Below are positions 1 through 64,000 of a stretch of 64,000 nucleotides of DNA, one piece after another. The first letter of the stretch is position 1. Each line of letters starts with the position of its first letter. The notes below the pieces were generated by a model. It was not told the DNA's origin. It saw only the letters and a list, made by a program, of their open reading frames with translations, and did not search any database. The stretch is from a virus, in the IMG/VR virus record IMGVR_UViG_3300022911_000003, positions 4,814-68,813 of that record. One strand, 5' to 3'. Both the position numbers and the translations under genes were made by a program.

Positions 1-2
1 GA

Positions 3-725
3 GAGGAATGTGTCGCCGCATTGTTGGCGCTGCGAGAATCCTATGAGCGGGATATCAAGGCTCTGAACAACCAACCCATGCCGTTTCAGATGCTGTGCTA
101 CCAGCCCGTGGGATACTCGATCAACGACGGCGACGGCACGGGCATTGTTGACCTCGCGATTCAGGACTGCATCAACCAGTCCCCGTATTTCCACTTCGCC
201 GGGCCAATCTATCACCTGAACTTTGGCCCCGACAATCTCCACCTGACAAACGTGGGCGAGGCGCGTTTTGCCTATACCGTGGGCCGGGCCTATCACCAAC
301 TTGTGGTCGAGGGCCGCGTCCCGGACTGCATCTGGCCCAAATCAGCAACGATGGTACGCGGATCGAACACCCTGACCATCAACTTCACCATTCCGAAGGC
401 GCTGGTCTTCGCCGCAGACTTTGTTCCACAGGCCACGGATCAAGGCTTCTGGGTTGGCGAGTCTGGATCTAAGATCACAGCATCCGGAATTGCTGTCGGG
501 GCGGATGGCGATACAGTGGCAATGGCGCTGGCCTCGCAGCCCACAGCAGGCGTGGTTCGGTACGGCCTGGATTATTTCGGCACAGGCATGACCATTCGCC
601 ACGGCGGTACGGGCAACCTTCGCGACACCACGACAGAACAGACTTTGGTCGATGGCGTCACCTATCCCACGTACCACATTTGCCCGCACTTCGAACTTCC
701 CATCATCATCGTGGAGCCGTCATAA
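3..725 (+). CDS. Tail-associated protein, C-terminal part (SGNH/acetylesterase-like domain), 5' truncated by the window
   Basis: Frame is open to the window edge. PDNLHL resembles the SGNH DxxH motif. Lies directly before the tail fibre gene. Confidence 0.5.
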
Positions 726-1705
726 TGACCGGAGTCCCCTACGTCGAAATCCAAGGCGCACCGTCTTTGCCAGGATCGCCCATCATCCAGCAACTCTATC
801 GCCGTCGTTCCATACCACTTCCGGACCTGCCTGGATCTGCGAAGACATGGCTGCTGGGCGACGACAATACCGCCATGATCGACGCGGCACAGACCAATGC
901 GCTTCAGAGGACGGTGTATATCAGCGTCACGGCCGGAGGTTCTGGCTATACCGGCGCACCAACAGTTGGACTTTCCGGTTATGGCGGCACCGGCATGGCC
1001 GCGACGGCTGTGGTGACGGCCGGCGTAGTCACTGGCGTTATTGTGACCAACCCCGGAGTTGATGCCACGTCTGCACCCACAGTCACCTTCACCCCGACGA
1101 ATGGCGGGACTGGCGCGACAGCCACGGCTCACATTGCTGATCTTCCCGCCTTCAGCGAGGGATACCTGACCTTTGACAGTGGCGCGACACTGGTAGGAAT
1201 CGACGGATATCAAACACCATACGCCGACATAGTCGAGCAGACCGTGGGCTGTATTTTCCAACCCTCATCGGCCAGCGGCGTCATGGTCATCATGGGAACG
1301 GCCAACGGCAATAACGGCCAGGGCGGTGATCTGCTCTACTCGACCAGCGGCGTCCTTACCGTCCGCACCGGCGCCGTCACAACCAACATCACGCCTCCTG
1401 CTGAAGTCGTGGCCGGGTCCTGGGCCTTTGTCGCCATGTCTCATTCCGCAGCAGGCGTTCGTCGCGTCATGTGGGTCGTCGATGGCGCCATAACGGCAAA
1501 CCAGAACACGGGCGTGACAAAGACAGCCGCCACGCCTTCCCGCAGGTTCGCTTTCGGCAATAGCTGCTTCAGCGTGTCGAACGCAACAGGGGCCAAAATG
1601 GCGGCCGGGTTCTATGCCGGATCGCTGCTCAACGACAGCCAAGTCATCGAAATCTACAACCGCTTAAAGGGTGATGTTGTAAGTCGTGGTCTATCAGTGC
1701 TTTAG
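725..1705 (+). CDS. Tail fibre / receptor-binding protein with Gly-Thr repeat and C-terminal LamG (ConA-like) domain
   Basis: ATG at 725 overlaps the upstream [14 protein letters not shown]...GGTGATATA repeats; C-terminal WAFVAMSH...FAFG beta-sandwich pattern. Confidence 0.65.
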
Positions 1706-1735
1706 TACCCGTCCCATAACCAACAGGAGTCTATC

Positions 1736-2014
1736 ATGAACATCACTACCGCTGCCCTTCAAGACCTCATCAATGCCGTCGGCCACGTGTTCCAAAAGCG
1801 CGCCAAGGAACTCGACATTACGGCGCAGGAAGACTTCGCCGAGTCCGACCTGGTCAAGGCCCAAGAAGCCACGACCGCCGAAATCGACAAGCTCAAACGC
1901 CTTTTCGCACAAACTCTCGATCAGGCTAACGTCCAAATCATGCAAGAGGACGGTGCGTTGCGCGAGGAAGGCGAATATGTTGTGATGCCGAAGAGCATTG
2001 GCTGCACCTGCTGA
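1736..2014 (+). CDS. Hypothetical protein
   Basis: CAGGAG RBS; 92 aa ORF in the late operon. Confidence 0.65.
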   Translation: MNITTAALQDLINAVGHVFQKRAKELDITAQEDFAESDLVKAQEATTAEIDKLKRLFAQTLDQANVQIMQEDGALREEGEYVVMPKSIGCTC

Positions 2015-2037
2015 TCGCTGAAAAGGAGTTCGTCGAC

Positions 2038-2523
2038 ATGATAGGCACGATTTTTTTTCTTGTTCTCGGCGCTTTGATTGCGGCGAACTCCATCCTGTCC
2101 ATTTGGTCTCGGGATTCGGCACTTAAACTGACAGCTTTTTTGCTGGCCTTTGATCTCGGGGCCAGTATCGGCCTGCAGCTTTTCATTCAACCGCCTGACA
2201 GGCAGGTCTGGCTCTGCATCGTGGACAGCGCCATCATTTTTATATGGCTCTACAACCGCCACCTTTACGCTGGAAAACCAGTCCTGCGGGCAGGCGTACC
2301 GCTTGGTTATCTTCTGATGATGCTGCTCAGCATCACGTTTATTGTGACCCACGGTCAATCGGTAAGGTTGTCTGAAATCGTTTCGGATGCGATATACATC
2401 TTATTGCTGAGTGTGAATCTCTGGGGCGGAATTCGTAATGCCTTCGCTAAGTTGGGAACTGGCAGCGGGCATAGCGATTGGGCTGTACGCCCTGACCATA
2501 TTCGTGCTGGTGATCGTCGATGA
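2038..2523 (+). CDS. Multi-pass membrane protein
   Basis: AAGGAG RBS; about 5 hydrophobic segments. Confidence 0.65.
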   Translation: MIGTIFFLVLGALIAANSILSIWSRDSALKLTAFLLAFDLGASIGLQLFIQPPDRQVWLCIVDSAIIFIWLYNRHLYAGKPVLRAGVPLGYLLMMLLSITFIVTHGQSVRLSEIVSDAIYILLLSVNLWGGIRNAFAKLGTGSGHSDWAVRPDHIRAGDRR

Positions 2524-2789
2524 GCGAGGACAGCATAGAGACAAAACTGGCCAGACTAGAGGGTCGGTTCGAAGGAAGGATCAAACACCTGGAGACAGTG
2601 GCAAATGATCACCAGGAAACGCTGTATGGAACTGGCGATCACAAAGGTGGCTTGGTCAATGAAATGAAGGACGTGAAGACCGAGAATAAGTACCTTCGCC
2701 TAATTTATGTCCTCGTTACGGCTCTTGTGCTCCCATGGCTCAACGCCCTGCTCGGCAGGATGGGTCTCGGGCCTTTGAGGATTGGATAA
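2520..2789 (+). CDS. Holin/antiholin-like protein (coiled coil plus C-terminal TM helix)
   Basis: ATGA overlap; single C-terminal TM segment; upstream of the endolysin. Confidence 0.5.
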   Translation: MSEDSIETKLARLEGRFEGRIKHLETVANDHQETLYGTGDHKGGLVNEMKDVKTENKYLRLIYVLVTALVLPWLNALLGRMGLGPLRIG

Positions 2790-2799
2790 CCCACAGGTT

Positions 2800-2828
2800 T
2801 TGACAAACGCCGCGTTTCGTCGCACCCT
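2800..2828 (+). promoter_or_regulatory. Possible sigma70-type promoter for lysis genes
   Basis: TTGACA-17 nt-CACCCT in an intergenic gap; the -10 element is weak. Confidence 0.3.
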
Positions 2829-2853
2829 GTCGGCCTGATCAGGGAGTCCCATC

Positions 2854-3204
2854 GTGATTGAAACACCGCAGGACCGGGAAGACCGAATCGTTCAGCGCGT
2901 GCTGGCCTTTGCTACGGTCGCCATCGTTGCCTTCGTCGTGGTCATCCTTATGTTCAAGGAAATCCCGAACAAGAACGAGGTCATGATCGGCACCGTGATC
3001 GGATTTATCTTTGGGAACATGGCCGGGCCTATCTTCCGCAAGATATTCGGCGGCCCTGATTCGGGAACGCGCCAAGCTGTGGCTGCATCCAATGACGTGC
3101 TCAAGACGGCAGTCGCTGCTGCATCTGGCGTCCAAGGAAATCCTGTCGTTGTTCAGGCGCCGGCCGTCGTGACCGTAGAGCCAAATCCCAAGCCCGAGGA
3201 ATAA
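2854..3204 (+). CDS. Holin candidate (2 TM)
   Basis: GGGAG RBS; two TM helices with a hydrophilic C-terminus; precedes the endolysin. Confidence 0.55.
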   Translation: MIETPQDREDRIVQRVLAFATVAIVAFVVVILMFKEIPNKNEVMIGTVIGFIFGNMAGPIFRKIFGGPDSGTRQAVAASNDVLKTAVAAASGVQGNPVVVQAPAVVTVEPNPKPEE

Positions 3205-3206
3205 CC

Positions 3207-3425
3207 ATGACGCTCGCAGCGGCCTATACGGCGCAGTCCGGCACCTATCCCGAGTTCCTGCATGTCCATGACGCCGGCGACACGGTCCGCATCTCGGTTC
3301 GAGGCCCGGCCGTTCCGAACGATGATGGTGTTCTGACCGAAGGACCGACGGTTTCGATGACCATGCCGCGCGACAAGTACGTCAAACTTCTGAAACAAGC
3401 CCTGGAGCAAATGCCCGATGTTTGA
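3207..3425 (+). CDS. Hypothetical protein
   Basis: Tightly packed in the lysis operon. Confidence 0.6.
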   Translation: MTLAAAYTAQSGTYPEFLHVHDAGDTVRISVRGPAVPNDDGVLTEGPTVSMTMPRDKYVKLLKQALEQMPDV

Positions 3426-4026
3426 AACCCTGCAAAAGAACCTCGCGGCCAAGGGCCTGTACGGCGGCGCGATCGACGGCCTCACTGGTCCGAAAACTTA
3501 CTCAGGACTGATCCAGGCCATCGGGGCTCACATTGACCCAGTCAGACTGCCCGAACTGACTCAGGCCTTTTCTTTGAGGCTTGCACAGGGCCACATCGAC
3601 ACAGCGCTCAGGCTGTCGCACTTCATTGCTCAGTGCGCGCATGAGTCTGGCGGGTTCCATTACTGGTATGAGCTCGGCGGCCCGGACTATTTCAAGAAGT
3701 ACGACGGCCGGAAGGATCTCGGAAATACCTATCTCGGAGATGGATACCGATTCCGTGGTCGCGGCATCATTCAGCTTACCGGCCGAAGCAACTATTCCAA
3801 GTATGCCGCTGCTCTCGGCCTGGACCTGATAGGCAATCCCGAACTGGCTGCCACGACCGATGTCGCTGTCAGGATCGCTGTCCAGTTCTGGAACGACCAT
3901 GGTCTGTCAGCGCTTGCCGACAAGGATGACGTTCTGACGATCACGAAGCGAATCAATGGCGGAACCCGCGGACTTGCAGAGCGCAAAGCCTACTTGGTAA
4001 AAATGAAATCACTGTTCGGCATCTGA
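3418..4026 (+). CDS. Endolysin, glycoside hydrolase family 19
   Basis: HFIAQCAHESGGF, FRGRGIIQLTGRSNY and ITKRINGGTRGLAER are GH19 motifs. Confidence 0.92.
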   Translation: MFETLQKNLAAKGLYGGAIDGLTGPKTYSGLIQAIGAHIDPVRLPELTQAFSLRLAQGHIDTALRLSHFIAQCAHESGGFHYWYELGGPDYFKKYDGRKDLGNTYLGDGYRFRGRGIIQLTGRSNYSKYAAALGLDLIGNPELAATTDVAVRIAVQFWNDHGLSALADKDDVLTITKRINGGTRGLAERKAYLVKMKSLFGI

Positions 4027-4028
4027 CC

Positions 4029-4391
4029 ATGTTCAGCGGCATCAAGACCTACCTCCTGATCGGCGCGGCAGTCCTGATCCTCGGAACAGTCGGCGGCCTA
4101 TGGTTCGAGTTCGAACACCGTGGCGCCGAACTGAAAGTGATGAAGGCCGATCTCGCTGCAGCTCAGGCCCGGGCACTGGCTGCGGAGCGCAACATCAAGA
4201 TCGAGACGCAGATCCAGACCGTGACGCGGAAGGTCTATGTCAAAGCCAAGGAGGCTCAAATTGCCGTACAAGCCCAAGACCCGAAATGTGCTGATGCTGG
4301 TCCTTTTATCGACAGTTGGCGTTCTGGGGTTATTCTCGTGCGCAACTCGGCCGGTTCCAGTACCAGTTCCGCTTCCCCCGTCGGTCCTTGA
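4029..4391 (+). CDS. Inner-membrane spanin (Rz-like)
   Basis: N-terminal TM helix then coiled coil; directly after the endolysin. Confidence 0.75.
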   Translation: MFSGIKTYLLIGAAVLILGTVGGLWFEFEHRGAELKVMKADLAAAQARALAAERNIKIETQIQTVTRKVYVKAKEAQIAVQAQDPKCADAGPFIDSWRSGVILVRNSAGSSTSSASPVGP

Positions 4392-4530
4392 ATCGTGCCT
4401 GTCCGGAGATCCCGCTCTGGTAAAGACGGTTCAGGACCTGGCCGTGTTCTCGATCGACCAAGAAGCAGCGCTACAAGCCTGCGAGGCAAAGCGTAAAGCG
4501 CTGGTTGATATCGCCCAGGGCAAGCCTTAG
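4294..4530 (+). CDS. Outer-membrane lipoprotein spanin (Rz1-like), overlapping the i-spanin
   Basis: Signal peptide with lipobox LFSC followed by a Pro-rich segment; overlaps Rz in another frame. Confidence 0.8.
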   Translation: MLVLLSTVGVLGLFSCATRPVPVPVPLPPSVLESCLSGDPALVKTVQDLAVFSIDQEAALQACEAKRKALVDIAQGKP

Positions 4531-4853
4531 CGGACCATTACTGGCGGGAATGATGAGGTGCCTTCCATAAGGCTTGCGCCGGCATTCGCACCATCGTACT
4601 TTTCCTTGAGGCTCAGATACAACGCCACCTCATCAGTGTCAGGCTCGCCATCCCTTAGCTTTCGGTAGAAGACGACACGGACCCGTTTGGGATCTATACC
4701 GTTCTGGTTCTCTGTAATGCAGATGGTCAGGTCTTCGACGGCGCACCCGGCACGACCTGCCACGTCCTGAAAGTCCTTGGTGATCTGGTCCAGGGTCAGT
4801 TTTATGCTATCCCAATTGACTTGATTGAACTCGACGAGTTTCTTGCCGATCAT
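4527..4853 (-). CDS. Hypothetical protein
   Basis: AAGGAG RBS; last gene of the leftward operon. Confidence 0.65.
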   Translation of the reverse strand: MIGKKLVEFNQVNWDSIKLTLDQITKDFQDVAGRAGCAVEDLTICITENQNGIDPKRVRVVFYRKLRDGEPDTDEVALYLSLKEKYDGANAGASLMEGTSSFPPVMVR

Positions 4854-4856
4854 GTT

Positions 4857-5093
4857 CTATCTCCTTGTGGGTGGAATTGACGGTACGCCTTCAGACTGAC
4901 TGGAGCCGCACATCGGAATAGTTACCCAACCATCAGGCGGCGGTTTCAGCTTCATCGACATGAACGGTGGCTCAAGGTCAAACGACTTGGCTGCGACAAC
5001 CTGACCACCCGGGCCGACATAAACAGCCGGCGTTTCAGGCGGGATGTGCCAAGATATCTTGTATCCGTCGCGGAAGGTGTAGAGGGGCTTCAT
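4857..5093 (-). CDS. Hypothetical protein
   Basis: ATGA overlap with the upstream gene (start MKPLYTF). Confidence 0.55.
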   Translation of the reverse strand: MKPLYTFRDGYKISWHIPPETPAVYVGPGGQVVAAKSFDLEPPFMSMKLKPPPDGWVTIPMCGSSQSEGVPSIPPTRR

Positions 5094-5332
5094 CCTTCCC
5101 TCCGGGGAGAATGCTCTCCGACAAGCCAAGCGCAGGCTGCAATTTCCAAGGCGCGCTTGGCCTCAGCTTTTGTAAGTGGCGCGCTTACATCATCTTCGCA
5201 AAGGCTCGCCACCCACCAGTCAGTTTTCGGCGGATGCTTCAGCCAAACGTAGCCAATCATTCGACCATTCCAATACAGCGACCTATCCAGGCGCCATTCA
5301 AAATCAAGTCGCGTCTCGCATGTGTTAGTCAT
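5090..5332 (-). CDS. Hypothetical protein
   Basis: Packed with 4-nt overlaps. Confidence 0.55.
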   Translation of the reverse strand: MTNTCETRLDFEWRLDRSLYWNGRMIGYVWLKHPPKTDWWVASLCEDDVSAPLTKAEAKRALEIAACAWLVGEHSPRREG

Positions 5333-5781
5333 GACCGTCCCCTTCTTTGGCGCTCAATCTCTGCGCTGACCTTTGTCAAGCCTTTTGCTGCATCTTCGGG
5401 AAGGATGCCGCGCTTGCAATGCGGGCAGGCTGGGGCTACCTTTTGTCGGCGCCATATGTCGTCAAAGGCTTTTGCTGCGCGCGAAATCAACGATGCCTGC
5501 TCAGCCTTTTCGACGTTCTCAAGACGCCGTTCAGCTTGGGTCGCGGCGCGATGAAACTGACCCACCACGCCCTCGAAGGCGTCAAACGCTTCCACGTCAT
5601 TTTCGCAATCAGAGCACCATATGCGGCGCTCTCGGCTATCGTACATCAGCTTTCGATGGGCGCATACTGAGGTTGGCCTGCGCGACATGCCGCGAGAAAC
5701 CCTGATATCACCTATATCGACAACCTTGACGCCCGCAAGATACTCTTGAGGAACTATCGGCGGCGTTTTCTGATCGGCCAC
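5329..5781 (-). CDS. Hypothetical zinc-binding phage protein
   Basis: CAH, CSDC and CPHC motifs; GGGAA RBS. Confidence 0.65.
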   Translation of the reverse strand: MADQKTPPIVPQEYLAGVKVVDIGDIRVSRGMSRRPTSVCAHRKLMYDSRERRIWCSDCENDVEAFDAFEGVVGQFHRAATQAERRLENVEKAEQASLISRAAKAFDDIWRRQKVAPACPHCKRGILPEDAAKGLTKVSAEIERQRRGRS

Positions 5782-5784
5782 GGC

Positions 5785-6186
5785 TCATTCCCCTTTGGTA
5801 GTGGGAGAGGCGGGGAGAGGCATCCAGCGACAAAGCCAGTCATCGCCCACGCCCATGCCGGGATACAGCGCCCAGCCCATGTCAAGCCGTCCACTGACGC
5901 CCATATGCTTGATGACAAAGCAGCGGCCTGCCATATGGCTCCAGCGCTCATCAGGAATGTCACCACATTGCGCGATGATCCATGTCCCGTCCTTCGGCGC
6001 GCTTTCCATCGTTCGCCACCCCACCTGTACGGGGGACAACCATTCACGGGCTGCGGTTTCGACAGACCCAATCGCAACCTTTGCCAGAAGATCGCTATCA
6101 TACGGCCACGAAAACTCCTTCGCATCCCGCTGGCGTTCCAGTTCTTGGTCAATCGCCTCGGCTACACAGGCTCGTAACTTATCCAT
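5785..6186 (-). CDS. Phage protein with DUF551-like domain
   Basis: WRTMESAPKDGTWI...WMPLPASP pattern. Confidence 0.7.
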   Translation of the reverse strand: MDKLRACVAEAIDQELERQRDAKEFSWPYDSDLLAKVAIGSVETAAREWLSPVQVGWRTMESAPKDGTWIIAQCGDIPDERWSHMAGRCFVIKHMGVSGRLDMGWALYPGMGVGDDWLCRWMPLPASPTTKGE

Positions 6187-6463
6187 TTTCGCTCTCCCAC
6201 GGAACACGTGACGCAAAAGCTTCGGAAGCATTATCGAGCCGCTTAATTGCCTCTGGGGATTTGTCTTCAAATGCCACTATGCGAGCAGCTATGACCAGTT
6301 CAACAACGTCTGCTTGCAGCTTCACCCCCTCGGAAAGGGCTTCTGATATGGCTGCGAGGGCGTCTGCCTCGGTTATGAAGCGTTTGCCAAGCATTTCGGC
6401 CCCGCTGGTACGGTGCTTCTCCAGCAGTGCTTTGGCCCTAGCCCGTTGTTCTGTGGTGGTCAT
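6179..6463 (-). CDS. Hypothetical protein
   Basis: Overlap-coupled in the operon. Confidence 0.6.
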   Translation of the reverse strand: MTTTEQRARAKALLEKHRTSGAEMLGKRFITEADALAAISEALSEGVKLQADVVELVIAARIVAFEDKSPEAIKRLDNASEAFASRVPWESENG

Positions 6464-7320
6464 GAGGTCGGGTCCTTAATGGCTGAAAGGATAGCGCGGA
6501 GTTCGCAGATAACTGCCATCCGCCAGTTGAAACTTGAGCACCCAAGGGCTGGCTGTTCATGCCCCAAAGGCAATTTCTTGGTACTGGCTTCGTAAGCGTC
6601 GAGAAGTTCCATCGCTACCTTCAGCCTTTCGTCTGGCTGGGGGCGGGTGTAGAGGGGTTGCTCTTCGAAGTCGCGATGGGACCTGTATTTCGAGCCCTCC
6701 GGTAGCGGCTTGTCAGTCAGCGCCCATTGGGTGACACAGATATCCCATCCTAGTTCGTCAGGTATGTTTTTGTACCTATACCTATGACGCCACGCTACCG
6801 ACTCTCCCTCTGTACTGGCCGGCGCAGGGGTGGGCGGATAGACGAAGCCTGCGGGTGCGCGGTCAAGGCGGTAGCGGAAGGTGGTGATCTGCGCAGCAAC
6901 TACGGGTGCGCTCCAGTCCAGGCTGGTGGCCCAGCAATTGGCCTCGCGTCCGTCTGTTTGCCACGCAGCCTTGAATGACCATTCAAATTCCTTTGCCCAC
7001 GGTATCGGGCACTCCCCGCCTGTCCAGTCGAACCATTCAGACCATTGCGGTTCAGGCACAGACTGCATGTAGCCTGACGTGGCTACGGGCTTGGCGAGGG
7101 AGTCGAGTTCATCCTTTGACCACGTTTGGCCTATGTCTCTGCGGCCAAAAACCTCTATGACCTGCTTCATCATCCACAGGATATAGAAAGGCCTATTGCC
7201 ACCGGAAAAGCCGCCGAGGTCATTTTTCTGAAGGTCGGACCAGAGTTGTTCGGCCCGCTTCAAAAGCGCTTTAGCTTCGTCGGTCGTCAAAAGTTCAGGC
7301 GGCTGTCTGGACTCACCCAT
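6460..7320 (-). CDS. Mosaic hypothetical phage protein
   Basis: Contains the WTGGECPIP motif typical of small phage domains; overlap-coupled start. Confidence 0.6.
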   Translation of the reverse strand: MGESRQPPELLTTDEAKALLKRAEQLWSDLQKNDLGGFSGGNRPFYILWMMKQVIEVFGRRDIGQTWSKDELDSLAKPVATSGYMQSVPEPQWSEWFDWTGGECPIPWAKEFEWSFKAAWQTDGREANCWATSLDWSAPVVAAQITTFRYRLDRAPAGFVYPPTPAPASTEGESVAWRHRYRYKNIPDELGWDICVTQWALTDKPLPEGSKYRSHRDFEEQPLYTRPQPDERLKVAMELLDAYEASTKKLPLGHEQPALGCSSFNWRMAVICELRAILSAIKDPTS

Positions 7321-7774
7321 GATCTTCGCTCCGTAGCTTTTCGTGGAGGGAGGCGGCGGCAACGAAGTCGGCAGACCACATTTCAAGCTCGCTGCGACTG
7401 TCGGAAAATGGCGAATACAGACGAAGTTCGCCAGTGCCCGTCTGCCTCTCTAGGCCGTAAAGGGGCGAGGTGTGCTTTTTGCCTGGGTATCTTTCCGTGG
7501 CGACCTTAGCAAACGGCTCCGTCACCTCTGCCGCTTCTTTAACAAGGAAGCGGAGGCGGGAGATGGTGGCGGCGGACTGGTTAGCTTCGCGGACAAGATC
7601 GGTTATGATCTCGTGCGCCTCAGATGCCTTGATAGCCACGCCATCCATAGATGAGCCATACTCCATGGCTTCTTCCACCGCTTCAGATACACTTCCCAGG
7701 AGTTGCCAAGCCTCGTTTTCTGGTGATGCATTCTCCCTTGCCGTTTCAGCCGTCACGTCTTGGATTGGGGTCAT
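7313..7774 (-). CDS. Hypothetical protein
   Basis: ATGA overlaps. Confidence 0.6.
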   Translation of the reverse strand: MTPIQDVTAETARENASPENEAWQLLGSVSEAVEEAMEYGSSMDGVAIKASEAHEIITDLVREANQSAATISRLRFLVKEAAEVTEPFAKVATERYPGKKHTSPLYGLERQTGTGELRLYSPFSDSRSELEMWSADFVAAASLHEKLRSEDHG

Positions 7775-8079
7775 GGTTGATTGTCCTGTAGGGCGGCATC
7801 AAGTTTGGAGGCCATGTCGGGATGCCACGACATGATATTGCGGACCTCAGTCAGGCCGGTCAGCCATGCCAGCGCCTCCCGATCCACCACCACTGCGTTA
7901 GACTTTGGACGGGCGGCGATCATGGCGGTGTAGGACCGCTTCACGCTGTTTGGCGTTGCGTGTCCTATGTGACCTTGATAGGTGCTGGCGCTACTGCCCT
8001 CCGTTGCCATCTCTTCCGTCGCCTTATCAGGCACGATAACGTAGCGCGCCCCGTCCGATGTTTTGCCTTGTGTGGTCAT
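7771..8079 (-). CDS. Hypothetical protein
   Basis: ATGA overlaps. Confidence 0.6.
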   Translation of the reverse strand: MTTQGKTSDGARYVIVPDKATEEMATEGSSASTYQGHIGHATPNSVKRSYTAMIAARPKSNAVVVDREALAWLTGLTEVRNIMSWHPDMASKLDAALQDNQP

Positions 8080-8309
8080 GGGTTTTTGCCTTCAAACGCT
8101 TTCATGTAGTCGGCCTTGGACCACGCCTTGAAGCGGTCAATCCAAGCGCCCAGGCCGTCAGGATCGGTCAATGGGGGCGGCATAGGATCGCCAGTTTCGT
8201 CAATGTAAATTTGACGGCAGCCTTCATGCTGGATGGCAAAGGCGAAGTAACCATCAAAGGTCATTTCGCCGAATGCGATCCGGGCCTCGTCGCGCTGTTC
8301 GTCAGTCAT
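8076..8309 (-). CDS. Hypothetical protein
   Basis: ATGA overlaps. Confidence 0.55.
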   Translation of the reverse strand: MTDEQRDEARIAFGEMTFDGYFAFAIQHEGCRQIYIDETGDPMPPPLTDPDGLGAWIDRFKAWSKADYMKAFEGKNP

Positions 8310-8584
8310 GGCGTTACCGTTGCTTTCAGGATGGCGGCGTCGGAAATGGCAAACGCGGCATTTGCCATGGCGTCGTCAGGGCCGGTAAAGGCTCGCAAGA
8401 GTTCTGACAGAACGATGGTAGCTTTCAGCAGTTCAGGAGCTGCCGCTATCAGGCGGGCCTCGTCCTCTTTGAGGGCGTATGCGACGGGGCCGCCACCATC
8501 GCGTCGAATGGTGAACTGAGATTCGCTGCCATCAAGGTATTCAGGCTGGCCTTCGTCCTCGAAAATCCATTTGTCATTCTGCAT
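8306..8584 (-). CDS. Hypothetical protein
   Basis: ARLIAAAPELL motif common in small phage proteins; start MQNDKW. Confidence 0.65.
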   Translation of the reverse strand: MQNDKWIFEDEGQPEYLDGSESQFTIRRDGGGPVAYALKEDEARLIAAAPELLKATIVLSELLRAFTGPDDAMANAAFAISDAAILKATVTP

Positions 8585-9722
8585 TGGTGGGGGATCCTTC
8601 TTCGTCATCGTCCCAGTCTTGATCGTCATCTGCGCTTTCAGCCGGCGCATTGTCGTCTCGGCCGAACATTTCTTCGAACAGAACATCATCAGGTTCGACG
8701 GCCATATTTACCCTGGCCCATGGCACCGTGCCCCACTGCTCCCGCAGGCGGTGATAGTTGTCACATGCCTTGTTCAGCATCTTCTCGCCCCGCAAGTCGG
8801 TGAAGTCGCCCATCTTCCTGATGATTGGTGTCAGGACCGGTGCCGACGGACTCTTGGCGTTGTTGCTGGTCTTTTTGAAAAACAGGAACGTGAAGCCCCA
8901 TGTCTCGACATCGACCAGGCCCTTGAGCCAGTCCAGTTGCCGCGGGTTGGCGCCGAAGACCAAACCGTTGCGAATCTGGTCTCGCATAAAGACACGAGCG
9001 CGGCTGTAAATGTGCCTTTGCCCGGAGTAGCCCAGATCACGGATTATGCGGATGCAGGTGTAGACGTCTGGGCTTATTCCAAGCGGAACACGCTTTGCCA
9101 TGACGTGTTTGCCCATGCTCTTCAAGTCTATGATCTGGTCCGTCAGAAGCCTATCAAGCCTGGCCCGCATCCTGATTCCATCGAAGGTAAACAGGACTGT
9201 GACCTCGGCGAGACCTCCCTTGATCCACTTCCCGATTTCAGGGTGTGTGTGAACAAGCGCTCCCATAGAGTGGACGTTTTTGTAGGTCTTCGGCTTCAAC
9301 GGAGTTAATCCAAGACGCGCCTGTTCGGCTTTCCAATCTCTGGCGGCCTTTGGAACGTATGAGTCGAACGGTGACTCGACGTAGCGTTCATAAAATGTGT
9401 CGAACCCCTCAAGGACTATAGTATGAAGCGCCCTGCCGAATAGATACTCGTCGTCTCGCTCGCTTTCTTCCCGGTCAGGATTGTCCTTCGACGAATAAAA
9501 CCAATCCTCAGCCGTGTCGCTGGCCAGTATCTTGATGTCGGTCGAGCCGATTCTGTTCTGCACGAAATACAGATAATCGGGCATTCCTATGAAGGTGCCA
9601 TCCGGCAAATTGAAATATAGGTCAATCGCCTCGGCCAGGGTCAGCACGAGGTTGTCAACGTCGCCGTGGTCCTGCGCGACGGACTGGGTTTCTATGAGAG
9701 CGGGGAGCGTTTCTTGTGTCAC
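8574..9722 (-). CDS. PD-(D/E)xK exonuclease VIII (RecE/DUF3799-like)
   Basis: FGRALHTIVLE, RARLDRL and IIDLKS motifs; GGAGG RBS; same operon as RecT. Confidence 0.8.
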   Translation of the reverse strand: MTQETLPALIETQSVAQDHGDVDNLVLTLAEAIDLYFNLPDGTFIGMPDYLYFVQNRIGSTDIKILASDTAEDWFYSSKDNPDREESERDDEYLFGRALHTIVLEGFDTFYERYVESPFDSYVPKAARDWKAEQARLGLTPLKPKTYKNVHSMGALVHTHPEIGKWIKGGLAEVTVLFTFDGIRMRARLDRLLTDQIIDLKSMGKHVMAKRVPLGISPDVYTCIRIIRDLGYSGQRHIYSRARVFMRDQIRNGLVFGANPRQLDWLKGLVDVETWGFTFLFFKKTSNNAKSPSAPVLTPIIRKMGDFTDLRGEKMLNKACDNYHRLREQWGTVPWARVNMAVEPDDVLFEEMFGRDDNAPAESADDDQDWDDDEEGSPTNAE

Positions 9723-9723
9723 A

Positions 9724-9858
9724 TTACCTCCAGAAGCAGTATGTTTTGCTCAGTCCCTCGGCACGACATAGGTTGTATCGCCAGACCTTCAGGCCCACGC
9801 CAAGACTGAGTGCTATAATCGCTATCAGGATTGAAGCCGCTAATTGGAAGCGCTTCAT
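9724..9858 (-). CDS. Small membrane protein (44 aa, not in the ORF track)
   Basis: MKRFQLAASILIAIIALSLGVGLKVWRYNLCRAEGLSKTYCFWR; ATGA overlap fills the gap exactly. Confidence 0.6.
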   Translation of the reverse strand: MKRFQLAASILIAIIALSLGVGLKVWRYNLCRAEGLSKTYCFWR

Positions 9859-10217
9859 ATCGGAAACCCGTCGTCATAGTCTTCGTCCACCTCAGCGAAA
9901 TCCGAGTCGTGGACCTTCGGCGCCGGCAAAGCAGCAGTCTGGCGAGCCCGGCGATATTCCCAAGACTGGGGAGCGTTGTCGAAAGCATATTGCGCCGTGC
10001 AGGTCCGGAACTGATAGATCGACGAGCCTCCGACCAAGACAGGAGTCTTGAACTCACCGTCCTCGATCGGTTCGACTTCGCAGAACTTCTGGCCGAAGCG
10101 TTCAACTTCCTGGTATCGGCCGATGTGACGGACGTGACCAAGGACTTCTACCACGGCATAGTCGCCGTCTGGGTAAGTCTGGGTGGGCTCGGCAGGCATT
10201 TCGATGTCATCAGTCAT
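9855..10217 (-). CDS. Hypothetical phage protein
   Basis: YAVVEVLGH...GGSSIY pattern; acidic tail ending GFPI. Confidence 0.65.
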   Translation of the reverse strand: MTDDIEMPAEPTQTYPDGDYAVVEVLGHVRHIGRYQEVERFGQKFCEVEPIEDGEFKTPVLVGGSSIYQFRTCTAQYAFDNAPQSWEYRRARQTAALPAPKVHDSDFAEVDEDYDDGFPI

Positions 10218-10408
10218 TGCACAGTCCTCGTGGCTGCATCGTTGATAAAGGTGTCGACCAGCAGCCGGGCGTCGACGATCTCAGGTGCTGTTGCGATATG
10301 GCCCGAGCATCCCCATTCCAGAGTAGCGGCCTGAAACGCAGCGCCGCACTTGGTACAGACATATTCGTCAGTGCTGGAAACCCTGACCTTGTGGTGGTAC
10401 TCAACCAT
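10214..10408 (-). CDS. Small zinc-ribbon protein
   Basis: CTKC motif; overlap-coupled. Confidence 0.5.
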   Translation of the reverse strand: MVEYHHKVRVSSTDEYVCTKCGAAFQAATLEWGCSGHIATAPEIVDARLLVDTFINDAATRTVQ

Positions 10409-10553
10409 TGGCCTTCTCCTTGATCCGTTCAAACTCGTTCATGGCCTCGATCGCCGCCTTGGCCAGGTACTCGGAATAACTGCCGTGGACCCGAGCGTTG
10501 AAGGCTTCCAGTGCGATCTTCAGTTCGCGGCTTAGGTATTGAAGTCTGGTCAT
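10401..10553 (-). CDS. Small hypothetical protein
   Basis: ATGA overlap. Confidence 0.5.
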   Translation of the reverse strand: MTRLQYLSRELKIALEAFNARVHGSYSEYLAKAAIEAMNEFERIKEKANG

Positions 10554-10942
10554 TGTCTTGGTGGTTCCAGAGCAAGGCGAGGGCCGTGAAGATATTGCGG
10601 TTCGTCGACCACAGTGAAGTCGGCCCCGACCCACGCCATCATTTCAGCCAACTCTCGCTCTTGGCCCGCAGTCAGGTCTCTGCGGGTTTTCAACTCCCGC
10701 CAGACATGCTGGACGGCCTGCTTCATGTAGTCAGCGGTATAGAACGGCGAGAAACGATAGAACTGAATGTTACGGCCGACGCGAGCCTTGGGCGGGGCAC
10801 AGTGATTCCAGATCATCCTGAAGGTATAAAACAGGTGTCTGGTTTCCATGTCACGTGGAGCGTGCATGTTGTCGTGCCTGTCCTTCCAGCGCCACGTCAA
10901 CGCCGGAACCGATGGGTTTTGTGTCAGAACTGGCTGCATCAT
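10550..10942 (-). CDS. Hypothetical protein
   Basis: ATGA overlaps. Confidence 0.6.
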   Translation of the reverse strand: MMQPVLTQNPSVPALTWRWKDRHDNMHAPRDMETRHLFYTFRMIWNHCAPPKARVGRNIQFYRFSPFYTADYMKQAVQHVWRELKTRRDLTAGQERELAEMMAWVGADFTVVDEPQYLHGPRLALEPPRQ

Positions 10943-11595
10943 CTCGCCCTCATGGCCTGAACCAAATACGGGTCAGTCTCGGCCTGACCCAGATACCAGC
11001 GCACGTAATCGGCCGGCAGGTCTTTGATGGCCATGCCCTTGTGCTTGCCGAACTGCATCACGGTCGGGATGCGGGCTTCCTCGGACATTTGGTATAGGTC
11101 GGCCATGTTGGCGGGATGCAGAACCTCGATCAGTTTTTGCAGCACGAACGCCGTCGCAAGGATGTCTGTCTCGACGCTGTGCGCACTGGCGAAGAATTCC
11201 TTGAACCGGGCCACGTCGAGGTAAGCGACCAACGCCATCAGTTTGTGGCTGTCGAGATCGGGCCATACCTTGCGGGCCAGACAGAGCGTGTCGATGCGCT
11301 TGCAGTCCGGCTTTCCGACAGCGGCCCAGTCAAAGTCCACATTCTGGCCAATCATGTATTCGTGGCCGAAACTGGACATAACGAACGGCTCCCGGTCCGC
11401 AACGTCCTGCTCGGTAATGCCATGAACCGACATGGCGCCGAATTCGATGGGCTTCGTGGGCTTGTAGCGCAATGACCACAGACCGCCGAATGACCATGCT
11501 TCGTCGAACATGACCAACATCTGGCCGTACTCGACGACGGATGGTTCGACAATACCCGTGGTCTCGGTGTCGATCAGGAGTGCTGTTTCGGTCAT
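10939..11595 (-). CDS. DEDDh 3'-5' exonuclease (ExoX-like)
   Basis: LIDTETTG, QNVDFD, IDTL and AHSVETD motifs; C-terminal MQFGKHKG...LPADYVRW domain. Confidence 0.88.
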   Translation of the reverse strand: MTETALLIDTETTGIVEPSVVEYGQMLVMFDEAWSFGGLWSLRYKPTKPIEFGAMSVHGITEQDVADREPFVMSSFGHEYMIGQNVDFDWAAVGKPDCKRIDTLCLARKVWPDLDSHKLMALVAYLDVARFKEFFASAHSVETDILATAFVLQKLIEVLHPANMADLYQMSEEARIPTVMQFGKHKGMAIKDLPADYVRWYLGQAETDPYLVQAMRAR

Positions 11596-12953
11596 TGGTC
11601 ATCCTTCACTTCAACAAAGAACGGGTCGCCGGGGAAGGCATTGGCCCACAACTCCGTGTCGCGAATCGCGGCGTAGAGTTCGTGATCCTGGTCGATGGCG
11701 ATGGCGGCTTCCCACGGCCCGATCTTCTCGTCCCTGAGCCACGTCAGAAGCTGCACGATCTCGTCCCAAGATTTTGCCGCACGGGCACGTTTGATGGCGT
11801 TGGCGATAAGTCCTGCGCTGGGGGCTTGAGTGCCTTCCTGCGAAGTTTGCGGCCCGTCGGCAGGCCCTTCCGGTTCGATAGCTGCTGCCCGATCCGCGTC
11901 AGAGATAGACTGGTCAGAAGGGGTGTCGAGCCGGGGCTCAATAGGGGTGCCGGTTGCAGCATTATTTTCCGGCTCAGATCGTTGCTCAGGCTTGGGTTCG
12001 ACCCGGCCGGTCGGCGGCGGTGAAACAGGTTCTCGCCCAGCGGAATTCCCTTGTTGCTGCTCAGGTTCGCGGCGGCGGTGAGCGTCTTCCCGCCCGGCCT
12101 GTTCTTGGCTAGTACGGTTCGTTGGCGCCTCGGGAATATCGTCAGCCGGATTGTGTGTCAGGGCGACTGTGGTCACGACAGGAACGGCGGCCTGTACCTT
12201 CGTGAAATCGTAGAACGACTCCTCGTTAGCCACGACCGTTTTCAGTTCTTCGAACGGCAGCGTCTTGGACAGGGAGTGAATCGCGGTCTTGATCGACATT
12301 TCGTCTTCGTACTTCGACCAGACGTTGTCTGACTTCGACGCGGCCTTGGCCTTCGCGATCTTCTTCTTCGACAGGGCGCGCATGTGCTGCACGCCGTCCT
12401 TGGTTTCGACGATGCAGTATGACGCGATGATCTTCGGGTTGTCTTCGTTCCGAATTTCCAGAGATGGCTTGTGCTTGATCGAGGGCGCATCGCCGCCCGT
12501 GATGTCATAAAACTCCCCGTCGTAAATCACATCGGTGATGATGCGCTGGACCCGGCCGGTGCGGTACAGGATTTCGACGATGCCCTTGACCATGACCATG
12601 GCCTGGACTTTCTTGATCCACTGCTCCCGGCCGTTGGCGTCCTTGACCTTGGTGCTGTAGATCACCAGCGCGGCCTGCTTGCCATCGGGATTGACGCGGT
12701 ACGTCGCCAACTGGACACATGCCTGAAACAGAGAGGTGCGATCCGCGTTGAGCAGTTCCGGGTCTTTCAGCAGGGCGTTCTTCACGACGCTGACGAATCG
12801 CTTGGCGACATCCATGCCTTGAAGCAGGCCGGCGAGTTCACCCAACCTGTTGTCGAGTTGGCCGATGAACTGCGTCATGGCACCGTGCCTTGTTTCAGTC
12901 GGTGCCGCTGTGGCAGCCTGAGTCGCGACTTGGTTCTTGCCTGGTTCGGCCAT
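11592..12953 (-). CDS. recT: RecT-family recombinase with long low-complexity C-terminal extension
   Basis: RTSLFQACVQLA...NPDGKQAAL and WSKYEDEMSIKTAIH RecT motifs. Confidence 0.85.
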   Translation of the reverse strand: MAEPGKNQVATQAATAAPTETRHGAMTQFIGQLDNRLGELAGLLQGMDVAKRFVSVVKNALLKDPELLNADRTSLFQACVQLATYRVNPDGKQAALVIYSTKVKDANGREQWIKKVQAMVMVKGIVEILYRTGRVQRIITDVIYDGEFYDITGGDAPSIKHKPSLEIRNEDNPKIIASYCIVETKDGVQHMRALSKKKIAKAKAASKSDNVWSKYEDEMSIKTAIHSLSKTLPFEELKTVVANEESFYDFTKVQAAVPVVTTVALTHNPADDIPEAPTNRTSQEQAGREDAHRRREPEQQQGNSAGREPVSPPPTGRVEPKPEQRSEPENNAATGTPIEPRLDTPSDQSISDADRAAAIEPEGPADGPQTSQEGTQAPSAGLIANAIKRARAAKSWDEIVQLLTWLRDEKIGPWEAAIAIDQDHELYAAIRDTELWANAFPGDPFFVEVKDDQ

Positions 12954-12994
12954 TTAGATTCGCTCCGATTGCTGATGTCGGAAAAATCTTACAC

Positions 12995-13022
12995 TTGACG
13001 TGGCACAAAAACAAGTCATATT
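12995..13022 (+). promoter_or_regulatory. Rightward early promoter
   Basis: TTGACG-16 nt-CATATT in the divergent intergenic region. Confidence 0.5.
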
Positions 13023-13030
13023 GTCGCGAA

Positions 13031-13044
13031 ATGTTGCACGTGTC
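13031..13044 (+). promoter_or_regulatory. Repeated 14-bp regulatory motif ATGTTGCAC(G/C)TGTC, copy 1
   Basis: Same motif at 33933-33946 (+, exact) and 32404-32417 (-, one mismatch); all intergenic. Confidence 0.6.
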
Positions 13045-13059
13045 GCATGGAAGATAAAC

Positions 13060-13314
13060 ATGACAACTGAACTTTCCCCAGAAATGGCCGATTTCTTTAT
13101 CCGACTCAGCGTGACTGGAATGACTGAGCCCGAGTTTGGACATCGTGCCAACCTATCTGCTGCCACGCTGCGGCGCTGGCGCAATGGTCGCCCGCCCGAG
13201 GGTAACCGACTCGGCACAGCAGTAGCCGCAGTCAACCAGGTCCTTCGCGAAAAGCGGGACCGCATCGACGAACTTCTCAACGCTGACAAAGGAGTTTCAG
13301 CACATGGCGAATGA
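13060..13314 (+). CDS. Cro-like helix-turn-helix protein
   Basis: EFGHRANLSAATLRRWRNG HTH; first gene of the rightward operon. Confidence 0.65.
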   Translation: MTTELSPEMADFFIRLSVTGMTEPEFGHRANLSAATLRRWRNGRPPEGNRLGTAVAAVNQVLREKRDRIDELLNADKGVSAHGE

Positions 13315-14020
13315 CGAACCCGCTGGCCAAGGCCACAACCGCAGTCCGGAAGATGTCTTCCAAGAGCACCTGAGCCTGGTCCTGCGTCACAAGCGCGGTC
13401 CTCTGGCTCTGGCCAAGGCTGCGTTCGATGCGCAGAAGAAAAAACTGAAGTCCCTGTTGGCCGATGCCAAGAAGGACAACATCAAGTTGGTCCAATTCAA
13501 TCGAACGATCGACGCTCTGGATATGGATGATGAAGACGCTGCTGCGTCCAACTCGCAGGCTCAGCGTCAATATGATATTTGGGCAGGGGTCGACGTCGGT
13601 GAACAACTGGACTGGCTCGAACCCAAGAACCCCAAGCCCAGCGGCAAAACCGATGCCGAGCGCTGGTATCGCAGGGGTTTTGAAGATATCCGCTTCGGCG
13701 CGCTCGACCCCGAAGGCTATATCAATCCTGTCACGGGCAAGGCCGAGCCCGGAATGATCATGCCAGGGTCGCCACCGAAGTACGTCCCGGCCGAAAATAT
13801 CAACGACTGGGCCGACGGCGCCAACGCTGCGAACAAGTTGAACGAAGCCGACTTCCTGGCCCGGTGCGACAAGAAAGCCGACACGCCGGTCGAACAGGCC
13901 GCCAAGAAGGGTCGCAAGGCCAAGGCTACGACGCCGGCCGAAACCACGAAGCCGATCGAGGGCGCTGAACTGTCCGACGAACAGCAGGCCGATCTTGCTG
14001 CCGAGTTCGAAGGCGCCTGA
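13304..14020 (+). CDS. Phage protein with possible GapR/DUF2312-like N-terminal domain
   Basis: GHN...KKKLKSLLADAKKD...MDDED...QYDIWAG resembles the GapR helical pattern. Confidence 0.4.
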   Translation: MANDEPAGQGHNRSPEDVFQEHLSLVLRHKRGPLALAKAAFDAQKKKLKSLLADAKKDNIKLVQFNRTIDALDMDDEDAAASNSQAQRQYDIWAGVDVGEQLDWLEPKNPKPSGKTDAERWYRRGFEDIRFGALDPEGYINPVTGKAEPGMIMPGSPPKYVPAENINDWADGANAANKLNEADFLARCDKKADTPVEQAAKKGRKAKATTPAETTKPIEGAELSDEQQADLAAEFEGA

Positions 14021-14022
14021 CC

Positions 14023-14421
14023 ATGGAAGGAAAATATCACATGCAAACCGCGACCAGACTCCCGACCATCGTCGGCGATCCAACTGCTCACTCTATCGCA
14101 ATGTTCCAGAAGCGTGTCTTTCAGCGCCTGACCAAAGGTCTTGAAGGTGAAGACTTCAAGCGCGAACTAACTCTGGCAAGCCAAACCGAACAAAGAATGC
14201 GTCCTCCCATGGGACGCCTGATTGGTCACGGCCAGCAACTCGCAGCGATTCGCGAGCGAAAAGCAGCCGAAGCAATGCCTACCACCTCTGACTCTGTCGA
14301 TTCGCGTCAGGTGAAGCGCCGCGTCGAACTGAAGGCCCGCAAGAAAACCGCGGCGGCCGAGCGGAAGGCAGCCATCGCCAATCGTCTTCGTCAGACCCGG
14401 AAGAAAACCGGGACAGCATGA
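14023..14421 (+). CDS. Basic hypothetical protein
   Basis: Packed in the operon; Lys/Arg-rich C-terminus. Confidence 0.55.
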   Translation: MEGKYHMQTATRLPTIVGDPTAHSIAMFQKRVFQRLTKGLEGEDFKRELTLASQTEQRMRPPMGRLIGHGQQLAAIRERKAAEAMPTTSDSVDSRQVKRRVELKARKKTAAAERKAAIANRLRQTRKKTGTA

Positions 14422-14858
14422 CGGATCGAAAGCCTGACCTGCAATTGTTCCTTGGCGGCAAAGTCGTCGCCAAGGGACGGGCACGCACCGCAACGCGCAA
14501 GCGATCCGCTGCCAAAGGTGGTGGGACGTGGATCGCTCACATCACCCCTCCTGCCACTGAGAACTACGAGAAGGCGATCAAGGCCGAGGTTCTGAGAATT
14601 CTGCGTGCCCCACTATCTGGTCCACTCTGGGTCAAGGTCATCTTCTACATTGCCCCCCCGAGGTCCTGGTCCAAGAAAGCGCAGGCCGCAGCGGTCGGAA
14701 CCTACGTCGTTTCTAAGCCAGACCTTGATAACTATGTCAAAATATTCGACGGCCTCAACGAGGTGGCGTGGCACGACGATAGCCAGATCGTGAAACTTCA
14801 AGCCGTCAAAAAGTACAGCGAGGCGCCCGGAATGGCTCTCCAGATATTCCGTTTATAA
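14418..14858 (+). CDS. rusA: RusA-family Holliday junction resolvase
   Basis: KPDLDNYVK...WHDDSQIV motif. Confidence 0.9.
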   Translation: MTDRKPDLQLFLGGKVVAKGRARTATRKRSAAKGGGTWIAHITPPATENYEKAIKAEVLRILRAPLSGPLWVKVIFYIAPPRSWSKKAQAAAVGTYVVSKPDLDNYVKIFDGLNEVAWHDDSQIVKLQAVKKYSEAPGMALQIFRL

Positions 14859-14871
14859 CAAGGGGATTTCC

Positions 14872-16095
14872 TTGACACATTCTGATTGCAGCCTCCACCT
14901 CGGAGACTGTCGTGAAGTCATGGCTGCGATGCCGGACAACTCTGTAGACTCGATCGTCTGTGATCCGCCGTATGAAATCGACTTCATGGGCAAAGGTTGG
15001 GACAGGTCTGGCATAGCCTATGATCCTGTGGTCTGGCAGCAATGTCTCAGAGTTCTGAGGCCTGGTGGGCACATGGTCGCGGCGTCTCACGTCAAGACGT
15101 ATCACCGCATGGCAATAGCGATCGAGGATTCCGGGTTTGAGATCCGCGACATGATACCTTGGATCTATTCCAGTGGTTTCCCGAAGAACCATGACGCGGA
15201 GCGCGCCGTGGCTCAGAAGCAATGCGTGCTGCCCGGCCGGCACTTCTCACGCCAGGTTCCGGAAGGTGCAAAGTTCATGGAAGGCGACCACATTTGCCAC
15301 GAGACTGCGGACAGTCTCATATGGAAAGGCTTTGGCACAGCCCTGAAACCGGCCAACGAACCATTCTGTCTGGCCCGCAAGCCACTTGATGGCAGCGTGG
15401 CTGAGAACATCCTGAAATGGGGCGTTGGGGTGCTGAATATCGACGACTGCAGGGTTGGGGATGACGAGGCAGAGCGCGGACGCTGGCCGGCCAACATCAT
15501 TACTGACGGTTCTGAACCGATCACTAGCCAGTTTCCAGAGGTCGCTGCGGGCGGGGGTTTGACTGGTAACGAGCCATCTCGTCCCATGGGCGGCCATGTC
15601 TACGGTGACATGAATGGGCGGCACACGTGGCAGTCCTATGATGACTTCGGATCAGCGGCGCGGTTCTTCTACTGTGCCAAGTCATCTACAGAGGATCGTG
15701 AACACGGCCTTGAAATGCTGGAACACCAGTTGCCGGCTGCTGCGCAGTTCAGGCCGAACCACTTGGAAAAGGCCAATGATGGCGAGGCGGGAAACCCATA
15801 TGGACGGTACAGGAAGCGCAAAAATATCCATCCGACCGTCAAGCCAGTGGGCCTGATGCGATACCTGTGCCGGCTGATCACGCCACGAGGCGGAACGGTA
15901 CTGGACCCTTTTATGGGATCTGGCAGCACGGGCAAGGCAGCGAGGCACGAGATCTTCAAATTCATCGGCATCGACATCACGCCTGAATATTATGAAATCG
16001 CCACCAGACGCCTGAGTGCGGTCGTGGCTCAAATGGATCTATTCCGGCACGTCAAACCCCAAGCCCAGCAACCCAGCATGTTCGGTGACGAATGA
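14872..16095 (+). CDS. Beta-class N6-A/N4-C DNA methyltransferase
   Basis: DPPY (motif IV), HPTVKP and VLDPFMGSGST (motif I). Confidence 0.9.
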   Translation: MTHSDCSLHLGDCREVMAAMPDNSVDSIVCDPPYEIDFMGKGWDRSGIAYDPVVWQQCLRVLRPGGHMVAASHVKTYHRMAIAIEDSGFEIRDMIPWIYSSGFPKNHDAERAVAQKQCVLPGRHFSRQVPEGAKFMEGDHICHETADSLIWKGFGTALKPANEPFCLARKPLDGSVAENILKWGVGVLNIDDCRVGDDEAERGRWPANIITDGSEPITSQFPEVAAGGGLTGNEPSRPMGGHVYGDMNGRHTWQSYDDFGSAARFFYCAKSSTEDREHGLEMLEHQLPAAAQFRPNHLEKANDGEAGNPYGRYRKRKNIHPTVKPVGLMRYLCRLITPRGGTVLDPFMGSGSTGKAARHEIFKFIGIDITPEYYEIATRRLSAVVAQMDLFRHVKPQAQQPSMFGDE

Positions 16096-17402
16096 GTGAG
16101 GCAGAAAATGACCTGGATCTATGTCCCATCAACCTCATCAGTCTGTGTACCGGAGGAGGCGGACTCGATCTCGGATTCGAGTTGGCGGTTCCAGGTGCTC
16201 GAAGCGTCGTGCTGGTCGAGAGGGAAACCTACGCGATCGCGCAACTGGTATCAGCTATGGAAGCGGGGCTTATGGCTCCAGCGCCTGTGTGGAGCGATGT
16301 GTTCACCTTCCGCGGCCGAGACTGGCGTGGCGCAGTGGACGGCGTCATTGGTGGAATCCCGTGCCAACCACACAGTCTCGCTGGCAAGCGACTCGGCGAA
16401 GAAGACGAACGCGATCTCTGGTCCGATGCAAGGCGAATCATCGTCCAGTCCGGGGCGTGGTTCTGCCTCATTGAAAACGTCCGCGGCATGGTCTCATCGG
16501 GCGGACTCGAGCGAGTTTGGCGAGACCTTCGACGGCTTGGTTTCACGGTTGAGGTTGGACTGTTCACGGCGGAGGAAGTCGGCGCCAGTCACGAGCGGGA
16601 GCGAGTCTTCATCCTCGCAGTGGCGAACCCCGACCGACGACTCGAACCGCGGCGGAGCGCAGTCCGGCCTGAAGCGGCTTCAGGCCGGACATACAATGAA
16701 CCTGCAAGATCAAGTGGTGGACTTTCGTGTGGAGTCGGCCAGGCCGACTCCAGCGACACGGGATTACAAGGGCGCGAACTCAGCGGATCACTTGGAGAAC
16801 GGCACGGGTCGGAAGCATCTGGATCAACTGCCAAACTTCGTCCAGCACATTTGGTCGACGCCCAGGGCGTCGGACGGGGAGAAGGGCAGTCCGAATCAGG
16901 ATTTCGGAGCAGGCGGGACACCTTTGCCGGCGCAAGCAGTGCAATGGCAGACGCCGAAGGTGGCGCCGGGGGCCTATACGAGGGACCGCGGCCAGAAAGG
17001 TCAGGAACGCCTGTCCGTCGAGGGACAGGCGCGGAGCGAGACTTGGTCGACACCGTCGGTAGCGGACGTGATGGGGGGCAGGCTGTCTCGGGACCGAGAC
17101 AGGTCGGACGAACTGTTGATGAACGGTCAGGCGGCTTCCCTATCTTCCCACCTGGACCAAATGACTTATCCGGTTGGCGGGATATCCTCGACCGAGCGCC
17201 GGAGTTTGAACCCAGTTTTCGTCGAGTATCTGATGGGTTGGCCTCTCGGATGGACATTGCTCGCGTGGACCGACTTAGGATGCTCGGCAACGGCGTTGTG
17301 CCACTTCAAGCAGCGTATGCGGTCAGAACTCTTGCGCATCGGCTTGCCGCCAGAGGCTCCGCTGGTGCAGCCAGACTTGTTCGGATGATGGACCATGACT
17401 GA
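16092..17402 (+). CDS. C5-cytosine DNA methyltransferase, alpha polypeptide (motifs I-VIII and X)
   Basis: LISLCTGGGGLDLG, GIPCQPHS, IENVRG, HERERVFI and RLRMLGNGVVP. Motif IX is absent from this frame. Confidence 0.88.
   Translation: MSEAENDLDLCPINLISLCTGGGGLDLGFELAVPGARSVVLVERETYAIAQLVSAMEAGLMAPAPVWSDVFTFRGRDWRGAVDGVIGGIPCQPHSLAGKRLGEEDERDLWSDARRIIVQSGAWFCLIENVRGMVSSGGLERVWRDLRRLGFTVEVGLFTAEEVGASHERERVFILAVANPDRRLEPRRSAVRPEAASGRTYNEPARSSGGLSCGVGQADSSDTGLQGRELSGSLGERHGSEASGSTAKLRPAHLVDAQGVGRGEGQSESGFRSRRDTFAGASSAMADAEGGAGGLYEGPRPERSGTPVRRGTGAERDLVDTVGSGRDGGQAVSGPRQVGRTVDERSGGFPIFPPGPNDLSGWRDILDRAPEFEPSFRRVSDGLASRMDIARVDRLRMLGNGVVPLQAAYAVRTLAHRLAARGSAGAARLVRMMDHD
16108..17388 (+). CDS. C5 methyltransferase beta polypeptide nested in the +1 frame (TRD-like repeats and motif IX)
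   Basis: 1.3 kb stop-free overlapping frame with GAGG RBS; five WxTP repeats; RRSLNPVFVEYLMGWPLGWT is motif IX-like. Confidence 0.75.
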   Translation: MTWIYVPSTSSVCVPEEADSISDSSWRFQVLEASCWSRGKPTRSRNWYQLWKRGLWLQRLCGAMCSPSAAETGVAQWTASLVESRANHTVSLASDSAKKTNAISGPMQGESSSSPGRGSASLKTSAAWSHRADSSEFGETFDGLVSRLRLDCSRRRKSAPVTSGSESSSSQWRTPTDDSNRGGAQSGLKRLQAGHTMNLQDQVVDFRVESARPTPATRDYKGANSADHLENGTGRKHLDQLPNFVQHIWSTPRASDGEKGSPNQDFGAGGTPLPAQAVQWQTPKVAPGAYTRDRGQKGQERLSVEGQARSETWSTPSVADVMGGRLSRDRDRSDELLMNGQAASLSSHLDQMTYPVGGISSTERRSLNPVFVEYLMGWPLGWTLLAWTDLGCSATALCHFKQRMRSELLRIGLPPEAPLVQPDLFG

Positions 17403-18765
17403 AACATCAAATCTTGGCAGCGAGCAGGCCCTTCTCGGCACGCTGCTGTACGAGAACGAGGCGCTTGAACTGATCCAGAACGGCTTAAAGCCGGAACACT
17501 TCGCAGAGCCATTCCACCAGAGACTGTTCGCAACGATCCTGGCATGGCGCGATGAGAGGCCGGCCAGGTTGGCGAACCCAACCCTGTTGGCGAAGAAGTT
17601 TGCCGAGGATCAGGCCTACCTCGACTTGGGCGGCATAACTTATTTCGCCGATCTGGTCGACCGCGCCCCTCCTATGGCCAACATCGGCCAGTACGCCCGC
17701 GACATTCTTAACCTGTGGCAGTTGCGCAGGCTCGAGTCGGCCGCGAGCAGGGCGACAGTATTTGATGATGCTCAGGAGGCTATGTCGTTCCTGAGAAAAG
17801 CCGTGGACAGCATCGACGAGGCCAGCCCCGAGGAAGATGACCTTGAGGCGTCCGACACCATTGCTGCGAAGTTTATGGCCCAAATGGGAGACATGGCGAG
17901 GTCTGGGAAGACTCTGGGTCTCAGGTCTGGACTGGCGTCATTCGATGATGTGGTGGGCGGCCTTGTCCCGTCGGACCTGATTATTCTCGCAGGCACGGCG
18001 TCCATGGGCAAGAGTCTGGCCGGCCGATCACTGATCTACAAGGCCGCTGCGGCAAATCCGGACAAACTGTTCCTGATCTACAGCTTGGAAATGCCGAAGT
18101 GGCAGTTGATGGCCCGGACCATCTCGGAACTGGCGTACTGGAAAGGCCAGAAGATTCCGTACCGAAACTACAAGTCTCCGTCGGTCCGGATGCAGGAGGA
18201 CCTGCTGCCGTTTCAGGACATGGTTCCGTCCAATGTGCTGATATCGGAGCGCCGCCGCCTGTCGATGGAGGATATCGAGCGCAGCGTCAGGCGGACAGTC
18301 CGAACCAAAGGCCAGGTCGGGGCATATCTCGTCGACCACATCCATGAACTCAGGGTCGACGACAAAGCCTTCGATCCCTACGGCGAGGCGGCGGGACGGG
18401 CCAAGGTGCTGAATGCTGAACTGGGACTGACGGGTATTTTGCTGAGCCAGTTGAGCCGGGCGGTCCAGGGCCGGGACGGAAAGCGACCCTTGATCTCCGA
18501 CCTGCGACAGTCCGGGTCTTTGGAGCAGAAGGCCGACGTCGTCATGTTCCCATACCGAGAATGGCAGGTCCTGAAAGACGAAAAGCCCCGAAAGGAATCG
18601 GCGCAGCAGGACTGGGAAAACAAGATGGCGGCGGCGAAGAACAAGTTGACCATGATCTATGCCAAGGTCAGGTCCGGAGCGCCCGAGGACCGTGACATGT
18701 GGTGCAACCCGGCCTTCGACACTTTCGCCGATCAAGCCCCGGCCGACACGATCTGGGAGGACTGA
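17395..18765 (+). CDS. dnaB: DnaB-like replicative helicase
   Basis: EQALLGTLL, LIILAGTASMGKS, YSLEMP, LSQLSRAV and DLRQSGSLEQKADVV. Confidence 0.92.
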   Translation: MTETSNLGSEQALLGTLLYENEALELIQNGLKPEHFAEPFHQRLFATILAWRDERPARLANPTLLAKKFAEDQAYLDLGGITYFADLVDRAPPMANIGQYARDILNLWQLRRLESAASRATVFDDAQEAMSFLRKAVDSIDEASPEEDDLEASDTIAAKFMAQMGDMARSGKTLGLRSGLASFDDVVGGLVPSDLIILAGTASMGKSLAGRSLIYKAAAANPDKLFLIYSLEMPKWQLMARTISELAYWKGQKIPYRNYKSPSVRMQEDLLPFQDMVPSNVLISERRRLSMEDIERSVRRTVRTKGQVGAYLVDHIHELRVDDKAFDPYGEAAGRAKVLNAELGLTGILLSQLSRAVQGRDGKRPLISDLRQSGSLEQKADVVMFPYREWQVLKDEKPRKESAQQDWENKMAAAKNKLTMIYAKVRSGAPEDRDMWCNPAFDTFADQAPADTIWED

Positions 18766-18923
18766 GATTTCGGTGGCGTTCTGACGATATTTTGGTAAGA
18801 GTGGCGGGGCGGCGAGGTCCTGAGAAACCTCAACCGCCACATTATCGGCCTGCAAGGAGGGCCGCGCACATGAAAAACAATAGACGACACACGTGTACGA
18901 TTCAAGACGGTCTTTGCTGACCA

Positions 18924-19673
18924 ATGTCTGACGTCGCGACTCTCATTGCAGATATGGTCAAGGGCGGGGTCGATGCCGACCTTATCGGCCGCGTGGCCGC
19001 TGCCTTGGTAGACGCCAAGGGCTCGACCGTGCCTGTCGAAAACTCCAATGATAAACGTCGCGAGAGAAACCGCAGGTATTACGAAAAGCGTCTTAATTCA
19101 GACGACAATAAGACGATTTCAGACGACCAAGACGCTGAAACGTCTAAACCCCCTTTCCCCGCTTCTTCTCCTTCCTGCCCCCCGGATGGTCCCCCTTCCC
19201 TTGCCCCCGAACCCCCTAAACCCATCCCCCCCTTAACCCCCCTTCCTTCCTCATCATCACCCCAAACCCGTTCGGTCATCGCGCGGCCCGAAGGCGATCT
19301 TTTCGAGTTGGAAGTTCAACCGACGGCCAAGCAGGCTGATCAGGAATTGCTGAGCGACTTCGACGTTTTCTGGATGGAATATCCCAGCAAAAAAGCCAAA
19401 CCGAAGGCCGTCGAGTCCTACCGAAAAGCCAGAAAAAAGGCTACGGCGCAGGAAATTCTCAGGGGTTTGGAGGCGTACAAACAACACAAACCTCCTGACC
19501 GAAGTTGGCTTAACCCGACGACATTCCTGAACCAACAACGATGGACAGACGAACATGAACCAGGCCAGCACCAGTCTCACCGTCAGACCTCCGGAGAGCG
19601 AAATCACGAAGGCACAATGCGAGCTTTTGACCTCGCCGATCAGCTTTTTGAACAAAGGAATCGACGCGCTTGA
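18924..19673 (+). CDS. Replication initiator protein
   Basis: RRERNRRYYEK, Pro-rich linker, FDVFWMEYPSKKAKPKA...PTTFLNQQRW. Confidence 0.75.
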   Translation: MSDVATLIADMVKGGVDADLIGRVAAALVDAKGSTVPVENSNDKRRERNRRYYEKRLNSDDNKTISDDQDAETSKPPFPASSPSCPPDGPPSLAPEPPKPIPPLTPLPSSSSPQTRSVIARPEGDLFELEVQPTAKQADQELLSDFDVFWMEYPSKKAKPKAVESYRKARKKATAQEILRGLEAYKQHKPPDRSWLNPTTFLNQQRWTDEHEPGQHQSHRQTSGERNHEGTMRAFDLADQLFEQRNRRA

Positions 19674-20040
19674 GCGAAACCTGAGCGACGTCGAAAATCG
19701 GGATGAGATTCGGCGCGAGGCCCGTCTTGTCCTGCTGGCCCAGACTCCAGGCACTAGGTCCGAGATCAAGGAGATCGTGTTTCGAATCCTGAACCACTAC
19801 GAAAGCTTTGATCGACGTTCGATCGAGTCCAAGGCGATGCTGGTCGACGACTGGCTCGAGTCGTTGGCGGAGTGGCCGGCCGACGTTCTGCGGGGCATGG
19901 CAAAGGCTTGGCGCGAGAATCCGAAGTCGGAATATTTTCCGACCGTGGGCAAGGTCATCGACGAAATCCCGGCGCAGTTCAAGGATCGCTACAAGGCGAT
20001 GTATTCCGCGCAGCAGGTCGCTAAGCAGGAGTGGTTCTAA
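19555..20040 (+). CDS. Hypothetical protein (helicase loader/inhibitor-like position)
   Basis: DWLESLAEWPADVL...W...YFPTVG pattern; follows the initiator; start uncertain. Confidence 0.5.
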   Translation: MNQASTSLTVRPPESEITKAQCELLTSPISFLNKGIDALERNLSDVENRDEIRREARLVLLAQTPGTRSEIKEIVFRILNHYESFDRRSIESKAMLVDDWLESLAEWPADVLRGMAKAWRENPKSEYFPTVGKVIDEIPAQFKDRYKAMYSAQQVAKQEWF

Positions 20041-20834
20041 TGGCTGAAACTACAGGAATTTCGTGGACTGATTCTACAATCAACTTCTGGATAGGGTGCA
20101 CAAAAGTTGGACCTGGGTGTCAAAATTGCTACGCCGAGGCGATGAATCACAGGTTCGGCGGCGGCAACTGGGGTGCAGGAGCGCCGCGTAAGCGCACGGC
20201 TCAGGCCACGCGCAACAACCTGCTCAAGTGGCAGCGCGAGGCGGATAAGACCGGGGTCCGTCGAAAGGTGTTCATCAACTCCATGTCGGACTTCTGGGAC
20301 AACGAAGTGCCGATAGAATGGCGCGAGGAAGACGCCGTGGTCATGGCGGCGTGCGACGGTCTGGATCTGCAACTCGTGACGAAGCGGATTGGAAATGTGC
20401 CGAAACTCCTGCCAAGGGCGTGGTCGTCACATTGGCCAGCACATGTTTGGCAGATGATCACGGTCTGCAATCACGATGAATATTTGCGGGACACTCCCAA
20501 ATTGGCACCCGTTATCGACATGGGCTGCAAAGTCACAGGCCTGTCTGCCGAGCCGCTTCTTGGTCCAATCAGGGTAGGCGCCTATGCGGATATGCTTAAA
20601 TGGGTAATCGTCGGCGGTGAGTCTGGAAGCTTCGCGCGGCGCTACAATATCGAATGGGCCATGGATATCGCTGATAATTGCAGCCAATATGGCATCGCAT
20701 TTTTCCATAAGCAACTCGGCTCAAGACCTGTCGGCGTTGATGGCCGGCCGATCTACACCAAGGATAGGTCTGGAACGCATAGCGGTGATTGGCCTAAGAA
20801 TTTGTGCCGGCAAGAATTCCCGGTGGCCGCATGA
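20040..20834 (+). CDS. DUF5131 / phage Gp37Gp68 family protein
   Basis: TGISWTDSTINFWIGCTKVGPGCQNCYA, VFINSMSD and WVIVGGESG. Confidence 0.88.
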   Translation: MAETTGISWTDSTINFWIGCTKVGPGCQNCYAEAMNHRFGGGNWGAGAPRKRTAQATRNNLLKWQREADKTGVRRKVFINSMSDFWDNEVPIEWREEDAVVMAACDGLDLQLVTKRIGNVPKLLPRAWSSHWPAHVWQMITVCNHDEYLRDTPKLAPVIDMGCKVTGLSAEPLLGPIRVGAYADMLKWVIVGGESGSFARRYNIEWAMDIADNCSQYGIAFFHKQLGSRPVGVDGRPIYTKDRSGTHSGDWPKNLCRQEFPVAA

Positions 20835-21298
20835 CTCCCGAACTTGAAGCCGCGTATCGCCGCATCGCCGTGCTCGAGTCTGAACTGGCTGTGTATCGCG
20901 GCCGTGACGTGTCTGAAGTATCCGTTACCGAGACTGACCGTGTCGTCGCTGTATTCGGGATCACTAAGCAGGGCGCCGAAGTTCTGATCTCTCTCGCCAA
21001 GCACCCCGATATTCTGATGAACGCGGATCGCTTTGACAAGGTGTTTCCAAGGCCAGACGACGAATTTCGCGAAACGAACCACCTCAAGGTGGTGATTTGC
21101 CGGATCAGGAAAAAGGTTCCTGGTTCGATCGACACGCATCACGGTTATGGCTACCGGATCAATAAGGACTGGTTGGAATTTAATCGGGACGTGTTTTCCC
21201 TGCCAAAACCGCTGGACGTGACCCAGAGACTTCCCGACAGACACCTTGAGGGCTTCCGCCGCGCATCGCTGAGCGCGGAACACCAACAGGCTTCCTGA
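20831..21298 (+). CDS. Orphan OmpR/PhoB-type winged-helix DNA-binding protein
   Basis: LKVVICRIRKKV...IDTHHGYGYRI; no receiver domain. Confidence 0.75.
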   Translation: MTPELEAAYRRIAVLESELAVYRGRDVSEVSVTETDRVVAVFGITKQGAEVLISLAKHPDILMNADRFDKVFPRPDDEFRETNHLKVVICRIRKKVPGSIDTHHGYGYRINKDWLEFNRDVFSLPKPLDVTQRLPDRHLEGFRRASLSAEHQQAS

Positions 21299-21314
21299 CA
21301 AGTTTACGGAGAAT

Positions 21315-21611
21315 ATGAAAATGATCGAATTTGAATGCCGGGAACAAAAAGGCCGGGTCTTTGGCTATATCAGCCCAGATGCCCCAGAGCCGATGCGCGC
21401 CATAGCCATCCTTCAGATCCAGACTTTCGGGAAAAACCCGGCCTGGGAAAACATGTCGACCAAAATCGGACCTGACATGGAACTTGCCATGGAACAAGTG
21501 CGGGACAACTGGATCGCCGCACGCGAGAAAGAAGTCGCAAAGAAGGGCAATTATGCCGAAGCGGCTCGGAAGCGGGCCGAAATAGCCGCAGCGAGGAAAT
21601 CAGCAGCATGA
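21315..21611 (+). CDS. Hypothetical protein
   Basis: GGAG RBS; operon packing. Confidence 0.6.
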   Translation: MKMIEFECREQKGRVFGYISPDAPEPMRAIAILQIQTFGKNPAWENMSTKIGPDMELAMEQVRDNWIAAREKEVAKKGNYAEAARKRAEIAAARKSAA

Positions 21612-21799
21612 AAACCGCTGGAATAGCCATAGACAATTGGAAACTTCCAACTTTCAAGCGCATCCTTGAAGGGGCAGGTTACGAATTCACCCAGCATCCA
21701 GGTCTGACAGAGGGTACATTGCTGCTCAAGGTTAAGACTGAATTTATAGCTGACCTTCAGCCTTTCGTTGAACAAGCAAACAGGGAGTGCCGCACATGA
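21608..21799 (+). CDS. Hypothetical protein
   Basis: ATGA overlaps. Confidence 0.6.
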   Translation: MKTAGIAIDNWKLPTFKRILEGAGYEFTQHPGLTEGTLLLKVKTEFIADLQPFVEQANRECRT

Positions 21800-22131
21800 C
21801 CGAACCCAAGATCACTTTGGCAGATGGTTCGCCAGTTACATCTGATCACCGAGAGATTGGTCCTTCTGGGCAGCAAAAGGGATATATCGTTCTGGACGCC
21901 GAGGAACGCGCCAAGGGCTTCGTCAGGCCATACCGCGATGCTTACAGGCATCTGGCGTGCAAATCCATTACGACGATGAGCCGTTCAATTGCCGAGACCT
22001 ATGCCAGGCAGCCGGATTTTTATGGCGGCACTTTCTGCTCCAATTGCCGAGCACACTTCCCTGTCGGCGAAGACGGCCAGTTCACTTGGTACGAAATGGA
22101 CGGGACTGAAGGTCCGAAAGTCGGGACGTGA
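21796..22131 (+). CDS. Conserved phage protein with zinc-binding motif
   Basis: HLAC...TYARQPDFYGGTFCSNC. Confidence 0.7.
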   Translation: MTEPKITLADGSPVTSDHREIGPSGQQKGYIVLDAEERAKGFVRPYRDAYRHLACKSITTMSRSIAETYARQPDFYGGTFCSNCRAHFPVGEDGQFTWYEMDGTEGPKVGT

Positions 22132-22382
22132 TGGGTTGTCAGGTCGTCAAGATGCCTAGCGGAGGTAACGCCTTTGTCTGCGGCCCCACGGCGAGATGCA
22201 AGTGCGGGTCCAAAGCGACTGCATTGTGCGACTGGAAGGTGCCGACAAAGAAGTCTGGAACCTGTGACGCAAAACTCTGTGCCAAATGCAGTTACGAACC
22301 GGCGCCAGACAAAGACCTATGTGCGAAACATGCAAAAGAATGGCTCGTAAAGCCACCTAACCCGAAAGACCAATCATCATGA
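22128..22382 (+). CDS. Cys-rich small protein
   Basis: Multiple Cys (CKC, LCD, CDAKLCAKC, LCAKH). Confidence 0.6.
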   Translation: MMGCQVVKMPSGGNAFVCGPTARCKCGSKATALCDWKVPTKKSGTCDAKLCAKCSYEPAPDKDLCAKHAKEWLVKPPNPKDQSS

Positions 22383-22708
22383 CCACTGAGACAGAAGTGA
22401 AGATCGGAGACCGCGTGAAGGTCGAGTTTGAGGCTGAGGTTTATGCTGTTGGAACTAAAAAACTCATTCTTATTGTGGGTGATGGCGACCGATGCGATAT
22501 CAGCAAGAAGCACGCCACCATTACCCGAATAGCCCCACCTGCCAAGCCTCTTGAGGTGGGGGAGACGGTCCTTTGGGACAACAAGCCTCACACCATTGCG
22601 GCTATAGGTGCAAACACGATCTGCATCAGGGACAAACGGGACAACCTAGGCTTCATATCGCCAAAGGGCATTACCCGTCCTGACGGCACCCCCATCGCAA
22701 ACCCATAG
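22379..22708 (+). CDS. Hypothetical protein (SH3-like beta repeats)
   Basis: ATGA overlap; two KIGDRV / EVGETV-like repeats. Confidence 0.55.
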   Translation: MTTETEVKIGDRVKVEFEAEVYAVGTKKLILIVGDGDRCDISKKHATITRIAPPAKPLEVGETVLWDNKPHTIAAIGANTICIRDKRDNLGFISPKGITRPDGTPIANP

Positions 22709-22721
22709 AAGGAGAAGAGGG

Positions 22722-22916
22722 ATGGGTACCATTCGTACGCCGTTAGAGATGAAACTTTGGGCCACACTGAAGCGCATTTCTTCCTATGACTCACCCGATC
22801 GCTTGCGTCGGAATAGCGAGCGCGACTACGCATACGAGAACGTCATTGCCGAAGCCAAGCAAGCCATTAAGCGTTTGCGTGTCCCTAAGTCCCAACCCCC
22901 TAAACAGAAGGAATGA
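22722..22916 (+). CDS. Hypothetical protein
   Basis: GAGGG RBS. Confidence 0.55.
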   Translation: MGTIRTPLEMKLWATLKRISSYDSPDRLRRNSERDYAYENVIAEAKQAIKRLRVPKSQPPKQKE

Positions 22917-23203
22917 AAAGGATGAGTGAGTGGCAAATCCTCCCGACAAGGAAAACCAAGGTTCGGCTCAGCGCCTGTCCGCCCGGCCTGTTCCTGTTCA
23001 AGGGAACATTGGGCTTCAAGACCGAGTACGGCGCATCCACACCCCGCGACATGGGCGGAGGCAAATTCGAATACGTGTTGCTTCACCGTTCTGACGCCTA
23101 TTGTGTGTCAAGCGGAGAGGTATTTTGGGGTGGCGCGAAGACGAGCGAAGAGATCGACAATCTGCTTGTTCTGCCAGTTTGCGCAGTGCCAGCAGCCCAA
23201 TGA
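22913..23203 (+). CDS. Hypothetical protein
   Basis: ATGA overlap; last rightward gene. Confidence 0.55.
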   Translation: MKRMSEWQILPTRKTKVRLSACPPGLFLFKGTLGFKTEYGASTPRDMGGGKFEYVLLHRSDAYCVSSGEVFWGGAKTSEEIDNLLVLPVCAVPAAQ

Positions 23204-23235
23204 AAAACCGCCACACTCTCGCATGACGGTCTTCG

Positions 23236-23637
23236 CTACCTATTCGTATTGCCTGCGTCGGATCTGGAATATTTGAGCCGGTCGCGCCGGGCCTCAACCA
23301 GGTCCGCCACGGCATCAATGACCCTGGCTTTCTCGACCGGCATATTGTGAAACGCCAAGATCCAGTCCGCCATTTCCAGCAGTAGAAGTTCCTGCATCTC
23401 GTCGTCGAGGTGGATCGGCCCAGTTTCCTTTGCGCCGGCCGATACGATATCGTCACTGGCCCAGAATATGACCGGCAGGCTTTGCCAGTCCGGGCCGCGC
23501 TGATCCAACTTTTCCGCACCTTTGATGTAGGCCAGAAAAGCCGGGTCATCCGCTGCGGACAGCATCAGAGTTTCGAGGCTGATATGGCGATTAAGGTAGG
23601 CCGCCCAGGTGTGCTCCCATGTATGGTTTAGCGTCAT
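23236..23637 (-). CDS. Hypothetical protein
   Basis: ATGA overlap; end of the leftward operon. Confidence 0.55.
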   Translation of the reverse strand: MTLNHTWEHTWAAYLNRHISLETLMLSAADDPAFLAYIKGAEKLDQRGPDWQSLPVIFWASDDIVSAGAKETGPIHLDDEMQELLLLEMADWILAFHNMPVEKARVIDAVADLVEARRDRLKYSRSDAGNTNR

Positions 23638-23936
23638 CCCGTCAACTCCCTGTCGATGCGTTCATCCCTGATCCGGTCTGGGCACAGGCCCGTGTCATAG
23701 TCGTGGTTCTGGGCCAGGTATTCCAGCAGGTTTTCCATCTCCTTGTTGCCCAGTTCAACTTCCGGGGCTCCGCTGTGGTCGACCACGTTGATGATGTCGA
23801 ACTCGTCGTCGCAGCCGGGCTCCTCCCAAGTCTGGTCGTAACCCTTCACGAAGTCGTAGGTCACGGTGACGATGAACTCGACGTAGTCCTCGCCGGCTTC
23901 GCGCTCGAAGGCGTACTGGGTCTGGTGGCGGGTCAT
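23634..23936 (-). CDS. Acidic hypothetical protein
   Basis: ATGA overlaps. Confidence 0.6.
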   Translation of the reverse strand: MTRHQTQYAFEREAGEDYVEFIVTVTYDFVKGYDQTWEEPGCDDEFDIINVVDHSGAPEVELGNKEMENLLEYLAQNHDYDTGLCPDRIRDERIDRELTG

Positions 23937-24385
23937 GCCAGCACTCGATAAGCTTTGGCGACGTACTTACCCCACCACGGAGCAAGGTATGACTCGACCG
24001 ATGCATGGCAGGCGTAGAGATGGGCGATCTTCCCATGCCGGGCATGTGCCCCAGTGCCTTCGGTCATGATGGCAACGTGGTTTCGGAAGTACGGCATCCA
24101 ATCCGTCACATGAAAAGTTATCAGGTCGCCGGGCCGTGCATCCCTGAGCATAATTTCCACTGCGGGTAGGGGCATGTCTTGGCCCACCTCTGTCCAGTCG
24201 GCCGGGAAGTCGATCTGGGGAAGTCTGGCGTGGCTCAGCACCATGTTGACGAAGGCGCGGCAGTCTTGGAGGTCGCCGACTTTCGGAATGTTGACACGGT
24301 ACGGCATACTGGACCGCGCCATCAGTTGAGCCGAGCGGATCAGCCGGCGCAAGGCTTCATCGCGTTCAAGGTCTGTCTGGGTCAT
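23933..24385 (-). CDS. NlpC/P60-like cysteine hydrolase (second, non-tail copy)
   Basis: PYR...QDCRAFV...ADW...RPGDLITF...NHVAI...AH parallels the tail NlpC/P60 at 60798. Confidence 0.6.
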   Translation of the reverse strand: MTQTDLERDEALRRLIRSAQLMARSSMPYRVNIPKVGDLQDCRAFVNMVLSHARLPQIDFPADWTEVGQDMPLPAVEIMLRDARPGDLITFHVTDWMPYFRNHVAIMTEGTGAHARHGKIAHLYACHASVESYLAPWWGKYVAKAYRVLA

Positions 24386-24672
24386 TGGAACAGCCCCGCA
24401 TAGATATGCCAAAAGAAAGGTCCGTCCTGAACCGTGCCGACATAGGATACCAACCCGAGGCCCGGAACGAAGTCGTCGAACGGATGGCCCGTGCCGATGA
24501 AAAAGCACGTCATGGTTCTCGTGTCGCTCTGTCCAACAGTCTTTTCGACATACAGCGTAGGCTGGCCGTCGCGCAGTTGCGCCCCGAGAATCTGGGTGTC
24601 GAGCGGGACAAGGAGGCGGTTTCCTAGTCCGGGAGTATAGGCCGGCACGGGGTAGTGGTGGATGACTTTCAT
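24382..24672 (-). CDS. Small conserved phage protein
   Basis: IHHYPV...GTGHP...YVGTVQDGPFFWHIY. Confidence 0.65.
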   Translation of the reverse strand: MKVIHHYPVPAYTPGLGNRLLVPLDTQILGAQLRDGQPTLYVEKTVGQSDTRTMTCFFIGTGHPFDDFVPGLGLVSYVGTVQDGPFFWHIYAGLFQ

Positions 24673-25088
24673 GCCTCGATCTCCTGATTGTGCAGGCAGC
24701 GCGCCAGAGCCAGAACCGCTTTGCGCAGCGCTGGTGTCTGTATGCCGATCATGTGCCGCGCCAGTTCCACGCCTTCGGTAGTTATCAGAAACTGGGAAAC
24801 GGCAGTGTCGTCGGAAACATTGAAGGGGTCGGCGCCGATCATCTGGTCATAGCCGTCAAAGAAATAGGACGGCGGGACTTGCAGAAACTGAGCTGTGCGA
24901 TACAGGACAGAAGCACTGACGCGGTTGCGGCCGCGCTCGTATTTTTGCACCTGATGAAAGGTCCTTCCGAGAGCATCGCCGAGTTTTTCCTGCGATAGGT
25001 TCAGCATCTTGCGCCGCAGTCTGATCCGGCTGCCGACATGGACGTCGATAGGATCTGGGCCATCTGCGATAATGGTTTCGTGTTTCAT
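24669..25088 (-). CDS. XRE-family HTH transcription factor of alphaproteobacterial chromosomal type
   Basis: PDPIDVHVGSRIRLRR...SQEKLG...QVQKYERGRNRVSAS...FFDG. Confidence 0.88.
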   Translation of the reverse strand: MKHETIIADGPDPIDVHVGSRIRLRRKMLNLSQEKLGDALGRTFHQVQKYERGRNRVSASVLYRTAQFLQVPPSYFFDGYDQMIGADPFNVSDDTAVSQFLITTEGVELARHMIGIQTPALRKAVLALARCLHNQEIEA

Positions 25089-25119
25089 AGCATTTTCTCC
25101 GGTGGGGGTGGGATACGCT

Positions 25120-25509
25120 TTAATCCGCCGTCCTGTGGCGCTGTAACTGCATCAGGGCGACCTTGAAATGCGCCGACTGGGGATCGGCATGATTGGCTTC
25201 GAACCAGCGCCGGTAGTCTTCGATCTCGGCCTCGGACAAAGGCGTTTCGCCCAGGTCCGTGCGCTGGATGATCAGGCCGTTGCGGTGGAAGTACTTGATC
25301 GAGTGATGCGGCGGGATGGTTTTGCTGGCTACGACATAACCGCCAACGACTTCATGCAGGTTGTCTTTTTCCGTCACCGTGACCTGGACCCCGTTGTGCG
25401 AGAAGCAGACCGGGACGTGGTGCACCTTGGCCAACTTGATCGCCAGTTCGGCCGCCTTCTCGATCGAGGTGCCGGCGTTGAGACCGAGCGTGATGCTTTC
25501 GATGCCCAT
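25120..25509 (-). CDS. Hypothetical protein
   Basis: Operon packing. Confidence 0.6.
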   Translation of the reverse strand: MGIESITLGLNAGTSIEKAAELAIKLAKVHHVPVCFSHNGVQVTVTEKDNLHEVVGGYVVASKTIPPHHSIKYFHRNGLIIQRTDLGETPLSEAEIEDYRRWFEANHADPQSAHFKVALMQLQRHRTAD

Positions 25510-25754
25510 CAGACCTGCTCCCTGTTCTTGGTCATGACGGTTTCCGAGCCTTCAATGGCGCGGCGCAGCAAGGCGATGGGCTCGGCCAGCGGCTCGGGAA
25601 TGACGCCGTCCATGCGATCAACCAGGGCGACGATGTCCTTGGCGTAGCGCATCACGGGCCAGGTTCCGGTGCGGAACAGGCTCAGTTCGCGATTGGAACT
25701 GGCCAGTTCGTTTTCAAGGCGCTGGATGGTTTGTTTGGCGGTCTCGGTTTTCAT
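25509..25754 (-). CDS. Hypothetical protein
   Basis: CAGGAG RBS before MKTETAK. Confidence 0.6.
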   Translation of the reverse strand: MKTETAKQTIQRLENELASSNRELSLFRTGTWPVMRYAKDIVALVDRMDGVIPEPLAEPIALLRRAIEGSETVMTKNREQV

Positions 25755-25821
25755 GGGAAATCTCCTGTGATTTCGTCTGGTGGGGTAGATCAAGCATCAA
25801 GGGCGCGCTTGACGGGGTGGG

Positions 25822-26661
25822 TCATGCGGGGACCATCTTCTTCTTGTGGGCGACCAAGGCTGCCTGCGCAGAGTCCGCATAGCCCTGCAAACGCTGTAAC
25901 TCAGCGGCATCTGCCTTCACACGGTAAGCATCCACTAGGCTGCGTACTTTTGCCGGTACTTCGATGCCCCAGCGGTCGGCGCGCCTAACGGATATCTCGG
26001 CAGCATAGAGCCTGCCGTCTGGCGTCAACGTCTTGTCGAGTTCGGCCAATTCGGCCGATATGATGGCAAGGCGTTGAGCCTCCGCATCCTCGACGCCAGA
26101 ACACAGCATCGCCCAGCGCCACTCGCCTGAACCATCTCGCCACTTGTTGATATTCCAGTTGAGGTTGCCCTTGGTGTCTCCAAATAACGAGACGAGGGGT
26201 AGCTTCTTTTCCCAATTGTCCCTACCGCCGTCACCTTCAATGGTATGCAGGTCAGCAATAGCCGTTATTTGGTAGTCGCCGTTCTTTTCGTGCAAAACGT
26301 GCGTTATTCGGCCTTCAATAAAAGTGAGCAGACGCTCAAATGTTGGGCTATGCTTTGACGCATCGGAAAGCCGCTTTTCAAGGGCTGAACGTTCAGCTCC
26401 GATCTGATCCAGTTCGGCGCGGCGCTTTTCTACTCTGGCAGTTAGTTCGACAACCTTTTCTTCCAGAACCCCCACGGGAGGCTTTGGAAATACTTCTGGC
26501 CACGTCGTCGTCGCGCCCCAGTCCCTATCTTCTTCGCCTTCCCACCCATAGGTAATGACCTCGGGCGTGACGTAATGGATGCCGTTCAGGATCCCTTCGT
26601 AGCGGGCCTTTTCGCCAGCGCGGTTATAGACGGTCGCACCTGTTTTTATTTTTTCGCTCAC
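25822..26661 (-). CDS. Conserved hypothetical phage protein
   Basis: TAGGAG RBS; KLPLVSLFGDTKGNLNWNINKWRDGSG motif. Confidence 0.7.
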   Translation of the reverse strand: MSEKIKTGATVYNRAGEKARYEGILNGIHYVTPEVITYGWEGEEDRDWGATTTWPEVFPKPPVGVLEEKVVELTARVEKRRAELDQIGAERSALEKRLSDASKHSPTFERLLTFIEGRITHVLHEKNGDYQITAIADLHTIEGDGGRDNWEKKLPLVSLFGDTKGNLNWNINKWRDGSGEWRWAMLCSGVEDAEAQRLAIISAELAELDKTLTPDGRLYAAEISVRRADRWGIEVPAKVRSLVDAYRVKADAAELQRLQGYADSAQAALVAHKKKMVPA

Positions 26662-26688
26662 GTTCTCGTCTCCTATGTTTGCTGGGGG

Positions 26689-27108
26689 TTAATGGGCCGT
26701 GGCCCGGTTGATGGCGTGCTTTAAAACGAAATATGCGGCCCTGTGTTCCATGAACCGAATTTCTGCATTTTCCGTTGACATGCCTGCTTGAAGCTTGCGG
26801 CGTGCCTCCTCCATCGCCTCCAGCATGTCATCCATCGTGTCCATGAGGCGGTTGTGGTCGACAGTCCGGCCGAGATAGTTCTGCAGCGCCGTGACGAACT
26901 CGCCGTCGGTGCCCCGATTCGACTTAGCCTCGCCCACGATGAGAAACCGCTGCGTATGGGGCCACCAGTCCGCCACAAACTTGCCGTCGCGCCGGACCTG
27001 CCAGTGGTACGGGTCGCACTGCTTCAGCGTGCCGATTGCCTCGATGGCGGTACGGATTGCCACGGCGGGGGTATATGCCGGTTGCGGCTTTGACCTGGAC
27101 CGGCTCAT
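26689..27108 (-). CDS. Hypothetical protein
   Basis: ATGA overlap. Confidence 0.6.
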   Translation of the reverse strand: MSRSRSKPQPAYTPAVAIRTAIEAIGTLKQCDPYHWQVRRDGKFVADWWPHTQRFLIVGEAKSNRGTDGEFVTALQNYLGRTVDHNRLMDTMDDMLEAMEEARRKLQAGMSTENAEIRFMEHRAAYFVLKHAINRATAH

Positions 27109-27500
27109 GTCCGCACCGCCACGACAGGGTTGATGCTGGTCACGGTGATGGCCGCCGGATCGACAGCCAGAATGCGGGACTGATAAATCTGAGCCTCGAT
27201 CCCAGCTTCCAGTGCGTTAAACGCGGCCCAATCCATCCAACCGGCCGTCTTGGGCGAAACGAACTCGACACGAAACGCGGTCTTGGCTTTCGGCGCCGGT
27301 TCGGTTTGGTCGACGTAGGACTCGGTCGCTGCGGCCAGAACGCTGTCGAAGGCAAGACCGTCGCGGTCGCAGAGGTGCATGATGGCGCAGAGCAGGCCAG
27401 ACATCGGTGTCTTGTATTCGAAGTCGCGCTGTATTTCGCAATACCTAGAAAGCGCGACTTCGGCTCCTAAAGCTTGCTGCGGAATTGAAACGTCAGGCAT
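27105..27500 (-). CDS. Hypothetical protein
   Basis: AAGGAA RBS before MPDVS. Confidence 0.6.
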   Translation of the reverse strand: MPDVSIPQQALGAEVALSRYCEIQRDFEYKTPMSGLLCAIMHLCDRDGLAFDSVLAAATESYVDQTEPAPKAKTAFRVEFVSPKTAGWMDWAAFNALEAGIEAQIYQSRILAVDPAAITVTSINPVVAVRT

Positions 27501-27538
27501 GTCGATTTTCCTTGAGGGGGGTGAAGGCGGGTGGTCGT

Positions 27539-27754
27539 TCATTGTATTTCTCCGCCGATCATTTTTCCCTGATATGGAGACATGTCCCCATCGAAAGGGC
27601 GAGCATTGGACAGCGCGGGAAAACCGTCACTCGTGCACTTTTCGCAATGCTGGATGTCGTGCGAAGGCTCCATTGCAACAAAGTCGTAAATGTACGCCCA
27701 CGAGCCTTTCGACATGAACCGTCCGCACCGTGAACAGTTGTAAACGTACATCAC
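27539..27754 (-). CDS. Small zinc-ribbon protein
   Basis: CSRC and CEKC motifs. Confidence 0.55.
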   Translation of the reverse strand: MMYVYNCSRCGRFMSKGSWAYIYDFVAMEPSHDIQHCEKCTSDGFPALSNARPFDGDMSPYQGKMIGGEIQ

Positions 27755-28110
27755 CCCCCTCCTGTTGAGATAGAAAGAGCGGCGTCGATCATTTCAACGG
27801 TGGGGCGGAAATCGTAATCGTGGCCGGTCAGTGTCGAAAACCCACACGCCATTTTGATTGACGCTCGCGCCTTGGCCAAAGCCTCCCGTAACCCTTGGTT
27901 ATCTGAGAGGAGCTTATCCCGCTGTGTGGCTGTCTCAGGGGCGGAGGCGAAGAGTTCGGCTATCTCTTCCCGGTCCTTTGCAGTTCCGCGCACATCAACG
28001 GAATGTTCCGTCACCGGACCAATATTCCAAGCGATGACGCGACCCATGGCCTCGAAGGCCGGTCTGTATCCCCACTTCACCCCGTGATACCATTTCGTTT
28101 CCATCGTCAT
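27751..28110 (-). CDS. Hypothetical protein
   Basis: AAAGGA RBS. Confidence 0.6.
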   Translation of the reverse strand: MTMETKWYHGVKWGYRPAFEAMGRVIAWNIGPVTEHSVDVRGTAKDREEIAELFASAPETATQRDKLLSDNQGLREALAKARASIKMACGFSTLTGHDYDFRPTVEMIDAALSISTGGG

Positions 28111-28132
28111 TCCAATTCCTTTCAGATTTCCG

Positions 28133-28414
28133 TCAGAGGGGGAGGGACACGGCCCAGCGGATCAGCTTGGCGTCGGAATCCATGGGGCGAACGTGACTCA
28201 CCGGCCTTACCGAGTAGTCAAACGTGGTGCCCTTTTTGGCATTGTCGGCCAAGGTATCAAGGCAGACGCCGGCCAGGTAGTTCGCCCTGGACTCGTCGCC
28301 GCACGTGAATTGCATGACGACGTCGGTGCCCTGGTGAGACGTCTTGAACAGCTTGACCAACCATTCCGCGCCGAAGTTTGGATCAGGCTGTTGTGCTGGC
28401 TCAGTCATGGCCAA
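28133..28414 (-). CDS. Hypothetical protein
   Basis: Operon packing. Confidence 0.55.
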   Translation of the reverse strand: MAMTEPAQQPDPNFGAEWLVKLFKTSHQGTDVVMQFTCGDESRANYLAGVCLDTLADNAKKGTTFDYSVRPVSHVRPMDSDAKLIRWAVSLPL

Positions 28415-28688
28415 ACTTCCTTTTCAGACGTTGAAATTCTGCATATTCAGGGTCAAGTCTGGCCTCGGATTCCTTGACGGCATTATCTGCCTTGTCCCGG
28501 TACGGCATGAGGAAGTCGGGAAAGATTCCGGCGCGGCCCTGTTCGTAGGCCTTGACCTGGTTCAGAAGGTCTCTGCATCCGCCATCGTCCTGCCGCCCGC
28601 CATAGCCTGCGTTTTCGCGGCGAGCCGCAGCATCGGCGGCACATATGGACAGCGCAGAGTCGATCAACTCCTTGTGCTTGTCAGTCAT
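28401..28688 (-). CDS. Hypothetical protein
   Basis: Overlap-coupled; LDPEYAEFQRLKRKF C-terminus. Confidence 0.6.
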   Translation of the reverse strand: MTDKHKELIDSALSICAADAAARRENAGYGGRQDDGGCRDLLNQVKAYEQGRAGIFPDFLMPYRDKADNAVKESEARLDPEYAEFQRLKRKFGHD

Positions 28689-28854
28689 GGCGCGCGTCCA
28701 GTCCAAGCACGTGCTGCAGCCCGGCCAGGTCGAACGGATCGGGCTCGGCGCTGATCAAGTCCAGGTCCATCAGACTGATTTCGCGATGGTCCGAAAAATC
28801 TTCGCCGTGGCTGAATTCCGCTACGGGGGTGGTGCGGTAGTGCTGAAGTGGCAT
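28681..28854 (-). CDS. Small hypothetical protein
   Basis: CAGGAG RBS before MPLQHY. Confidence 0.5.
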   Translation of the reverse strand: MPLQHYRTTPVAEFSHGEDFSDHREISLMDLDLISAEPDPFDLAGLQHVLGLDARHD

Positions 28855-28895
28855 TTTGGGTCTCCTGTGAAGTTTGGGTGAGATTTGGAAGGTGG

Positions 28896-29336
28896 TTAAG
28901 CGGCTTCGGCTGATATGGCGGCTAGGATTTCGTTGAATGCCTGTTCCGCGGCGCTGCGAAACGGCGCGATCATCCGCATGTGGCTTGCGATTTCGTCCGT
29001 CATGCGGGTCACGCCGCCTTCGTATCCAGGGTGCAGGTTGCATTTGCCCGACATACTGAACGGCGATGGATGGCGCGCGCCGGGCTTCATGTAGCCGTCA
29101 GGGCTGACCAGTTCCGGGTCGCGGTGCCGGCAGGCCAACCACGGCGCCATGTATTCGCCGCGGGGGAGGTGCGAGGCACGAAACAGAATGATTTCAACCC
29201 GTCCCGTTGCGCCGTAGGGCATGACCCACTTGGCCGAGTCGTCGGTATAGGGCACAGACTCGCCCAGAACCTTGGTCAAAATCTGGGTAGCGATGGCCCC
29301 GAACGCGCGGGCCGTGACTCGTGACATGCCTTTCAT
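28896..29336 (-). CDS. Hypothetical protein
   Basis: AGAGGA RBS before MKGMSR. Confidence 0.6.
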   Translation of the reverse strand: MKGMSRVTARAFGAIATQILTKVLGESVPYTDDSAKWVMPYGATGRVEIILFRASHLPRGEYMAPWLACRHRDPELVSPDGYMKPGARHPSPFSMSGKCNLHPGYEGGVTRMTDEIASHMRMIAPFRSAAEQAFNEILAAISAEAA

Positions 29337-29389
29337 GGCGTGGTTTCCTCTACAGGGGGTGGTCGGGTTAAGCGAAAGGGGTGGGTGGG

Positions 29390-29998
29390 TTACTCGGGGT
29401 AGTACATCCATGCCGTGATATCGGACATGTGATAGCCGTCCGGGCCGGTCATTACCCAATGCAGTTGCGGTTCGTCGTCGGGATCAATGCGCCAGTCCTG
29501 CAGCTTTGCCGAACCGCGCCAACCCTTTCCGTCCCTGACCAGGCAGAGCCGGGAGTATTTCGCGCCCAACTTGTGCGGGTCGTCAGGCTCGTGTGACAGG
29601 GGCGGCAGTATCGAAACCGGAGTCCAGGTCTGACCCGGCTGCGCCACAGTCTCGGCGCCTTTGGCCGCTGCAATGGCGGCGCGGGCGTGGTCAACCTCGG
29701 CCAGTCGCTCCTTCAATAGGTCGCCGGTCCCGTCGTATTCGTTGTGTATCTCGCTATCCCAAGCCGCCACGAGTTTGACCAGAGCGGACAGCAGGTCAGG
29801 AGCAGCCGCGGCGAGCCTAAGCACATCGGTGCCATATTCCAGCATCACGCCGTTGATTCTCGGGTCAAAAAGGTCTGTGTCGCCGTGGCGAACCATGAGC
29901 GAATGAACCGGAATCCCCAGTGGGCGCTCCGCTTCGGACTCGTTGAACCTGTTGGCGACGTGCCACGGCCCGGAGAGGATTTCCTGTTTCGTTTTCAT
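29390..29998 (-). CDS. Mosaic hypothetical protein
   Basis: LAAAAPDLL motif; ATGA overlap. Confidence 0.6.
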   Translation of the reverse strand: MKTKQEILSGPWHVANRFNESEAERPLGIPVHSLMVRHGDTDLFDPRINGVMLEYGTDVLRLAAAAPDLLSALVKLVAAWDSEIHNEYDGTGDLLKERLAEVDHARAAIAAAKGAETVAQPGQTWTPVSILPPLSHEPDDPHKLGAKYSRLCLVRDGKGWRGSAKLQDWRIDPDDEPQLHWVMTGPDGYHMSDITAWMYYPE

Positions 29999-30477
29999 GC
30001 TGCGATTTCCGTTGCGGGGGGTGGCAGGATTTCAACCCTGACCCTGTTGTTGCGGCGAACTTTTTTCAGGCGCTTGTCGACGAAGGCTTGAGCGTACATC
30101 GTCCCGGTTTCGGTTGCAGCTTCGCGCCGCGCCGTAGAGAGGCTGTCAAGCCAGTTGAACAACAGGAGATAGGCGTCTTGCTCGGGCAGATTCATGAACA
30201 GGGCGCGCAGCCGCTTGGCTTGGAAGTCGATGCACCACGTCTCAGAGCCGCCGCCGTGGTTTACCAGGATGTAAAGCCCGGACTCGTGCTCGCCGCACAT
30301 TTCCGTTGCAAGCCGGATATCGTGGCTTGAGAAGTCGGTCTTGTCGAAGACGCGCGACTCCCTGGTGGGGCAGGGATGCAGCAGGACCTTGTAACGGTCG
30401 TGGAACGTGTCGGGGACGGGGTGCCAGACAGATGGCGTTTTGTAACCGTGGCCGGCGTTGATAAATCCTCTAGTCAT
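29995..30477 (-). CDS. Hypothetical protein
   Basis: TGGAG RBS. Confidence 0.6.
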   Translation of the reverse strand: MTRGFINAGHGYKTPSVWHPVPDTFHDRYKVLLHPCPTRESRVFDKTDFSSHDIRLATEMCGEHESGLYILVNHGGGSETWCIDFQAKRLRALFMNLPEQDAYLLLFNWLDSLSTARREAATETGTMYAQAFVDKRLKKVRRNNRVRVEILPPPATEIAA

Positions 30478-30546
30478 ATTTAGACTCCATCGAAAGGGGT
30501 TGAGACTTCATCAAGGGGGACTCAGCGAATCCCCCGAAATCAAGGC

Positions 30547-30786
30547 TCAAAGGCGGTAACGAGAAATTAGGCGCTTGACTGTTAATCCGTCCTCAATCGT
30601 CGGGACGCCGGAGACACGAAACACCGCGACACAGCGAGCGCCGCTACGGTCTGTTTCGCAAAGGCTCCACCCCTGCGGCAACTTGTCGACGTGGCGACCT
30701 GCTCCGGATTCCAGCGCGCGCCAGACAGTCAATGCGTCCCGCGTACCAAAGGCAATCTTCAGATCAGACCAAGGCAAATTTTCCAT
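30547..30786 (-). CDS. Hypothetical early protein
   Basis: TAGGAG RBS. Confidence 0.55.
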   Translation of the reverse strand: MENLPWSDLKIAFGTRDALTVWRALESGAGRHVDKLPQGWSLCETDRSGARCVAVFRVSGVPTIEDGLTVKRLISRYRL

Positions 30787-30869
30787 TGCGGGGGACTCCT
30801 AGTGTGCCAGCAGATAAAGACAGGGAAGGCCGAAGAACGCGGCCAAGGCGATGAATTCGAGAAAGCGGG

Positions 30870-31187
30870 TCAAGGTAAAAGGCTCTGACCGCGGCGACCT
30901 ACCGGGATTAGGTGGCCCGTCGGGCTATTCGGATTTTTGATGTACCGCGCGGCGCGACGTGACACGGCCCGGACGTCGCCGGCAGACTCGAACTCGGCTT
31001 TCCGGCTCAGCTTGCCCGGCGCGTGCGTCTCATTCCAGGCCCGGCAATGGCGCCGTGCTTCGTCTTCCGTGACGCCCTGGGGATGGCCCGCGCGAGACTT
31101 GCGGCCCGCGCTCGGCTCAAGACCACCCGGCCAATCCTTATTGACGGCCCACCAGGTACGCGAAAAGCAGTTGAATTTTTCGGACAT
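30870..31187 (-). CDS. Hypothetical early protein
   Basis: CAGGAG RBS. Confidence 0.65.
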   Translation of the reverse strand: MSEKFNCFSRTWWAVNKDWPGGLEPSAGRKSRAGHPQGVTEDEARRHCRAWNETHAPGKLSRKAEFESAGDVRAVSRRAARYIKNPNSPTGHLIPVGRRGQSLLP

Positions 31188-31215
31188 GTCCGGACTCCTG
31201 ATTCAGTGAAGGGGG

Positions 31216-31725
31216 TTAAAGGTAGATCAGGCCATCGTCGCCCAGATAGGGCTCGCACTCGCCGGCAACTTTGGCCGCAGCGTCAAGCGCGCTGGCATAG
31301 GGTTCGGGCCAGTCGCCGTCACAAAATCCGCAGCCGTGGCCCTGCCGAGTCATCCAAAAGTCATGCCCGGCCTGTGTCGAGACACCGCCACACGACTCGA
31401 ACAGGTCGCCTAGTTCCTCGTTATCCTCGGCGTTCCTGACGGATGTGTAAGCCGGGGTGCATTGGAACGCCTGACAATCGGCAATAATGCTGGTCAGGGC
31501 TTCGGGCGACAGATCGGAAAAGCCTTTGTCTGTCAGGTGGCGGCCATCGCCCGACTCGGTGAAAAACATGGCTTCGATATAGGCCTGTGTGAAGGTGTCC
31601 AAGTCACACCACGATAGCGGCCCGAATTTGTCGTCTGACCTATAACGGCCTACATAAGTGCGCATGGCTGGATTGCTGTCTGGCTGTTCAACCTTGCCGC
31701 TGGTATCCATTTGGAATTGTGGCAT
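31216..31725 (-). CDS. Conserved early phage protein
   Basis: AAGGAG RBS; AGHDFWMTRQGHGCGF motif. Confidence 0.7.
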   Translation of the reverse strand: MPQFQMDTSGKVEQPDSNPAMRTYVGRYRSDDKFGPLSWCDLDTFTQAYIEAMFFTESGDGRHLTDKGFSDLSPEALTSIIADCQAFQCTPAYTSVRNAEDNEELGDLFESCGGVSTQAGHDFWMTRQGHGCGFCDGDWPEPYASALDAAAKVAGECEPYLGDDGLIYL

Positions 31726-31755
31726 GTCGTGACTCCTTAAACCGTGACGGGTGGG

Positions 31756-32106
31756 TTAGCGATAAACGCACAGGGCGCGGGTGTAGTCCGTGCCGCAAAT
31801 GGGTTGCGAGTCGACATACAGCGTGGCGCCGCGCGGATCGGATTGCAGGTAGCCGTGCAGACCCAGGGCGGCGACTTCGGCCAAAAGCTTGCGCTCCGCC
31901 GTTTCGGTGCGCTTTTCATAGGCCGGGGTGTTCGCCCACGGATAGGAACAGGTTGCCTCGTACCGCTTGCGCAGCGACTCGGCCATGCGGGCCAAGGCGT
32001 CATAGGTCAGGCGGGCTTGCGGCGGGAACAGTTTGGAATGCACCAACTCGGCGAACCGTTCGCGGCGGCGCTCCAGGTCGACGGAGTCGGGGTTTAGCTT
32101 AATCAT
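31756..32106 (-). CDS. Hypothetical early protein
   Basis: GAAGGA RBS; QSDPRGATLY motif. Confidence 0.65.
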   Translation of the reverse strand: MIKLNPDSVDLERRRERFAELVHSKLFPPQARLTYDALARMAESLRKRYEATCSYPWANTPAYEKRTETAERKLLAEVAALGLHGYLQSDPRGATLYVDSQPICGTDYTRALCVYR

Positions 32107-32146
32107 GGCGTGAATCCTTCTGAGGGGGGGGATCGGCCTTGAGGGT

Positions 32147-32335
32147 CTAGGCTTCAGATTGAAAGGCAACGTCAATTTCAAAGCGGTTGCCGTTGGCGTC
32201 GAAAATGTCGTCTTCACTGACTTGGAAAATGATTTTGCCGGCACGATTGCGAAACGAGAGCATGTTGCCGTTTGCGTTCTGTGTGATTTCAACAATCGAC
32301 TTGATATTTATAGAGGATAGCGCCTTGCGTGTCAT
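32147..32335 (-). CDS. Small early protein
   Basis: First gene after the leftward promoter; CAGGA RBS. Confidence 0.5.
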   Translation of the reverse strand: MTRKALSSINIKSIVEITQNANGNMLSFRNRAGKIIFQVSEDDIFDANGNRFEIDVAFQSEA

Positions 32336-32385
32336 AGTCTTGCGGTCCTGTTAGGTTGTGGCGTTTCGCCGTTGCGTTGAAACAG

Positions 32386-32417
32386 GGTATGACAGAGAAA
32401 ATGGACAGGTGCAACAT
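32386..32417 (-). promoter_or_regulatory. Leftward early promoter containing the repeated motif
   Basis: Minus strand reads atgTTGCACctgtc, then a 17-nt spacer to CATACC. Confidence 0.5.
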
Positions 32418-32897
32418 AAAAAGACATCGTGTCGTAAAATAATTGCATCAAACGCTTTTCAGGGACTCAAGCCATATCAGGCAAGAAGGGAAGCGCGTTA
32501 CATGTGCCAGACATAGGCGCGGGAGCGTGCCACGCGGCGCGCCAGCCGGGGGCGGACGCTATAGAGCACCAGGTCAACGCCATGGCGCCTCCAGTCAACC
32601 GCTTTCGGCACAGACCCGCCGCACGGCCCATAAACTTCGCAGGACAACCCAGAACCGCGTCGACCGCCTCAACGCGGCCCGACGATCCGCCAAAGCCCGT
32701 CAGCGCTAAACCTGCCAGCCTCACGCGCCCCAACTCGCGCAAGACTCAAACCAGACCCAAAGTGAGCGCATCTACACAGACACATGATAGAGCGCTATCA
32801 CATACCAAAGGGCGCGCAGCGCCCGCAGGGTGATGACGAAACAAAGAAACAGGATTACATAACAAACAGCAGGCAAAAGCACCGGAGCAATAAAGCC

Positions 32898-33356
32898 ATG
32901 ACATTTCACGCCAATATAACGCCCGACGAAAAAAGCGACATCGTAACAAGAGCATGTGAACACGTCGCAAATGGACAAAGCCTCCGCGCCTTCTGCCGTA
33001 AGGAAAAACTGCCGTATTCAAGCGTTTATGACTGGTGTTCGGAGGCAACGCTTAACGGTCAATCCCCGCTCGTGCGGGCGCGCCAAGTCGGAACGCATTC
33101 CCTTGCGGATCAATGCTTAGAAGAGGCTGAGTCGATGACTTCGGAGAACTACCAGGCCAAAAAGGCAAAGGTTGACGCAATTCTCAGATTGGCCGGCAAA
33201 TGGAACAAGGCAGACTACGGCGAAGGCCCTCTTGTGGCCATTGATAACCGGCAGATGCCTGATTGGTCCATGCTGTCTGATGATGCCAGGGAGCAGGTGA
33301 AGGCGGCCCTTGCGGCGAAGGTTCAAGCCCTGCCGGCGCCTGATCGGTCATCCTGA
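32898..33356 (+). CDS. terS: Terminase small subunit (HTH type)
   Basis: ANGQSLRAFCRKEKLPYSSVYDW...RARQVG...LADQC...KVDAILRLAGKWNKADYG. Confidence 0.8.
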   Translation: MTFHANITPDEKSDIVTRACEHVANGQSLRAFCRKEKLPYSSVYDWCSEATLNGQSPLVRARQVGTHSLADQCLEEAESMTSENYQAKKAKVDAILRLAGKWNKADYGEGPLVAIDNRQMPDWSMLSDDAREQVKAALAAKVQALPAPDRSS

Positions 33357-33473
33357 CAGCGCTCTAAGCCGTTAAGGGCGGTCAAAATAGCCTCTTGTGT
33401 GTTTTATGGCTCGCCGTTATCAAGCGTCAAAATGATATGTCACGCCGTTAAGGCCTGTCACCATGAAGACGAT

Positions 33474-33725
33474 ATGAAAAACGAAGAAAAACCCGACTGG
33501 CTGAAGCGTGCCGCACAGCTTCGCAGGACTGAGTTAATTTGGATTGATGGCGTGAGCGAGTCGACGGTTCGCCGCGGCCTTCGTGAATTGCCTGGTAAAT
33601 GGCTGATCAGGAACCGCGGCAAGTTCCTTTATGTGATCCGTGGCGCGATGCCTAATCTCAAGCTCAGCCGCACCCGATCGACTCCGCCGAATACTGCCGG
33701 CCTGAAGCGTGGCGCATCTACCTAA
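33474..33725 (+). CDS. Small basic protein, possibly HTH
   Basis: GVSESTVRRGL HTH-like segment. Confidence 0.4.
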   Translation: MKNEEKPDWLKRAAQLRRTELIWIDGVSESTVRRGLRELPGKWLIRNRGKFLYVIRGAMPNLKLSRTRSTPPNTAGLKRGAST

Positions 33726-33932
33726 ACCGCGTCCGGGGGGCTGTCTGATTTTCCTCTGAGGGGGTGCGGGCGCCGGCAGGTCCGCGGCTATGCGTTCCCC
33801 CGTGCGCAGGTGTGCGCCCGTCTCTATGGGAGTCCGCGCACGTGCACGTGTAGGCCGCTTGAGCTGCCCTTGCGTCTGACCAACTTGCCTCCCGCTATGC
33901 CGTGAAAATAAATTGCGCCATGTGTACGAAAT

Positions 33933-33963
33933 ATGTTGCACGTGTCCTATTTTCTGGTATCTT
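33933..33963 (+). promoter_or_regulatory. Rightward early promoter containing the repeated motif
   Basis: atgTTGCACgtgtc, then a 16-nt spacer to TATCTT; upstream of a gene with CAGGAGG RBS. Confidence 0.55.
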
Positions 33964-34009
33964 GTGAACGTCAACCGAATTTGACGGATCAAACAGGAGG
34001 CTTAAGGCC

Positions 34010-34411
34010 ATGCAATCTCACATGATGATATCTGACACTGACGGGCATTTGTACGACACACGGACTCCGGGCTGGCATTTGTTGCCGCCGTTGCGCCGTC
34101 ACTATCGCCAGACATATCTCGACATAGATTCGGTAAAGGCATTGAAAGCCACCCTGCGCAACGGCGCGTTTACCGGAGTCGGCGGGTATCCGCTGTATTT
34201 CATAACGTCCGACGGCGCGGCTTTGTCGTTCGACTCCGTTCGCTCCGAATTCCGCAACGTGGCGGAGTCCATTGCCCAGCGCTCAAATGATGGTTGGCGA
34301 GTCGTGGCTTGCACTATCAACTATGAAGACTCGGACCTGACTTGCGACCATTCAGGAAAGCCTATCCCTTCAGCCTATGGAGAAGACACGCAAGAGGAGT
34401 CGGCACAATGA
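34010..34411 (+). CDS. Conserved early phage protein
   Basis: CAGGAGG RBS; GGYPLYFITSDGAALS motif. Confidence 0.75.
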   Translation: MQSHMMISDTDGHLYDTRTPGWHLLPPLRRHYRQTYLDIDSVKALKATLRNGAFTGVGGYPLYFITSDGAALSFDSVRSEFRNVAESIAQRSNDGWRVVACTINYEDSDLTCDHSGKPIPSAYGEDTQEESAQ

Positions 34412-34620
34412 CACAAAAGACCTATTCCGCCTTTCAGCTTTCATCCGGTCTATGGGCCGTGGAAGTCACGACAAAAGGCACACAGGCCAATGGCAAGCCT
34501 TGGCGCTCGACCTATACCCCCGGCCTGCGCCACGCCTCACAGGAAGCCGCGCAGGGCTGGATAGATCAACAGACCGAGTCACCGTGGTTCGCTCTGGCAA
34601 AGGGGATTGTGGCGCTGTGA
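34408..34620 (+). CDS. Hypothetical early protein
   Basis: GAGGAG RBS; ATGA overlap. Confidence 0.6.
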   Translation: MTQKTYSAFQLSSGLWAVEVTTKGTQANGKPWRSTYTPGLRHASQEAAQGWIDQQTESPWFALAKGIVAL

Positions 34621-34901
34621 CGTACGACGAATGGAAGGCCGCACTGCAGGCCAATGAACAGGCCATGGATAGGGCCGCAGATATCGCCAACGCTTACCCA
34701 CGTGGCCCTATGGGCTTGACGCTGGAGTCCAGCAAGGACTCGGCATGGCATGACGCTATGCGCACAATCGAGCTTGGCAGGACCATACGCATGAGACTGC
34801 ATAGGCACTGCAAGGCGTACAGCAAGCGCTCGCAAGAGGAGGCGCGCCTCGCACTACAGGCCAAGCGGGCCGCTATAGTAGCTGCGCAGGTGTCGGCATG
34901 A
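34617..34901 (+). CDS. Hypothetical early protein
   Basis: GTGA overlap. Confidence 0.55.
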   Translation: MTYDEWKAALQANEQAMDRAADIANAYPRGPMGLTLESSKDSAWHDAMRTIELGRTIRMRLHRHCKAYSKRSQEEARLALQAKRAAIVAAQVSA

Positions 34902-35086
34902 ACGCCCTTATCGCAGCCATTGAGGCACGGGCCGAACACTGCGCCACGATGTCACCGGAACAGGCGCGAATCAGTGACGCTTACAACCTCTCAGACTTGG
35001 CAAGGCAGCCAAGAGAGGCTTTCAGGTGTGAAGGGGAGGCCGTGGCCATATTGCGGGCTCTGCGACATTCTGAGGGGGACGGATAG
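34898..35086 (+). CDS. Hypothetical early protein
   Basis: ATGA overlap; followed by a terminator. Confidence 0.55.
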   Translation: MNALIAAIEARAEHCATMSPEQARISDAYNLSDLARQPREAFRCEGEAVAILRALRHSEGDG

Positions 35087-35089
35087 GGG

Positions 35090-35116
35090 CAGGGGGTAGC
35101 CCACCCCCCTGTTTTT
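35090..35116 (+). terminator. Intrinsic terminator
   Basis: CAGGGGG-loop-CCCCCTG followed by TTTTT. Confidence 0.7.
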
Positions 35117-35160
35117 GTGGAAGGCGGCACCCCGTCGACCAGGCAATGACTGCCCCCCAC

Positions 35161-35222
35161 CTCAAATTTCTACAATTTTTTCTGGATCAAAAAATGGCTA
35201 TTTCCGACATTTGTGAAATGAG
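35161..35222 (+). repeat. AT-rich ~60-bp imperfect direct repeat, copy 1 (copy 2 at 35903-35962)
   Basis: ctcaaat..cta.aatttt...caaaaaa.g.ctatt...at.tgtgaaATGa; each copy ends on a start codon. Confidence 0.65.
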
Positions 35223-35712
35223 GCGCTTTGCTACGACTTCGGAGGATGGTCTGTATCGCACATGGTTGGTGCGGAAGTGGGACGTTGAACTTCCGACGCT
35301 CTATGTCGTGATGCTCAATCCGTCGACGGCCGATGGCACCAAGGATGATCAGACTGTTCGCCGGCTGATCTTCTTCGCCACGCTCTGGGGCTTCGGCGCG
35401 GTCTGCGTTGCCAATCTCTTCACCTTCCGGGCAACGCAGCCGGGCGAGCTTTATCTGTGCGCCGATCCCTTCGGCCCGGATCGCGACCGCTGCCTTGAAA
35501 ATGCTGTGCAGGGCGCTACCGTACCTGGGAGCAAGCTTGTCGTGGCGTGGGGCGCGAACAGGGCCGTCCAAGACTTCGCCGCCGTCGGGCCGTTGGGCAT
35601 CTATGCCGGACGCTATGGCGTGCCGCTTTACTGCTTCGGCAAGAACGCTGATGGCAGTCCTAAACACCCCTGTCGACTGCCCAACAGCACTGAACTTGAA
35701 AGGTGGCGCTGA
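35218..35712 (+). CDS. DUF1643 family protein
   Basis: VMLNPSTADGTKDDQTVRR...NLF...VVAWG...PKHP. Confidence 0.85.
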   Translation: MRRFATTSEDGLYRTWLVRKWDVELPTLYVVMLNPSTADGTKDDQTVRRLIFFATLWGFGAVCVANLFTFRATQPGELYLCADPFGPDRDRCLENAVQGATVPGSKLVVAWGANRAVQDFAAVGPLGIYAGRYGVPLYCFGKNADGSPKHPCRLPNSTELERWR

Positions 35713-35713
35713 A

Positions 35714-35896
35714 ATGACCCCTTTACAAAAGAAGCTATGTGCCAGTGGTGCATTGGTTTTGGCGTGGATCTGCTCGATATGTTTGGGGGCTTTTGCCGGT
35801 TCTGGCTTCTGGTACGTCTTCTGGGAACAGTCTGCTGGATTTTGCGCCGGCACGTGGTGGTGCGTTTGGAACATGTGGCGCCCTGGTTCGGAGTGA
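35714..35896 (+). CDS. Small membrane protein
   Basis: Hydrophobic 60 aa ORF between two genes. Confidence 0.5.
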   Translation: MTPLQKKLCASGALVLAWICSICLGAFAGSGFWYVFWEQSAGFCAGTWWCVWNMWRPGSE

Positions 35897-35902
35897 TTTC
35901 CT

Positions 35903-35962
35903 CTCAAATCTATAATTTTAAAATTCCCACCAAAAAAGACTATTCGGAGATATGTGAAATGA
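35903..35962 (+). repeat. AT-rich ~60-bp imperfect direct repeat, copy 2
   Basis: Matches 35161-35222; contains TATAAT. Confidence 0.65.
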
Positions 35963-36570
35963 CAACCACAGACATTTTACGCGGCCGGATTGAGGGTAAG
36001 ACTGGGGTTATCGGTGCGACCTGCATCACGAGATCAGGTTTGTATTTCGATTTCGTCGACCCGCAACCGGATCAGATCACGATCGAGGACATTGCATGGG
36101 GCTTGTCTCAGACCTGTCGTTTTGGTGGGCAGTGTCTGGAATACTATTCCGTGGCTCAGCACAGCATCTTGGTCAGTCAGATCGTTCCGCACGAACATAG
36201 ACTGGCTGGTCTGATGCACGACGCGGCCGAGGCTTATATCGGGGACATGGTCGGTCCGTTGAAGCAGTTGATTCCGGATTTCAAGGTGATCGAGAAGCGG
36301 ATCGAGGCGGTGATATTCGCCAAGTTCGGCATCGCTCTGCCTCTCGACCCCAGCATCAAGCACGCCGATCTGCGGCTGTTGCGCACCGAGCAGCGCGATT
36401 TGACTGCGGGCAGTGGCGAAAACTGGAACGGCTTGGACCGGTATGCCCCGTTGCCTTTTCCGATCCGTGCCATGAAGCCCTTGGCCGCCTTCGTAGCGTT
36501 CCTGAGCCTGTGGGACAGTTACAATGGTAATGCGGTCGGAATAACGATCAGAAACAGAAAAGCCAAATGA
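35959..36570 (+). CDS. HD-domain phosphohydrolase (YfbR-like 5'-deoxynucleotidase)
   Basis: IEDIAWGLS...RFGG...YSVAQHS...LMHDAAEAYIGD. Confidence 0.9.
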   Translation: MTTTDILRGRIEGKTGVIGATCITRSGLYFDFVDPQPDQITIEDIAWGLSQTCRFGGQCLEYYSVAQHSILVSQIVPHEHRLAGLMHDAAEAYIGDMVGPLKQLIPDFKVIEKRIEAVIFAKFGIALPLDPSIKHADLRLLRTEQRDLTAGSGENWNGLDRYAPLPFPIRAMKPLAAFVAFLSLWDSYNGNAVGITIRNRKAK

Positions 36571-37034
36571 CCGAATCCGTTTCCCGCCCTGTCCTGGCCC
36601 AGATCCGTCAGGTTTTGCAGTTCAAGTCGTATGCCACGATTGCTGAAATTGCGAGTTATGCCGGCGTGCCTCGAAAGCACGTGCTGGACGTCGTGGTCCG
36701 GAACGGCACGATGGTCTATCGCGATGCGAAGACTGGCCGGATAACTCGGTTGGATGTCCGGACAGCGCTTCGTGACCGTCTGTGGCAGTCCGGGGCCTAT
36801 TACCGGGTCGAGAGTTACGGGGCATGGTGCCACGAGGGATATTGCCTGAAGTGGGTGGGCCACGACGACCTGACCTCGGCTTTGTCACAGCGCATTACCC
36901 AGGGCGGTCTGGGCGACTCTTGGACCACCTCGATCGTTTTTGACACGCCTGAGAACCGGGCAGCGGTTGAGGCGGCCGGGCTTGCGTTGTGGGACGAGGC
37001 TTTGGTCGACGATTCGGATTGGAAGGAGGACTGA
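36567..37034 (+). CDS. Hypothetical protein with N-terminal HTH-like segment
   Basis: ATGA overlap; ATIAEIASYAGVPRKHV. Confidence 0.6.
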   Translation: MTESVSRPVLAQIRQVLQFKSYATIAEIASYAGVPRKHVLDVVVRNGTMVYRDAKTGRITRLDVRTALRDRLWQSGAYYRVESYGAWCHEGYCLKWVGHDDLTSALSQRITQGGLGDSWTTSIVFDTPENRAAVEAAGLALWDEALVDDSDWKED

Positions 37035-37035
37035 A

Positions 37036-37317
37036 ATGGCGTTTGTGTCGAACCGCTATCTGAACTTGGCGAAGATCGCGCCGGGCGAGCCTGGGTTTTC
37101 TCTGGACCACGGCGCCTTGGTCGAACTAGGGGATGGACGCAGGGCTAAGATCATGCCGGCTCTACGGACCGGCATGCGCTACGCAATCACTGAGACAGCA
37201 CCACCGAGTCGGATTTGTTTATGGGACGATGGCAGTTGTGTTGATGGCTATAGCAGTCTGAACGTGGCGTTCCTGCTTGCGTCGACACTTGCCCTAAAGG
37301 AAGACCGAAATGATTGA
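37036..37317 (+). CDS. Hypothetical protein
   Basis: GGAGGA RBS. Confidence 0.6.
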   Translation: MAFVSNRYLNLAKIAPGEPGFSLDHGALVELGDGRRAKIMPALRTGMRYAITETAPPSRICLWDDGSCVDGYSSLNVAFLLASTLALKEDRND

Positions 37318-37609
37318 ACCCTGGATACCCGGTGCTGACGAGTGGAGCATTCCTGAGCCGGCCGGGACGGTTGTGGATCTGTTGTTGGACGATGGCGATG
37401 TGATCCTTGGGGTGGTGCTGGGTGCTGCGAATAAGTTGGTCACGACTCAGTCCGGCCGCCTTTTGATGTTCGCCGACGGTCCCGATGACCGCCGCCCTTT
37501 TTGGACCGACGTCGTGGCGTACCGCAAGTCCCGGCCCGATGCTCGCGAGGCCCGGATTGCTCAGTTCCGCGAGTTGTTGAAAACCGAGCCCGAGAAGGAG
37601 ATGGCATGA
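37310..37609 (+). CDS. Hypothetical protein
   Basis: Overlap-coupled. Confidence 0.6.
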   Translation: MIEPWIPGADEWSIPEPAGTVVDLLLDDGDVILGVVLGAANKLVTTQSGRLLMFADGPDDRRPFWTDVVAYRKSRPDAREARIAQFRELLKTEPEKEMA

Positions 37610-37932
37610 CCCTGACGACAAAACCCAACAGGTCGACCGTCACAGTAAACCGGATCGCCAAGACATCGTCGGCGCCAGTCCTTGCGGGCACGCCCCATCC
37701 CGTCCTGATCGTGGTTCCGGCCGGGGCTTACGCGATTCAGAAGTTGTTCGATCCGAAAGTCCTGCTGTGCCGGCGCATGGGCGACACCTATGGCCTGCGG
37801 GTCAGGGCCATCATCGTGATCGAGTCTGCGTTTCGGGGCACGAACAAGACCCCGCCCGATCTGTGGCAAAAAGAAATTGCCAAACTCAAAATGAGATTGG
37901 TCAATCCGGCTGATCCCATCATCTTCATCTGA
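37606..37932 (+). CDS. Hypothetical protein
   Basis: ATGA overlap; AAGGAG RBS. Confidence 0.55.
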   Translation: MTLTTKPNRSTVTVNRIAKTSSAPVLAGTPHPVLIVVPAGAYAIQKLFDPKVLLCRRMGDTYGLRVRAIIVIESAFRGTNKTPPDLWQKEIAKLKMRLVNPADPIIFI

Positions 37933-37943
37933 AAGGAAATCCT

Positions 37944-38231
37944 ATGCCACCCCGCTACATCAACATCCTGGACCACGAGATCGACCTGGAGCGGGTCAGT
38001 TACGTCGGGCCAGTGGTCGAAATCACCAACATGCCAGCCATGGCCTACTTCAACGTCATCATCGACGGCGCCTGTCCGGTCATAAATCCGGAAGAAGGAC
38101 TCGCCCAGGCCCGCGAAGCCCTGCTGACGGCGTGGCGCGAGTACCGCAGTCAACCCGTCGAAAAGCCTGCCTCGGTTCCGGCGTCGGCCAAACCTGCCTT
38201 CAAGGCCATGAGCAAAAAGGAAAAACCATGA
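37944..38231 (+). CDS. Hypothetical protein
   Basis: AAAGGA RBS. Confidence 0.6.
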   Translation: MPPRYINILDHEIDLERVSYVGPVVEITNMPAMAYFNVIIDGACPVINPEEGLAQAREALLTAWREYRSQPVEKPASVPASAKPAFKAMSKKEKP

Positions 38232-39007
38232 CACCTGAAAAGCCCATCCAGTTCAACCCGGCCATGGTCACCGCCTTGATGCGTGACACCGATCCGAAGA
38301 CGCAGACGCGGCGATGCGTAGGTCTCGATTCCGTCAATGCATCCCCGGATATTTGGCATAAGCCGGAATGGGACGAACGCCGCCGCGGCTTCATGTTTTG
38401 GTTCATTGGTGATCAAACCCATGCCGAGTTCGTCAAGTCACCCTTTGTTGTCGGAGGGCGCGCGTGGGTCCGAGAAGCCTATTACCAGCGCGGCCATTGG
38501 GAGACGCATCACCACCTGTTGACCAAGGGCGGCATGATGAAATGGCACTTTCTACCCGATGAGGAATTTGTCCTTTTCGATCCGCCTGGAAGCCAGGATA
38601 TTCGCCTCGCCCGGAACCGTAAGGACCCGTCGACCACGGCATGGCACAAGCGCCTCGCCCGCTTCATGCCGCGCCGGTACAGCCGGACCATGCTGGAAAT
38701 CACTGATGTCCGCATCGAGCGCCTGCAGAACATCAGCGAAGCCGACGCCAAGGCCGAAGGTGTCGAACCCCTTGATTTCGAACGCGATGAGCGGGACGAA
38801 ACCGTATGCCCGACCTGCGGAGGAACACGCCTACATGGTGCCTTGGGACATAACCTGGGTGTCATGGAAGTGGATTGCGTCGATTGCGACACCCACAAAA
38901 AGCGATATCGTCACCTCTGGGACAGCATCAACGGTGCCGACCCGGCCAAGTGCTGGGCCGCGAATCCCTGGGTCTGGGCAATTTCATTCAAAAGGATCGA
39001 ACAATGA
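38228..39007 (+). CDS. ASCH/PUA-like phage protein with zinc-finger insertion
   Basis: KPIQFNPAMV...KTQTRR...WVREA...FMPRRYSR...VRIERLQNISEADAKAEG...NPWVWAISF; CPTC and CVDC insertion. Confidence 0.7.
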   Translation: MTPEKPIQFNPAMVTALMRDTDPKTQTRRCVGLDSVNASPDIWHKPEWDERRRGFMFWFIGDQTHAEFVKSPFVVGGRAWVREAYYQRGHWETHHHLLTKGGMMKWHFLPDEEFVLFDPPGSQDIRLARNRKDPSTTAWHKRLARFMPRRYSRTMLEITDVRIERLQNISEADAKAEGVEPLDFERDERDETVCPTCGGTRLHGALGHNLGVMEVDCVDCDTHKKRYRHLWDSINGADPAKCWAANPWVWAISFKRIEQ

Positions 39008-39348
39008 ACCATCTCCCCGAAATCCTGTTCGCAGGCGCTATAATTGTCGTCGCGATTGGTTGTGTCGTAGCCCTTGATCGTCGAAACCGAACGACCCTTC
39101 AGTCCGGTGGCCCTAAAGAGACCGAAGACGGATACCCCGTCAAGGATCAGGCTTGGACAGAAACAGATGCCGAGTCGGCCGATGTGCACATCGAAACCCT
39201 GTCGCTGTTCCAACTATCCAGCAGGCGCGATGCTCTCATTGCCAGGCGAGAGTTGGCCCGGCAGCGTAAGCGGGCTCACCGCAAGTTTGACGCCGATATA
39301 GAAGCCGTTGAGGCCCGAATGAAAGCGTTCGGTTGGGTCAAGTCGTAA
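39004..39348 (+). CDS. Membrane-anchored hypothetical protein
   Basis: N-terminal TM helix; ATGA overlap. Confidence 0.6.
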   Translation: MNHLPEILFAGAIIVVAIGCVVALDRRNRTTLQSGGPKETEDGYPVKDQAWTETDAESADVHIETLSLFQLSSRRDALIARRELARQRKRAHRKFDADIEAVEARMKAFGWVKS

Positions 39349-39560
39349 TGGGACGGGTACTGCACTTCAAAAAGCCGGAACCTGTTGTAGAGCCGCTTGC
39401 CGAGGTCATGGTCGTGATCAGCGTTACGGCTCGGGTCAAGGCCCGGCACGAAGACGTTATGAAAACGGCTCAGGCCATCGTGCTCGAAATCTGCGAAGAC
39501 GCGCACCTCTTGGGATGGACCTCGATCGAAGGCGAAGTCATCACCGACGGCTCTACATGA
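39348..39560 (+). CDS. Hypothetical protein
   Basis: TAATG overlap. Confidence 0.55.
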   Translation: MGRVLHFKKPEPVVEPLAEVMVVISVTARVKARHEDVMKTAQAIVLEICEDAHLLGWTSIEGEVITDGST

Positions 39561-39814
39561 GCCGGCCGACAGGAAAACCGGAATATAGGCTCGTCCTGGA
39601 AGCGGTACGGGACGAGATTCGCCACTTCGGCGCCACGGCAGAACTCGTGGTCGAGATGCCGCACCCCAAGATCGTTGTCACGCTTCAGGGCCTGACGCGG
39701 AAAATGGCTTTCGCCGGCAGTCCGAGGCGGGGTCAAGAAGACCAACTCCGTGCCATAAGACGTCAGGCCCGGCAGAAAATCGACGAAATGTGGATAGAGA
39801 TTACAGCGCTATGA
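39557..39814 (+). CDS. Small basic protein, possibly HicA-like fold
   Basis: PHPKIVV...FAGSP pattern; ATGA overlap. Confidence 0.4.
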   Translation: MSRPTGKPEYRLVLEAVRDEIRHFGATAELVVEMPHPKIVVTLQGLTRKMAFAGSPRRGQEDQLRAIRRQARQKIDEMWIEITAL

Positions 39815-39850
39815 TGCCTTGACCCGACCGCGTTGTGGCGCAATACCTAT

Positions 39851-39933
39851 CCCGTGTCGCGCTACCCTTCCCCCCAGGTCGAGGCACGACACATCGGGCC
39901 GCTGGTTCTCCGGATCAGCGGTCCTTTTCTTTT
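39851..39933 (+). ncRNA. Candidate small RNA with C-rich loop and its own terminator
   Basis: TTGACC-16-CAATAC upstream (39819); stem TGTCG/CGACA with loop CTTCCCCCCA; terminator GGGCCGCTGGT/ATCAGCGGTCC plus T-tract. Confidence 0.45.
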
Positions 39934-40098
39934 GCCATCCCCTGTGGATTGGGGGTAGGATTGAGACTGTGCGAAGCGGATACAGGAGTCCGTCGCAATG
40001 ACCTGCTGAATGCCTCTTTTTGTGCGTCCTTTGGATCGACACGGATTTGGGGCAACTGAAGACAGCGACCGCACACTCCCCATCTAGGGGATAGGAGA

Positions 40099-40333
40099 TT
40101 GCCTTCGGGCTATGATACCTGGCCGATCCGCAAGGGTCATAAATCCGTGACAGTTCCGCAAGGGGTCAGCGCGGTATAGAGAAGCGCCGATGGACAGCGC
40201 TCTGCCCCCGTCGAAAGGCGGGGGAGCAAGTTTTGCCTTCGGGCTAGTGAGGTTTGACCCAACGCATATGCGACAGGCCAGCACCTGTTTCTCTGCTGGG
40301 AGAGAAGGGTCAAGCATTTTTGCCTTCGGGCTA
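40099..40333 (+). repeat. Three exact copies of TTGCCTTCGGGCTA (40099, 40233, 40320)
   Basis: Read directly from the sequence; each forms a GCC-UUCG-GGC hairpin. Confidence 0.95.
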
Positions 40334-40338
40334 TGAGA

Positions 40339-40436
40339 TTGAGCGGCGGCGTTGACGGAAACGCGGCAAAACTAGATGCGTGGGCTACCCGGCGAGTGCT
40401 AGGTCCACTAGCCGGTATCCAATCCGGCCCGCTCAA
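40339..40436 (+). ncRNA. tRNA-like element with expanded anticodon region
   Basis: TTGAGCGG/CCGCTCAA acceptor stem, GCGT/ACGC D-arm, GCCGG-TATCCAAT-CCGGC T-arm. Confidence 0.6.
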
Positions 40437-40460
40437 TACCTCCCCGCTCTGTCGGGAATG

Positions 40461-40524
40461 AAGTGGATCGACTAGCGGTAAGTCACCCGTATAGGGCTTC
40501 GTAGGTTCAAATCCTGCTCCACTC
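40461..40524 (+). ncRNA. tRNA-like element with truncated anticodon arm
   Basis: AGTGGA/TCCACT stem, GACT-AGCGGTA-AGTC D-arm, CCC-GTATA-GGG mini arm, GTAGG-TTCAAAT-CCTGC T-arm; no encoded CCA. Confidence 0.7.
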
Positions 40525-40530
40525 GTGAAT

Positions 40531-40566
40531 CGCCAGGGGCTTCGGTCTCTGGCGGTTTTCTTTTTA
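40531..40566 (+). terminator. Intrinsic terminator closing the RNA locus
   Basis: CGCCAGGGGC-TTCG-GTCTCTGGCG followed by GTTTTCTTTTT. Confidence 0.85.
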
Positions 40567-40607
40567 TTGGTCCATGATGTGCGTCTGGCCGGGGAAGGAT
40601 CAGCATC

Positions 40608-40913
40608 ATGCACTACACCATGAGTCCAATTGTCGCCGTGGTCGTCGCGTTCTCTTACGTGATCTTCACGGTCCTGACCGTGTTGCATATCCGGGTCATT
40701 AAGCAAGACCGGGAATCCAGACTTATCTCTGCGGCCCTGATTGTAAAATGCAGTGCCTTGGCTTTTCTGTTTATGTCGTGGCTTATTCCGGACCATCCCT
40801 GGGTCAGCAGCATGAAAAATGTGCTCGGCTCCGTTGCTGCGGCCAGCCTGATCCTTCTTATCATGCTCAATTACCCAAAAATGGTCGCCGACCTGCTCGC
40901 AAAGAGGGGTTGA
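40608..40913 (+). CDS. 3-TM membrane protein
   Basis: GAAGGA RBS; three hydrophobic helices. Confidence 0.65.
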   Translation: MHYTMSPIVAVVVAFSYVIFTVLTVLHIRVIKQDRESRLISAALIVKCSALAFLFMSWLIPDHPWVSSMKNVLGSVAAASLILLIMLNYPKMVADLLAKRG

Positions 40914-40917
40914 GCCT

Positions 40918-41124
40918 GTGACGCATGACCTATCGTCTCAACTCACCGGGCCTCTGGGTGGGGCGCTGGCATTGGCCTTCGGTGCCGGATGTACCGCGGG
41001 TTGGGGCTTTGCCCACGTCTTCATAATCGCCGAAGCCAAAAAACGAATCAGCAAACTTGAAAGCCAGGTCGAGAGTCTTCAGGGCGAGGTAAAAAATATC
41101 CTGCGCGATCAGATCCGGCGCTGA
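40918..41124 (+). CDS. Small membrane protein with coiled coil
   Basis: GAGGGG RBS; TM segment then heptad repeat. Confidence 0.6.
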   Translation: MTHDLSSQLTGPLGGALALAFGAGCTAGWGFAHVFIIAEAKKRISKLESQVESLQGEVKNILRDQIRR

Positions 41125-41191
41125 AAATCAACGTCTGTACGCCGCGTCAAAATAGCCGTATCGTCCCGGCATCAATTTTGGGAGACGGGTC

Positions 41192-41458
41192 ATGGGTAAA
41201 GCATACGGAAGGCAGAGCGCGGAAATCCTGACTGGTTCTGCGGGCTGTATCGTCGAAACCGGCACGACGGCTGTCACCGGAAACTTTTACGCCATTCAGG
41301 TCATGAACGACGCGACGTTCTCGCTGCTTACCGATACCACGGCGACTGGCGATGCCATGACAGGATTCGCGATCCCGGCCGGCATGACGATCTACGGCAA
41401 CTTTACAGCCTTCACCCTAACCTCGGGCAAGGTCCGGGCCTACACCAAGGCGACCTAG
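41192..41458 (+). CDS. Head spike base-like virion protein
   Basis: 88 aa beta-rich protein directly before a gene starting MLGLGVG, as in the RcGTA spike base/fibre pair. Confidence 0.5.
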   Translation: MGKAYGRQSAEILTGSAGCIVETGTTAVTGNFYAIQVMNDATFSLLTDTTATGDAMTGFAIPAGMTIYGNFTAFTLTSGKVRAYTKAT

Positions 41459-41460
41459 TA

Positions 41461-42252
41461 ATGCTGGGTCTTGGCGTAGGAATGCAGTCCGATCGAGGTC
41501 TGTCGTCGCCGTACCATACCGGCGCCAGGGCATATTTCCTTGCCATGACGACTCAACCCGACGCGGCGCGCAAGGCTCTGATCGACACGCTGTTCAAAGG
41601 GTTGGAATCGGACGGAACGCTGCCCCTGCTCGACTGGCTCTGCCTTCTCGCATCGCACGACTCGCAGTCCGGCCTGCTGAACGCGAAACAACCCAGCAAA
41701 ACCGGAACTCTCGTCGGGACCGTCACATTTACGGCGGACAAGGGCTTCAAGGGCGACGGATCGACGGGCTACATCCTGCTTGAAAATGCGCAGGCCGCGG
41801 GCAATCAGTCCAGCACAAACAGCGCATCCCAAGGCGTGTATTGCAACCTGTCGGTCGGCACTGGTTTTGTGGGACACATGGGTAAGCTCGCCAGTTCGGC
41901 CGGGAATATTCTTGCCCGGGCCACGGCCGGCGCCGAAACGTTCAGGCTCAACGACTCGGCCTCGGACCAGTCCCAACTCAATACCGGATCGCACCTTGGC
42001 CACCGCTACAGCGTCAGGCCAAGCGCGGCGGTCAAGCGTGCATTTTTCAACGGGGCTCGGGTTGCAGACCTGACTACGGCCTCGACCAGCGCTTCGAACT
42101 CGCCCATGGTTCTGCTTCAGGCCGCTGGTGGCTCGTTCTCAAGCGACCAACTCGGCGCGGCTTGGTCCGGTGGCGGCATGACCGATACCCAGGCCAATGC
42201 GGTCCATACCCGGCTCGACACCTATTTGCGGGCCATCGGCGCGGGATATTGA
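41461..42252 (+). CDS. Head spike fibre with lectin/LamG-like domain
   Basis: N-terminal MLGLGVGM resembles the GLGLGL anchor of the RcGTA head fibre; ConA-like C-terminal region. Confidence 0.55.
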   Translation: MLGLGVGMQSDRGLSSPYHTGARAYFLAMTTQPDAARKALIDTLFKGLESDGTLPLLDWLCLLASHDSQSGLLNAKQPSKTGTLVGTVTFTADKGFKGDGSTGYILLENAQAAGNQSSTNSASQGVYCNLSVGTGFVGHMGKLASSAGNILARATAGAETFRLNDSASDQSQLNTGSHLGHRYSVRPSAAVKRAFFNGARVADLTTASTSASNSPMVLLQAAGGSFSSDQLGAAWSGGGMTDTQANAVHTRLDTYLRAIGAGY

Positions 42253-42308
42253 TTCGCATCGCAACCTTATGCCGCCTGTCCCATTTTCAGGCGCATTTGG
42301 AGGCCACC

Positions 42309-42479
42309 ATGACTGTCGCAATCCTTATCTTCGCCCTCGTCGTCCTGCTTATCGTCGGAACTGTGATCTGGGCTATTCAGACCTACTTGCCGATCGAGGC
42401 CACGTTCAAGAACCTGATCTCGTTCGTCCTGGTCATCATCGGCGTCGTGCTCGTGGCTCAGAGGGCAGGGGTGTTTTGA
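42309..42479 (+). CDS. Small 2-TM membrane protein
   Basis: GGAGG RBS; 56 aa, hydrophobic. Confidence 0.65.
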   Translation: MTVAILIFALVVLLIVGTVIWAIQTYLPIEATFKNLISFVLVIIGVVLVAQRAGVF

Positions 42480-43129
42480 CGCTTCTCCGGCGCGAACATG
42501 TCTGGTTGCCGCCGATGGTTGTCCAGCAATGGCAGGGTTTTGGCGTATTTTGTAGCGCTTGTCCCGTCGATTGAATTAGCATTGGCCGCCGCCGCCATCT
42601 TGATTCTCCGGCCAGTATTGACCCGGCCTATGTGCAGATAGCATCCCACTGCGGCACAGAAATTGCCCCAGACCTGCATCTTCTCAATCTTGTATTCTGT
42701 CGAACCACCAAGAAAAATCCCGACGTCAGGCCTAACTAGGTGCCGAACGTCGTCAGGTGTCATGCCGTCCTGAACGGCGATCAGGAGCAACGGTGCCCTT
42801 CCCCTTAGTCGCGGCAACCATTCGGCCAGCAGTCGCATGGTGTCGTCTCGATCGCCGACTGTATCTGGAATGACGACAAAATCGCAGTCGGCACCAAGTT
42901 GGTCGACCATCTGCTCAAAGCGCCTCTCCCGTTCGGCATCAAAGGGATAGCTTTTCCCCAAGCCATCACGAAGACCTTCCTGAAAATCTGTCCACCGGCC
43001 GTTATCCAGGCAATACGAGAAGCCGTAGGTATTCCAGGCTCCTGTCCGAGAAACAAGAAGTCGCCAACCAGCGCTTTTCAACGCGGCCAAATTTCGTTTC
43101 GTTCCGGTGACTGAGGCGTAGGGAATCAC
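42458..43129 (-). CDS. TGT/DpdA-like base-exchange (transglycosylase-fold) protein
   Basis: LDNG, IPDTVGD, AVQDG, FLGG, HIGRVNT and SIDGTS fall in the order of TGT-fold motifs. Confidence 0.6.
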   Translation of the reverse strand: MIPYASVTGTKRNLAALKSAGWRLLVSRTGAWNTYGFSYCLDNGRWTDFQEGLRDGLGKSYPFDAERERRFEQMVDQLGADCDFVVIPDTVGDRDDTMRLLAEWLPRLRGRAPLLLIAVQDGMTPDDVRHLVRPDVGIFLGGSTEYKIEKMQVWGNFCAAVGCYLHIGRVNTGRRIKMAAAANANSIDGTSATKYAKTLPLLDNHRRQPDMFAPEKRQNTPAL

Positions 43130-43368
43130 TCCCGTATCGTCTCGATCTCAACGCCATGATGGAACGCTTTCAAGACCTGACGAGTGCCGGGAAATCTGGC
43201 CCACAACCGATCAGCCAACTTCTCGTGAAAATCGACACCGCCAGATTCGGTCGCTTTCAAAATATCTTCAACCATAATAACTAAGTTGGTGGTCATTTCG
43301 AGAAGGTATGTCACCTCGATCCCATTGCTTGGGCAAGTTCTGGAAAATGTTCTGCGATATGTGTTCAT
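43126..43368 (-). CDS. Minimal QueF-like T-fold protein (80 aa)
   Basis: F..TCP, VE and FHE motifs; GTGA overlap with the TGT-like gene. Confidence 0.5.
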   Translation of the reverse strand: MNTYRRTFSRTCPSNGIEVTYLLEMTTNLVIMVEDILKATESGGVDFHEKLADRLWARFPGTRQVLKAFHHGVEIETIRE

Positions 43369-43412
43369 GGTGGTCGTGCTCGCGCGCTCGGGTTGATCAG
43401 TCACAGTAAGCC

Positions 43413-43672
43413 ATCCGGTACTCCCCTCCCACCAAATCGGCCGTCTCGGCCTTACGGGAGTTTTACCGGATCTTAGGGAGCCTAGCGCTTGAAACCACTG
43501 TATAGCTGAACTGACTTTTTTACGGTGGCCCACACCGGCGACGGGGTTCGTGTGTTCAGTTTTTCCGTAGGCCGCTATTGAGGCTTTTCGGGAAGGTCGG
43601 ATGCCCCGCATTTTATTGCGGTTGAGTGCCCTCAGTGATCGGCCCCTTCATCCGGGGGACAACGGTGGGCAC
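43413..43672. ncRNA. Structured intergenic RNA / leader upstream of the TGT-like operon
   Basis: Stems ATCCGGTA/TACCGGAT, CTCCC/GGGAG, GGCCG/CGGCC, CTGAAC/GTTCAG, CCGCA/TGCGG and GTGCCC/GGGCAC. Confidence 0.4.
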
Positions 43673-43694
43673 CTACATCTAAAACTTGGGGTTC

Positions 43695-43723
43695 TTGATT
43701 TTGACATAAGCAAAATCTATAGT
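43695..43723 (+). promoter_or_regulatory. Strong sigma70-type (late) promoter with inverted repeat in the spacer
   Basis: TTGATT-17-TATAGT; GATTTTG-N7-CAAAATC palindrome at 43697-43717. Confidence 0.65.
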
Positions 43724-43770
43724 AACCAAGGAAAGCGTCGGACTGGTGCGAACAGACGATAGCTTTATGG

Positions 43771-43809
43771 GCCGGTCGGGGGATTGAAACCCGGCCGGCT
43801 CTTCGTCTT
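43771..43809 (+). terminator. Leader terminator downstream of the late promoter
   Basis: GCCGGTCGGG/CCCGGCCGGC hairpin followed by TCTTCGTCTT. Confidence 0.45.
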
Positions 43810-43878
43810 GATGCTCCAAAATCTCGCCCCTCGTCAAGCCCCTTGATCGTCGGCCGATTCGCGGCGCATATTTTCCCC

Positions 43879-44136
43879 ATGTCCGATAAGCAGAAAAAAT
43901 TTGTGAGGTGCGTCGATGTGCTGGACCGCAACCAGTACTACGACCAATGCACCAAGGAACCGACGGGACTGATTCATGACCCCGTTGTTCCGGGCCTGAC
44001 GTTGGGCCGTATCTATCTCGTGACGAGCGAGGCGCCTGACTATTTCCGAATCACCAATGACCTTGGCGAGAAGGACTCGGGCTATTTCAAGCACCGCTTC
44101 GAGGTCATGCGGGTCAATCCAGAGGTCGTGTCGTGA
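43879..44136 (+). CDS. Hypothetical protein
   Basis: GTGA overlap with terL. Confidence 0.55.
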   Translation: MSDKQKKFVRCVDVLDRNQYYDQCTKEPTGLIHDPVVPGLTLGRIYLVTSEAPDYFRITNDLGEKDSGYFKHRFEVMRVNPEVVS

Positions 44137-45737
44137 GAACTGATCCGCGCCAGGGCAAGACCCAAGAAGAGGCGATGCTCGAATCGCTTCTCGCATGGGA
44201 GCAAAACCGCGCCCAAGAGAAGATGCTCATTGAGGCACAGCGCGAGGGGGAGCGAATCAGGGAAGAGTGCCACCGTTTGATCGGCTTCATCGGCCACGCT
44301 TGGAGAATACTTGAGCCAGTAGCTGAGTTGAAAATAGGGTGGGCCATTGATGCGATGGCTGAGCACCTGGAGGCTATCCACTATCGCTACATCAAAAACC
44401 TCCTGACCAACGTTCCACCCGGGATGCTTAAGTCATTGATGACAAACGTGTTTTTTCCAGCTTGGGAATGGGGTCCAAAGGATAGGTCAGATATGCGTTA
44501 TGTCTGCACCAGTTACGGCCTGGACCTTACGAACCGTGATGGAGAGAAGTTTCTCAGACTGATCACGTCGGAATGGTATCAGACGCTTTGGACCCCGGTT
44601 AACGTAACAAAATTTGCGGTCGATAATATTGGGAACTCAAACACTGGCGTCAGAATCGGGGTTCCGTGGTCAAAGAGTATGGGGCGCCGGGGCGGCAGGT
44701 TTATGTTCGATGACCCGCATGACCTGCTTAATGCCGAAGCCGATGACCAGCGCGCCACGACAGTTCGTCTGTTCAAGGAAGGCGCATCGTCCCGACTGAA
44801 TGACCCTGAGACCGATTCGATGATCGGAATCATGCAGCGCCTAAATCAGGGTGACATCTCGGGTTACATTCTGGAAAACGACCCGAGTTACACCCACCTC
44901 ATGTTGCCGCAGGAGTTCGAGCCGGAGCGGAAGTGCATCACGTATCGCAAGGACGGCACCAAACTGTTCGAGGACCCGAGAACAAAGGAAGGTGAGCTCG
45001 TCTTCCCCGAACGTTTCAACAGGGCCTATGTCGATTTCCGGAAGAGCGCCAAAGGTATTGGTGCCTACGCCTACGCCGCTCAAGATCAACAGCGCCCCAC
45101 ACCTCGCGGCGGCGGCTTGTTCCAGAAGACATGGTTCGATAAGAGGACGGTTCAGCGCGTCACTGACCTGCCGGCCAAGATCGTTCGCACGGTCCGGGCA
45201 TGGGACTTGGCCGCGACCGACCTGAAAGCGCTGCAAACCACAGGCGCCAGATCGGCCGGGGTCAAGATGGCGAAACTGGCCAATGACGAATACGCCATCC
45301 TGGGATGCGTGGCTCGGGGGTACGGCCCGGCCAAGGTCAAGGCCCTGATGAAGACCACAGCCAAGGCCGACGGCAAGGGTGTGGAAATTTCTGCGCCGCA
45401 AGATCCGGCTCAGGCTGGCAAGGTGCAGCGTGCCGACATCATCAAGTCGCTGGCCGGCTTCACCGTCAGCGTCACGACAGAATCGGGTGACAAGGCTGCG
45501 CGTTTCACGCCATTTTCGGTCCAGTGCGAAGAAGGAAATGTCTGGATCGTCGACGGGCCTTGGGTTCAGGAATTCTTCGAAGAACTTGAGCCGTTTCCAA
45601 ATGGGAAGCGCAAGGACATCGGCGATGCCTGCTCCCGCGCCTTCGGTCACCTGACCACGAAGCGCCAGCGCAGACCTGTCTCAACAGCAGGCACGGTGGC
45701 GATTCTGCTCCAAGCCGAGGCCGACGCGGAAGCCTGA
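44133..45737 (+). CDS. terL: Terminase large subunit
   Basis: NVPPGMLKS (Walker A), MFDDPHD (Walker B), IMQRLN, RAWDLAAT and FPNGKRKDIGDA nuclease motifs. Confidence 0.92.
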   Translation: MRTDPRQGKTQEEAMLESLLAWEQNRAQEKMLIEAQREGERIREECHRLIGFIGHAWRILEPVAELKIGWAIDAMAEHLEAIHYRYIKNLLTNVPPGMLKSLMTNVFFPAWEWGPKDRSDMRYVCTSYGLDLTNRDGEKFLRLITSEWYQTLWTPVNVTKFAVDNIGNSNTGVRIGVPWSKSMGRRGGRFMFDDPHDLLNAEADDQRATTVRLFKEGASSRLNDPETDSMIGIMQRLNQGDISGYILENDPSYTHLMLPQEFEPERKCITYRKDGTKLFEDPRTKEGELVFPERFNRAYVDFRKSAKGIGAYAYAAQDQQRPTPRGGGLFQKTWFDKRTVQRVTDLPAKIVRTVRAWDLAATDLKALQTTGARSAGVKMAKLANDEYAILGCVARGYGPAKVKALMKTTAKADGKGVEISAPQDPAQAGKVQRADIIKSLAGFTVSVTTESGDKAARFTPFSVQCEEGNVWIVDGPWVQEFFEELEPFPNGKRKDIGDACSRAFGHLTTKRQRRPVSTAGTVAILLQAEADAEA

Positions 45738-45801
45738 TTGTGCCGTTTCCGGTTTGCGTATAGGCTCCGCCTCGTAAAAACCCCTACAGGACGTCTCGGG
45801 C

Positions 45802-47181
45802 ATGGCGAAATTCGACATTTGGAACGGCGGCCTGATCGATCAGCGCCCCAACCGCGTCTCGCCTTTTGAGGAAGCGGGACGTTCCGGAACGGCAATTTAC
45901 AACGGATACGTCTATAGCGGCGAACGAAACGCCAAGGTCCAGGGCAGGACGAGGTACGAAACGGCTCAAGACGTTCTGGTCAACTCCGCCGTGGTCGGCG
46001 CCGGGATGAGGTTTTTCCTGGATCTGGTGTCATACCCGAAATGGAGCACGGTTGCGGCCGGCGCCGAGAAGGACGGAAAAGCTTCGGATGAAGCGAAGCG
46101 CGTTGCGGACTTTGTCACGGAGCAGCGCGAAAGCCTTACCGATTCCTGGGCCAGATGCGTGCGCCGCATGGCAGCGTCTCGGTTCTACGGCTTTGGCATC
46201 CACGAATGGACCGCAGTAAAAATACAGGAAGGGCAATGGTCCGGCTCGATCGGCATGGAAAGCCTCGAGTCCCGGCCTTGGCAAACCATAGAGCAATGGG
46301 ACACGAACCTCCAAGGCACGGTCTATGGCGTGGTGCAGCGGGTCCTAAATTCTGCCGAGTCGGACTGTTACATCCCTCGTGGAAAGTTTGTTTACCTCGT
46401 CGACGATGCTTTCAGCGACAGCCCGGAAGGCATCGGACTTTGGCGCCACCTGGTCGAGCCATATGAGCGGTTCAAGGCGTACTGCAAGATCGAATCCATG
46501 GGCTTTGAGCGCGACCTGCGCGGAATTCCGGTCGGCTATGCCCCGTTGGGCGACTACGAACTGGACGGCCTGACGGCGGAGCAGATCGCGGCCAAGATCA
46601 AGCCTCTGACCGATTTCGTTTCGCTGCAGGCCAAGAAGTCCGATACCGCCATTGTGCTCGACTCGTCGACCTATGTCAGCCAGGGCGAGACACAGGACTC
46701 GGTCAGTCCGGTCAAGAAATACGGCATCGAACTCATGACGGCCTCGGGCAACGGTTTTGCCGACATCGGGAATGCCATTGACCGGGCTCAGTACCAGATG
46801 GCCCTGCTGTGCGGAACCGAAACCATGCTGACCGGCGCGGGCCGCGAGGGGAGCCGAGCCCTGAGCGATTCGCAGGCCAAGGCCCTTTCCATGCGGGTCG
46901 ATAGTTGTGCCGGCGACATTGTGGCAGCGACGAACCGGGACTTCATCGCGCCCCTGATGCGCCTCAACAACATCCCCCGTGAACTGTGGCCCAAGGCCAA
47001 GATCGAGTCGTCGCAATACACCGACGTCCTGACCAAGTCGCAGTTGCTGGTCAATCTGGCGAACGCCGGGGCTGTGTTGTCACCAGAAGACCCGGCCGTG
47101 AATGAACTCAGGCTGGAGGCCGGACTGCTTGCCGCTGCGGGAGACATCATGTCGCTCGATGCCATGAATACGGGGAAATAG
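45802..47181 (+). CDS. Portal protein
   Basis: Position after terL; 459 aa; FYGFGIHE, GIGLWR and ERDLRGIPVG motifs. Confidence 0.85.
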   Translation: MAKFDIWNGGLIDQRPNRVSPFEEAGRSGTAIYNGYVYSGERNAKVQGRTRYETAQDVLVNSAVVGAGMRFFLDLVSYPKWSTVAAGAEKDGKASDEAKRVADFVTEQRESLTDSWARCVRRMAASRFYGFGIHEWTAVKIQEGQWSGSIGMESLESRPWQTIEQWDTNLQGTVYGVVQRVLNSAESDCYIPRGKFVYLVDDAFSDSPEGIGLWRHLVEPYERFKAYCKIESMGFERDLRGIPVGYAPLGDYELDGLTAEQIAAKIKPLTDFVSLQAKKSDTAIVLDSSTYVSQGETQDSVSPVKKYGIELMTASGNGFADIGNAIDRAQYQMALLCGTETMLTGAGREGSRALSDSQAKALSMRVDSCAGDIVAATNRDFIAPLMRLNNIPRELWPKAKIESSQYTDVLTKSQLLVNLANAGAVLSPEDPAVNELRLEAGLLAAAGDIMSLDAMNTGK

Positions 47182-47182
47182 G

Positions 47183-47686
47183 ATGACCTTCGTCACCATT
47201 ACCGGATCTGAAACCCAGTACCCGACCTATGCCGACATCGGCATGGCCAATGACTACATGCTTGCAGTCTTCGGGCCGCTGGGCACGGCATGGCGTGCCA
47301 CGGATTACGACACATTGTCGCGCGCCCTTGCAACGGGGTACAGGCAACTGAACCTTCTGTCATGGACCACGGGTTATGCCGAAGACCCTGACTGGCAACT
47401 CGCCATCGTCTCAGCCAATATCGAATACGCCGCGGCCCTGGTCGAGGGCAGTTTCACGGATCAGCAGACCCAGTTGGCCAGCGGCACCAAGCGCCTCAAA
47501 GCCGACACGGCGGAGATCGAGTATTTCAAGGTCTTCACCCGAGCAGGCCCGGCCCTGAATTTGCCAAGAACGGTCTATGACTTGATCAAGCCATGGTTGG
47601 CAGCGACGTCCGGCGCCGCACCGGGCTACTCATCCGGAACCGATGGATGCAGCGCTTTCAAATACGACTACCGCCAGTACTTTTAG
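47183..47686 (+). CDS. Head-tail connector (DnaT-like domain family)
   Basis: YADIGMANDY...ALATG...KRLKADTAEIEYF. Confidence 0.65.
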   Translation: MTFVTITGSETQYPTYADIGMANDYMLAVFGPLGTAWRATDYDTLSRALATGYRQLNLLSWTTGYAEDPDWQLAIVSANIEYAAALVEGSFTDQQTQLASGTKRLKADTAEIEYFKVFTRAGPALNLPRTVYDLIKPWLAATSGAAPGYSSGTDGCSAFKYDYRQYF

Positions 47687-47695
47687 GAGCCTGTC

Positions 47696-48259
47696 ATGAC
47701 CTCTGCCCTCGTTATCGGTTGCGCCTCGTGCGTCTGGGAAGACGCTGAAAAGGCCATGAAGCTGTTCAAGCCTGACATGATCGTCGCAGTGAACCATATC
47801 GGCATCGACTGGCCCGACCGCGTCGACCACTGGGCAACGTGCCACGTCGATCTTTTTCCGGCATGGATGGAACAGCGCGCCGCCAAGGGCTACGAGCCTG
47901 CCGGCCAACTCTGGACCAACAATACCAAGATCGGCCAGTTGCCTCCAGAATTGAAGGGACTCGGCATCAAGGGCGTGGAGTACTGGGACGGATCAAGCGG
48001 GGCGCTCGGGGCGCTTGCCGCGATCGAGGCCGGAGCGGATCGAGTCGTTCTGGCCGGCGTCCCACTGACCAATGGGCCGCATTACTACGAGGGCGACCAC
48101 TTTACCTGGGACGCGACGTATCAGCGGATGTGGAACTATAATTACCTGAAGTTCGACGACAAGGTCCGCAGTGTTTCTGGTTGGACCCGTGAACTTCTGG
48201 GCCAACCGATCAAGTCATGGTTCAAAAATGCCGTTCGACCAGATCCAGAAGAAGTCTGA
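47696..48259 (+). CDS. Possible glycosyltransferase-like Rossmann protein (GT29/MAF-like) in the head module
   Basis: ALVIG, VAVNH, HW, GSSG..ALAA..GADRVVLAGVPL and HYY pattern. Confidence 0.4.
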   Translation: MTSALVIGCASCVWEDAEKAMKLFKPDMIVAVNHIGIDWPDRVDHWATCHVDLFPAWMEQRAAKGYEPAGQLWTNNTKIGQLPPELKGLGIKGVEYWDGSSGALGALAAIEAGADRVVLAGVPLTNGPHYYEGDHFTWDATYQRMWNYNYLKFDDKVRSVSGWTRELLGQPIKSWFKNAVRPDPEEV

Positions 48260-49211
48260 GGCGTTAAAGCTTCTCGAAACACTGCTCGACCGTCAGGAAG
48301 CGAAGGTCCGGGCCGCGTTCATGGACTTCGTGCGCCGGGTTTCGTCCGATGAAGTGATTCGCGCCATTGCCGATCTGGTCCAGCGTGGCCAGGTGACTGA
48401 GGCTCTGGCTATCATCGGGTATGAAGGTGCCAGTCTCGGCACCGCAGCCAATGCCGTTTTTCTCGGTTCGGCCCAGACCGAGGCTGAGGCGCTGGTCGAC
48501 CAGTTGCGCCGCTTGGCTCCTCGTGCCGGATTGGCCTTCAATCCCTTCGACAGCACCTTGGCAGCCATTGCACGTCAGACGGGCCTCCGGTTTGTTCAGG
48601 AAACGACCCAGTCGCAGCAAAACACGATACTGGATGCCCTGAGCCGAAACATAGGCGGCGATGTGCGGCAGACCGCCCGCGCGATCCGCAGCGCCATCGG
48701 CCTGACCACGGCACAACAGGACTCGGTCAGGCGGTACAGAAACCTGCTCGAAACCGGGTCGCGCCGAGCCGTTGAGGTTGCGTTGCGGGACAAGCGTTTC
48801 GACTCCAGCGCCAGTCGTGCCGCAGAGGGTTTGGCCCTTGATCCGGCCAAGATTGACCGCATGGTCGAGCGCTACAGGCAGAACTTCGTTGCGTATCGCG
48901 CCACCGTCATTGCCAGGACCGAAGGCGGGCACCTGTTCGGCGTGGCACGAGAGGCCGGGTTCCGGCAGATGCTGCAGCAGGCCGGGATTGCAGAGTCACG
49001 CGGCGAAAAGGGATGGCGCACCCGGCGCGATGCCTTGGTGCGAGACCTGCATGAGCCTATGGACGGTGTCTGGGTCGGACTGAACCAGGTCTTCACCATG
49101 CCGAACGGTGAGGTTTGCTACAGGCCCAAGGACCCATCACTGAGCGCCAAGAACAGGTGTTCGTGCCGCTGCCTTCACCAGTTCAGCATCAGGTCGGATT
49201 CGGGCATGTAG
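48228..49211 (+). CDS. Minor head morphogenesis protein (SPP1 gp7 / Mu gpF-like)
   Basis: RATVIARTE...KGWRT..D..VR..H..MDG...F...NRCSCRC. Confidence 0.8.
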   Translation: MPFDQIQKKSEALKLLETLLDRQEAKVRAAFMDFVRRVSSDEVIRAIADLVQRGQVTEALAIIGYEGASLGTAANAVFLGSAQTEAEALVDQLRRLAPRAGLAFNPFDSTLAAIARQTGLRFVQETTQSQQNTILDALSRNIGGDVRQTARAIRSAIGLTTAQQDSVRRYRNLLETGSRRAVEVALRDKRFDSSASRAAEGLALDPAKIDRMVERYRQNFVAYRATVIARTEGGHLFGVAREAGFRQMLQQAGIAESRGEKGWRTRRDALVRDLHEPMDGVWVGLNQVFTMPNGEVCYRPKDPSLSAKNRCSCRCLHQFSIRSDSGM

Positions 49212-49310
49212 GGTGCCTTCAGACCCGATTTACGGGCATTTTAACGACCCCCTTGCAAAACAAAAAAATACTGTCACCCTGAATGCAAGTTCTCAGGGCC
49301 TTTTCCCGGC

Positions 49311-50297
49311 ATGTCCAAACCCTTCACCTCGCTCGATTATTCGCCGAGTTTCACGGCCGAGGGTGACATGCGCCTGCTCGCGAAGGGCAAGACATCCCCG
49401 CTTTACGTTTTCCGCAGCGTGGTCAACACCGCTGATATCGTGTCGTGGGCCAAGGCTCAGGGTTTCGCATCCGTGGTCGATCCGGCCGAGTTGCACGTGA
49501 CAGTCATCTACTCCAAGTCCCCGGTCGACTGGTTCAAGTTCGGTGAGAATTGGAGCGGCGACGAAAAGGGCCAACTGACGATCAATGCCGGGGGGCCGCG
49601 CGCCGTCGAAAAACTCGGTGACAAGGGCGCAGTCGTCCTGATGTTCGCCTCGTCGCAGTTGTCGTGGCGCAATCGCTCGGCTGTAGAAGACCTTGGTGCG
49701 TCGTGGGACTATCCAGAGTATCAGCCTCATATCACGATCACCTATGCCGCGGGCGGCCTGGACCTGACTGAGGTAGAGCCCTACACCGGCAAGATAGTCC
49801 TCGGCCCTGAGATGTTCGAGGACATCGACGACAACTGGTCCGACACCGTTGTTGAAGTCAGCGATGTGCACGAGGTTTCCAAGATCCAGTGCCGCATCGC
49901 CAAGGTCGACGACTCGCTCGGCATCGTGTTCGGTTGGGCCATTGTGTCCAGCGTCGACGGCGAGCCGTACTATGACCTGAACATCGACAAGTCCGGTGAG
50001 CGCGTCCCGGAGCACATTCCGGAGCAGGCCATGCTCAAGGCCGCCGTTCCGTTCGCCGAGGGTGAGCGACCGGCCAACGACATGCACGACGGCCCTGATG
50101 TCGGCACCTATCCATTCATCATGCCCCTGACTGACGACATCGCCAAGGCATTCGGTATTGAGTGCGACAAGCGCGGCCTGATGATCGGGTTCAAGCCCAC
50201 CGATAAGGCGCTGCTGAAGCAATTTGCCGATGGCACCAGGACTGGCTTTTCGATCGAAGGTCACCGCGTCAAAGTTACGGAGCACGCCAGTGCCTAA
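49311..50297 (+). CDS. Acb1-like 2H phosphoesterase fused to an XkdF-like prohead protease domain
   Basis: LHVTVIYS and YQPHITITY (two HxT motifs); C-terminal GIVFGWA...NDMH...TGFSIEG. Confidence 0.75.
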   Translation: MSKPFTSLDYSPSFTAEGDMRLLAKGKTSPLYVFRSVVNTADIVSWAKAQGFASVVDPAELHVTVIYSKSPVDWFKFGENWSGDEKGQLTINAGGPRAVEKLGDKGAVVLMFASSQLSWRNRSAVEDLGASWDYPEYQPHITITYAAGGLDLTEVEPYTGKIVLGPEMFEDIDDNWSDTVVEVSDVHEVSKIQCRIAKVDDSLGIVFGWAIVSSVDGEPYYDLNIDKSGERVPEHIPEQAMLKAAVPFAEGERPANDMHDGPDVGTYPFIMPLTDDIAKAFGIECDKRGLMIGFKPTDKALLKQFADGTRTGFSIEGHRVKVTEHASA

Positions 50298-51213
50298 GCC
50301 CAGCAAGACTCGCGTGCTTCACGAACTGAGCCTGACCAAGATCGCCGCCGTGGACCTGCCGTGCCAGGAACACGCCCAGGTCACGATCATCAAGAATTCC
50401 GACTCCAAGTCGGCAAAGCCCGGTCAGTCCGGCGAAACAGACGAAGGAAACCATATGTCTGTCATTACGAAAATGCTGGGTCTGAAGGACGATGCCAGCG
50501 CGGCCGAAATTGATACGGCCTTTACCAAGTACGCCGAGGACAACAAGACCTCCGTTGACCGTCTCTCCCAGGTCGAAAAGGCTCTGGCGGAACAGTCCCT
50601 GCTCGCCGGCATGTCCGACGAGTCACGCGTTCATTACAACGACCTGGCCAAGTCGGCGCCGGCCGATGCCGAAGCTTTTGGCAAGATGACCGAGGCCGAA
50701 CGCAAGGCCAAACTCGACGCCGCGAAGGCCGGTGATGAGGTCTGCAAAATGGCCGACGGCACCGAAATCTCCAAGCGCGCTGTCGGCGATGCCAGTTTCG
50801 CGATATTCAAGAAGATGGCGGAAGAAATCAAGGCCGGTGCCGAGGAACGCGCTGAACTGGCCAAGGCCGCCGCTGATGCCGACATCGAAAAGCGCATCAA
50901 GGTCGACTTCGCCAATATTCCGGGCGACGGCAGCGATCTCGCCAAGGTTCTGCGTCTCGCAAAGGCCGCTCCGGATGCCACCAAGACGGCCTTCGAAAAT
51001 ATCCTGAAGGCGTACAACACGCTGCTGGGCCAAGCCATGGTTCGCAAGGGCCACAGCGATCCGAAGGTTGATCCGGAAGATCCGGAATCACAACTGGACG
51101 TCATGGCAAAGGCGTGCGCCAAGGCTGAAAAGATCACCGAAGACGAAGCTTTCGCCAAGGTGCTCCAAACCCCCGAGGGTCGCGAGCTCTACGCTCGTAT
51201 GGACACTCAGTAA
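50290..51213 (+). CDS. Scaffold protein with N-terminal protease-like segment
   Basis: LHELSLTKIAAVDLPCQEHAQVTIIK then a helical Ala/Lys/Glu-rich region; precedes the capsid genes. Confidence 0.7.
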   Translation: MPKPSKTRVLHELSLTKIAAVDLPCQEHAQVTIIKNSDSKSAKPGQSGETDEGNHMSVITKMLGLKDDASAAEIDTAFTKYAEDNKTSVDRLSQVEKALAEQSLLAGMSDESRVHYNDLAKSAPADAEAFGKMTEAERKAKLDAAKAGDEVCKMADGTEISKRAVGDASFAIFKKMAEEIKAGAEERAELAKAAADADIEKRIKVDFANIPGDGSDLAKVLRLAKAAPDATKTAFENILKAYNTLLGQAMVRKGHSDPKVDPEDPESQLDVMAKACAKAEKITEDEAFAKVLQTPEGRELYARMDTQ

Positions 51214-51240
51214 CCCCGCGCCGCCAGAAGGAGCATTATC

Positions 51241-51672
51241 ATGGCTGACAATACCAACGACAACCTGACCGTCACGGTCCAACTGACCTCGAACGTTGCC
51301 GGCGCCCTGCTTCGCCGTTTCGTGACCTGGGAAACGTCTTCGCCGAACTTCCGCGAAGTCATCACGGCGGTTCCGGCTGCTGCTACGGGCCGCATGGTCC
51401 CCGGCATTCTGGCCGAGGCGATTGATACAACTCTCGCCGACGGGTTCTACAACTCCAGCATCGTCATTCCGGGCGGCATTACCGAAGTCCTGTGCGGCGA
51501 AACCATCACCCAGGGCGCTCCGGTTCGTGTGGGCGGCTACTCCGCTGAAACCGACGGCGCGGCCTATATCGCCAATGCCACGGGCGACGTCATCGTCGGG
51601 TGGGCATCACAAGACTGCACCGCAGGCAACATCCTGACCTTCAACTTCGTCGGCTACGCTGGCGTGATCTAA
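51241..51672 (+). CDS. Capsid decoration/cement protein
   Basis: AAGGAG RBS; GETITQGAPV...DGAA...VGWA...AG pattern. Confidence 0.65.
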   Translation: MADNTNDNLTVTVQLTSNVAGALLRRFVTWETSSPNFREVITAVPAAATGRMVPGILAEAIDTTLADGFYNSSIVIPGGITEVLCGETITQGAPVRVGGYSAETDGAAYIANATGDVIVGWASQDCTAGNILTFNFVGYAGVI

Positions 51673-51698
51673 CCCACGACCGAAAGGAAACTCCTCAG

Positions 51699-52721
51699 AT
51701 GCCTATCATCCAACCCGGCCGTGCAGACGTTCACGTCAATCGTCCGCTAACCTCGATCAGCATCGCCTACATGCTGAATACCGACGACTTTGTTGCCGGC
51801 AAGACCTTCCCGGTCGTGCCGGTCGATAAGCAGTCCGACCTGTATTATGTCGTCGATGCTGAGCGTGAAATGCTGCGCGACATTATGCAAGAGCGTGCTC
51901 CTGCGACCGAGTCCGACGGCATGACGTTCAAGTTGTCGACCAACCCGTACTTCGCCCGGAAATACTCGCTGCACCACGACATCCCGGATGAAGTTCGTGA
52001 CAATGCCGATGATCCGCTTGATATGGACCAGATGACGACTCAGGCCCTGACCCAGTCAGCCCTGATCCGTCGCGAAGTCCTGTTCAACACGTCGTTCTTC
52101 ACCGCAGGCAATCCGGGCGATACCTGGACCTTCGACGTCGACGGCGTTTCGTCGGGCGCCTCGACTGCGGCTGCATTCGATCCGACTGACAATGCGAACA
52201 ACCAGAAACTTCAGTGGAACGATGCGGCCTCGACGCCGATCGAGGACATTCGTCAGGGCAAGCGCTACGTCAAGGCCCGTACCGGCCTGCGCCCCAACGT
52301 CCTGACGCTTCAGGAAACGGTCTATGACACGCTGCTGGATCACCCCGACATCGTGGGTCGCATAGACCGCGGTCAGACCAGCGGTGCCGCAATGGCAAAC
52401 CGTGTGACCCTGGCCCAACTGTTCGAGGTCGACGAAGTCCTCGTCATGGGCGGCGTCAAGAACTCGGCTCAGAAGGGCGCCACTGCCTCGATCGGTTTCA
52501 TCGGCGGCAAGAACGCCTTGCTGTCGTACCGCCCCCCGGCACCTGGACGCATGGTCGCTTCGGCGGGGTACTGGTTCGACTGGAAGAACGGTCGCGCGCG
52601 TGGCATCCGCAAGTTCCGCATGGAACTGAAGGATGCAGATCGTCTGGAATATACCGATTACATGGCCCCGACGAAAATCGGCGCCGACCTCGGTTATTTC
52701 TTTGGCGCGATTGTGGCCTAA
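51699..52721 (+). CDS. Major capsid protein
   Basis: 340 aa; DVHVNRPLTSISIAY...FPVVPVDKQSDLYY; position in the head module. Confidence 0.85.
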   Translation: MPIIQPGRADVHVNRPLTSISIAYMLNTDDFVAGKTFPVVPVDKQSDLYYVVDAEREMLRDIMQERAPATESDGMTFKLSTNPYFARKYSLHHDIPDEVRDNADDPLDMDQMTTQALTQSALIRREVLFNTSFFTAGNPGDTWTFDVDGVSSGASTAAAFDPTDNANNQKLQWNDAASTPIEDIRQGKRYVKARTGLRPNVLTLQETVYDTLLDHPDIVGRIDRGQTSGAAMANRVTLAQLFEVDEVLVMGGVKNSAQKGATASIGFIGGKNALLSYRPPAPGRMVASAGYWFDWKNGRARGIRKFRMELKDADRLEYTDYMAPTKIGADLGYFFGAIVA

Positions 52722-52725
52722 GACC

Positions 52726-53172
52726 ATGTCGCTCCGCAACAGACACTGGAAGCAGCGCTTTGACCCGACGGCTCAGTTCGTCTGGAACAAGGCAATGCTC
52801 TGGGCAGGCGAGAACGTGAAGGTTGGCGACCCGATTCCGGATGAGTTGAAGGCAAACGATAACCGCCTTCGCCGCTTCTGGGAGTCGGGCGCTATCCAAC
52901 TGGCCGGCTTCGAGGCACCAGACGTCACGACCGGCCAGGCACCGGAACCAGAGCCTGAGCCCGAAGAAGATGATCCGAGCCATATGAACGGCCCGGACGA
53001 AGACCTGTCCGAGGAAGGCGCCGATGACTCGCCTGCCCCAGACCAAGACACCGCCAACTGGCGCGACCTGTCGTACAAGGCCAAACTCGCTCTGGCGCGC
53101 ACATACGGCCTTGAGGGTCGCAATCCCGGCGCTGAAGACCTCGACGCCTATCTGGAGACCAAGATTGTCTGA
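52726..53172 (+). CDS. Acidic hypothetical head-region protein
   Basis: Directly after the MCP; C-terminal small helical domain. Confidence 0.6.
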   Translation: MSLRNRHWKQRFDPTAQFVWNKAMLWAGENVKVGDPIPDELKANDNRLRRFWESGAIQLAGFEAPDVTTGQAPEPEPEPEEDDPSHMNGPDEDLSEEGADDSPAPDQDTANWRDLSYKAKLALARTYGLEGRNPGAEDLDAYLETKIV

Positions 53173-54029
53173 TGGCATCCTTCCTCGAAGGCACACTGGC
53201 GAAAGCACTGGATCGCGGCTTTAAAGGTACGTCCCTTGTCGGCCAAGTGTATCGCCGCGTCGTTCTTCCGGAGTTCGGAATCGATGAATACGGAAAGCCG
53301 CGCGCACGCCAGGGTAACATCTGGGACTGCCGCGGCTTTCTGAGTCGCTGGAAAGACTCGTTCCGCAATCCCGGTGTTCGGGCCGATACACAGGTCAACA
53401 TTTTCGCCGCCAGTCTCCCGGATGGTATCGAGCCCCTGAAGGACGACATGGTACAGTTCCGTGGGGACTGGTATCAGTTGTCTCAGGTCCGGGTCGATCC
53501 GGCTCTGGCACTGTGGATCTGCCCCGCGACAGTCGCGACAATTCCGACCGACCTGACATCAGACGAAGACATCAATGAGGACCTGAACATGGCAATCGTA
53601 AATAATCCCAGGCCCACGTTCAAAGTCGCGATGATCGAGGATCAGGCCGTTCCGGCTAATACAGCGACGGTTGTGGCGTTTGACACGGTCAGAAACGATA
53701 TCCAGTCCGGTTTCTCGACCGTGGCGCATAACTATGCCGTGCCGGCCGACGGCATTTATATGTTCTCGTCCCAGGTCATCGTGAACTCGGCCGAGGACTC
53801 GACCCTGATCTGGATCAAGCTCTATAAAAACGGCGTGGCGTGCAGCGAGACGGAATCGCCGTGGCACAACGACTGGGAGAATGGCCGCCTTGTGGTGAAG
53901 TTTACGACCCAGCAGCAGTGTATCGAGGACGATGTCATTGATGTCCGTATCTATGCCACTGCAGCGGGCCTGACGGCCGAGGGTGGAACCTGCGAATTTA
54001 ACGGTGCCTTTGTCGGGGCCTCGGCATGA
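53172..54029 (+). CDS. Head closure protein fused to a C1q-like domain
   Basis: N-half has the head-tail joining pattern; C-half VAFDTV..D....F......Y.VPADGIYMFS...LYKNG...DVIDVR...FNG is C1q-like. Confidence 0.65.
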   Translation: MASFLEGTLAKALDRGFKGTSLVGQVYRRVVLPEFGIDEYGKPRARQGNIWDCRGFLSRWKDSFRNPGVRADTQVNIFAASLPDGIEPLKDDMVQFRGDWYQLSQVRVDPALALWICPATVATIPTDLTSDEDINEDLNMAIVNNPRPTFKVAMIEDQAVPANTATVVAFDTVRNDIQSGFSTVAHNYAVPADGIYMFSSQVIVNSAEDSTLIWIKLYKNGVACSETESPWHNDWENGRLVVKFTTQQQCIEDDVIDVRIYATAAGLTAEGGTCEFNGAFVGASA

Positions 54030-54469
54030 CCCTGACGTGGAACGACGGATTGAAGGTCAGGATCGCTGAAGCGGCCGAGGTCGGCTGCCTTCTGGCTGCT
54101 GAGAAGGTCATGGAGGCTGGTAACGACCTGATTCGGAGCGGACCAAAGACCGGGGCCGTCTATGACACGCTGTTTTTCACCCGAGGCTCTGGTTCTGAAC
54201 GGCAGATCATCCCTTACGGCGAGCGCGACCCACATCAAGCCTCGGCACCGGGCGAAGCGCCGGCCTATGACACTGGGGAACTGGTTGCGAAGTCCCGAAC
54301 CAATGCCATTCCGGGCGGGGGACAGGCCGAGTGGTATGCCGACTATGCCATCTATCTCGCCCGAGGCACGGATCGTATCGCACCCCGGCCATTCGACACG
54401 CTGGCCTTGGAACGCGAGCAAGACAATATCCGCGACATCGTCAACCGCACCGTGGCGGAGGCGCTGTAA
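54026..54469 (+). CDS. Neck / tail completion protein (HK97 gp10-like)
   Basis: HQASAPGEAPAYDTGEL...YAIYL..GT..IAPRPF. Confidence 0.75.
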   Translation: MTLTWNDGLKVRIAEAAEVGCLLAAEKVMEAGNDLIRSGPKTGAVYDTLFFTRGSGSERQIIPYGERDPHQASAPGEAPAYDTGELVAKSRTNAIPGGGQAEWYADYAIYLARGTDRIAPRPFDTLALEREQDNIRDIVNRTVAEAL

Positions 54470-54912
54470 TGATTTCTCTGGCCGAAGCGATCCGCACTGC
54501 GATTCTCGCCAATGACGCCGTGACGCGCCATTTGGACAAGTGGAACGGCGTGCCGGCCGTCATGATCAATGACGAGCGCCCCCCTGCCGATCTGCCCGAC
54601 CGATTCGTGGTGATCGGCCCTCCGGGCGGCACGCTGGCCCGACCGTTGATGAACAAGAACGTCGACTATTTCACGCGGCAGGTCTCTGCTTTTGGGGAGC
54701 AGCCAGGCGATCAGAAGAAGATGAATATGGCGGCCGAGGCGATTCGGACCATGTTTCATCGCCAGCGCCAAAGCCTTGTCGTGGATGGGTTTAAGGTGGT
54801 GCATGTGCTTTGCACCTGGCCCGTTCCAGCACCGACGTCCGACGTCAACAGAATTGGCAGAATGGTCATGATGAACGTTCTGCTTGAAGAAAACCAGCCA
54901 GTTGTAGCATAA
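54469..54912 (+). CDS. Tail terminator protein
   Basis: Position before the tail tube gene; size and beta pattern fit. Confidence 0.6.
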   Translation: MISLAEAIRTAILANDAVTRHLDKWNGVPAVMINDERPPADLPDRFVVIGPPGGTLARPLMNKNVDYFTRQVSAFGEQPGDQKKMNMAAEAIRTMFHRQRQSLVVDGFKVVHVLCTWPVPAPTSDVNRIGRMVMMNVLLEENQPVVA

Positions 54913-54971
54913 CAGCGCTGTCTGATGCCCTGAACCGGCCCTTTGGCAAGGCATATTGAGGAGCCTTAACC

Positions 54972-55451
54972 ATGACGATCAGCACCTTGAATGGGACCAC
55001 GGTTTTCATCAGCAGCGCCACCGTTACTGACACGACCGATACCATCACCGAATTCGCTGCCCTGACCTGGACCGAAATCGGCGAAGTCGAGAATATCGGC
55101 GCGTTCGGCGATTCGTCCAACGAAGTCACGTTTGCCAACCTGAAGAACGGCCGGGTCCGGAAGTACAAGGGTATGCGCAACGCTGGCACGACGACACTGA
55201 CGGTCGGCGCCGATCCGGCCGACGCGGGTCAGGATGCGATGGACGCGGCGCAGGAGTACGACGGTGCGCTGGACTACGCTTTCAAGTTTGTCTACAACGA
55301 TGCCATCACCTTTGCCGGGACGCCGACGATCAAATATGCCCGCGGCAAGGTGATGTCGGCTCCGGTTCAAAACGGCGGGTCCGACACCGTGAACCGCAAG
55401 CAGTACAACATCGGCATCAATTCGAAACTGTACGAAAAGCCTGCCACCTAA
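54972..55451 (+). CDS. Major tail tube protein
   Basis: WTEIGEVENIGAFG...KYKGMRNAG...DAGQ. Confidence 0.85.
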   Translation: MTISTLNGTTVFISSATVTDTTDTITEFAALTWTEIGEVENIGAFGDSSNEVTFANLKNGRVRKYKGMRNAGTTTLTVGADPADAGQDAMDAAQEYDGALDYAFKFVYNDAITFAGTPTIKYARGKVMSAPVQNGGSDTVNRKQYNIGINSKLYEKPAT

Positions 55452-55479
55452 GCCCTGATTTCACCCACTGTCACCGGAG

Positions 55480-55857
55480 ATGACAATGACCGAACCCCTG
55501 ATCGACTCGCTCGACGTAACCCTGAACGTCGGCGGCAAAGATGTCGTTCTGGCCTGTACCTTGGAGGCCGCCCGGAAACTCAGCCGTGGCGGCCTTATCA
55601 ACAGGATGCACGCCATTTCCCAGCACGACCTTGAAGTCTACATCGACACCATCGCGATTGGCGCCGGGATGGAGGACAATGAACTCCTGCCCCAGGCCGT
55701 GTTCGAAACCGGGATGCGTGCTTTGGAAGTCAAGGTTTCGGAATTCTTGTACAACATCAACAATCCGAACCGGCACAAAGAAGAAGCCGCAGCCAAGGCC
55801 GCTGCTGAAGCCGCGAAGGGCAAAAAGGCCAAGACGGACCCCCAGCCGACGGCCTGA
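55480..55857 (+). CDS. Tail assembly chaperone (G-like)
   Basis: Lies between the tube and tape-measure genes. Confidence 0.7.
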   Translation: MTMTEPLIDSLDVTLNVGGKDVVLACTLEAARKLSRGGLINRMHAISQHDLEVYIDTIAIGAGMEDNELLPQAVFETGMRALEVKVSEFLYNINNPNRHKEEAAAKAAAEAAKGKKAKTDPQPTA

Positions 55858-56117
55858 CGCCGGAGCAATACTACGACCGCCTCCTGGCTCGTGCCATGGG
55901 GCGGTTGCATTATACGCAGGCTCAGGCCCTTAAGTGTCACGTCGTCGCGCTGGAACAGGCGCTTGAATTCGATCAGGACCGGGACGTAGCGCTTCACGAG
56001 ATCATCTGGTATGCCAATGGCGGTACGAAACCGCTGTATCCGAACCGAAAGGCGTCCGTGACGAAAAAACTTTCGGCCCCAGACGCCAAATCGGCGCTCC
56101 GGAACAACATACGATGA
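55809..56117 (+). CDS. Tail assembly chaperone (T-like), probably reached by a -1 frameshift
   Basis: The -1 frame is open from 55809: ...LTPEQYYDRLLARAMGRLHYT... Confidence 0.5.
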   Translation, partial: SREGQKGQDGPPADGLTPEQYYDRLLARAMGRLHYTQAQALKCHVVALEQALEFDQDRDVALHEIIWYANGGTKPLYPNRKASVTKKLSAPDAKSALRNNIR

Positions 56118-56126
56118 GGCGCCGGC

Positions 56127-59100
56127 ATGGTTGATGTTCCCGAACTCGGTACGGTCAAGGTCTCGATCATTGGGGACCTGACCCAGTTCACCAGCGCCGA
56201 GGCCGAGGCAAAGACCCGGTCGAAAAACCTGTCGGATCAGATGACGGCCGACGCCAAGAAGATTTCCGACGCCATGGGCGTGAACATGAAGTTGTTCGCG
56301 AACTATGTGAAGTCGGGGACTGGCGATGCGGCGCAGGCCAACAAAGTCGCGCTTGATGCCATGGGCGTCAACTGGACCATGTTCAATCGCAACGTCCGCG
56401 CCATGGAGGCACAGCGTGCGGCCGAGGCCCGGCAGACTGCGTCTGAAATTACCCGTGCGAACCGAGAAGCCAGTCAGTCGTCTGAAAAGGCGGCCCGCGA
56501 TGCGATGCGGGTCACGAAGGAAAATCAGGCCGCCGTTCGCCAACTGATCAATACGTTCGACGTGATGCACGCCGCCGAGCTTCGAACCGAAGATGCGTTG
56601 CGCGAAATCAACCGATTGAAGGGCATGGGCCTGATTTCGGATGAAAAGGCGATCGTGCTGCAAAAGGAGGCTGCAAATCAACTGGAGCGCTACAAGCGTT
56701 CCCAGCAGTCGAGCAGCGGTCTCAAGGGCCACCAACTCACGAACCTGTCGTATCAGGCCAATGACGTCATCTCCGGTCTGATGATGGGGCAGAACCCGGG
56801 TCAGATCGCGGCACAGCAGGGCGGCCAGATTTTCCAGATCCTGCAACAGTCCGAAGGCGGGGTGATGCGTGGCCTGGCCGGTGTCGGTGGCGCTGTTGGC
56901 AAATTCCTGATCAATCCCTTCACCCTGGCAGTTGGCGCGATAGGTGGTGCGGCCGCAGCCCTCGGCGCCCTGACGGCTCGGGCTCAGGACACCGATGCTG
57001 TCATTCGCAAGTTCACCGGCCTATCAGAGGTGTTTGGATCTGGTGGTCCGTATGACCCGAAGAAAATCGAAGCCTCGGCCCGAGCACTGGACGTCTACGG
57101 CGGCAAGTTCAAGGATATTCAGGCCGAACTCCAGACCTCCATGACCCAAGGAATCTCGGCCGGCGCGCTGGAAAGCTTTGGCCGCACTGCGGAGCATGTC
57201 GCAAAGGTCACGGGCGTTGACGTGAAACAGGCAGCCGACTCGATGGCGCGCGGTTTCACCGGGGGTTGGGAGCAGGTCAAGGCTCTGGATCAGCAGATGA
57301 ACTTCCTGAGCCTGACCGAGGCCAAGCACATCAAGTCGCTGTTCGAGGATCACAGGGCCAGCGAGGCGCGCAACGAGTCGTACCGCATCTTCGCCGAGAA
57401 GTACGGCAAAGCCTATAACGACACGTTGTCACAGGCAGACCTGCTCACCAATTCCCTCGCTTCGTCGTGGAATCGCATGGTCGAGGCCATGGGTAACTTT
57501 GGTCCAGTCACAGCCGCTACCAGTGCCATCGGCGGGCTTATTGACCAGATGACGAACTGGATGCTGCGGTATGCCCAGATCACAAACCTCGCCAAGCCGA
57601 ATCTTGAAAAGCGTCACGCTATGGATTTGGGCGACAGCATCAAGGCGTTCAACGATAAGGGAAAGGCACAGGCCGAGTATGACGAATACATGGCGAAGAA
57701 CGGCGATCATATAAATGAGCCGTCTTATCGCTATTCCTATGCCATGGCGAAAAAGAAGTTGGACGAAGCCAGCGGTAAAAAGGTTGTTGCCGATGCACGG
57801 TTGTTCGAATCTACAGGTGCTCTGACCGCCCTGAACGCACCGGCAAATACCGGTGACATCATGACCAAGGGTGCGTCGGACAAAGCCGCGTTCTATGCCG
57901 AGGGCAAGGGTAAGAAGGCGCCAAAGGAAAAGTTGTCCGATGATGAGCGCGAGGTAAAGCGCGCCATCGAGAGCGTCGAGAAACTGACCGCTGCGACCAA
58001 GGTCCAGAGCCAGGCCCGCGCCGACAACAATCAACTGATCGCGATGGGCGTGATCACGACCGAGGATGCGAACCGCGCCGCCGAAATCACGGCCAAGACT
58101 TCGCAGTACCAGGACGCGCTTGATGCCGAGGCTAAGACGACCAAGACTGACCTGAAGGATAAGGTCGCGGCCCTGACGATCGAGTTGAAGAAGCAGCAGG
58201 ATCTGGAAATCGAGTCGTCGATCTGGAAAACGGTCGAGGCTCAGAACAAACAGAACGCTGAACTGGATCTCGAACTCAGTCTGCTCGGCGCCACGAACCG
58301 GGAGCGCGCCGTTGCGATCGCTCAGGCCCAGGCCATCCGCAGCATCAAGGAGGCCGGTGGCGACCCGAACAGCGATGCGGGTCTGGCCCAAATCGCAGGT
58401 GCTGTGGCCGGGGCGAACAAGGGTGCCGATATCCAGAGCGGCACGTTCATGAAGCAGCAGAGCGATGCGCTGAGGGCTCAGACTCAGGAATGGGACATCG
58501 CTCGGGCCACGATGTACATGACCCGGCAAGAGGCTGCGGCGTATCGCAAGGAGCAGGAACTTCTGAACCAGGCCACGAATCAGGGGATCGACCTGACCAA
58601 GGCCCAGAAGGACCAGATTCACGACATGGCGACGGCCTATAGCCAAGGCACGGCCGCGATGGAGAAGGCTCAGGCCATTCAGGACCTGATCAAGACCGGC
58701 TCTCAGACCCTGGAACAGGCCATCGAAGACATTGCGCTCAACGGCAAGAAAGGCAACGAAGTCCTGTGGGACATGGTCAAGGCTTTGGATGCCGCTGTTA
58801 TCAAGGCCGCATTGCTCGGCGAAGGCCCGCTGGCGCAGTTGTTCGGCACGTCGAAAAACGGCGGCTTGCTGGGCATGATCGGCAATGGCACAGGCGGCGG
58901 GAGCGGTGGCGGCCTATCTGGAATCATCAGCGGCCTCTTCGGCGGCGGAAATACCGGCCCGGCCGCCTCGACCGGAACGTTCGGCATGGACACGTACCAA
59001 CTTCATGACGGTGGCGTGGCCGCACTGCACGGTATGCCGCGCATCGTGCATCCCTCGGTGTTCCAGAACGCGCCGAAGTTCCACGAGGGCAGGCTGAAGC

Positions 59101-59300
59101 CCAACGAACTGCCGGCCATTCTCGAAGACGATGAGGTGGTACTGAACCGTGGGCAACAGTCTGCGCTGCGGAAGAAGATGGGTGGACAGACCGTGCATAT
59201 CCACTACCACGGCATTCAGGACGCTGAATCTGTCAAGCGCAACGAACGGCAACTGGCAAATGGCGCGGCTCGGGCCTTGGGCCAGACAGGGAGAGGTTAA
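56127..59300 (+). CDS. Tail tape measure protein
   Basis: 1057 aa, helical; NLSYQANDV..G...GQNP..IAAQQGGQI lambda-type TMP motif. Confidence 0.92.
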   Translation: MVDVPELGTVKVSIIGDLTQFTSAEAEAKTRSKNLSDQMTADAKKISDAMGVNMKLFANYVKSGTGDAAQANKVALDAMGVNWTMFNRNVRAMEAQRAAEARQTASEITRANREASQSSEKAARDAMRVTKENQAAVRQLINTFDVMHAAELRTEDALREINRLKGMGLISDEKAIVLQKEAANQLERYKRSQQSSSGLKGHQLTNLSYQANDVISGLMMGQNPGQIAAQQGGQIFQILQQSEGGVMRGLAGVGGAVGKFLINPFTLAVGAIGGAAAALGALTARAQDTDAVIRKFTGLSEVFGSGGPYDPKKIEASARALDVYGGKFKDIQAELQTSMTQGISAGALESFGRTAEHVAKVTGVDVKQAADSMARGFTGGWEQVKALDQQMNFLSLTEAKHIKSLFEDHRASEARNESYRIFAEKYGKAYNDTLSQADLLTNSLASSWNRMVEAMGNFGPVTAATSAIGGLIDQMTNWMLRYAQITNLAKPNLEKRHAMDLGDSIKAFNDKGKAQAEYDEYMAKNGDHINEPSYRYSYAMAKKKLDEASGKKVVADARLFESTGALTALNAPANTGDIMTKGASDKAAFYAEGKGKKAPKEKLSDDEREVKRAIESVEKLTAATKVQSQARADNNQLIAMGVITTEDANRAAEITAKTSQYQDALDAEAKTTKTDLKDKVAALTIELKKQQDLEIESSIWKTVEAQNKQNAELDLELSLLGATNRERAVAIAQAQAIRSIKEAGGDPNSDAGLAQIAGAVAGANKGADIQSGTFMKQQSDALRAQTQEWDIARATMYMTRQEAAAYRKEQELLNQATNQGIDLTKAQKDQIHDMATAYSQGTAAMEKAQAIQDLIKTGSQTLEQAIEDIALNGKKGNEVLWDMVKALDAAVIKAALLGEGPLAQLFGTSKNGGLLGMIGNGTGGGSGGGLSGIISGLFGGGNTGPAASTGTFGMDTYQLHDGGVAALHGMPRIVHPSVFQNAPKFHEGRLKPNELPAILEDDEVVLNRGQQSALRKKMGGQTVHIHYHGIQDAESVKRNERQLANGAARALGQTGRG

Positions 59301-59926
59301 TGGCTTTTCACGATATCCTATTCCCGCTCGACATCGCGTCAGGCGCTTCCTGCACCAAGACCCGGATGACACAGAAGGTCATGCTGAAATCCGGCCACGA
59401 GGAGCGCAATGGACTTTGGGCCGACGCCAAGCGCCAGTACGATGTTTCGGTGGGCTCGAACGAAGCGGGCCAGGTCGACGAACTGAATGCGTTCTGGGAA
59501 GGCCGCCGTGGCGAACTGTACTCGTTCCGGTTCAAGGACTATTCCGACTTCCAGTCCTGCGCCCTGACCGGCACAATCAGTCGCACGGATCAGGTATTGG
59601 GCACAGGCAATGGTGTCCTGACCGAATTTCAGTTGGTCAAGACCTATGCCGATGATGTCCTGCCTTATGTCCGGACCATCACGAAGCCTGTAGACGGAAC
59701 GGTTGTGGTTGCAGTCGCAGGAACTCTGGTCGACCCGGGCGACTATGTCGTGGACTATCTCACCGGCATAGTCACGTTCGATACCGCGCCGGCATCGGGC
59801 AGCGTCACGGCCGGGTTTGAGTTCGACGTCCCGGTCAGGTTCGATGGCGAAATCAGTTTCGTCATGATCACCCCGGAACTGGCTGACGCGGCGCAGGCCC
59901 GGCTCATCGAGGATCGTGGCGCATGA
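59300..59926 (+). CDS. Distal tail protein (DUF2460, GTA-like)
   Basis: FHDILFP...SGHEERN..W...F..RRG.LYSFRFKDY.D...GFEFDVPVRFD. Confidence 0.9.
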   Translation: MAFHDILFPLDIASGASCTKTRMTQKVMLKSGHEERNGLWADAKRQYDVSVGSNEAGQVDELNAFWEGRRGELYSFRFKDYSDFQSCALTGTISRTDQVLGTGNGVLTEFQLVKTYADDVLPYVRTITKPVDGTVVVAVAGTLVDPGDYVVDYLTGIVTFDTAPASGSVTAGFEFDVPVRFDGEISFVMITPELADAAQARLIEDRGA

Positions 59927-60801
59927 GATCATATTCACCCCAGTTCGCGGCGCATCTCGCATCGAAGACCACGACGCTTTGTCATTGCTGGCAGATCATC
60001 CGGGCCGACGGCACCGTCCTGGGTTTCACGGACCACGACAACAATCTGGAATTCCTTGGCGTGACGCATGAAGCATCGTCTGGCTTCACCGGCTCTGTTG
60101 CGGAGCAGAACCTGCAACTCAATGTCGACAACATGGACATCGAGGGGTTTCTCGACAGTGCGAACATCACGGACGAGGACGTGGCAGCGGGCAAGTATGC
60201 CAGCGCCGAGGTTCTGGTGTTCTGGGTCAATCACCAGGACGTCAGCACGTTCCACTTGCTGGGCCGATCGACCATTACCCAGATCCGCAGGTCCGGCATC
60301 CATTTCGTATTCGAAGTGTCTGGTCTGGCCCAACAGCTTCAGCAGACCGTGGGATCGCAATACCAGCGCCGCTGCAGCGTAAGCCTTGGGTCAGAGAAAT
60401 GCGGCGTCGACCTGAACGATTCGGACTTCAAAGGCAGCGGCACAGTGACTTCCGTCGTGGGCCAGAACATCACGGCGTCGGGACTGGATGCTTATGCCGA
60501 CGGGTGGTTCACTGGCGGGGTTGTTTTCTTCGCAGACGGCACGGTAAACCGCGTCAAACTTCACCAGAAGGCCAATTCGATCGTCACGCTGACATTATGG
60601 CAGGTCACGGCATCCGCGCCTGATGGGGGAGATTTATTCGACGTCACGGCGGGGTGCGATAAACTGATCCAGACCTGCAACACGAAGTTCGCCAATCGGG
60701 AAAACTTTCGCGGGTATCCCAGGATTCCAGGAAATGATAAAATAGCTGACTATCCGGCGCAGGGCGACTCGGGCAACGACGGTTTGAGCCTATTCAGATG
60801 A
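59923..60801 (+). CDS. Baseplate hub protein (DUF2163, GTA-like)
   Basis: TTLCHCW...DG..LGFTDHD...GCDK...C..KF.N..NFRGYP.IPG.D. Confidence 0.9.
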   Translation: MRSYSPQFAAHLASKTTTLCHCWQIIRADGTVLGFTDHDNNLEFLGVTHEASSGFTGSVAEQNLQLNVDNMDIEGFLDSANITDEDVAAGKYASAEVLVFWVNHQDVSTFHLLGRSTITQIRRSGIHFVFEVSGLAQQLQQTVGSQYQRRCSVSLGSEKCGVDLNDSDFKGSGTVTSVVGQNITASGLDAYADGWFTGGVVFFADGTVNRVKLHQKANSIVTLTLWQVTASAPDGGDLFDVTAGCDKLIQTCNTKFANRENFRGYPRIPGNDKIADYPAQGDSGNDGLSLFR

Positions 60802-61238
60802 CCAGCATTGCAGAACAAGTTGTAGCAGAGGCCCTGACCTGGGTCGGAACGCCATACCGCCATCAGTGCCATCACAAGGGTCTGGGGTCCGATTGCTTGG
60901 GCCTTGTACGCGGCGTTTATGAAAACGTGACTGGAAATGCGACGGAAACCCCACCGCCATATGCCGCGGACTGGGGCATTTCCAACAACGGCGAGATGAT
61001 GATTGACGCGGCGCATCGCTATCTCGTGGCGGATGACTGGAAAAAGGGTGATGAGTTCAGGCCCGGCCAGGTTCTGATATTCCGCTGGCGCCGGTCCAGT
61101 GCGGCGACTCACGCAGCTATCGTGGTATCACCCACCCAAATGCTGCATAGCTACAACGGCCTGAACACCCAAGTCGTGACAATCTCTGACTTTTGGACGA
61201 AGATGATCGCCGGAGTTTTCCGTTTCCCAGAGGCATAG
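60798..61238 (+). CDS. Tail-associated NlpC/P60 peptidase (GTA-like)
   Basis: WVGTPYRHQ...G.DCLGLVRGV...H.AI...MLHSY. Confidence 0.9.
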   Translation: MTSIAEQVVAEALTWVGTPYRHQCHHKGLGSDCLGLVRGVYENVTGNATETPPPYAADWGISNNGEMMIDAAHRYLVADDWKKGDEFRPGQVLIFRWRRSSAATHAAIVVSPTQMLHSYNGLNTQVVTISDFWTKMIAGVFRFPEA

Positions 61239-64000
61239 ATGTCCAGCGCAATTCTATCGACTGCCGGAAGCTTTATCGGCGGTGCCATCGGAGGTCCGCT
61301 CGGGGCAGCAATTGGTGGGGCTATTGGTGCTGCGGTCGGCGGCGCCATTGATCGGCAAATCTTTGCCCCAAGCGTCAAAGGCCCGCGCCTGGACACGGCC
61401 CAGATCACAAGCTCGGCCGAGGGCGCTGCGATCAATCGACTGGCAGGCACGATGCGCTGTGGCGGGGAGATGATCTGGGCCACGAGGTATCGCGAGACGA
61501 AGAAGACCGAATCATCGGGCGGCAAGGGCGGGCCGAAGTCCACGACCTATGCCTATGCCTGTAGCTTTGCCGTGGCGTTCTGCGAAGGCTCCGCCGCAAC
61601 GACCCTTGGCCGGGTCTGGGCCGATGGCAAAGTTCTGGATCTGTCAAAGTTCACGTACCGTTTCTACCCCGGCTCCGAATCGCAAACCCCGGACAGCCTG
61701 ATCGAGTCGATCGAGGGCGCGGCCAACACCCCGGCGTATCGCGGCACGGCATACCTCGTATTCGAGTACATGCCTCTGGGCGACTTTGGAAATCGCATCC
61801 CGCAGATCACGGCCGAAATCACGGTTCCGGTAGAACGAAGCGATTCAGCAGCGGCCAAGATCCGGGGCGTGACCCTTATCCCGGCCACCGGCAGTTTCGC
61901 CTATGCCATAGAGCCGTTCCTGAACGTGTCACATCCCGTCGAGACTCTGAACGAAAATGTCCACATGAGTTCGGGCCGGGCCGATGTTCTGGAAAGCCTG
62001 GACCAACTCGACGCCGGCCTGCCCAACTGCGACACCGTAGCAATTGTCGTGGCATGGTTCGGCGATGACCTGCGCTGCGCCACGTGCGACATCAAGCCCC
62101 GGATCGCGCTTGATCCCAGTCTTCAGGACACGGCCGCCTGGCTTCCGCGCGACTGGGAAGTGGCAGGACTCGGCGCGGCCGATGTCGATACCGTGTCCCA
62201 GACCAGCGGTGCCAGTGCGTTCGGCTCGACACCGGACGATCAATCCGTGAAGGACTGCATCAATGAGTTGCGGAGCCGCGGCAAAAGGATCGTGTTCTAC
62301 CCCTTCATTCTGATGGACATTCCGACCGGCAACGCGCTGCCTGATCCCTACGGCGGCTCGGAACAGGCCGCATACCCCTGGCGCGGCCGTATAACTTGCA
62401 CCCCTGCCCCGTCAGAGGTCGGGACGGTAGACAAGACCGCCACGGCCGGGACGCAGGTCTCCGCCTTTTTCTCAGGCACCTGGGGCTACGAGAATTTCAT
62501 CACGCACTATGCCAACCTGTGCGACGATGCTGGTGGCGTTGATGTGTTCCTGATCGGCTCGGAACTGGTCGGCCTGACCAGCGTCAGATCAGATGCCAGC
62601 ACCTATCCCTTTGTCGCGGACCTCGTCAGTCTGGCCGCCACGGTCAAAGGCATCCTGCCCACCACGGACGTCAGCTATGCCGCGGACTGGTCCGAGTATC
62701 ACAGCCACCGACCCACGGATGGATCTGACGACGTCTATTTCAACCTGGACCCGCTCTGGTCAGACGCCAATATCGACTTCATCGGTATCGACGCCTACTT
62801 CCCCCTGACCGATCATCGCCTTGATACGGCCCAGAGTATCTACGACACGGCCTATATCCAGCAAGGAATCGAAGGCGGGGAGTATTTCGACTGGTACTAC
62901 GCCTCGGATGCAGACCGCGTGGCCGGGACGAGGACGACGATCACGGATGGCGCGTATGACAAGCCATGGGTCTTTCGCCAGAAAGACATGCGCAACTGGT
63001 GGCGATCGGACCACTATGACAGGCCGGCCGGGACTGAAGCAGGTTCCCCGACGGATTGGGTTCCGGGCGACAAGCCGATCTGGTTCACCGAATTTGGCTG
63101 CCCCGCCGTCAATCGTGGCACGAACCAACCCAATGTGTTTTCCGACCCCAAGTCATCGGAGAGCGCCTATCCCTACTTCTCGACCGGGGCACGCGACGAC
63201 TTGATCCAGCGCCGGTTCTATGACGCTGTTGTGGATTACTGGAGCGCCAATGCGTACACCTTCGAAAACTCCGGCGGTGTCGCGGATTACAACTCCCTAA
63301 AAACGGACTTGGGACATGCAGATGGTTACTTCGCCAACCTGAATTCCATCAAACGAGATAACGGCTACGTTTTTTACCCCGCCCGTTTTACGTCATCTTT
63401 CAATGCACAACTCTCCGGTGAGTTTAACTCTGCTGGACAGTTGGTCGTTACCATGTCCCAAACCGACAGAAGCGGAACATATGACATTGACGAGGTATTG
63501 AATATTGGGGCCATGGCAGTTGGGCAATATGTAGTCTTGAACTTTGTCGATGCTCCGTCGTTTTATTATTATTGCCGAATCAAAAGCCTGATTACGCGGT
63601 ACGTTGCCAATTATTCCGGAACCGCTGTCAGCGTTCTTGTGTTCGGCGCCGATGTAGTTTCTCTCGCCGATGATGGTGCGGCTCTGGGATACATGGTCGA
63701 GCCGGCCAATATGATCGCATGGACCTGGGACGCACGGCCATACCCCGTCTTTCCGCAACTCCTTTCGGCCTGGTCCGACGGCGCGAACTACCAGACCGGG
63801 CACTGGATCAATGGCCGGATCGGCGCCTCGTCAGGCCTTGGCGACCTCATCCTGAAGATATGCGCCAGGACGATCGACACGACACTGATCGACACGTCGC
63901 TCGTCTCTGGAGAATCGGTAACGGGATATCTCGTGTCGCAACTCTCGTCGCCTCGTGATGATCTGGCACCGTTACTGTCGATCTACGCCGTCGATGCCCA
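61239..64000 (+). CDS. Megatron / host-specificity tail protein with GTA TIM-barrel domain, 3' truncated
   Basis: GPRLD...YPWRGRIT...SYAADWSEY...KPIWFTEFGCPA..RGTNQPNVF.DPKSSES...WDARPYP.FP...W.DG.NY..GHW.NGR. No stop before the window end, so it is absent from the ORF track. Confidence 0.9.
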   Translation, partial: MSSAILSTAGSFIGGAIGGPLGAAIGGAIGAAVGGAIDRQIFAPSVKGPRLDTAQITSSAEGAAINRLAGTMRCGGEMIWATRYRETKKTESSGGKGGPKSTTYAYACSFAVAFCEGSAATTLGRVWADGKVLDLSKFTYRFYPGSESQTPDSLIESIEGAANTPAYRGTAYLVFEYMPLGDFGNRIPQITAEITVPVERSDSAAAKIRGVTLIPATGSFAYAIEPFLNVSHPVETLNENVHMSSGRADVLESLDQLDAGLPNCDTVAIVVAWFGDDLRCATCDIKPRIALDPSLQDTAAWLPRDWEVAGLGAADVDTVSQTSGASAFGSTPDDQSVKDCINELRSRGKRIVFYPFILMDIPTGNALPDPYGGSEQAAYPWRGRITCTPAPSEVGTVDKTATAGTQVSAFFSGTWGYENFITHYANLCDDAGGVDVFLIGSELVGLTSVRSDASTYPFVADLVSLAATVKGILPTTDVSYAADWSEYHSHRPTDGSDDVYFNLDPLWSDANIDFIGIDAYFPLTDHRLDTAQSIYDTAYIQQGIEGGEYFDWYYASDADRVAGTRTTITDGAYDKPWVFRQKDMRNWWRSDHYDRPAGTEAGSPTDWVPGDKPIWFTEFGCPAVNRGTNQPNVFSDPKSSESAYPYFSTGARDDLIQRRFYDAVVDYWSANAYTFENSGGVADYNSLKTDLGHADGYFANLNSIKRDNGYVFYPARFTSSFNAQLSGEFNSAGQLVVTMSQTDRSGTYDIDEVLNIGAMAVGQYVVLNFVDAPSFYYYCRIKSLITRYVANYSGTAVSVLVFGADVVSLADDGAALGYMVEPANMIAWTWDARPYPVFPQLLSAWSDGANYQTGHWINGRIGASSGLGDLILKICARTIDTTLIDTSLVSGESVTGYLVSQLSSPRDDLAPLLSIYAVDA

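Follow-up and report, generated by a model that had tools for sequence, protein, structure and literature searches.

The 60 nucleotides at positions 40254-40313 fold on the + strand into a perfectly paired four-way junction. We read it as part of an orphan, self-contained locus for a phage non-coding RNA on that strand, in which it would be one folded module and serve as a rigid structural or punctuation unit. We give this reading a probability of about 0.4. The junction itself is a real, compact structured module that has the topology of a cloverleaf and lacks the tertiary motifs of tRNA. It lies within the 64,000-nucleotide stretch of DNA that was analysed (the window), which makes up most of a 70,956-bp IMG/VR virus record. 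The source is an uncultured phage of siphovirus-like type; Alphaproteobacteria are the hosts of its nearest cultured relatives. Our structural statements about the junction and the locus around it come from nearest-neighbour energy models applied to this single sequence.

A sequence-only reading of this DNA had drawn a four-way junction at 40254-40313. The sequence that it quoted for these positions was confirmed, and the junction is indeed the MFE RNA fold of the + strand, with an energy of -24.5 kcal/mol and a z of -3.0 (1 of 200 shuffles is as good). The 7-bp closing stem (40254-40260 with 40307-40313) is followed by a 2-nt AA linker (40261-40262) and encloses three hairpins, all on the + strand: H2, with 3 bp (CGC-AUAU-GCG, 40263-40272); H3, with 5 bp (ACAGG-CCAGCA-CCUGU, 40273-40288, with the loop CCAGCA at 40278-40283); and H4, with 6 bp (UUCUCU-GCUGGG-AGAGAA, 40289-40306, with the loop GCUGGG at 40295-40300). 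As had been observed earlier, H3 and H4 abut with no linker between them, and the same is true of H2 and H3 and of H4 and the closing stem. The closing stem can be extended outwards by the pairs U40253.G40314 and G40252-C40315. All 21 pairs of the junction are Watson-Crick and none is G.U, so its reverse complement folds equally well: the - strand has an MFE of -24.7 kcal/mol (z -2.76), and folding with DNA parameters gives a z of -3.5 on both strands. Since the junction contains no G.U pairs and folds alike on both strands and as DNA, its own sequence identifies neither the strand nor the type of molecule.

By raw MFE, the junction ranks only in the top 2-3% of 60-nt windows. A second comparison took in all 64-nt windows of both strands and was restricted to folds in which a single closing stem encloses three simple hairpins. 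In the 64 kb, about 35 loci form such a closed four-way fold, and the junction is the most stable and the best paired of them (-25.5 kcal/mol, 22 bp). Chance alone would give a z of about -3 several times in 64 kb. A second four-way fold, at 24541, was dropped because the unannotated sequence there resembles coding sequence when judged by eye.

The junction sits in a gene-free stretch of 790 nt (39815-40607) in which no gene is called in independent assemblies, and the flanking genes are all on the + strand. Two contigs from different ENA assemblies (ERZ27228593 and ERZ27228594) are identical over 1,399 nt, so the locus is not an assembly artefact. The last protein gene before the locus encodes an 85-aa protein (P0001; 39557-39814, + strand) and is called as a gene in ENA contigs. 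A strong intrinsic terminator of this upstream gene block, consisting of a 13-bp stem and a T-run, lies at 39896-39934 on the + strand. Its T-run is overlapped by a sigma-70-like promoter candidate (TTGCCA-18-TAGGAT, 39932-39961, + strand), recognised by consensus match only, from which the non-coding transcript would start. At the other end, a strong intrinsic terminator with a 14-bp stem, a UUCG loop and a T-run (40527-40568, + strand) precedes the next gene, which begins at 40608.

Between these sites, a UUCG hairpin occurs three times on the + strand, as copy 1, TTGCCTTCGGGCTATGA, at 40099-40115, as copy 2 at 40233-40249 and as copy 3 at 40320-40336. The sequence TTGCCTTCGGGCTA within it is present in three exact copies, beginning at 40099, 40233 and 40320, and is found nowhere else in the 71-kb record. 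The claim that the junction is bounded on both sides by this repeated hairpin holds, with the exact 14-mer of copy 2 ending 7 nt before the junction and that of copy 3 beginning 6 nt past it. The hairpin is nearly palindromic, which allows pairing between any two of its copies. Pairing of copies 2 and 3 extends the closing stem, and the resulting 112-nt fold is predicted at -42.0 kcal/mol, versus about -33 kcal/mol for the junction with two separate hairpins. The three copies offer mutually exclusive pairings. Directly after copy 3 comes a five-way junction (40338-40437, + strand), in which a stem of 9 bp closes off four hairpins (-43.5 kcal/mol, z -2.67). Next is a degenerate tRNA-like cloverleaf (40461-40525, + strand), which ARAGORN finds at the 80% threshold only. 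Its T arm (GUAGG-UUCAAAU-CCUGC) is canonical and its D arm contains GG, whereas its anticodon arm is reduced to 3 bp and 5 nt; the strong terminator comes immediately after this cloverleaf.

Two further observations were made on the sequence of this region. Relaxed ARAGORN predicts a permuted tmRNA in the locus, which we rejected for its implausible 27-residue tag. Separately, the end of the upstream gene (39808-39828, + strand) carries GCTATGATGCCTTGACCCGAC, which resembles the tail of the repeat together with the first bases of the junction (GCTAGTGAGGTTTGACCCAAC); this likeness may be the trace of a duplication or may have arisen by chance.

Taken as a whole, the locus is 31.6 kcal/mol more stable when folded on the + strand (MFE -260.4 versus -228.8 on the - strand), with 27 versus 10 G.U pairs, and UUCG, GCAA and GAAA tetraloops are present in it. 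Each module of the locus is somewhat better folded on the + strand, the terminator above all. As modelled, these features are signs of a + strand RNA, about 600 nt long, that consists of separately closed modules. They also bear on the reading in which the junction functions as DNA, as protein-binding palindromes or as a cruciform or single-strand fold used in replication or packaging. Such an element would be in keeping with Watson-Crick pairs throughout, with the equal folding of both strands and the DNA-parameter folds given above, and with the palindromes CCAGCA-N10-TGCTGG and TTGACCC-N46-GGGTCAA, and the three exact 14-mers nearby could be protein-binding sites. The clear + strand RNA signature of the locus (terminators, G.U asymmetry and tetraloops) argues against it, as does the distance to the genes concerned: about 22 kb separates the junction from the upstream genes for the DnaB-like helicase and RecT, and the gene for the large terminase, which has a Terminase_6C RNaseH-like nuclease domain and is accompanied by a Mu-type portal, lies 3.8 kb downstream with several genes in between. 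We consider a role at the DNA level very unlikely.

The locus is an orphan in all the collections that we searched. Rfam at gathering score gave no match in the 64-kb window, and at an E of 10 the region 39500-40900 gave noise only, with no pRNA, ROOL, GOLLD, OLE, raiA, manA or tRNA. A blastn search of the locus against 50,697 phage records returned no match. The 17-mer of the repeat has two matches in IMG/VR, neither of them homologous; both are single copies inside coding sequence, and we attribute them to chance. A pattern anchored on two repeats found one locus in IMG/VR (L084), whose repeats are different and CCTTCGGGCT-rich and which is non-homologous. In JGI metagenomes the same two-repeat anchor found 32 loci, which are CRISPR arrays, coding repeats and tRNA variable arms and among which blastn detects no homologues. 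The JGI/ENA metagenome contigs L086, L089, L092, L094, L101, L103 and L106 carry CRISPR arrays whose 36-nt repeat contains the 12-mer TGCCTTCGGGCT, and this 12-mer is common to the CRISPR repeat and the phage hairpin. An anti-CRISPR RNA that mimics the repeat was considered and rejected, since the CRISPR repeat sharing TGCCTTCGGGCT differs in both flanks.

Anchoring the search on neighbouring proteins gave the same result. The flanking proteins used as anchors in IMG/VR yielded no relatives. TerL anchors yielded 80 loci in IMG/VR and 5 in GTDB genomes, and nhmmer, blastn and covariance-model matches in these were all at noise level, the single-sequence covariance model and nhmmer having covered about 0.8-1.1 Mb of TerL-relative loci. 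The best relatives of a neighbouring 259-aa protein are 44-52% identical and have different genes downstream, and of the distant relatives of the 85-aa protein none has an RNA locus downstream. The closest TerL relatives in a large protein collection have 67, 65 and 58% identity, and the contigs of these closest relatives (L127-L130, 58-67%) contain no counterpart of the locus. L128, the contig of the 58% relative, is the only one with a comparable stretch upstream of TerL: its 101-aa membrane gene is separated from TerL by a gene for the small THIVI_2564 protein and then a minus-strand block. The membrane gene is preceded by just 27 nt (L128:7169-7196), leaving no large non-coding gap and no recognisable counterpart of the locus. 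The 101-aa proteins of L128 and the phage have the same length and match marginally (E 0.022), and given this marginal match and the unrelated upstream genes, the correspondence of L128 is positional at best. L128 also contains a 630-nt gap of unrelated sequence (8983-9613) in the divergent region upstream of TerL. The absence of the locus from L128, together with its own promoter-like site and terminator, suggests a lineage-specific, moron-like insertion.

We also examined the 85-aa protein encoded just before the locus. In a search of 5.8 billion proteins its sole match was the phage's own protein, and an exhaustive search found five weak relatives of the same size, which define a family of 75-91-aa proteins with invariant R11, H36, P56 and R57 in their alignment. 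The predicted structure is a helix, three strands and a helix, with a pLDDT of 84. Foldseek listed several double-stranded-RNA-binding domains (dsRBDs), all among weak matches (E 0.15-0.6); a wide structural search and Pfam did not bear them out, and identity as a dsRBD was rejected. As a lead, the 85-aa protein is a possible RNA-binding partner of the locus.

The cloverleaf topology of the junction brings it close to tRNA and to tRNA-like elements such as mascRNA and the tRNA-like domain of bacterial Y RNAs, with which it has a 7-bp closing stem, a 2-nt linker and a 5-bp second arm in common. The junction could be a relic or derivative of a phage tRNA gene, left over from a tRNA island and retained solely to mark a processing site for RNase P or RNase Z, in which case its loop sequences would be meaningless. 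The acceptor-like stem, the linker, the short first arm and the order of the four arms are all partly tRNA-like, the closing stem and H4 would form a coaxial stack of 12-13 bp comparable to the acceptor and T stems, and two tRNA-like modules lie downstream within 210 nt. ARAGORN in its very relaxed mitochondrial mode even reports 40254-40315, in a mode that is not specific, as it returns 18 'genes' in 821 nt. A search for bacterial tRNA with ARAGORN at default or at 60-80% thresholds finds none in the junction, at default it finds no bona fide tRNA gene in the 64-kb window, and the Rfam tRNA model is unmatched even at the relaxed E given above. The junction also departs from tRNA in its loops, AUAU, CCAGCA and GCUGGG, the two larger of which have 6 nt rather than 7; it has no T-loop or D-loop motif, no 7-nt anticodon loop and no variable region. 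Neutral decay, moreover, would not leave 21 perfect pairs. We regard a processing relic as unlikely.

The loops of the neighbouring hairpins H3 and H4 contain CCAGC and GCUGG, and we confirm the earlier claim that these are exact complements. For two random 6-nt loops the probability of such a match by chance is 0.004, or 0.034 when G.U pairs are allowed. The MFE fold of the locus has 20 hairpin loops; at least 5 consecutive Watson-Crick pairs would arise with a probability of 0.26 between any two of these and of 0.031 between any two that are adjacent. After this look-elsewhere correction (about 0.03) the complementarity is only modestly beyond chance, and we give roughly even odds to its being incidental or functional. 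A functional pairing would act as a tertiary lock or an intermolecular kiss rather than as an equilibrium switch.

The latter point bears on the proposal in the sequence-only reading that CCAGCA and UGCUGG form a competing hairpin and so make the junction a bistable switch. The 6-bp hairpin can form, and the part of the proposal that is not supported is the equilibrium: the full-length alternative fold, at -19.6 versus -24.5 kcal/mol, is 4.9 kcal/mol less stable, and the cloverleaf dominates the ensemble, its stem pair probabilities being 0.5-0.99 and that of the alternative pairing 0.0. In a bistable or kinetic switch, this hairpin would replace H3 and H4 and alter the options of the flanking sequence. 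With nucleotides 1-47 transcribed, the alternative (-10.9 kcal/mol) is 2.5 kcal/mol better than H3 alone (-8.4 kcal/mol). Its return to the cloverleaf would have to cross a barrier estimated at about 12 kcal/mol, so a transient trap is possible and a co-transcriptional intermediate with the alternative hairpin is conceivable in these models. Against the switch, no expression platform is visible that depends on the hairpin, the terminator being 214 nt further on; the hairpin would mask neither a start codon nor a ribosome-binding site, and almost no nucleotide of the junction is left unpaired to form a ligand pocket. A switch is the least probable of the readings that we weighed.

Geometry would limit what the two loops can do within a single molecule. 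The 5-bp CCAGC/GCUGG duplex, with four G-C pairs and one A-U pair, is worth about -6.8 kcal/mol. In known kissing complexes with at least five pairs, the stems stand at 120-180 degrees to each other. As H3 and H4 have only 5-6 bp and are joined without a linker, a full 5-bp kiss within one molecule appears impossible, and on this geometric reasoning all five pairs could be used only by pairing between molecules. Within one molecule, a partial contact in which two or three G-C pairs join the H3 and H4 loops is also plausible, since neighbouring arms of a perfect four-helix junction, such as that of the hairpin ribozyme, can lie next to each other. In parallel-helix loop-loop locks, such as L2-L3 of the purine riboswitch, contacts between the loops of such arms can stabilise the fold. 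The hairpin ribozyme and the purine riboswitch are members of families and contain either conserved internal loops or a ligand pocket; the junction has neither, and no catalytic or ligand-binding motif is visible in it.

Pairing of CCAGC with GCUGG between molecules is physically possible in these models, its physical premise being sound, and the module could in this way self-associate into dimers, rings or cages, the loop of one molecule pairing with the complementary loop of another. We consider this quite unlikely. The cofold model of the homodimer (-60.8 versus 2 x -24.5) reflects generic strand swapping of perfect hairpins, and we discount it as evidence. The comparison that had been offered for such pairing was with the rings of phi29 pRNA and with RNA nanocages. 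pRNA is a small phage RNA in which complementary loops on neighbouring junction arms pair between molecules to give dimers and rings; its core is a three-way junction, and in several pRNAs a kiss of 4 bp suffices (PMC4201828). The junction has two complementary loops on neighbouring arms as well, with a longer match that is exact over 5 nt and G/C-rich, and this is the only feature that the two have in common. As a claim of membership the pRNA analogy is contradicted by the unmatched pRNA model (RF00044), by a junction that is four-way rather than three-way and by the ordinary, nuclease-bearing terminase of the phage. The phi29 genome is protein-primed, and a phi29-type motor has an ATPase without a nuclease domain, whereas the Terminase_6C terminase and Mu-type portal found here make up a standard packaging system that needs no packaging RNA.

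The comparison with RNA cages is closer in setting, and as membership it does not hold either, the ROOL, GOLLD, OLE, raiA and manA models being unmatched. To our knowledge, ROOL and GOLLD have no protein partner. They are large structured RNAs of phages and prophages that often lie beside tRNA islands (PMC12286853) and that form homo-oligomers through kissing loops and A-minor contacts (PMC12286853; bioRxiv 10.64898/2026.07.01.735769). Such homo-oligomerisation through kissing loops by ornate phage RNAs beside tRNA islands (PMC12286853), and its occurrence in short RNAs also (bioRxiv 10.64898/2026.07.01.735769), would favour self-association here, as would arms whose shortness and tight joining seem to leave no room for a complete intramolecular kiss. 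The context of the locus resembles theirs in that it is phage-borne, has a length of about 600 nt and ends in tRNA-like modules, although the window contains no bona fide tRNA gene. Unlike them, it is a single sequence without a family, and its modules are closed separately, one after the other, instead of being interwoven into one fold. Self-association is further disfavoured by the modest significance of the loop match, by the failure to find homologues of the junction in the databases searched and by the other loops of the locus, which show no matching design except for one doubtful pair at its 5' edge. The more specific form of this reading, in which the junction is the self-association module of an unseen phage ornate RNA and reciprocal kissing assembles the ~600-nt transcript or an excised 60-nt unit, is in our judgement very improbable.

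We favour the reading in which closed multi-branch modules follow one another in a chain and the junction is one of them, serving as a rigid structural or punctuation unit. The transcript would carry, in order, a UUCG hairpin, a first module, a second UUCG hairpin, the four-way junction, a third UUCG hairpin, the five-way junction, the tRNA-like cloverleaf and the terminator. Within the junction, the closing stem would stack on H4 and H2 on H3, placing H3 and H4 side by side. We infer this geometry because perfect four-helix junctions, such as that of the hairpin ribozyme, are known to behave so, with sequence-adjacent arms of different stacks lying side by side. In this arrangement the complementary loops would be incidental, or would make a partial contact of a few G-C pairs that locks the junction, and a full five-pair helix would require a second molecule.

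ROOL, GOLLD and manA, structured phage RNAs of no known function that lie beside tRNA genes, were recently found to assemble into cages made of RNA alone. In this setting, the junction, with its complementary adjacent loops inside a modular RNA locus of a Gram-negative-type phage, would offer a small, easily synthesised test object for natural RNA self-assembly. Its value lies in a cheap in-vitro experiment and in a seed for future metagenome searches rather than in an established finding. If self-association were true, the locus would be a proteobacterial-phage counterpart of ROOL and GOLLD built on a different, modular plan.

What the first reader, a model, noticed from the sequence alone, without database searches (positions are those of the whole stretch)
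40339..40436. tRNA mimic with intact elbow but an expanded, non-decoding anticodon domain
An 8-bp acceptor-like stem, 2-nt linker, 4-bp D-arm with GG in the loop and 5-bp T-arm (8-nt loop TATCCAAT) are in canonical order. A 46-nt insert replaces the anticodon and variable arms, and there is no CCA. It resembles tRNA-like domains of Y RNAs or tmRNA more than a decoding tRNA. It could be an RNase P/Z processing signal or a decoy.
Basis: partly seen in the sequence, partly recalled or inferred. Interest (0 to 1): 0.6.

Follow-up and report, generated by a model that had tools for sequence, protein, structure and literature searches.

The report
Phage tRNA frame carrying swappable RNA
This 96-base phage gene encodes an RNA that keeps the upper half and elbow of a tRNA but has an unrelated folded insert where the anticodon arm should be; it belongs to a large phage RNA family, absent from Rfam and the papers searched, whose inserts are exchanged between phages and whose job is untested.

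Summary
Observation confirmed, with corrections: the D stem is 5 bp (6-nt loop), and the acceptor is 7 bp plus 2 extra pairs. The element (40340-40435, +) lies in a roughly 600-nt promoter-to-terminator non-coding unit of a 71-kb alphaproteobacterial-type tailed phage. Motif searches from the T-arm side and, separately, from the D-arm side recover the same family: 186 distinct members, none in shuffled DNA, five in cultured phage records, unannotated. The frame covaries strongly and has its own signature (C8, 14:21 pair, A48, 8-nt T loop). Inserts (42-220 nt) are mostly unrelated, keep structure when shared, and turn over between frames. There is no anticodon arm, encoded CCA, synthetase identity, Ro60 or partner gene, and no excision restores a tRNA. 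It is not a Y RNA, tmRNA or intron-containing tRNA. Best reading (about 50%): a natural tRNA scaffold that host RNase P and 3' trimming release as a stable small RNA, with the insert as cargo. Closest known: T5 RNA2 (same frame logic, weak model score). Expression and function are untested. This scan reported the family before on other phages.

The parts
40340..40346 (+). Acceptor stem 5' strand (positions 1-7); extended by 40338-40339 pairing with 40436-40437
   Evidence: covariation
40347..40348 (+). Linker C8-G9 (family signature; not U8)
   Evidence: position 9 covaries with pair 12:23
40349..40364 (+). D arm: 5-bp stem with U14-A21 as fifth pair, 6-nt loop with G18-G19
40365..40410 (+). 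46-nt insert replacing anticodon and variable arms; two predicted hairpins (40366-40379, 40380-40408); last base is the conserved A48; no relative found
40411..40428 (+). T arm: 5-bp stem, 8-nt loop (canonical loop plus one extra 5' base)
40429..40437 (+). Acceptor stem 3' strand, position 73 and one more paired base; no encoded CCA
39932..39961 (+). Sigma-70-like promoter of the non-coding unit
   Evidence: consensus match only
40320..40336 (+). Third copy of a 17-nt UUCG-hairpin repeat (others at 40099 and 40233), ending 3 nt before the predicted 5' end of the element
40461..40524 (+). Neighbouring mini-tRNA body with a truncated anticodon arm, 25 nt downstream
40527..40558 (+). Intrinsic terminator closing the unit

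Best explanation
The element is a natural tRNA scaffold. SHOWN by sequence comparison: a conserved, covarying acceptor/D/T frame surrounds an insert that is mostly unique, keeps its own structure when shared, and turns over between frames. INFERRED: the unit is transcribed from the 39932 promoter. The frame folds into the tRNA L-shaped upper half (G18/G19 to U55/C56). Host RNase P measures 12 bp from the elbow and cuts at 40339/40340, or one base upstream because -1 pairs with 73. tRNA 3'-trimming enzymes finish the other end, giving a stable RNA of about 97 nt that is not aminoacylated and does not decode. The insert is the cargo displayed where the anticodon arm would be and carries a phage-specific activity, most likely binding a protein rather than antisense pairing. 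The near-invariant D and T arms also give about 20-nt homology arms through which cargoes can be swapped by recombination.
For: Frame: 96.6% of cells paired and covariation score 0.557 vs 0.133 shuffled; the ten top-ranked mutual-information pairs are all acceptor, D or T pairs; 127 of 143 D-arm hits have a T arm plus complementary acceptor vs 14% background. Core geometry: base 9 covaries with pair 12:23, Fisher p 4e-8; G18, G19, U55, C56, A58 are at least 97% conserved among members of standard loop length. Transcription and tRNA-type handling: promoter right before the element in 17/183 vs 0.7% background; 16/114 within 500 nt of a tRNA, all same strand, several only 4-17 nt away. Cargo: 173 insert clusters among 186 members; double compensatory changes in 22 of 69 changed pairs of shared inserts vs 8% control; L296 and L360 share frame and flanks (98% over 124 nt downstream) but have unrelated inserts, while the L360 insert is 88% identical to one in another frame in L458. 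RNase P reads the elbow and a 12-bp acceptor/T helix and processes phage RNAs such as C4 (PMC11143913).
Against: No activity is known for any insert, and this insert has no relative. Inserts are only weakly more structured than shuffles on average (median z -0.57). The frame is more sequence-invariant than RNase P needs, which hints at another reader. The 8-nt T loop, C8 and acceptor stems often extended past 1:72 (34% by 3 bp or more) could impair normal tRNA processing. Related sequences inflate the covariation statistics, and my descriptor required pairing.
Confidence: 0.5

Rival explanations
1. Elbow decoy: the frame itself is the active part and titrates a host or defence protein that docks on the tRNA elbow or T stem (a tRNA-targeting toxin or nuclease, RNase P, a modification enzyme). 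The insert only needs to be folded, larger than an anticodon arm, and uncleavable.
For: T stem, 7:66 pair, D loop and A48 are conserved in sequence while acceptor pairs 1-6 vary freely. Anticodon-less tRNA bodies recur beside the element (40461) and inside five inserts.
Against: Characterised anti-phage tRNases such as AriB read the anticodon loop (PMC10802454), which is absent here. Shared inserts are conserved across different frames with compensatory changes, more than a filler needs. No paper found on such decoys.
Confidence: 0.25
2. Cis processing signal (mascRNA-like): the tRNA-like fold exists so that RNase P cuts the longer transcript and defines the ends of neighbouring RNAs, here the upstream modules of the 600-nt unit. 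The released piece is a by-product.
For: Here it sits inside a multi-module unit, next to a second tRNA-like body and before the terminator.
Against: 17 members start directly at their own promoter with nothing upstream to process. Neighbours are not conserved. A processing signal does not need a 42-220-nt structured insert.
Confidence: 0.1
3. DNA-level element: the constant D and T arms are recombination or integration sites for short cassettes, and the RNA fold is secondary.
For: Insert turnover within identical flanks; one copy lies between an ISL3 transposase and an integrase in Caulobacter phage DMCA.
Against: Strand bias with tRNA genes, promoters at the 5' end and tRNA-type tertiary covariation point to RNA. 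No recombinase is conserved nearby.
Confidence: 0.07
4. A decayed or intron-containing tRNA gene.
For: tRNA-derived architecture; some members sit in tRNA clusters.
Against: None of 297 in-silico excisions gives an ARAGORN tRNA or a 5-bp/7-nt anticodon arm; with introns allowed only 1 of 186 members is called. Strong compensatory conservation in unrelated phages excludes decay. CCA at 74-76 in 4/186 and G3:U70 in 2/186.
Confidence: 0.03

Closest known systems
Phage T5 RNA2 (NC_005859 32959-33083, annotated 'tRNA-like stable RNA with unknown functions')
   Same: 8-bp acceptor with G7:C66, C8-G9 linker, 5-bp D stem, D loop starting GA and ending GGA, A48, similar T stem, large insert instead of an anticodon arm; phage-encoded in a tRNA region.
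   Different: Canonical 7-nt T loop, longer D loop; only 13 bits (E 0.29) with the family model vs 52-71 bits for typical members not used to build it; its insert is conserved across about 400 T5-like records, whereas inserts here are mostly unique. An analogue or distant relative; homology not established.
Phage T4 RNAC and RNAD (species 1 and 2 RNAs)
   Same: Small stable RNAs of unknown function in a phage tRNA cluster; RNAC ends in a T arm.
   Different: No hit with the family model even with filters off; no D arm of this type in the predicted folds.
YrlA bacterial and phage Y RNAs (Rfam RF02553; PMC4201824)
   Same: Non-decoding RNA with D arm, T arm and acceptor-like stem.
   Different: YrlA is permuted (acceptor is a stem-loop between T and D), has a Ro60-binding motif and lies next to Ro60; none of these holds here.
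tRNA-Sec and allo-tRNAs (PMC5389517, PMC7609411)
   Same: Extended D stem with a 14:21 pair, position 8 freed from pairing with 14, frequent 8-bp acceptor.
   Different: Those keep an anticodon arm with a 7-nt loop and have synthetase identity; allo-tRNAs have 8/4 or 9/3 branches, while the T stem here is 5 bp.
Engineered tRNA-scaffold expression of recombinant RNA (PMC3753655 seen in search only; details from my own knowledge)
   Same: Cargo RNA placed in the anticodon region of a tRNA body to be processed and protected by host enzymes.
   Different: Artificial, keeps a canonical tRNA body with CCA and part of the anticodon stem.

Membership tests
Canonical tRNA (RF00005) | 5-bp anticodon stem with 7-nt loop after the D arm | tested here: not met
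   Absent in the query; only 6 of 114 members show a loose match, unrelated to each other
Canonical tRNA (RF00005) | U8, A14, 7-nt T loop | tested here: not met
   C8, paired 14:21, 8-nt T loop in 114 of 127 D-anchored members
Canonical tRNA (RF00005) | 7/5 acceptor-T branch with G18 G19 and U55 C56 A58 | tested here: met
   (sequence and covariation; 3D fold not tested)
Intron-containing tRNA | Removal of one segment restores a tRNA | tested here: not met
   0 of 297 excisions
YrlA Y RNA | Encoded next to a Ro60/TROVE gene | tested here: not met
   No TROVE in this genome (78% complete) or four other carriers, two of them at least 90% complete proviruses and one an isolate genome
YrlA Y RNA | Ro60-binding GNCGAAN0-1G motif and permuted T-acceptor-D order | tested here: not met
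   Motif 34/186 vs 28 in shuffles; order is D-insert-T; no Rfam hit
tmRNA | G3:U70, CCA end, stemless D loop, tag reading frame | tested here: not met
   G3:U70 2/186, CCA 4/186, 5-bp D stem; ARAGORN finds no tmRNA
T5 RNA2-type phage stable RNA | tRNA frame with C8-G9, 5-bp D stem and insert in place of the anticodon arm | tested here: met
T5 RNA2-type phage stable RNA | Detectable sequence homology | tested here: inconclusive
   13 and 11.8 bits, E 0.29 and 0.058; best score in the T5 region but not significant
T5 RNA2-type phage stable RNA | Accumulates as a discrete stable RNA in infected cells | not testable with these tools
Antisense phage RNAs processed by RNase P (P1 C4 type) | Loops complementary to a target in the phage's own genome | tested here: not met
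   Longest match to own locus 10.2 vs 10.0 nt shuffled; query insert 11 nt in 71 kb, within the shuffle range. Loci are partial and host targets were not tested.

The most novel reading that the evidence does not exclude
Phages of many hosts share a universal RNA expression cassette: a dedicated, non-decoding tRNA frame whose constant arms direct processing and also act as recombination arms for a large exchangeable pool of structured cargo RNAs, each with its own activity in host takeover or counter-defence. That would be an RNA counterpart of accessory protein genes.
Probability: 0.3. Interest if true: 0.85.

Novelty: new variant of a known kind. Interest (0 to 1): 0.62.

Why it matters
Phage tRNA-like stable RNAs (T4 RNAC/D, T5 RNA1/2) are still listed as of unknown function and looked like oddities of a few coliphages. 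This family shows the design is widespread, has its own conserved elbow variant, and carries exchangeable structured inserts. It is missed by ARAGORN and Rfam. Cultured carriers (Caulobacter phage DMCA, Komagataeibacter phiKX1/2, Pseudanabaena Pan3, Alcaligenes QDWS595) make frame-versus-cargo experiments possible. If the cargo reading holds, the inserts are a large library of natural functional RNAs, and the frame is a ready-made scaffold for RNA expression.

Tried and rejected
Rfam at gathering and E-value thresholds on the window and 33 member loci: no hit on the element. BLAST of the whole 700-nt unit against phage records: no relative. The 17-nt repeat has only two matches in IMG/VR, in near-identical non-array contexts, and does not accompany other members. 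The upstream 99-aa protein has no relative in viral contigs. No conserved partner protein: the largest neighbour cluster covers 8 of 114 loci and looks like a terminase by my reading. Antisense targets: none above shuffles. Shared insert motifs: mainly a GAAA-tetraloop word. Host housekeeping gene: among 401 genomes of the class of an Acetobacteraceae carrier, 46 had a loose T-arm match, and of 30 loci examined only the seed was a member. E. coli genomes: no BLAST match with one member (low sensitivity). A CsrA/RsmA-sponge reading of the D loop was considered from memory and dropped, because the GGA sits one register off the known hexaloop and matches the tRNA G18-G19 position. Literature: nine full-text searches, including the exact motifs, found no description. 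The supplements of PMC10690425 (10,006 candidate viral RNAs) and PMC5389517 were not held, so an unnamed listing there cannot be excluded.

Full report
Setting. The window lies in a 70,956-bp linear virus record, 78% complete. Terminase large subunit (44133) and portal (45802) hit PHROGs, and the nearest cultured terminases are from Rhizobium and Erythrobacter phages at 39-43% identity, so it is probably an alphaproteobacterial tailed phage. The finding sits in a gene-free stretch with a promoter-like site at 39932-39961 and a terminator at 40527-40558. Three copies of a 17-nt UUCG-hairpin repeat (40099, 40233, 40320) separate folded modules and occur nowhere else in the genome at this identity. 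The element follows the third repeat by 3 nt and precedes a mini-tRNA body (40461-40524) by 25 nt.

Observation. The cloverleaf-like fold is there. Two corrections: the D stem has five pairs and a 6-nt loop, and the acceptor helix is 7 bp plus two extra pairs. Core stems have pair probabilities of 0.95-1.0 within the whole unit; the insert hairpins have 0.5-0.84. ARAGORN, with or without introns, and Rfam do not recognise it.

A family. An exact search for the 16-nt T arm in IMG/VR gave 60 hits, many inside the same architecture. A search for the D arm alone returned elements ending in a variant of that T arm. A structural descriptor found 114 distinct members in the first set and 186 in 183 loci in the final set, with none in 3.3 and 2.2 Mb of shuffled DNA. 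Anchoring on the D arm only, 127 of 143 hits have a downstream T arm and complementary acceptor, against 14% for random windows; the T loop is 8 nt in 114, 9 nt in 9 and 7 nt in 3. Profiles built without the query and its T-loop subtype rank its two blocks first in its genome. Cultured carriers are Caulobacter phage DMCA, Pseudanabaena phage Pan3, Komagataeibacter phiKX1/2 and Alcaligenes phage QDWS595; none annotates it. It is rare in bacterial genomes in the one sample examined, so it is not a host housekeeping RNA.

The frame. On a 36-sequence alignment 96.6% of cells pair, 13 of 19 pairs change on both sides, and the covariation score is 0.557 against 0.133 for shuffles and at most 0.13 for slid partners. 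These numbers lean high because members were chosen with a pairing descriptor and are related. Acceptor pairs 1-6 vary widely. G7:C66, C8, the D loop, A48, the T stem and U55-C56-x-A58 are nearly fixed. Pair 14:21 is G-C in 155, U-A in 30 (the query) and C-G in 1. Base 9 tracks pair 12:23 as in the tRNA core triple (p 4e-8, not corrected for kinship). Position -1 pairs with 73 in 81% against 43% by shuffling. CCA at 74-76 occurs in 4 of 186 and G3:U70 in 2, and the discriminator is not conserved. So the elbow is under selection, while aminoacylation and decoding are not.

It is an RNA gene on this strand. Promoter-like sites lie just before the element in 17 of 183 members against 0.7% in control windows. 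Sixteen of 114 members lie within 500 nt of a tRNA, all on the same strand, several 4-17 nt away, and one sits inside an 11-tRNA array. No read data could be obtained.

The insert. Lengths run 42-220 nt, median about 85. The 186 inserts form 173 clusters; the query's has no relative. They have no conserved anticodon arm, no common motif beyond a GAAA-tetraloop word, and no excess complementarity to their own loci. Where two phages share an insert, 22 of 69 changed stem pairs change on both sides and stay paired, against 8% in controls, so shared inserts are under structural selection. Exchange is visible. L296 and L360 have the same acceptor and flanks but unrelated inserts, while the L360 insert recurs at 88% in a different frame in L458. 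Five inserts are themselves tRNA bodies without a working anticodon arm, like the mini-tRNA next to the query. No protein gene is consistently adjacent.

Mechanism. The best-supported reading (0.5) is a natural tRNA scaffold. The frame would recruit RNase P, which reads the elbow and measures 12 bp to the cut site and is known to process non-tRNA phage RNAs (PMC11143913). Together with 3' trimming this would release and protect a cargo RNA displayed at the anticodon position. The frame, the insert variability and the exchange are shown by comparison. Transcription, processing, the 3D fold and any cargo activity are inferred. The main rival (0.25) is that the elbow itself is a decoy: the frame is more invariant in sequence than processing alone requires, and no insert is tRNA-sized. 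Against it, the anti-phage tRNase read about here recognises the anticodon loop (PMC10802454), and shared inserts are conserved. A pure cis processing signal (0.1), a DNA-level cassette (0.07) and a decayed or intron-containing tRNA (0.03) fit worse.

Comparison with known systems. It fails the defining tests for tRNA, YrlA Y RNA and tmRNA. It works most like the phage tRNA-like stable RNAs. T5 RNA2 shares the C8-G9 linker, 5-bp D stem, A48 and insert, and is the best-scoring feature of the T5 tRNA region under the family model. Its score is only 13 bits and its T loop is canonical, so homology is unproven. A T5 strain with a deletion spanning the RNA2 coordinates still infects laboratory E. 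coli, which fits an accessory role. T4 RNAC/D do not match and remain of unknown function (PMC9697503). I found no paper describing this family, but could not check two supplements.

Earlier scan notes. Several follow-ups on other phages report what appears to be the same family. I found the family before reading them, then took from them the frame-and-cargo wording and the T5 RNA2 lead, and tested both here. They are not independent support.

Verdict. A real RNA gene, a member of a widespread and apparently undescribed phage family; a new variant of a known kind (phage tRNA-like stable RNAs); interest 0.62.

Noticed in passing
window 40099-40115, 40233-40249, 40320-40336: A 17-nt UUCG-hairpin repeat precedes three modules of the non-coding unit and is unique to this spot in the genome; possibly a processing or folding spacer. 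It is not found with other family members.
   Followed up: partly
window 40461-40524: Mini-tRNA with canonical D and T loops but a 3-bp/5-nt anticodon arm; similar anticodon-less bodies occur nested inside family inserts.
   Followed up: partly
L343:3751-3883, L371:3772-3904, L394:2494-2662, L414, L460: Inserts that are themselves degenerate tRNA bodies (a tRNA-like fold inside a tRNA-like frame).
   Followed up: partly
L018:12962-13052, L015, L017, L006, L047, L054: A subfamily with the same T arm and acceptor but U8-G9 and a long, conserved extended D arm; weak scores (17-25 bits) with the family model. Possibly a separate RNA family.
   Followed up: no
L030:9070-9110: A bare minihelix (acceptor plus this T arm, no D arm or insert) shortly after the stop of an apparent gene.
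   Followed up: no
L509:5960-6084 (T5 RNA2); L510:590-690 (Acinetobacter phage AB1I1T): The T5 RNA2 insert contains a second T-arm-like hairpin, and a related insert plus T arm occurs after the tRNA cluster of an Acinetobacter phage in a different body.
   Followed up: partly
L063:754-780 (T4 rnaD 5' hairpin) and L031 just downstream of its family member: The same short hairpin sequence appears in T4 rnaD and next to a family member in an unrelated phage contig.
   Followed up: no
L269:2790-4073: A family member embedded in an 11-gene tRNA array in an Acetobacteraceae MAG.
   Followed up: no
L028, L298, L306, L374, L387, L458: Loci with two family members, mostly in tandem, with different inserts.
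   Followed up: partly
window 32784-33356 and 44133-45737: Terminase small-subunit-like gene (PF20901) lies about 11 kb upstream of the large subunit, with accessory genes and the RNA unit between them.
   Followed up: no
L297 insert vs L337:1636-1691: Part of one insert recurs (84% over 56 nt) outside any recognised frame, suggesting inserts can exist as free modules.
   Followed up: no
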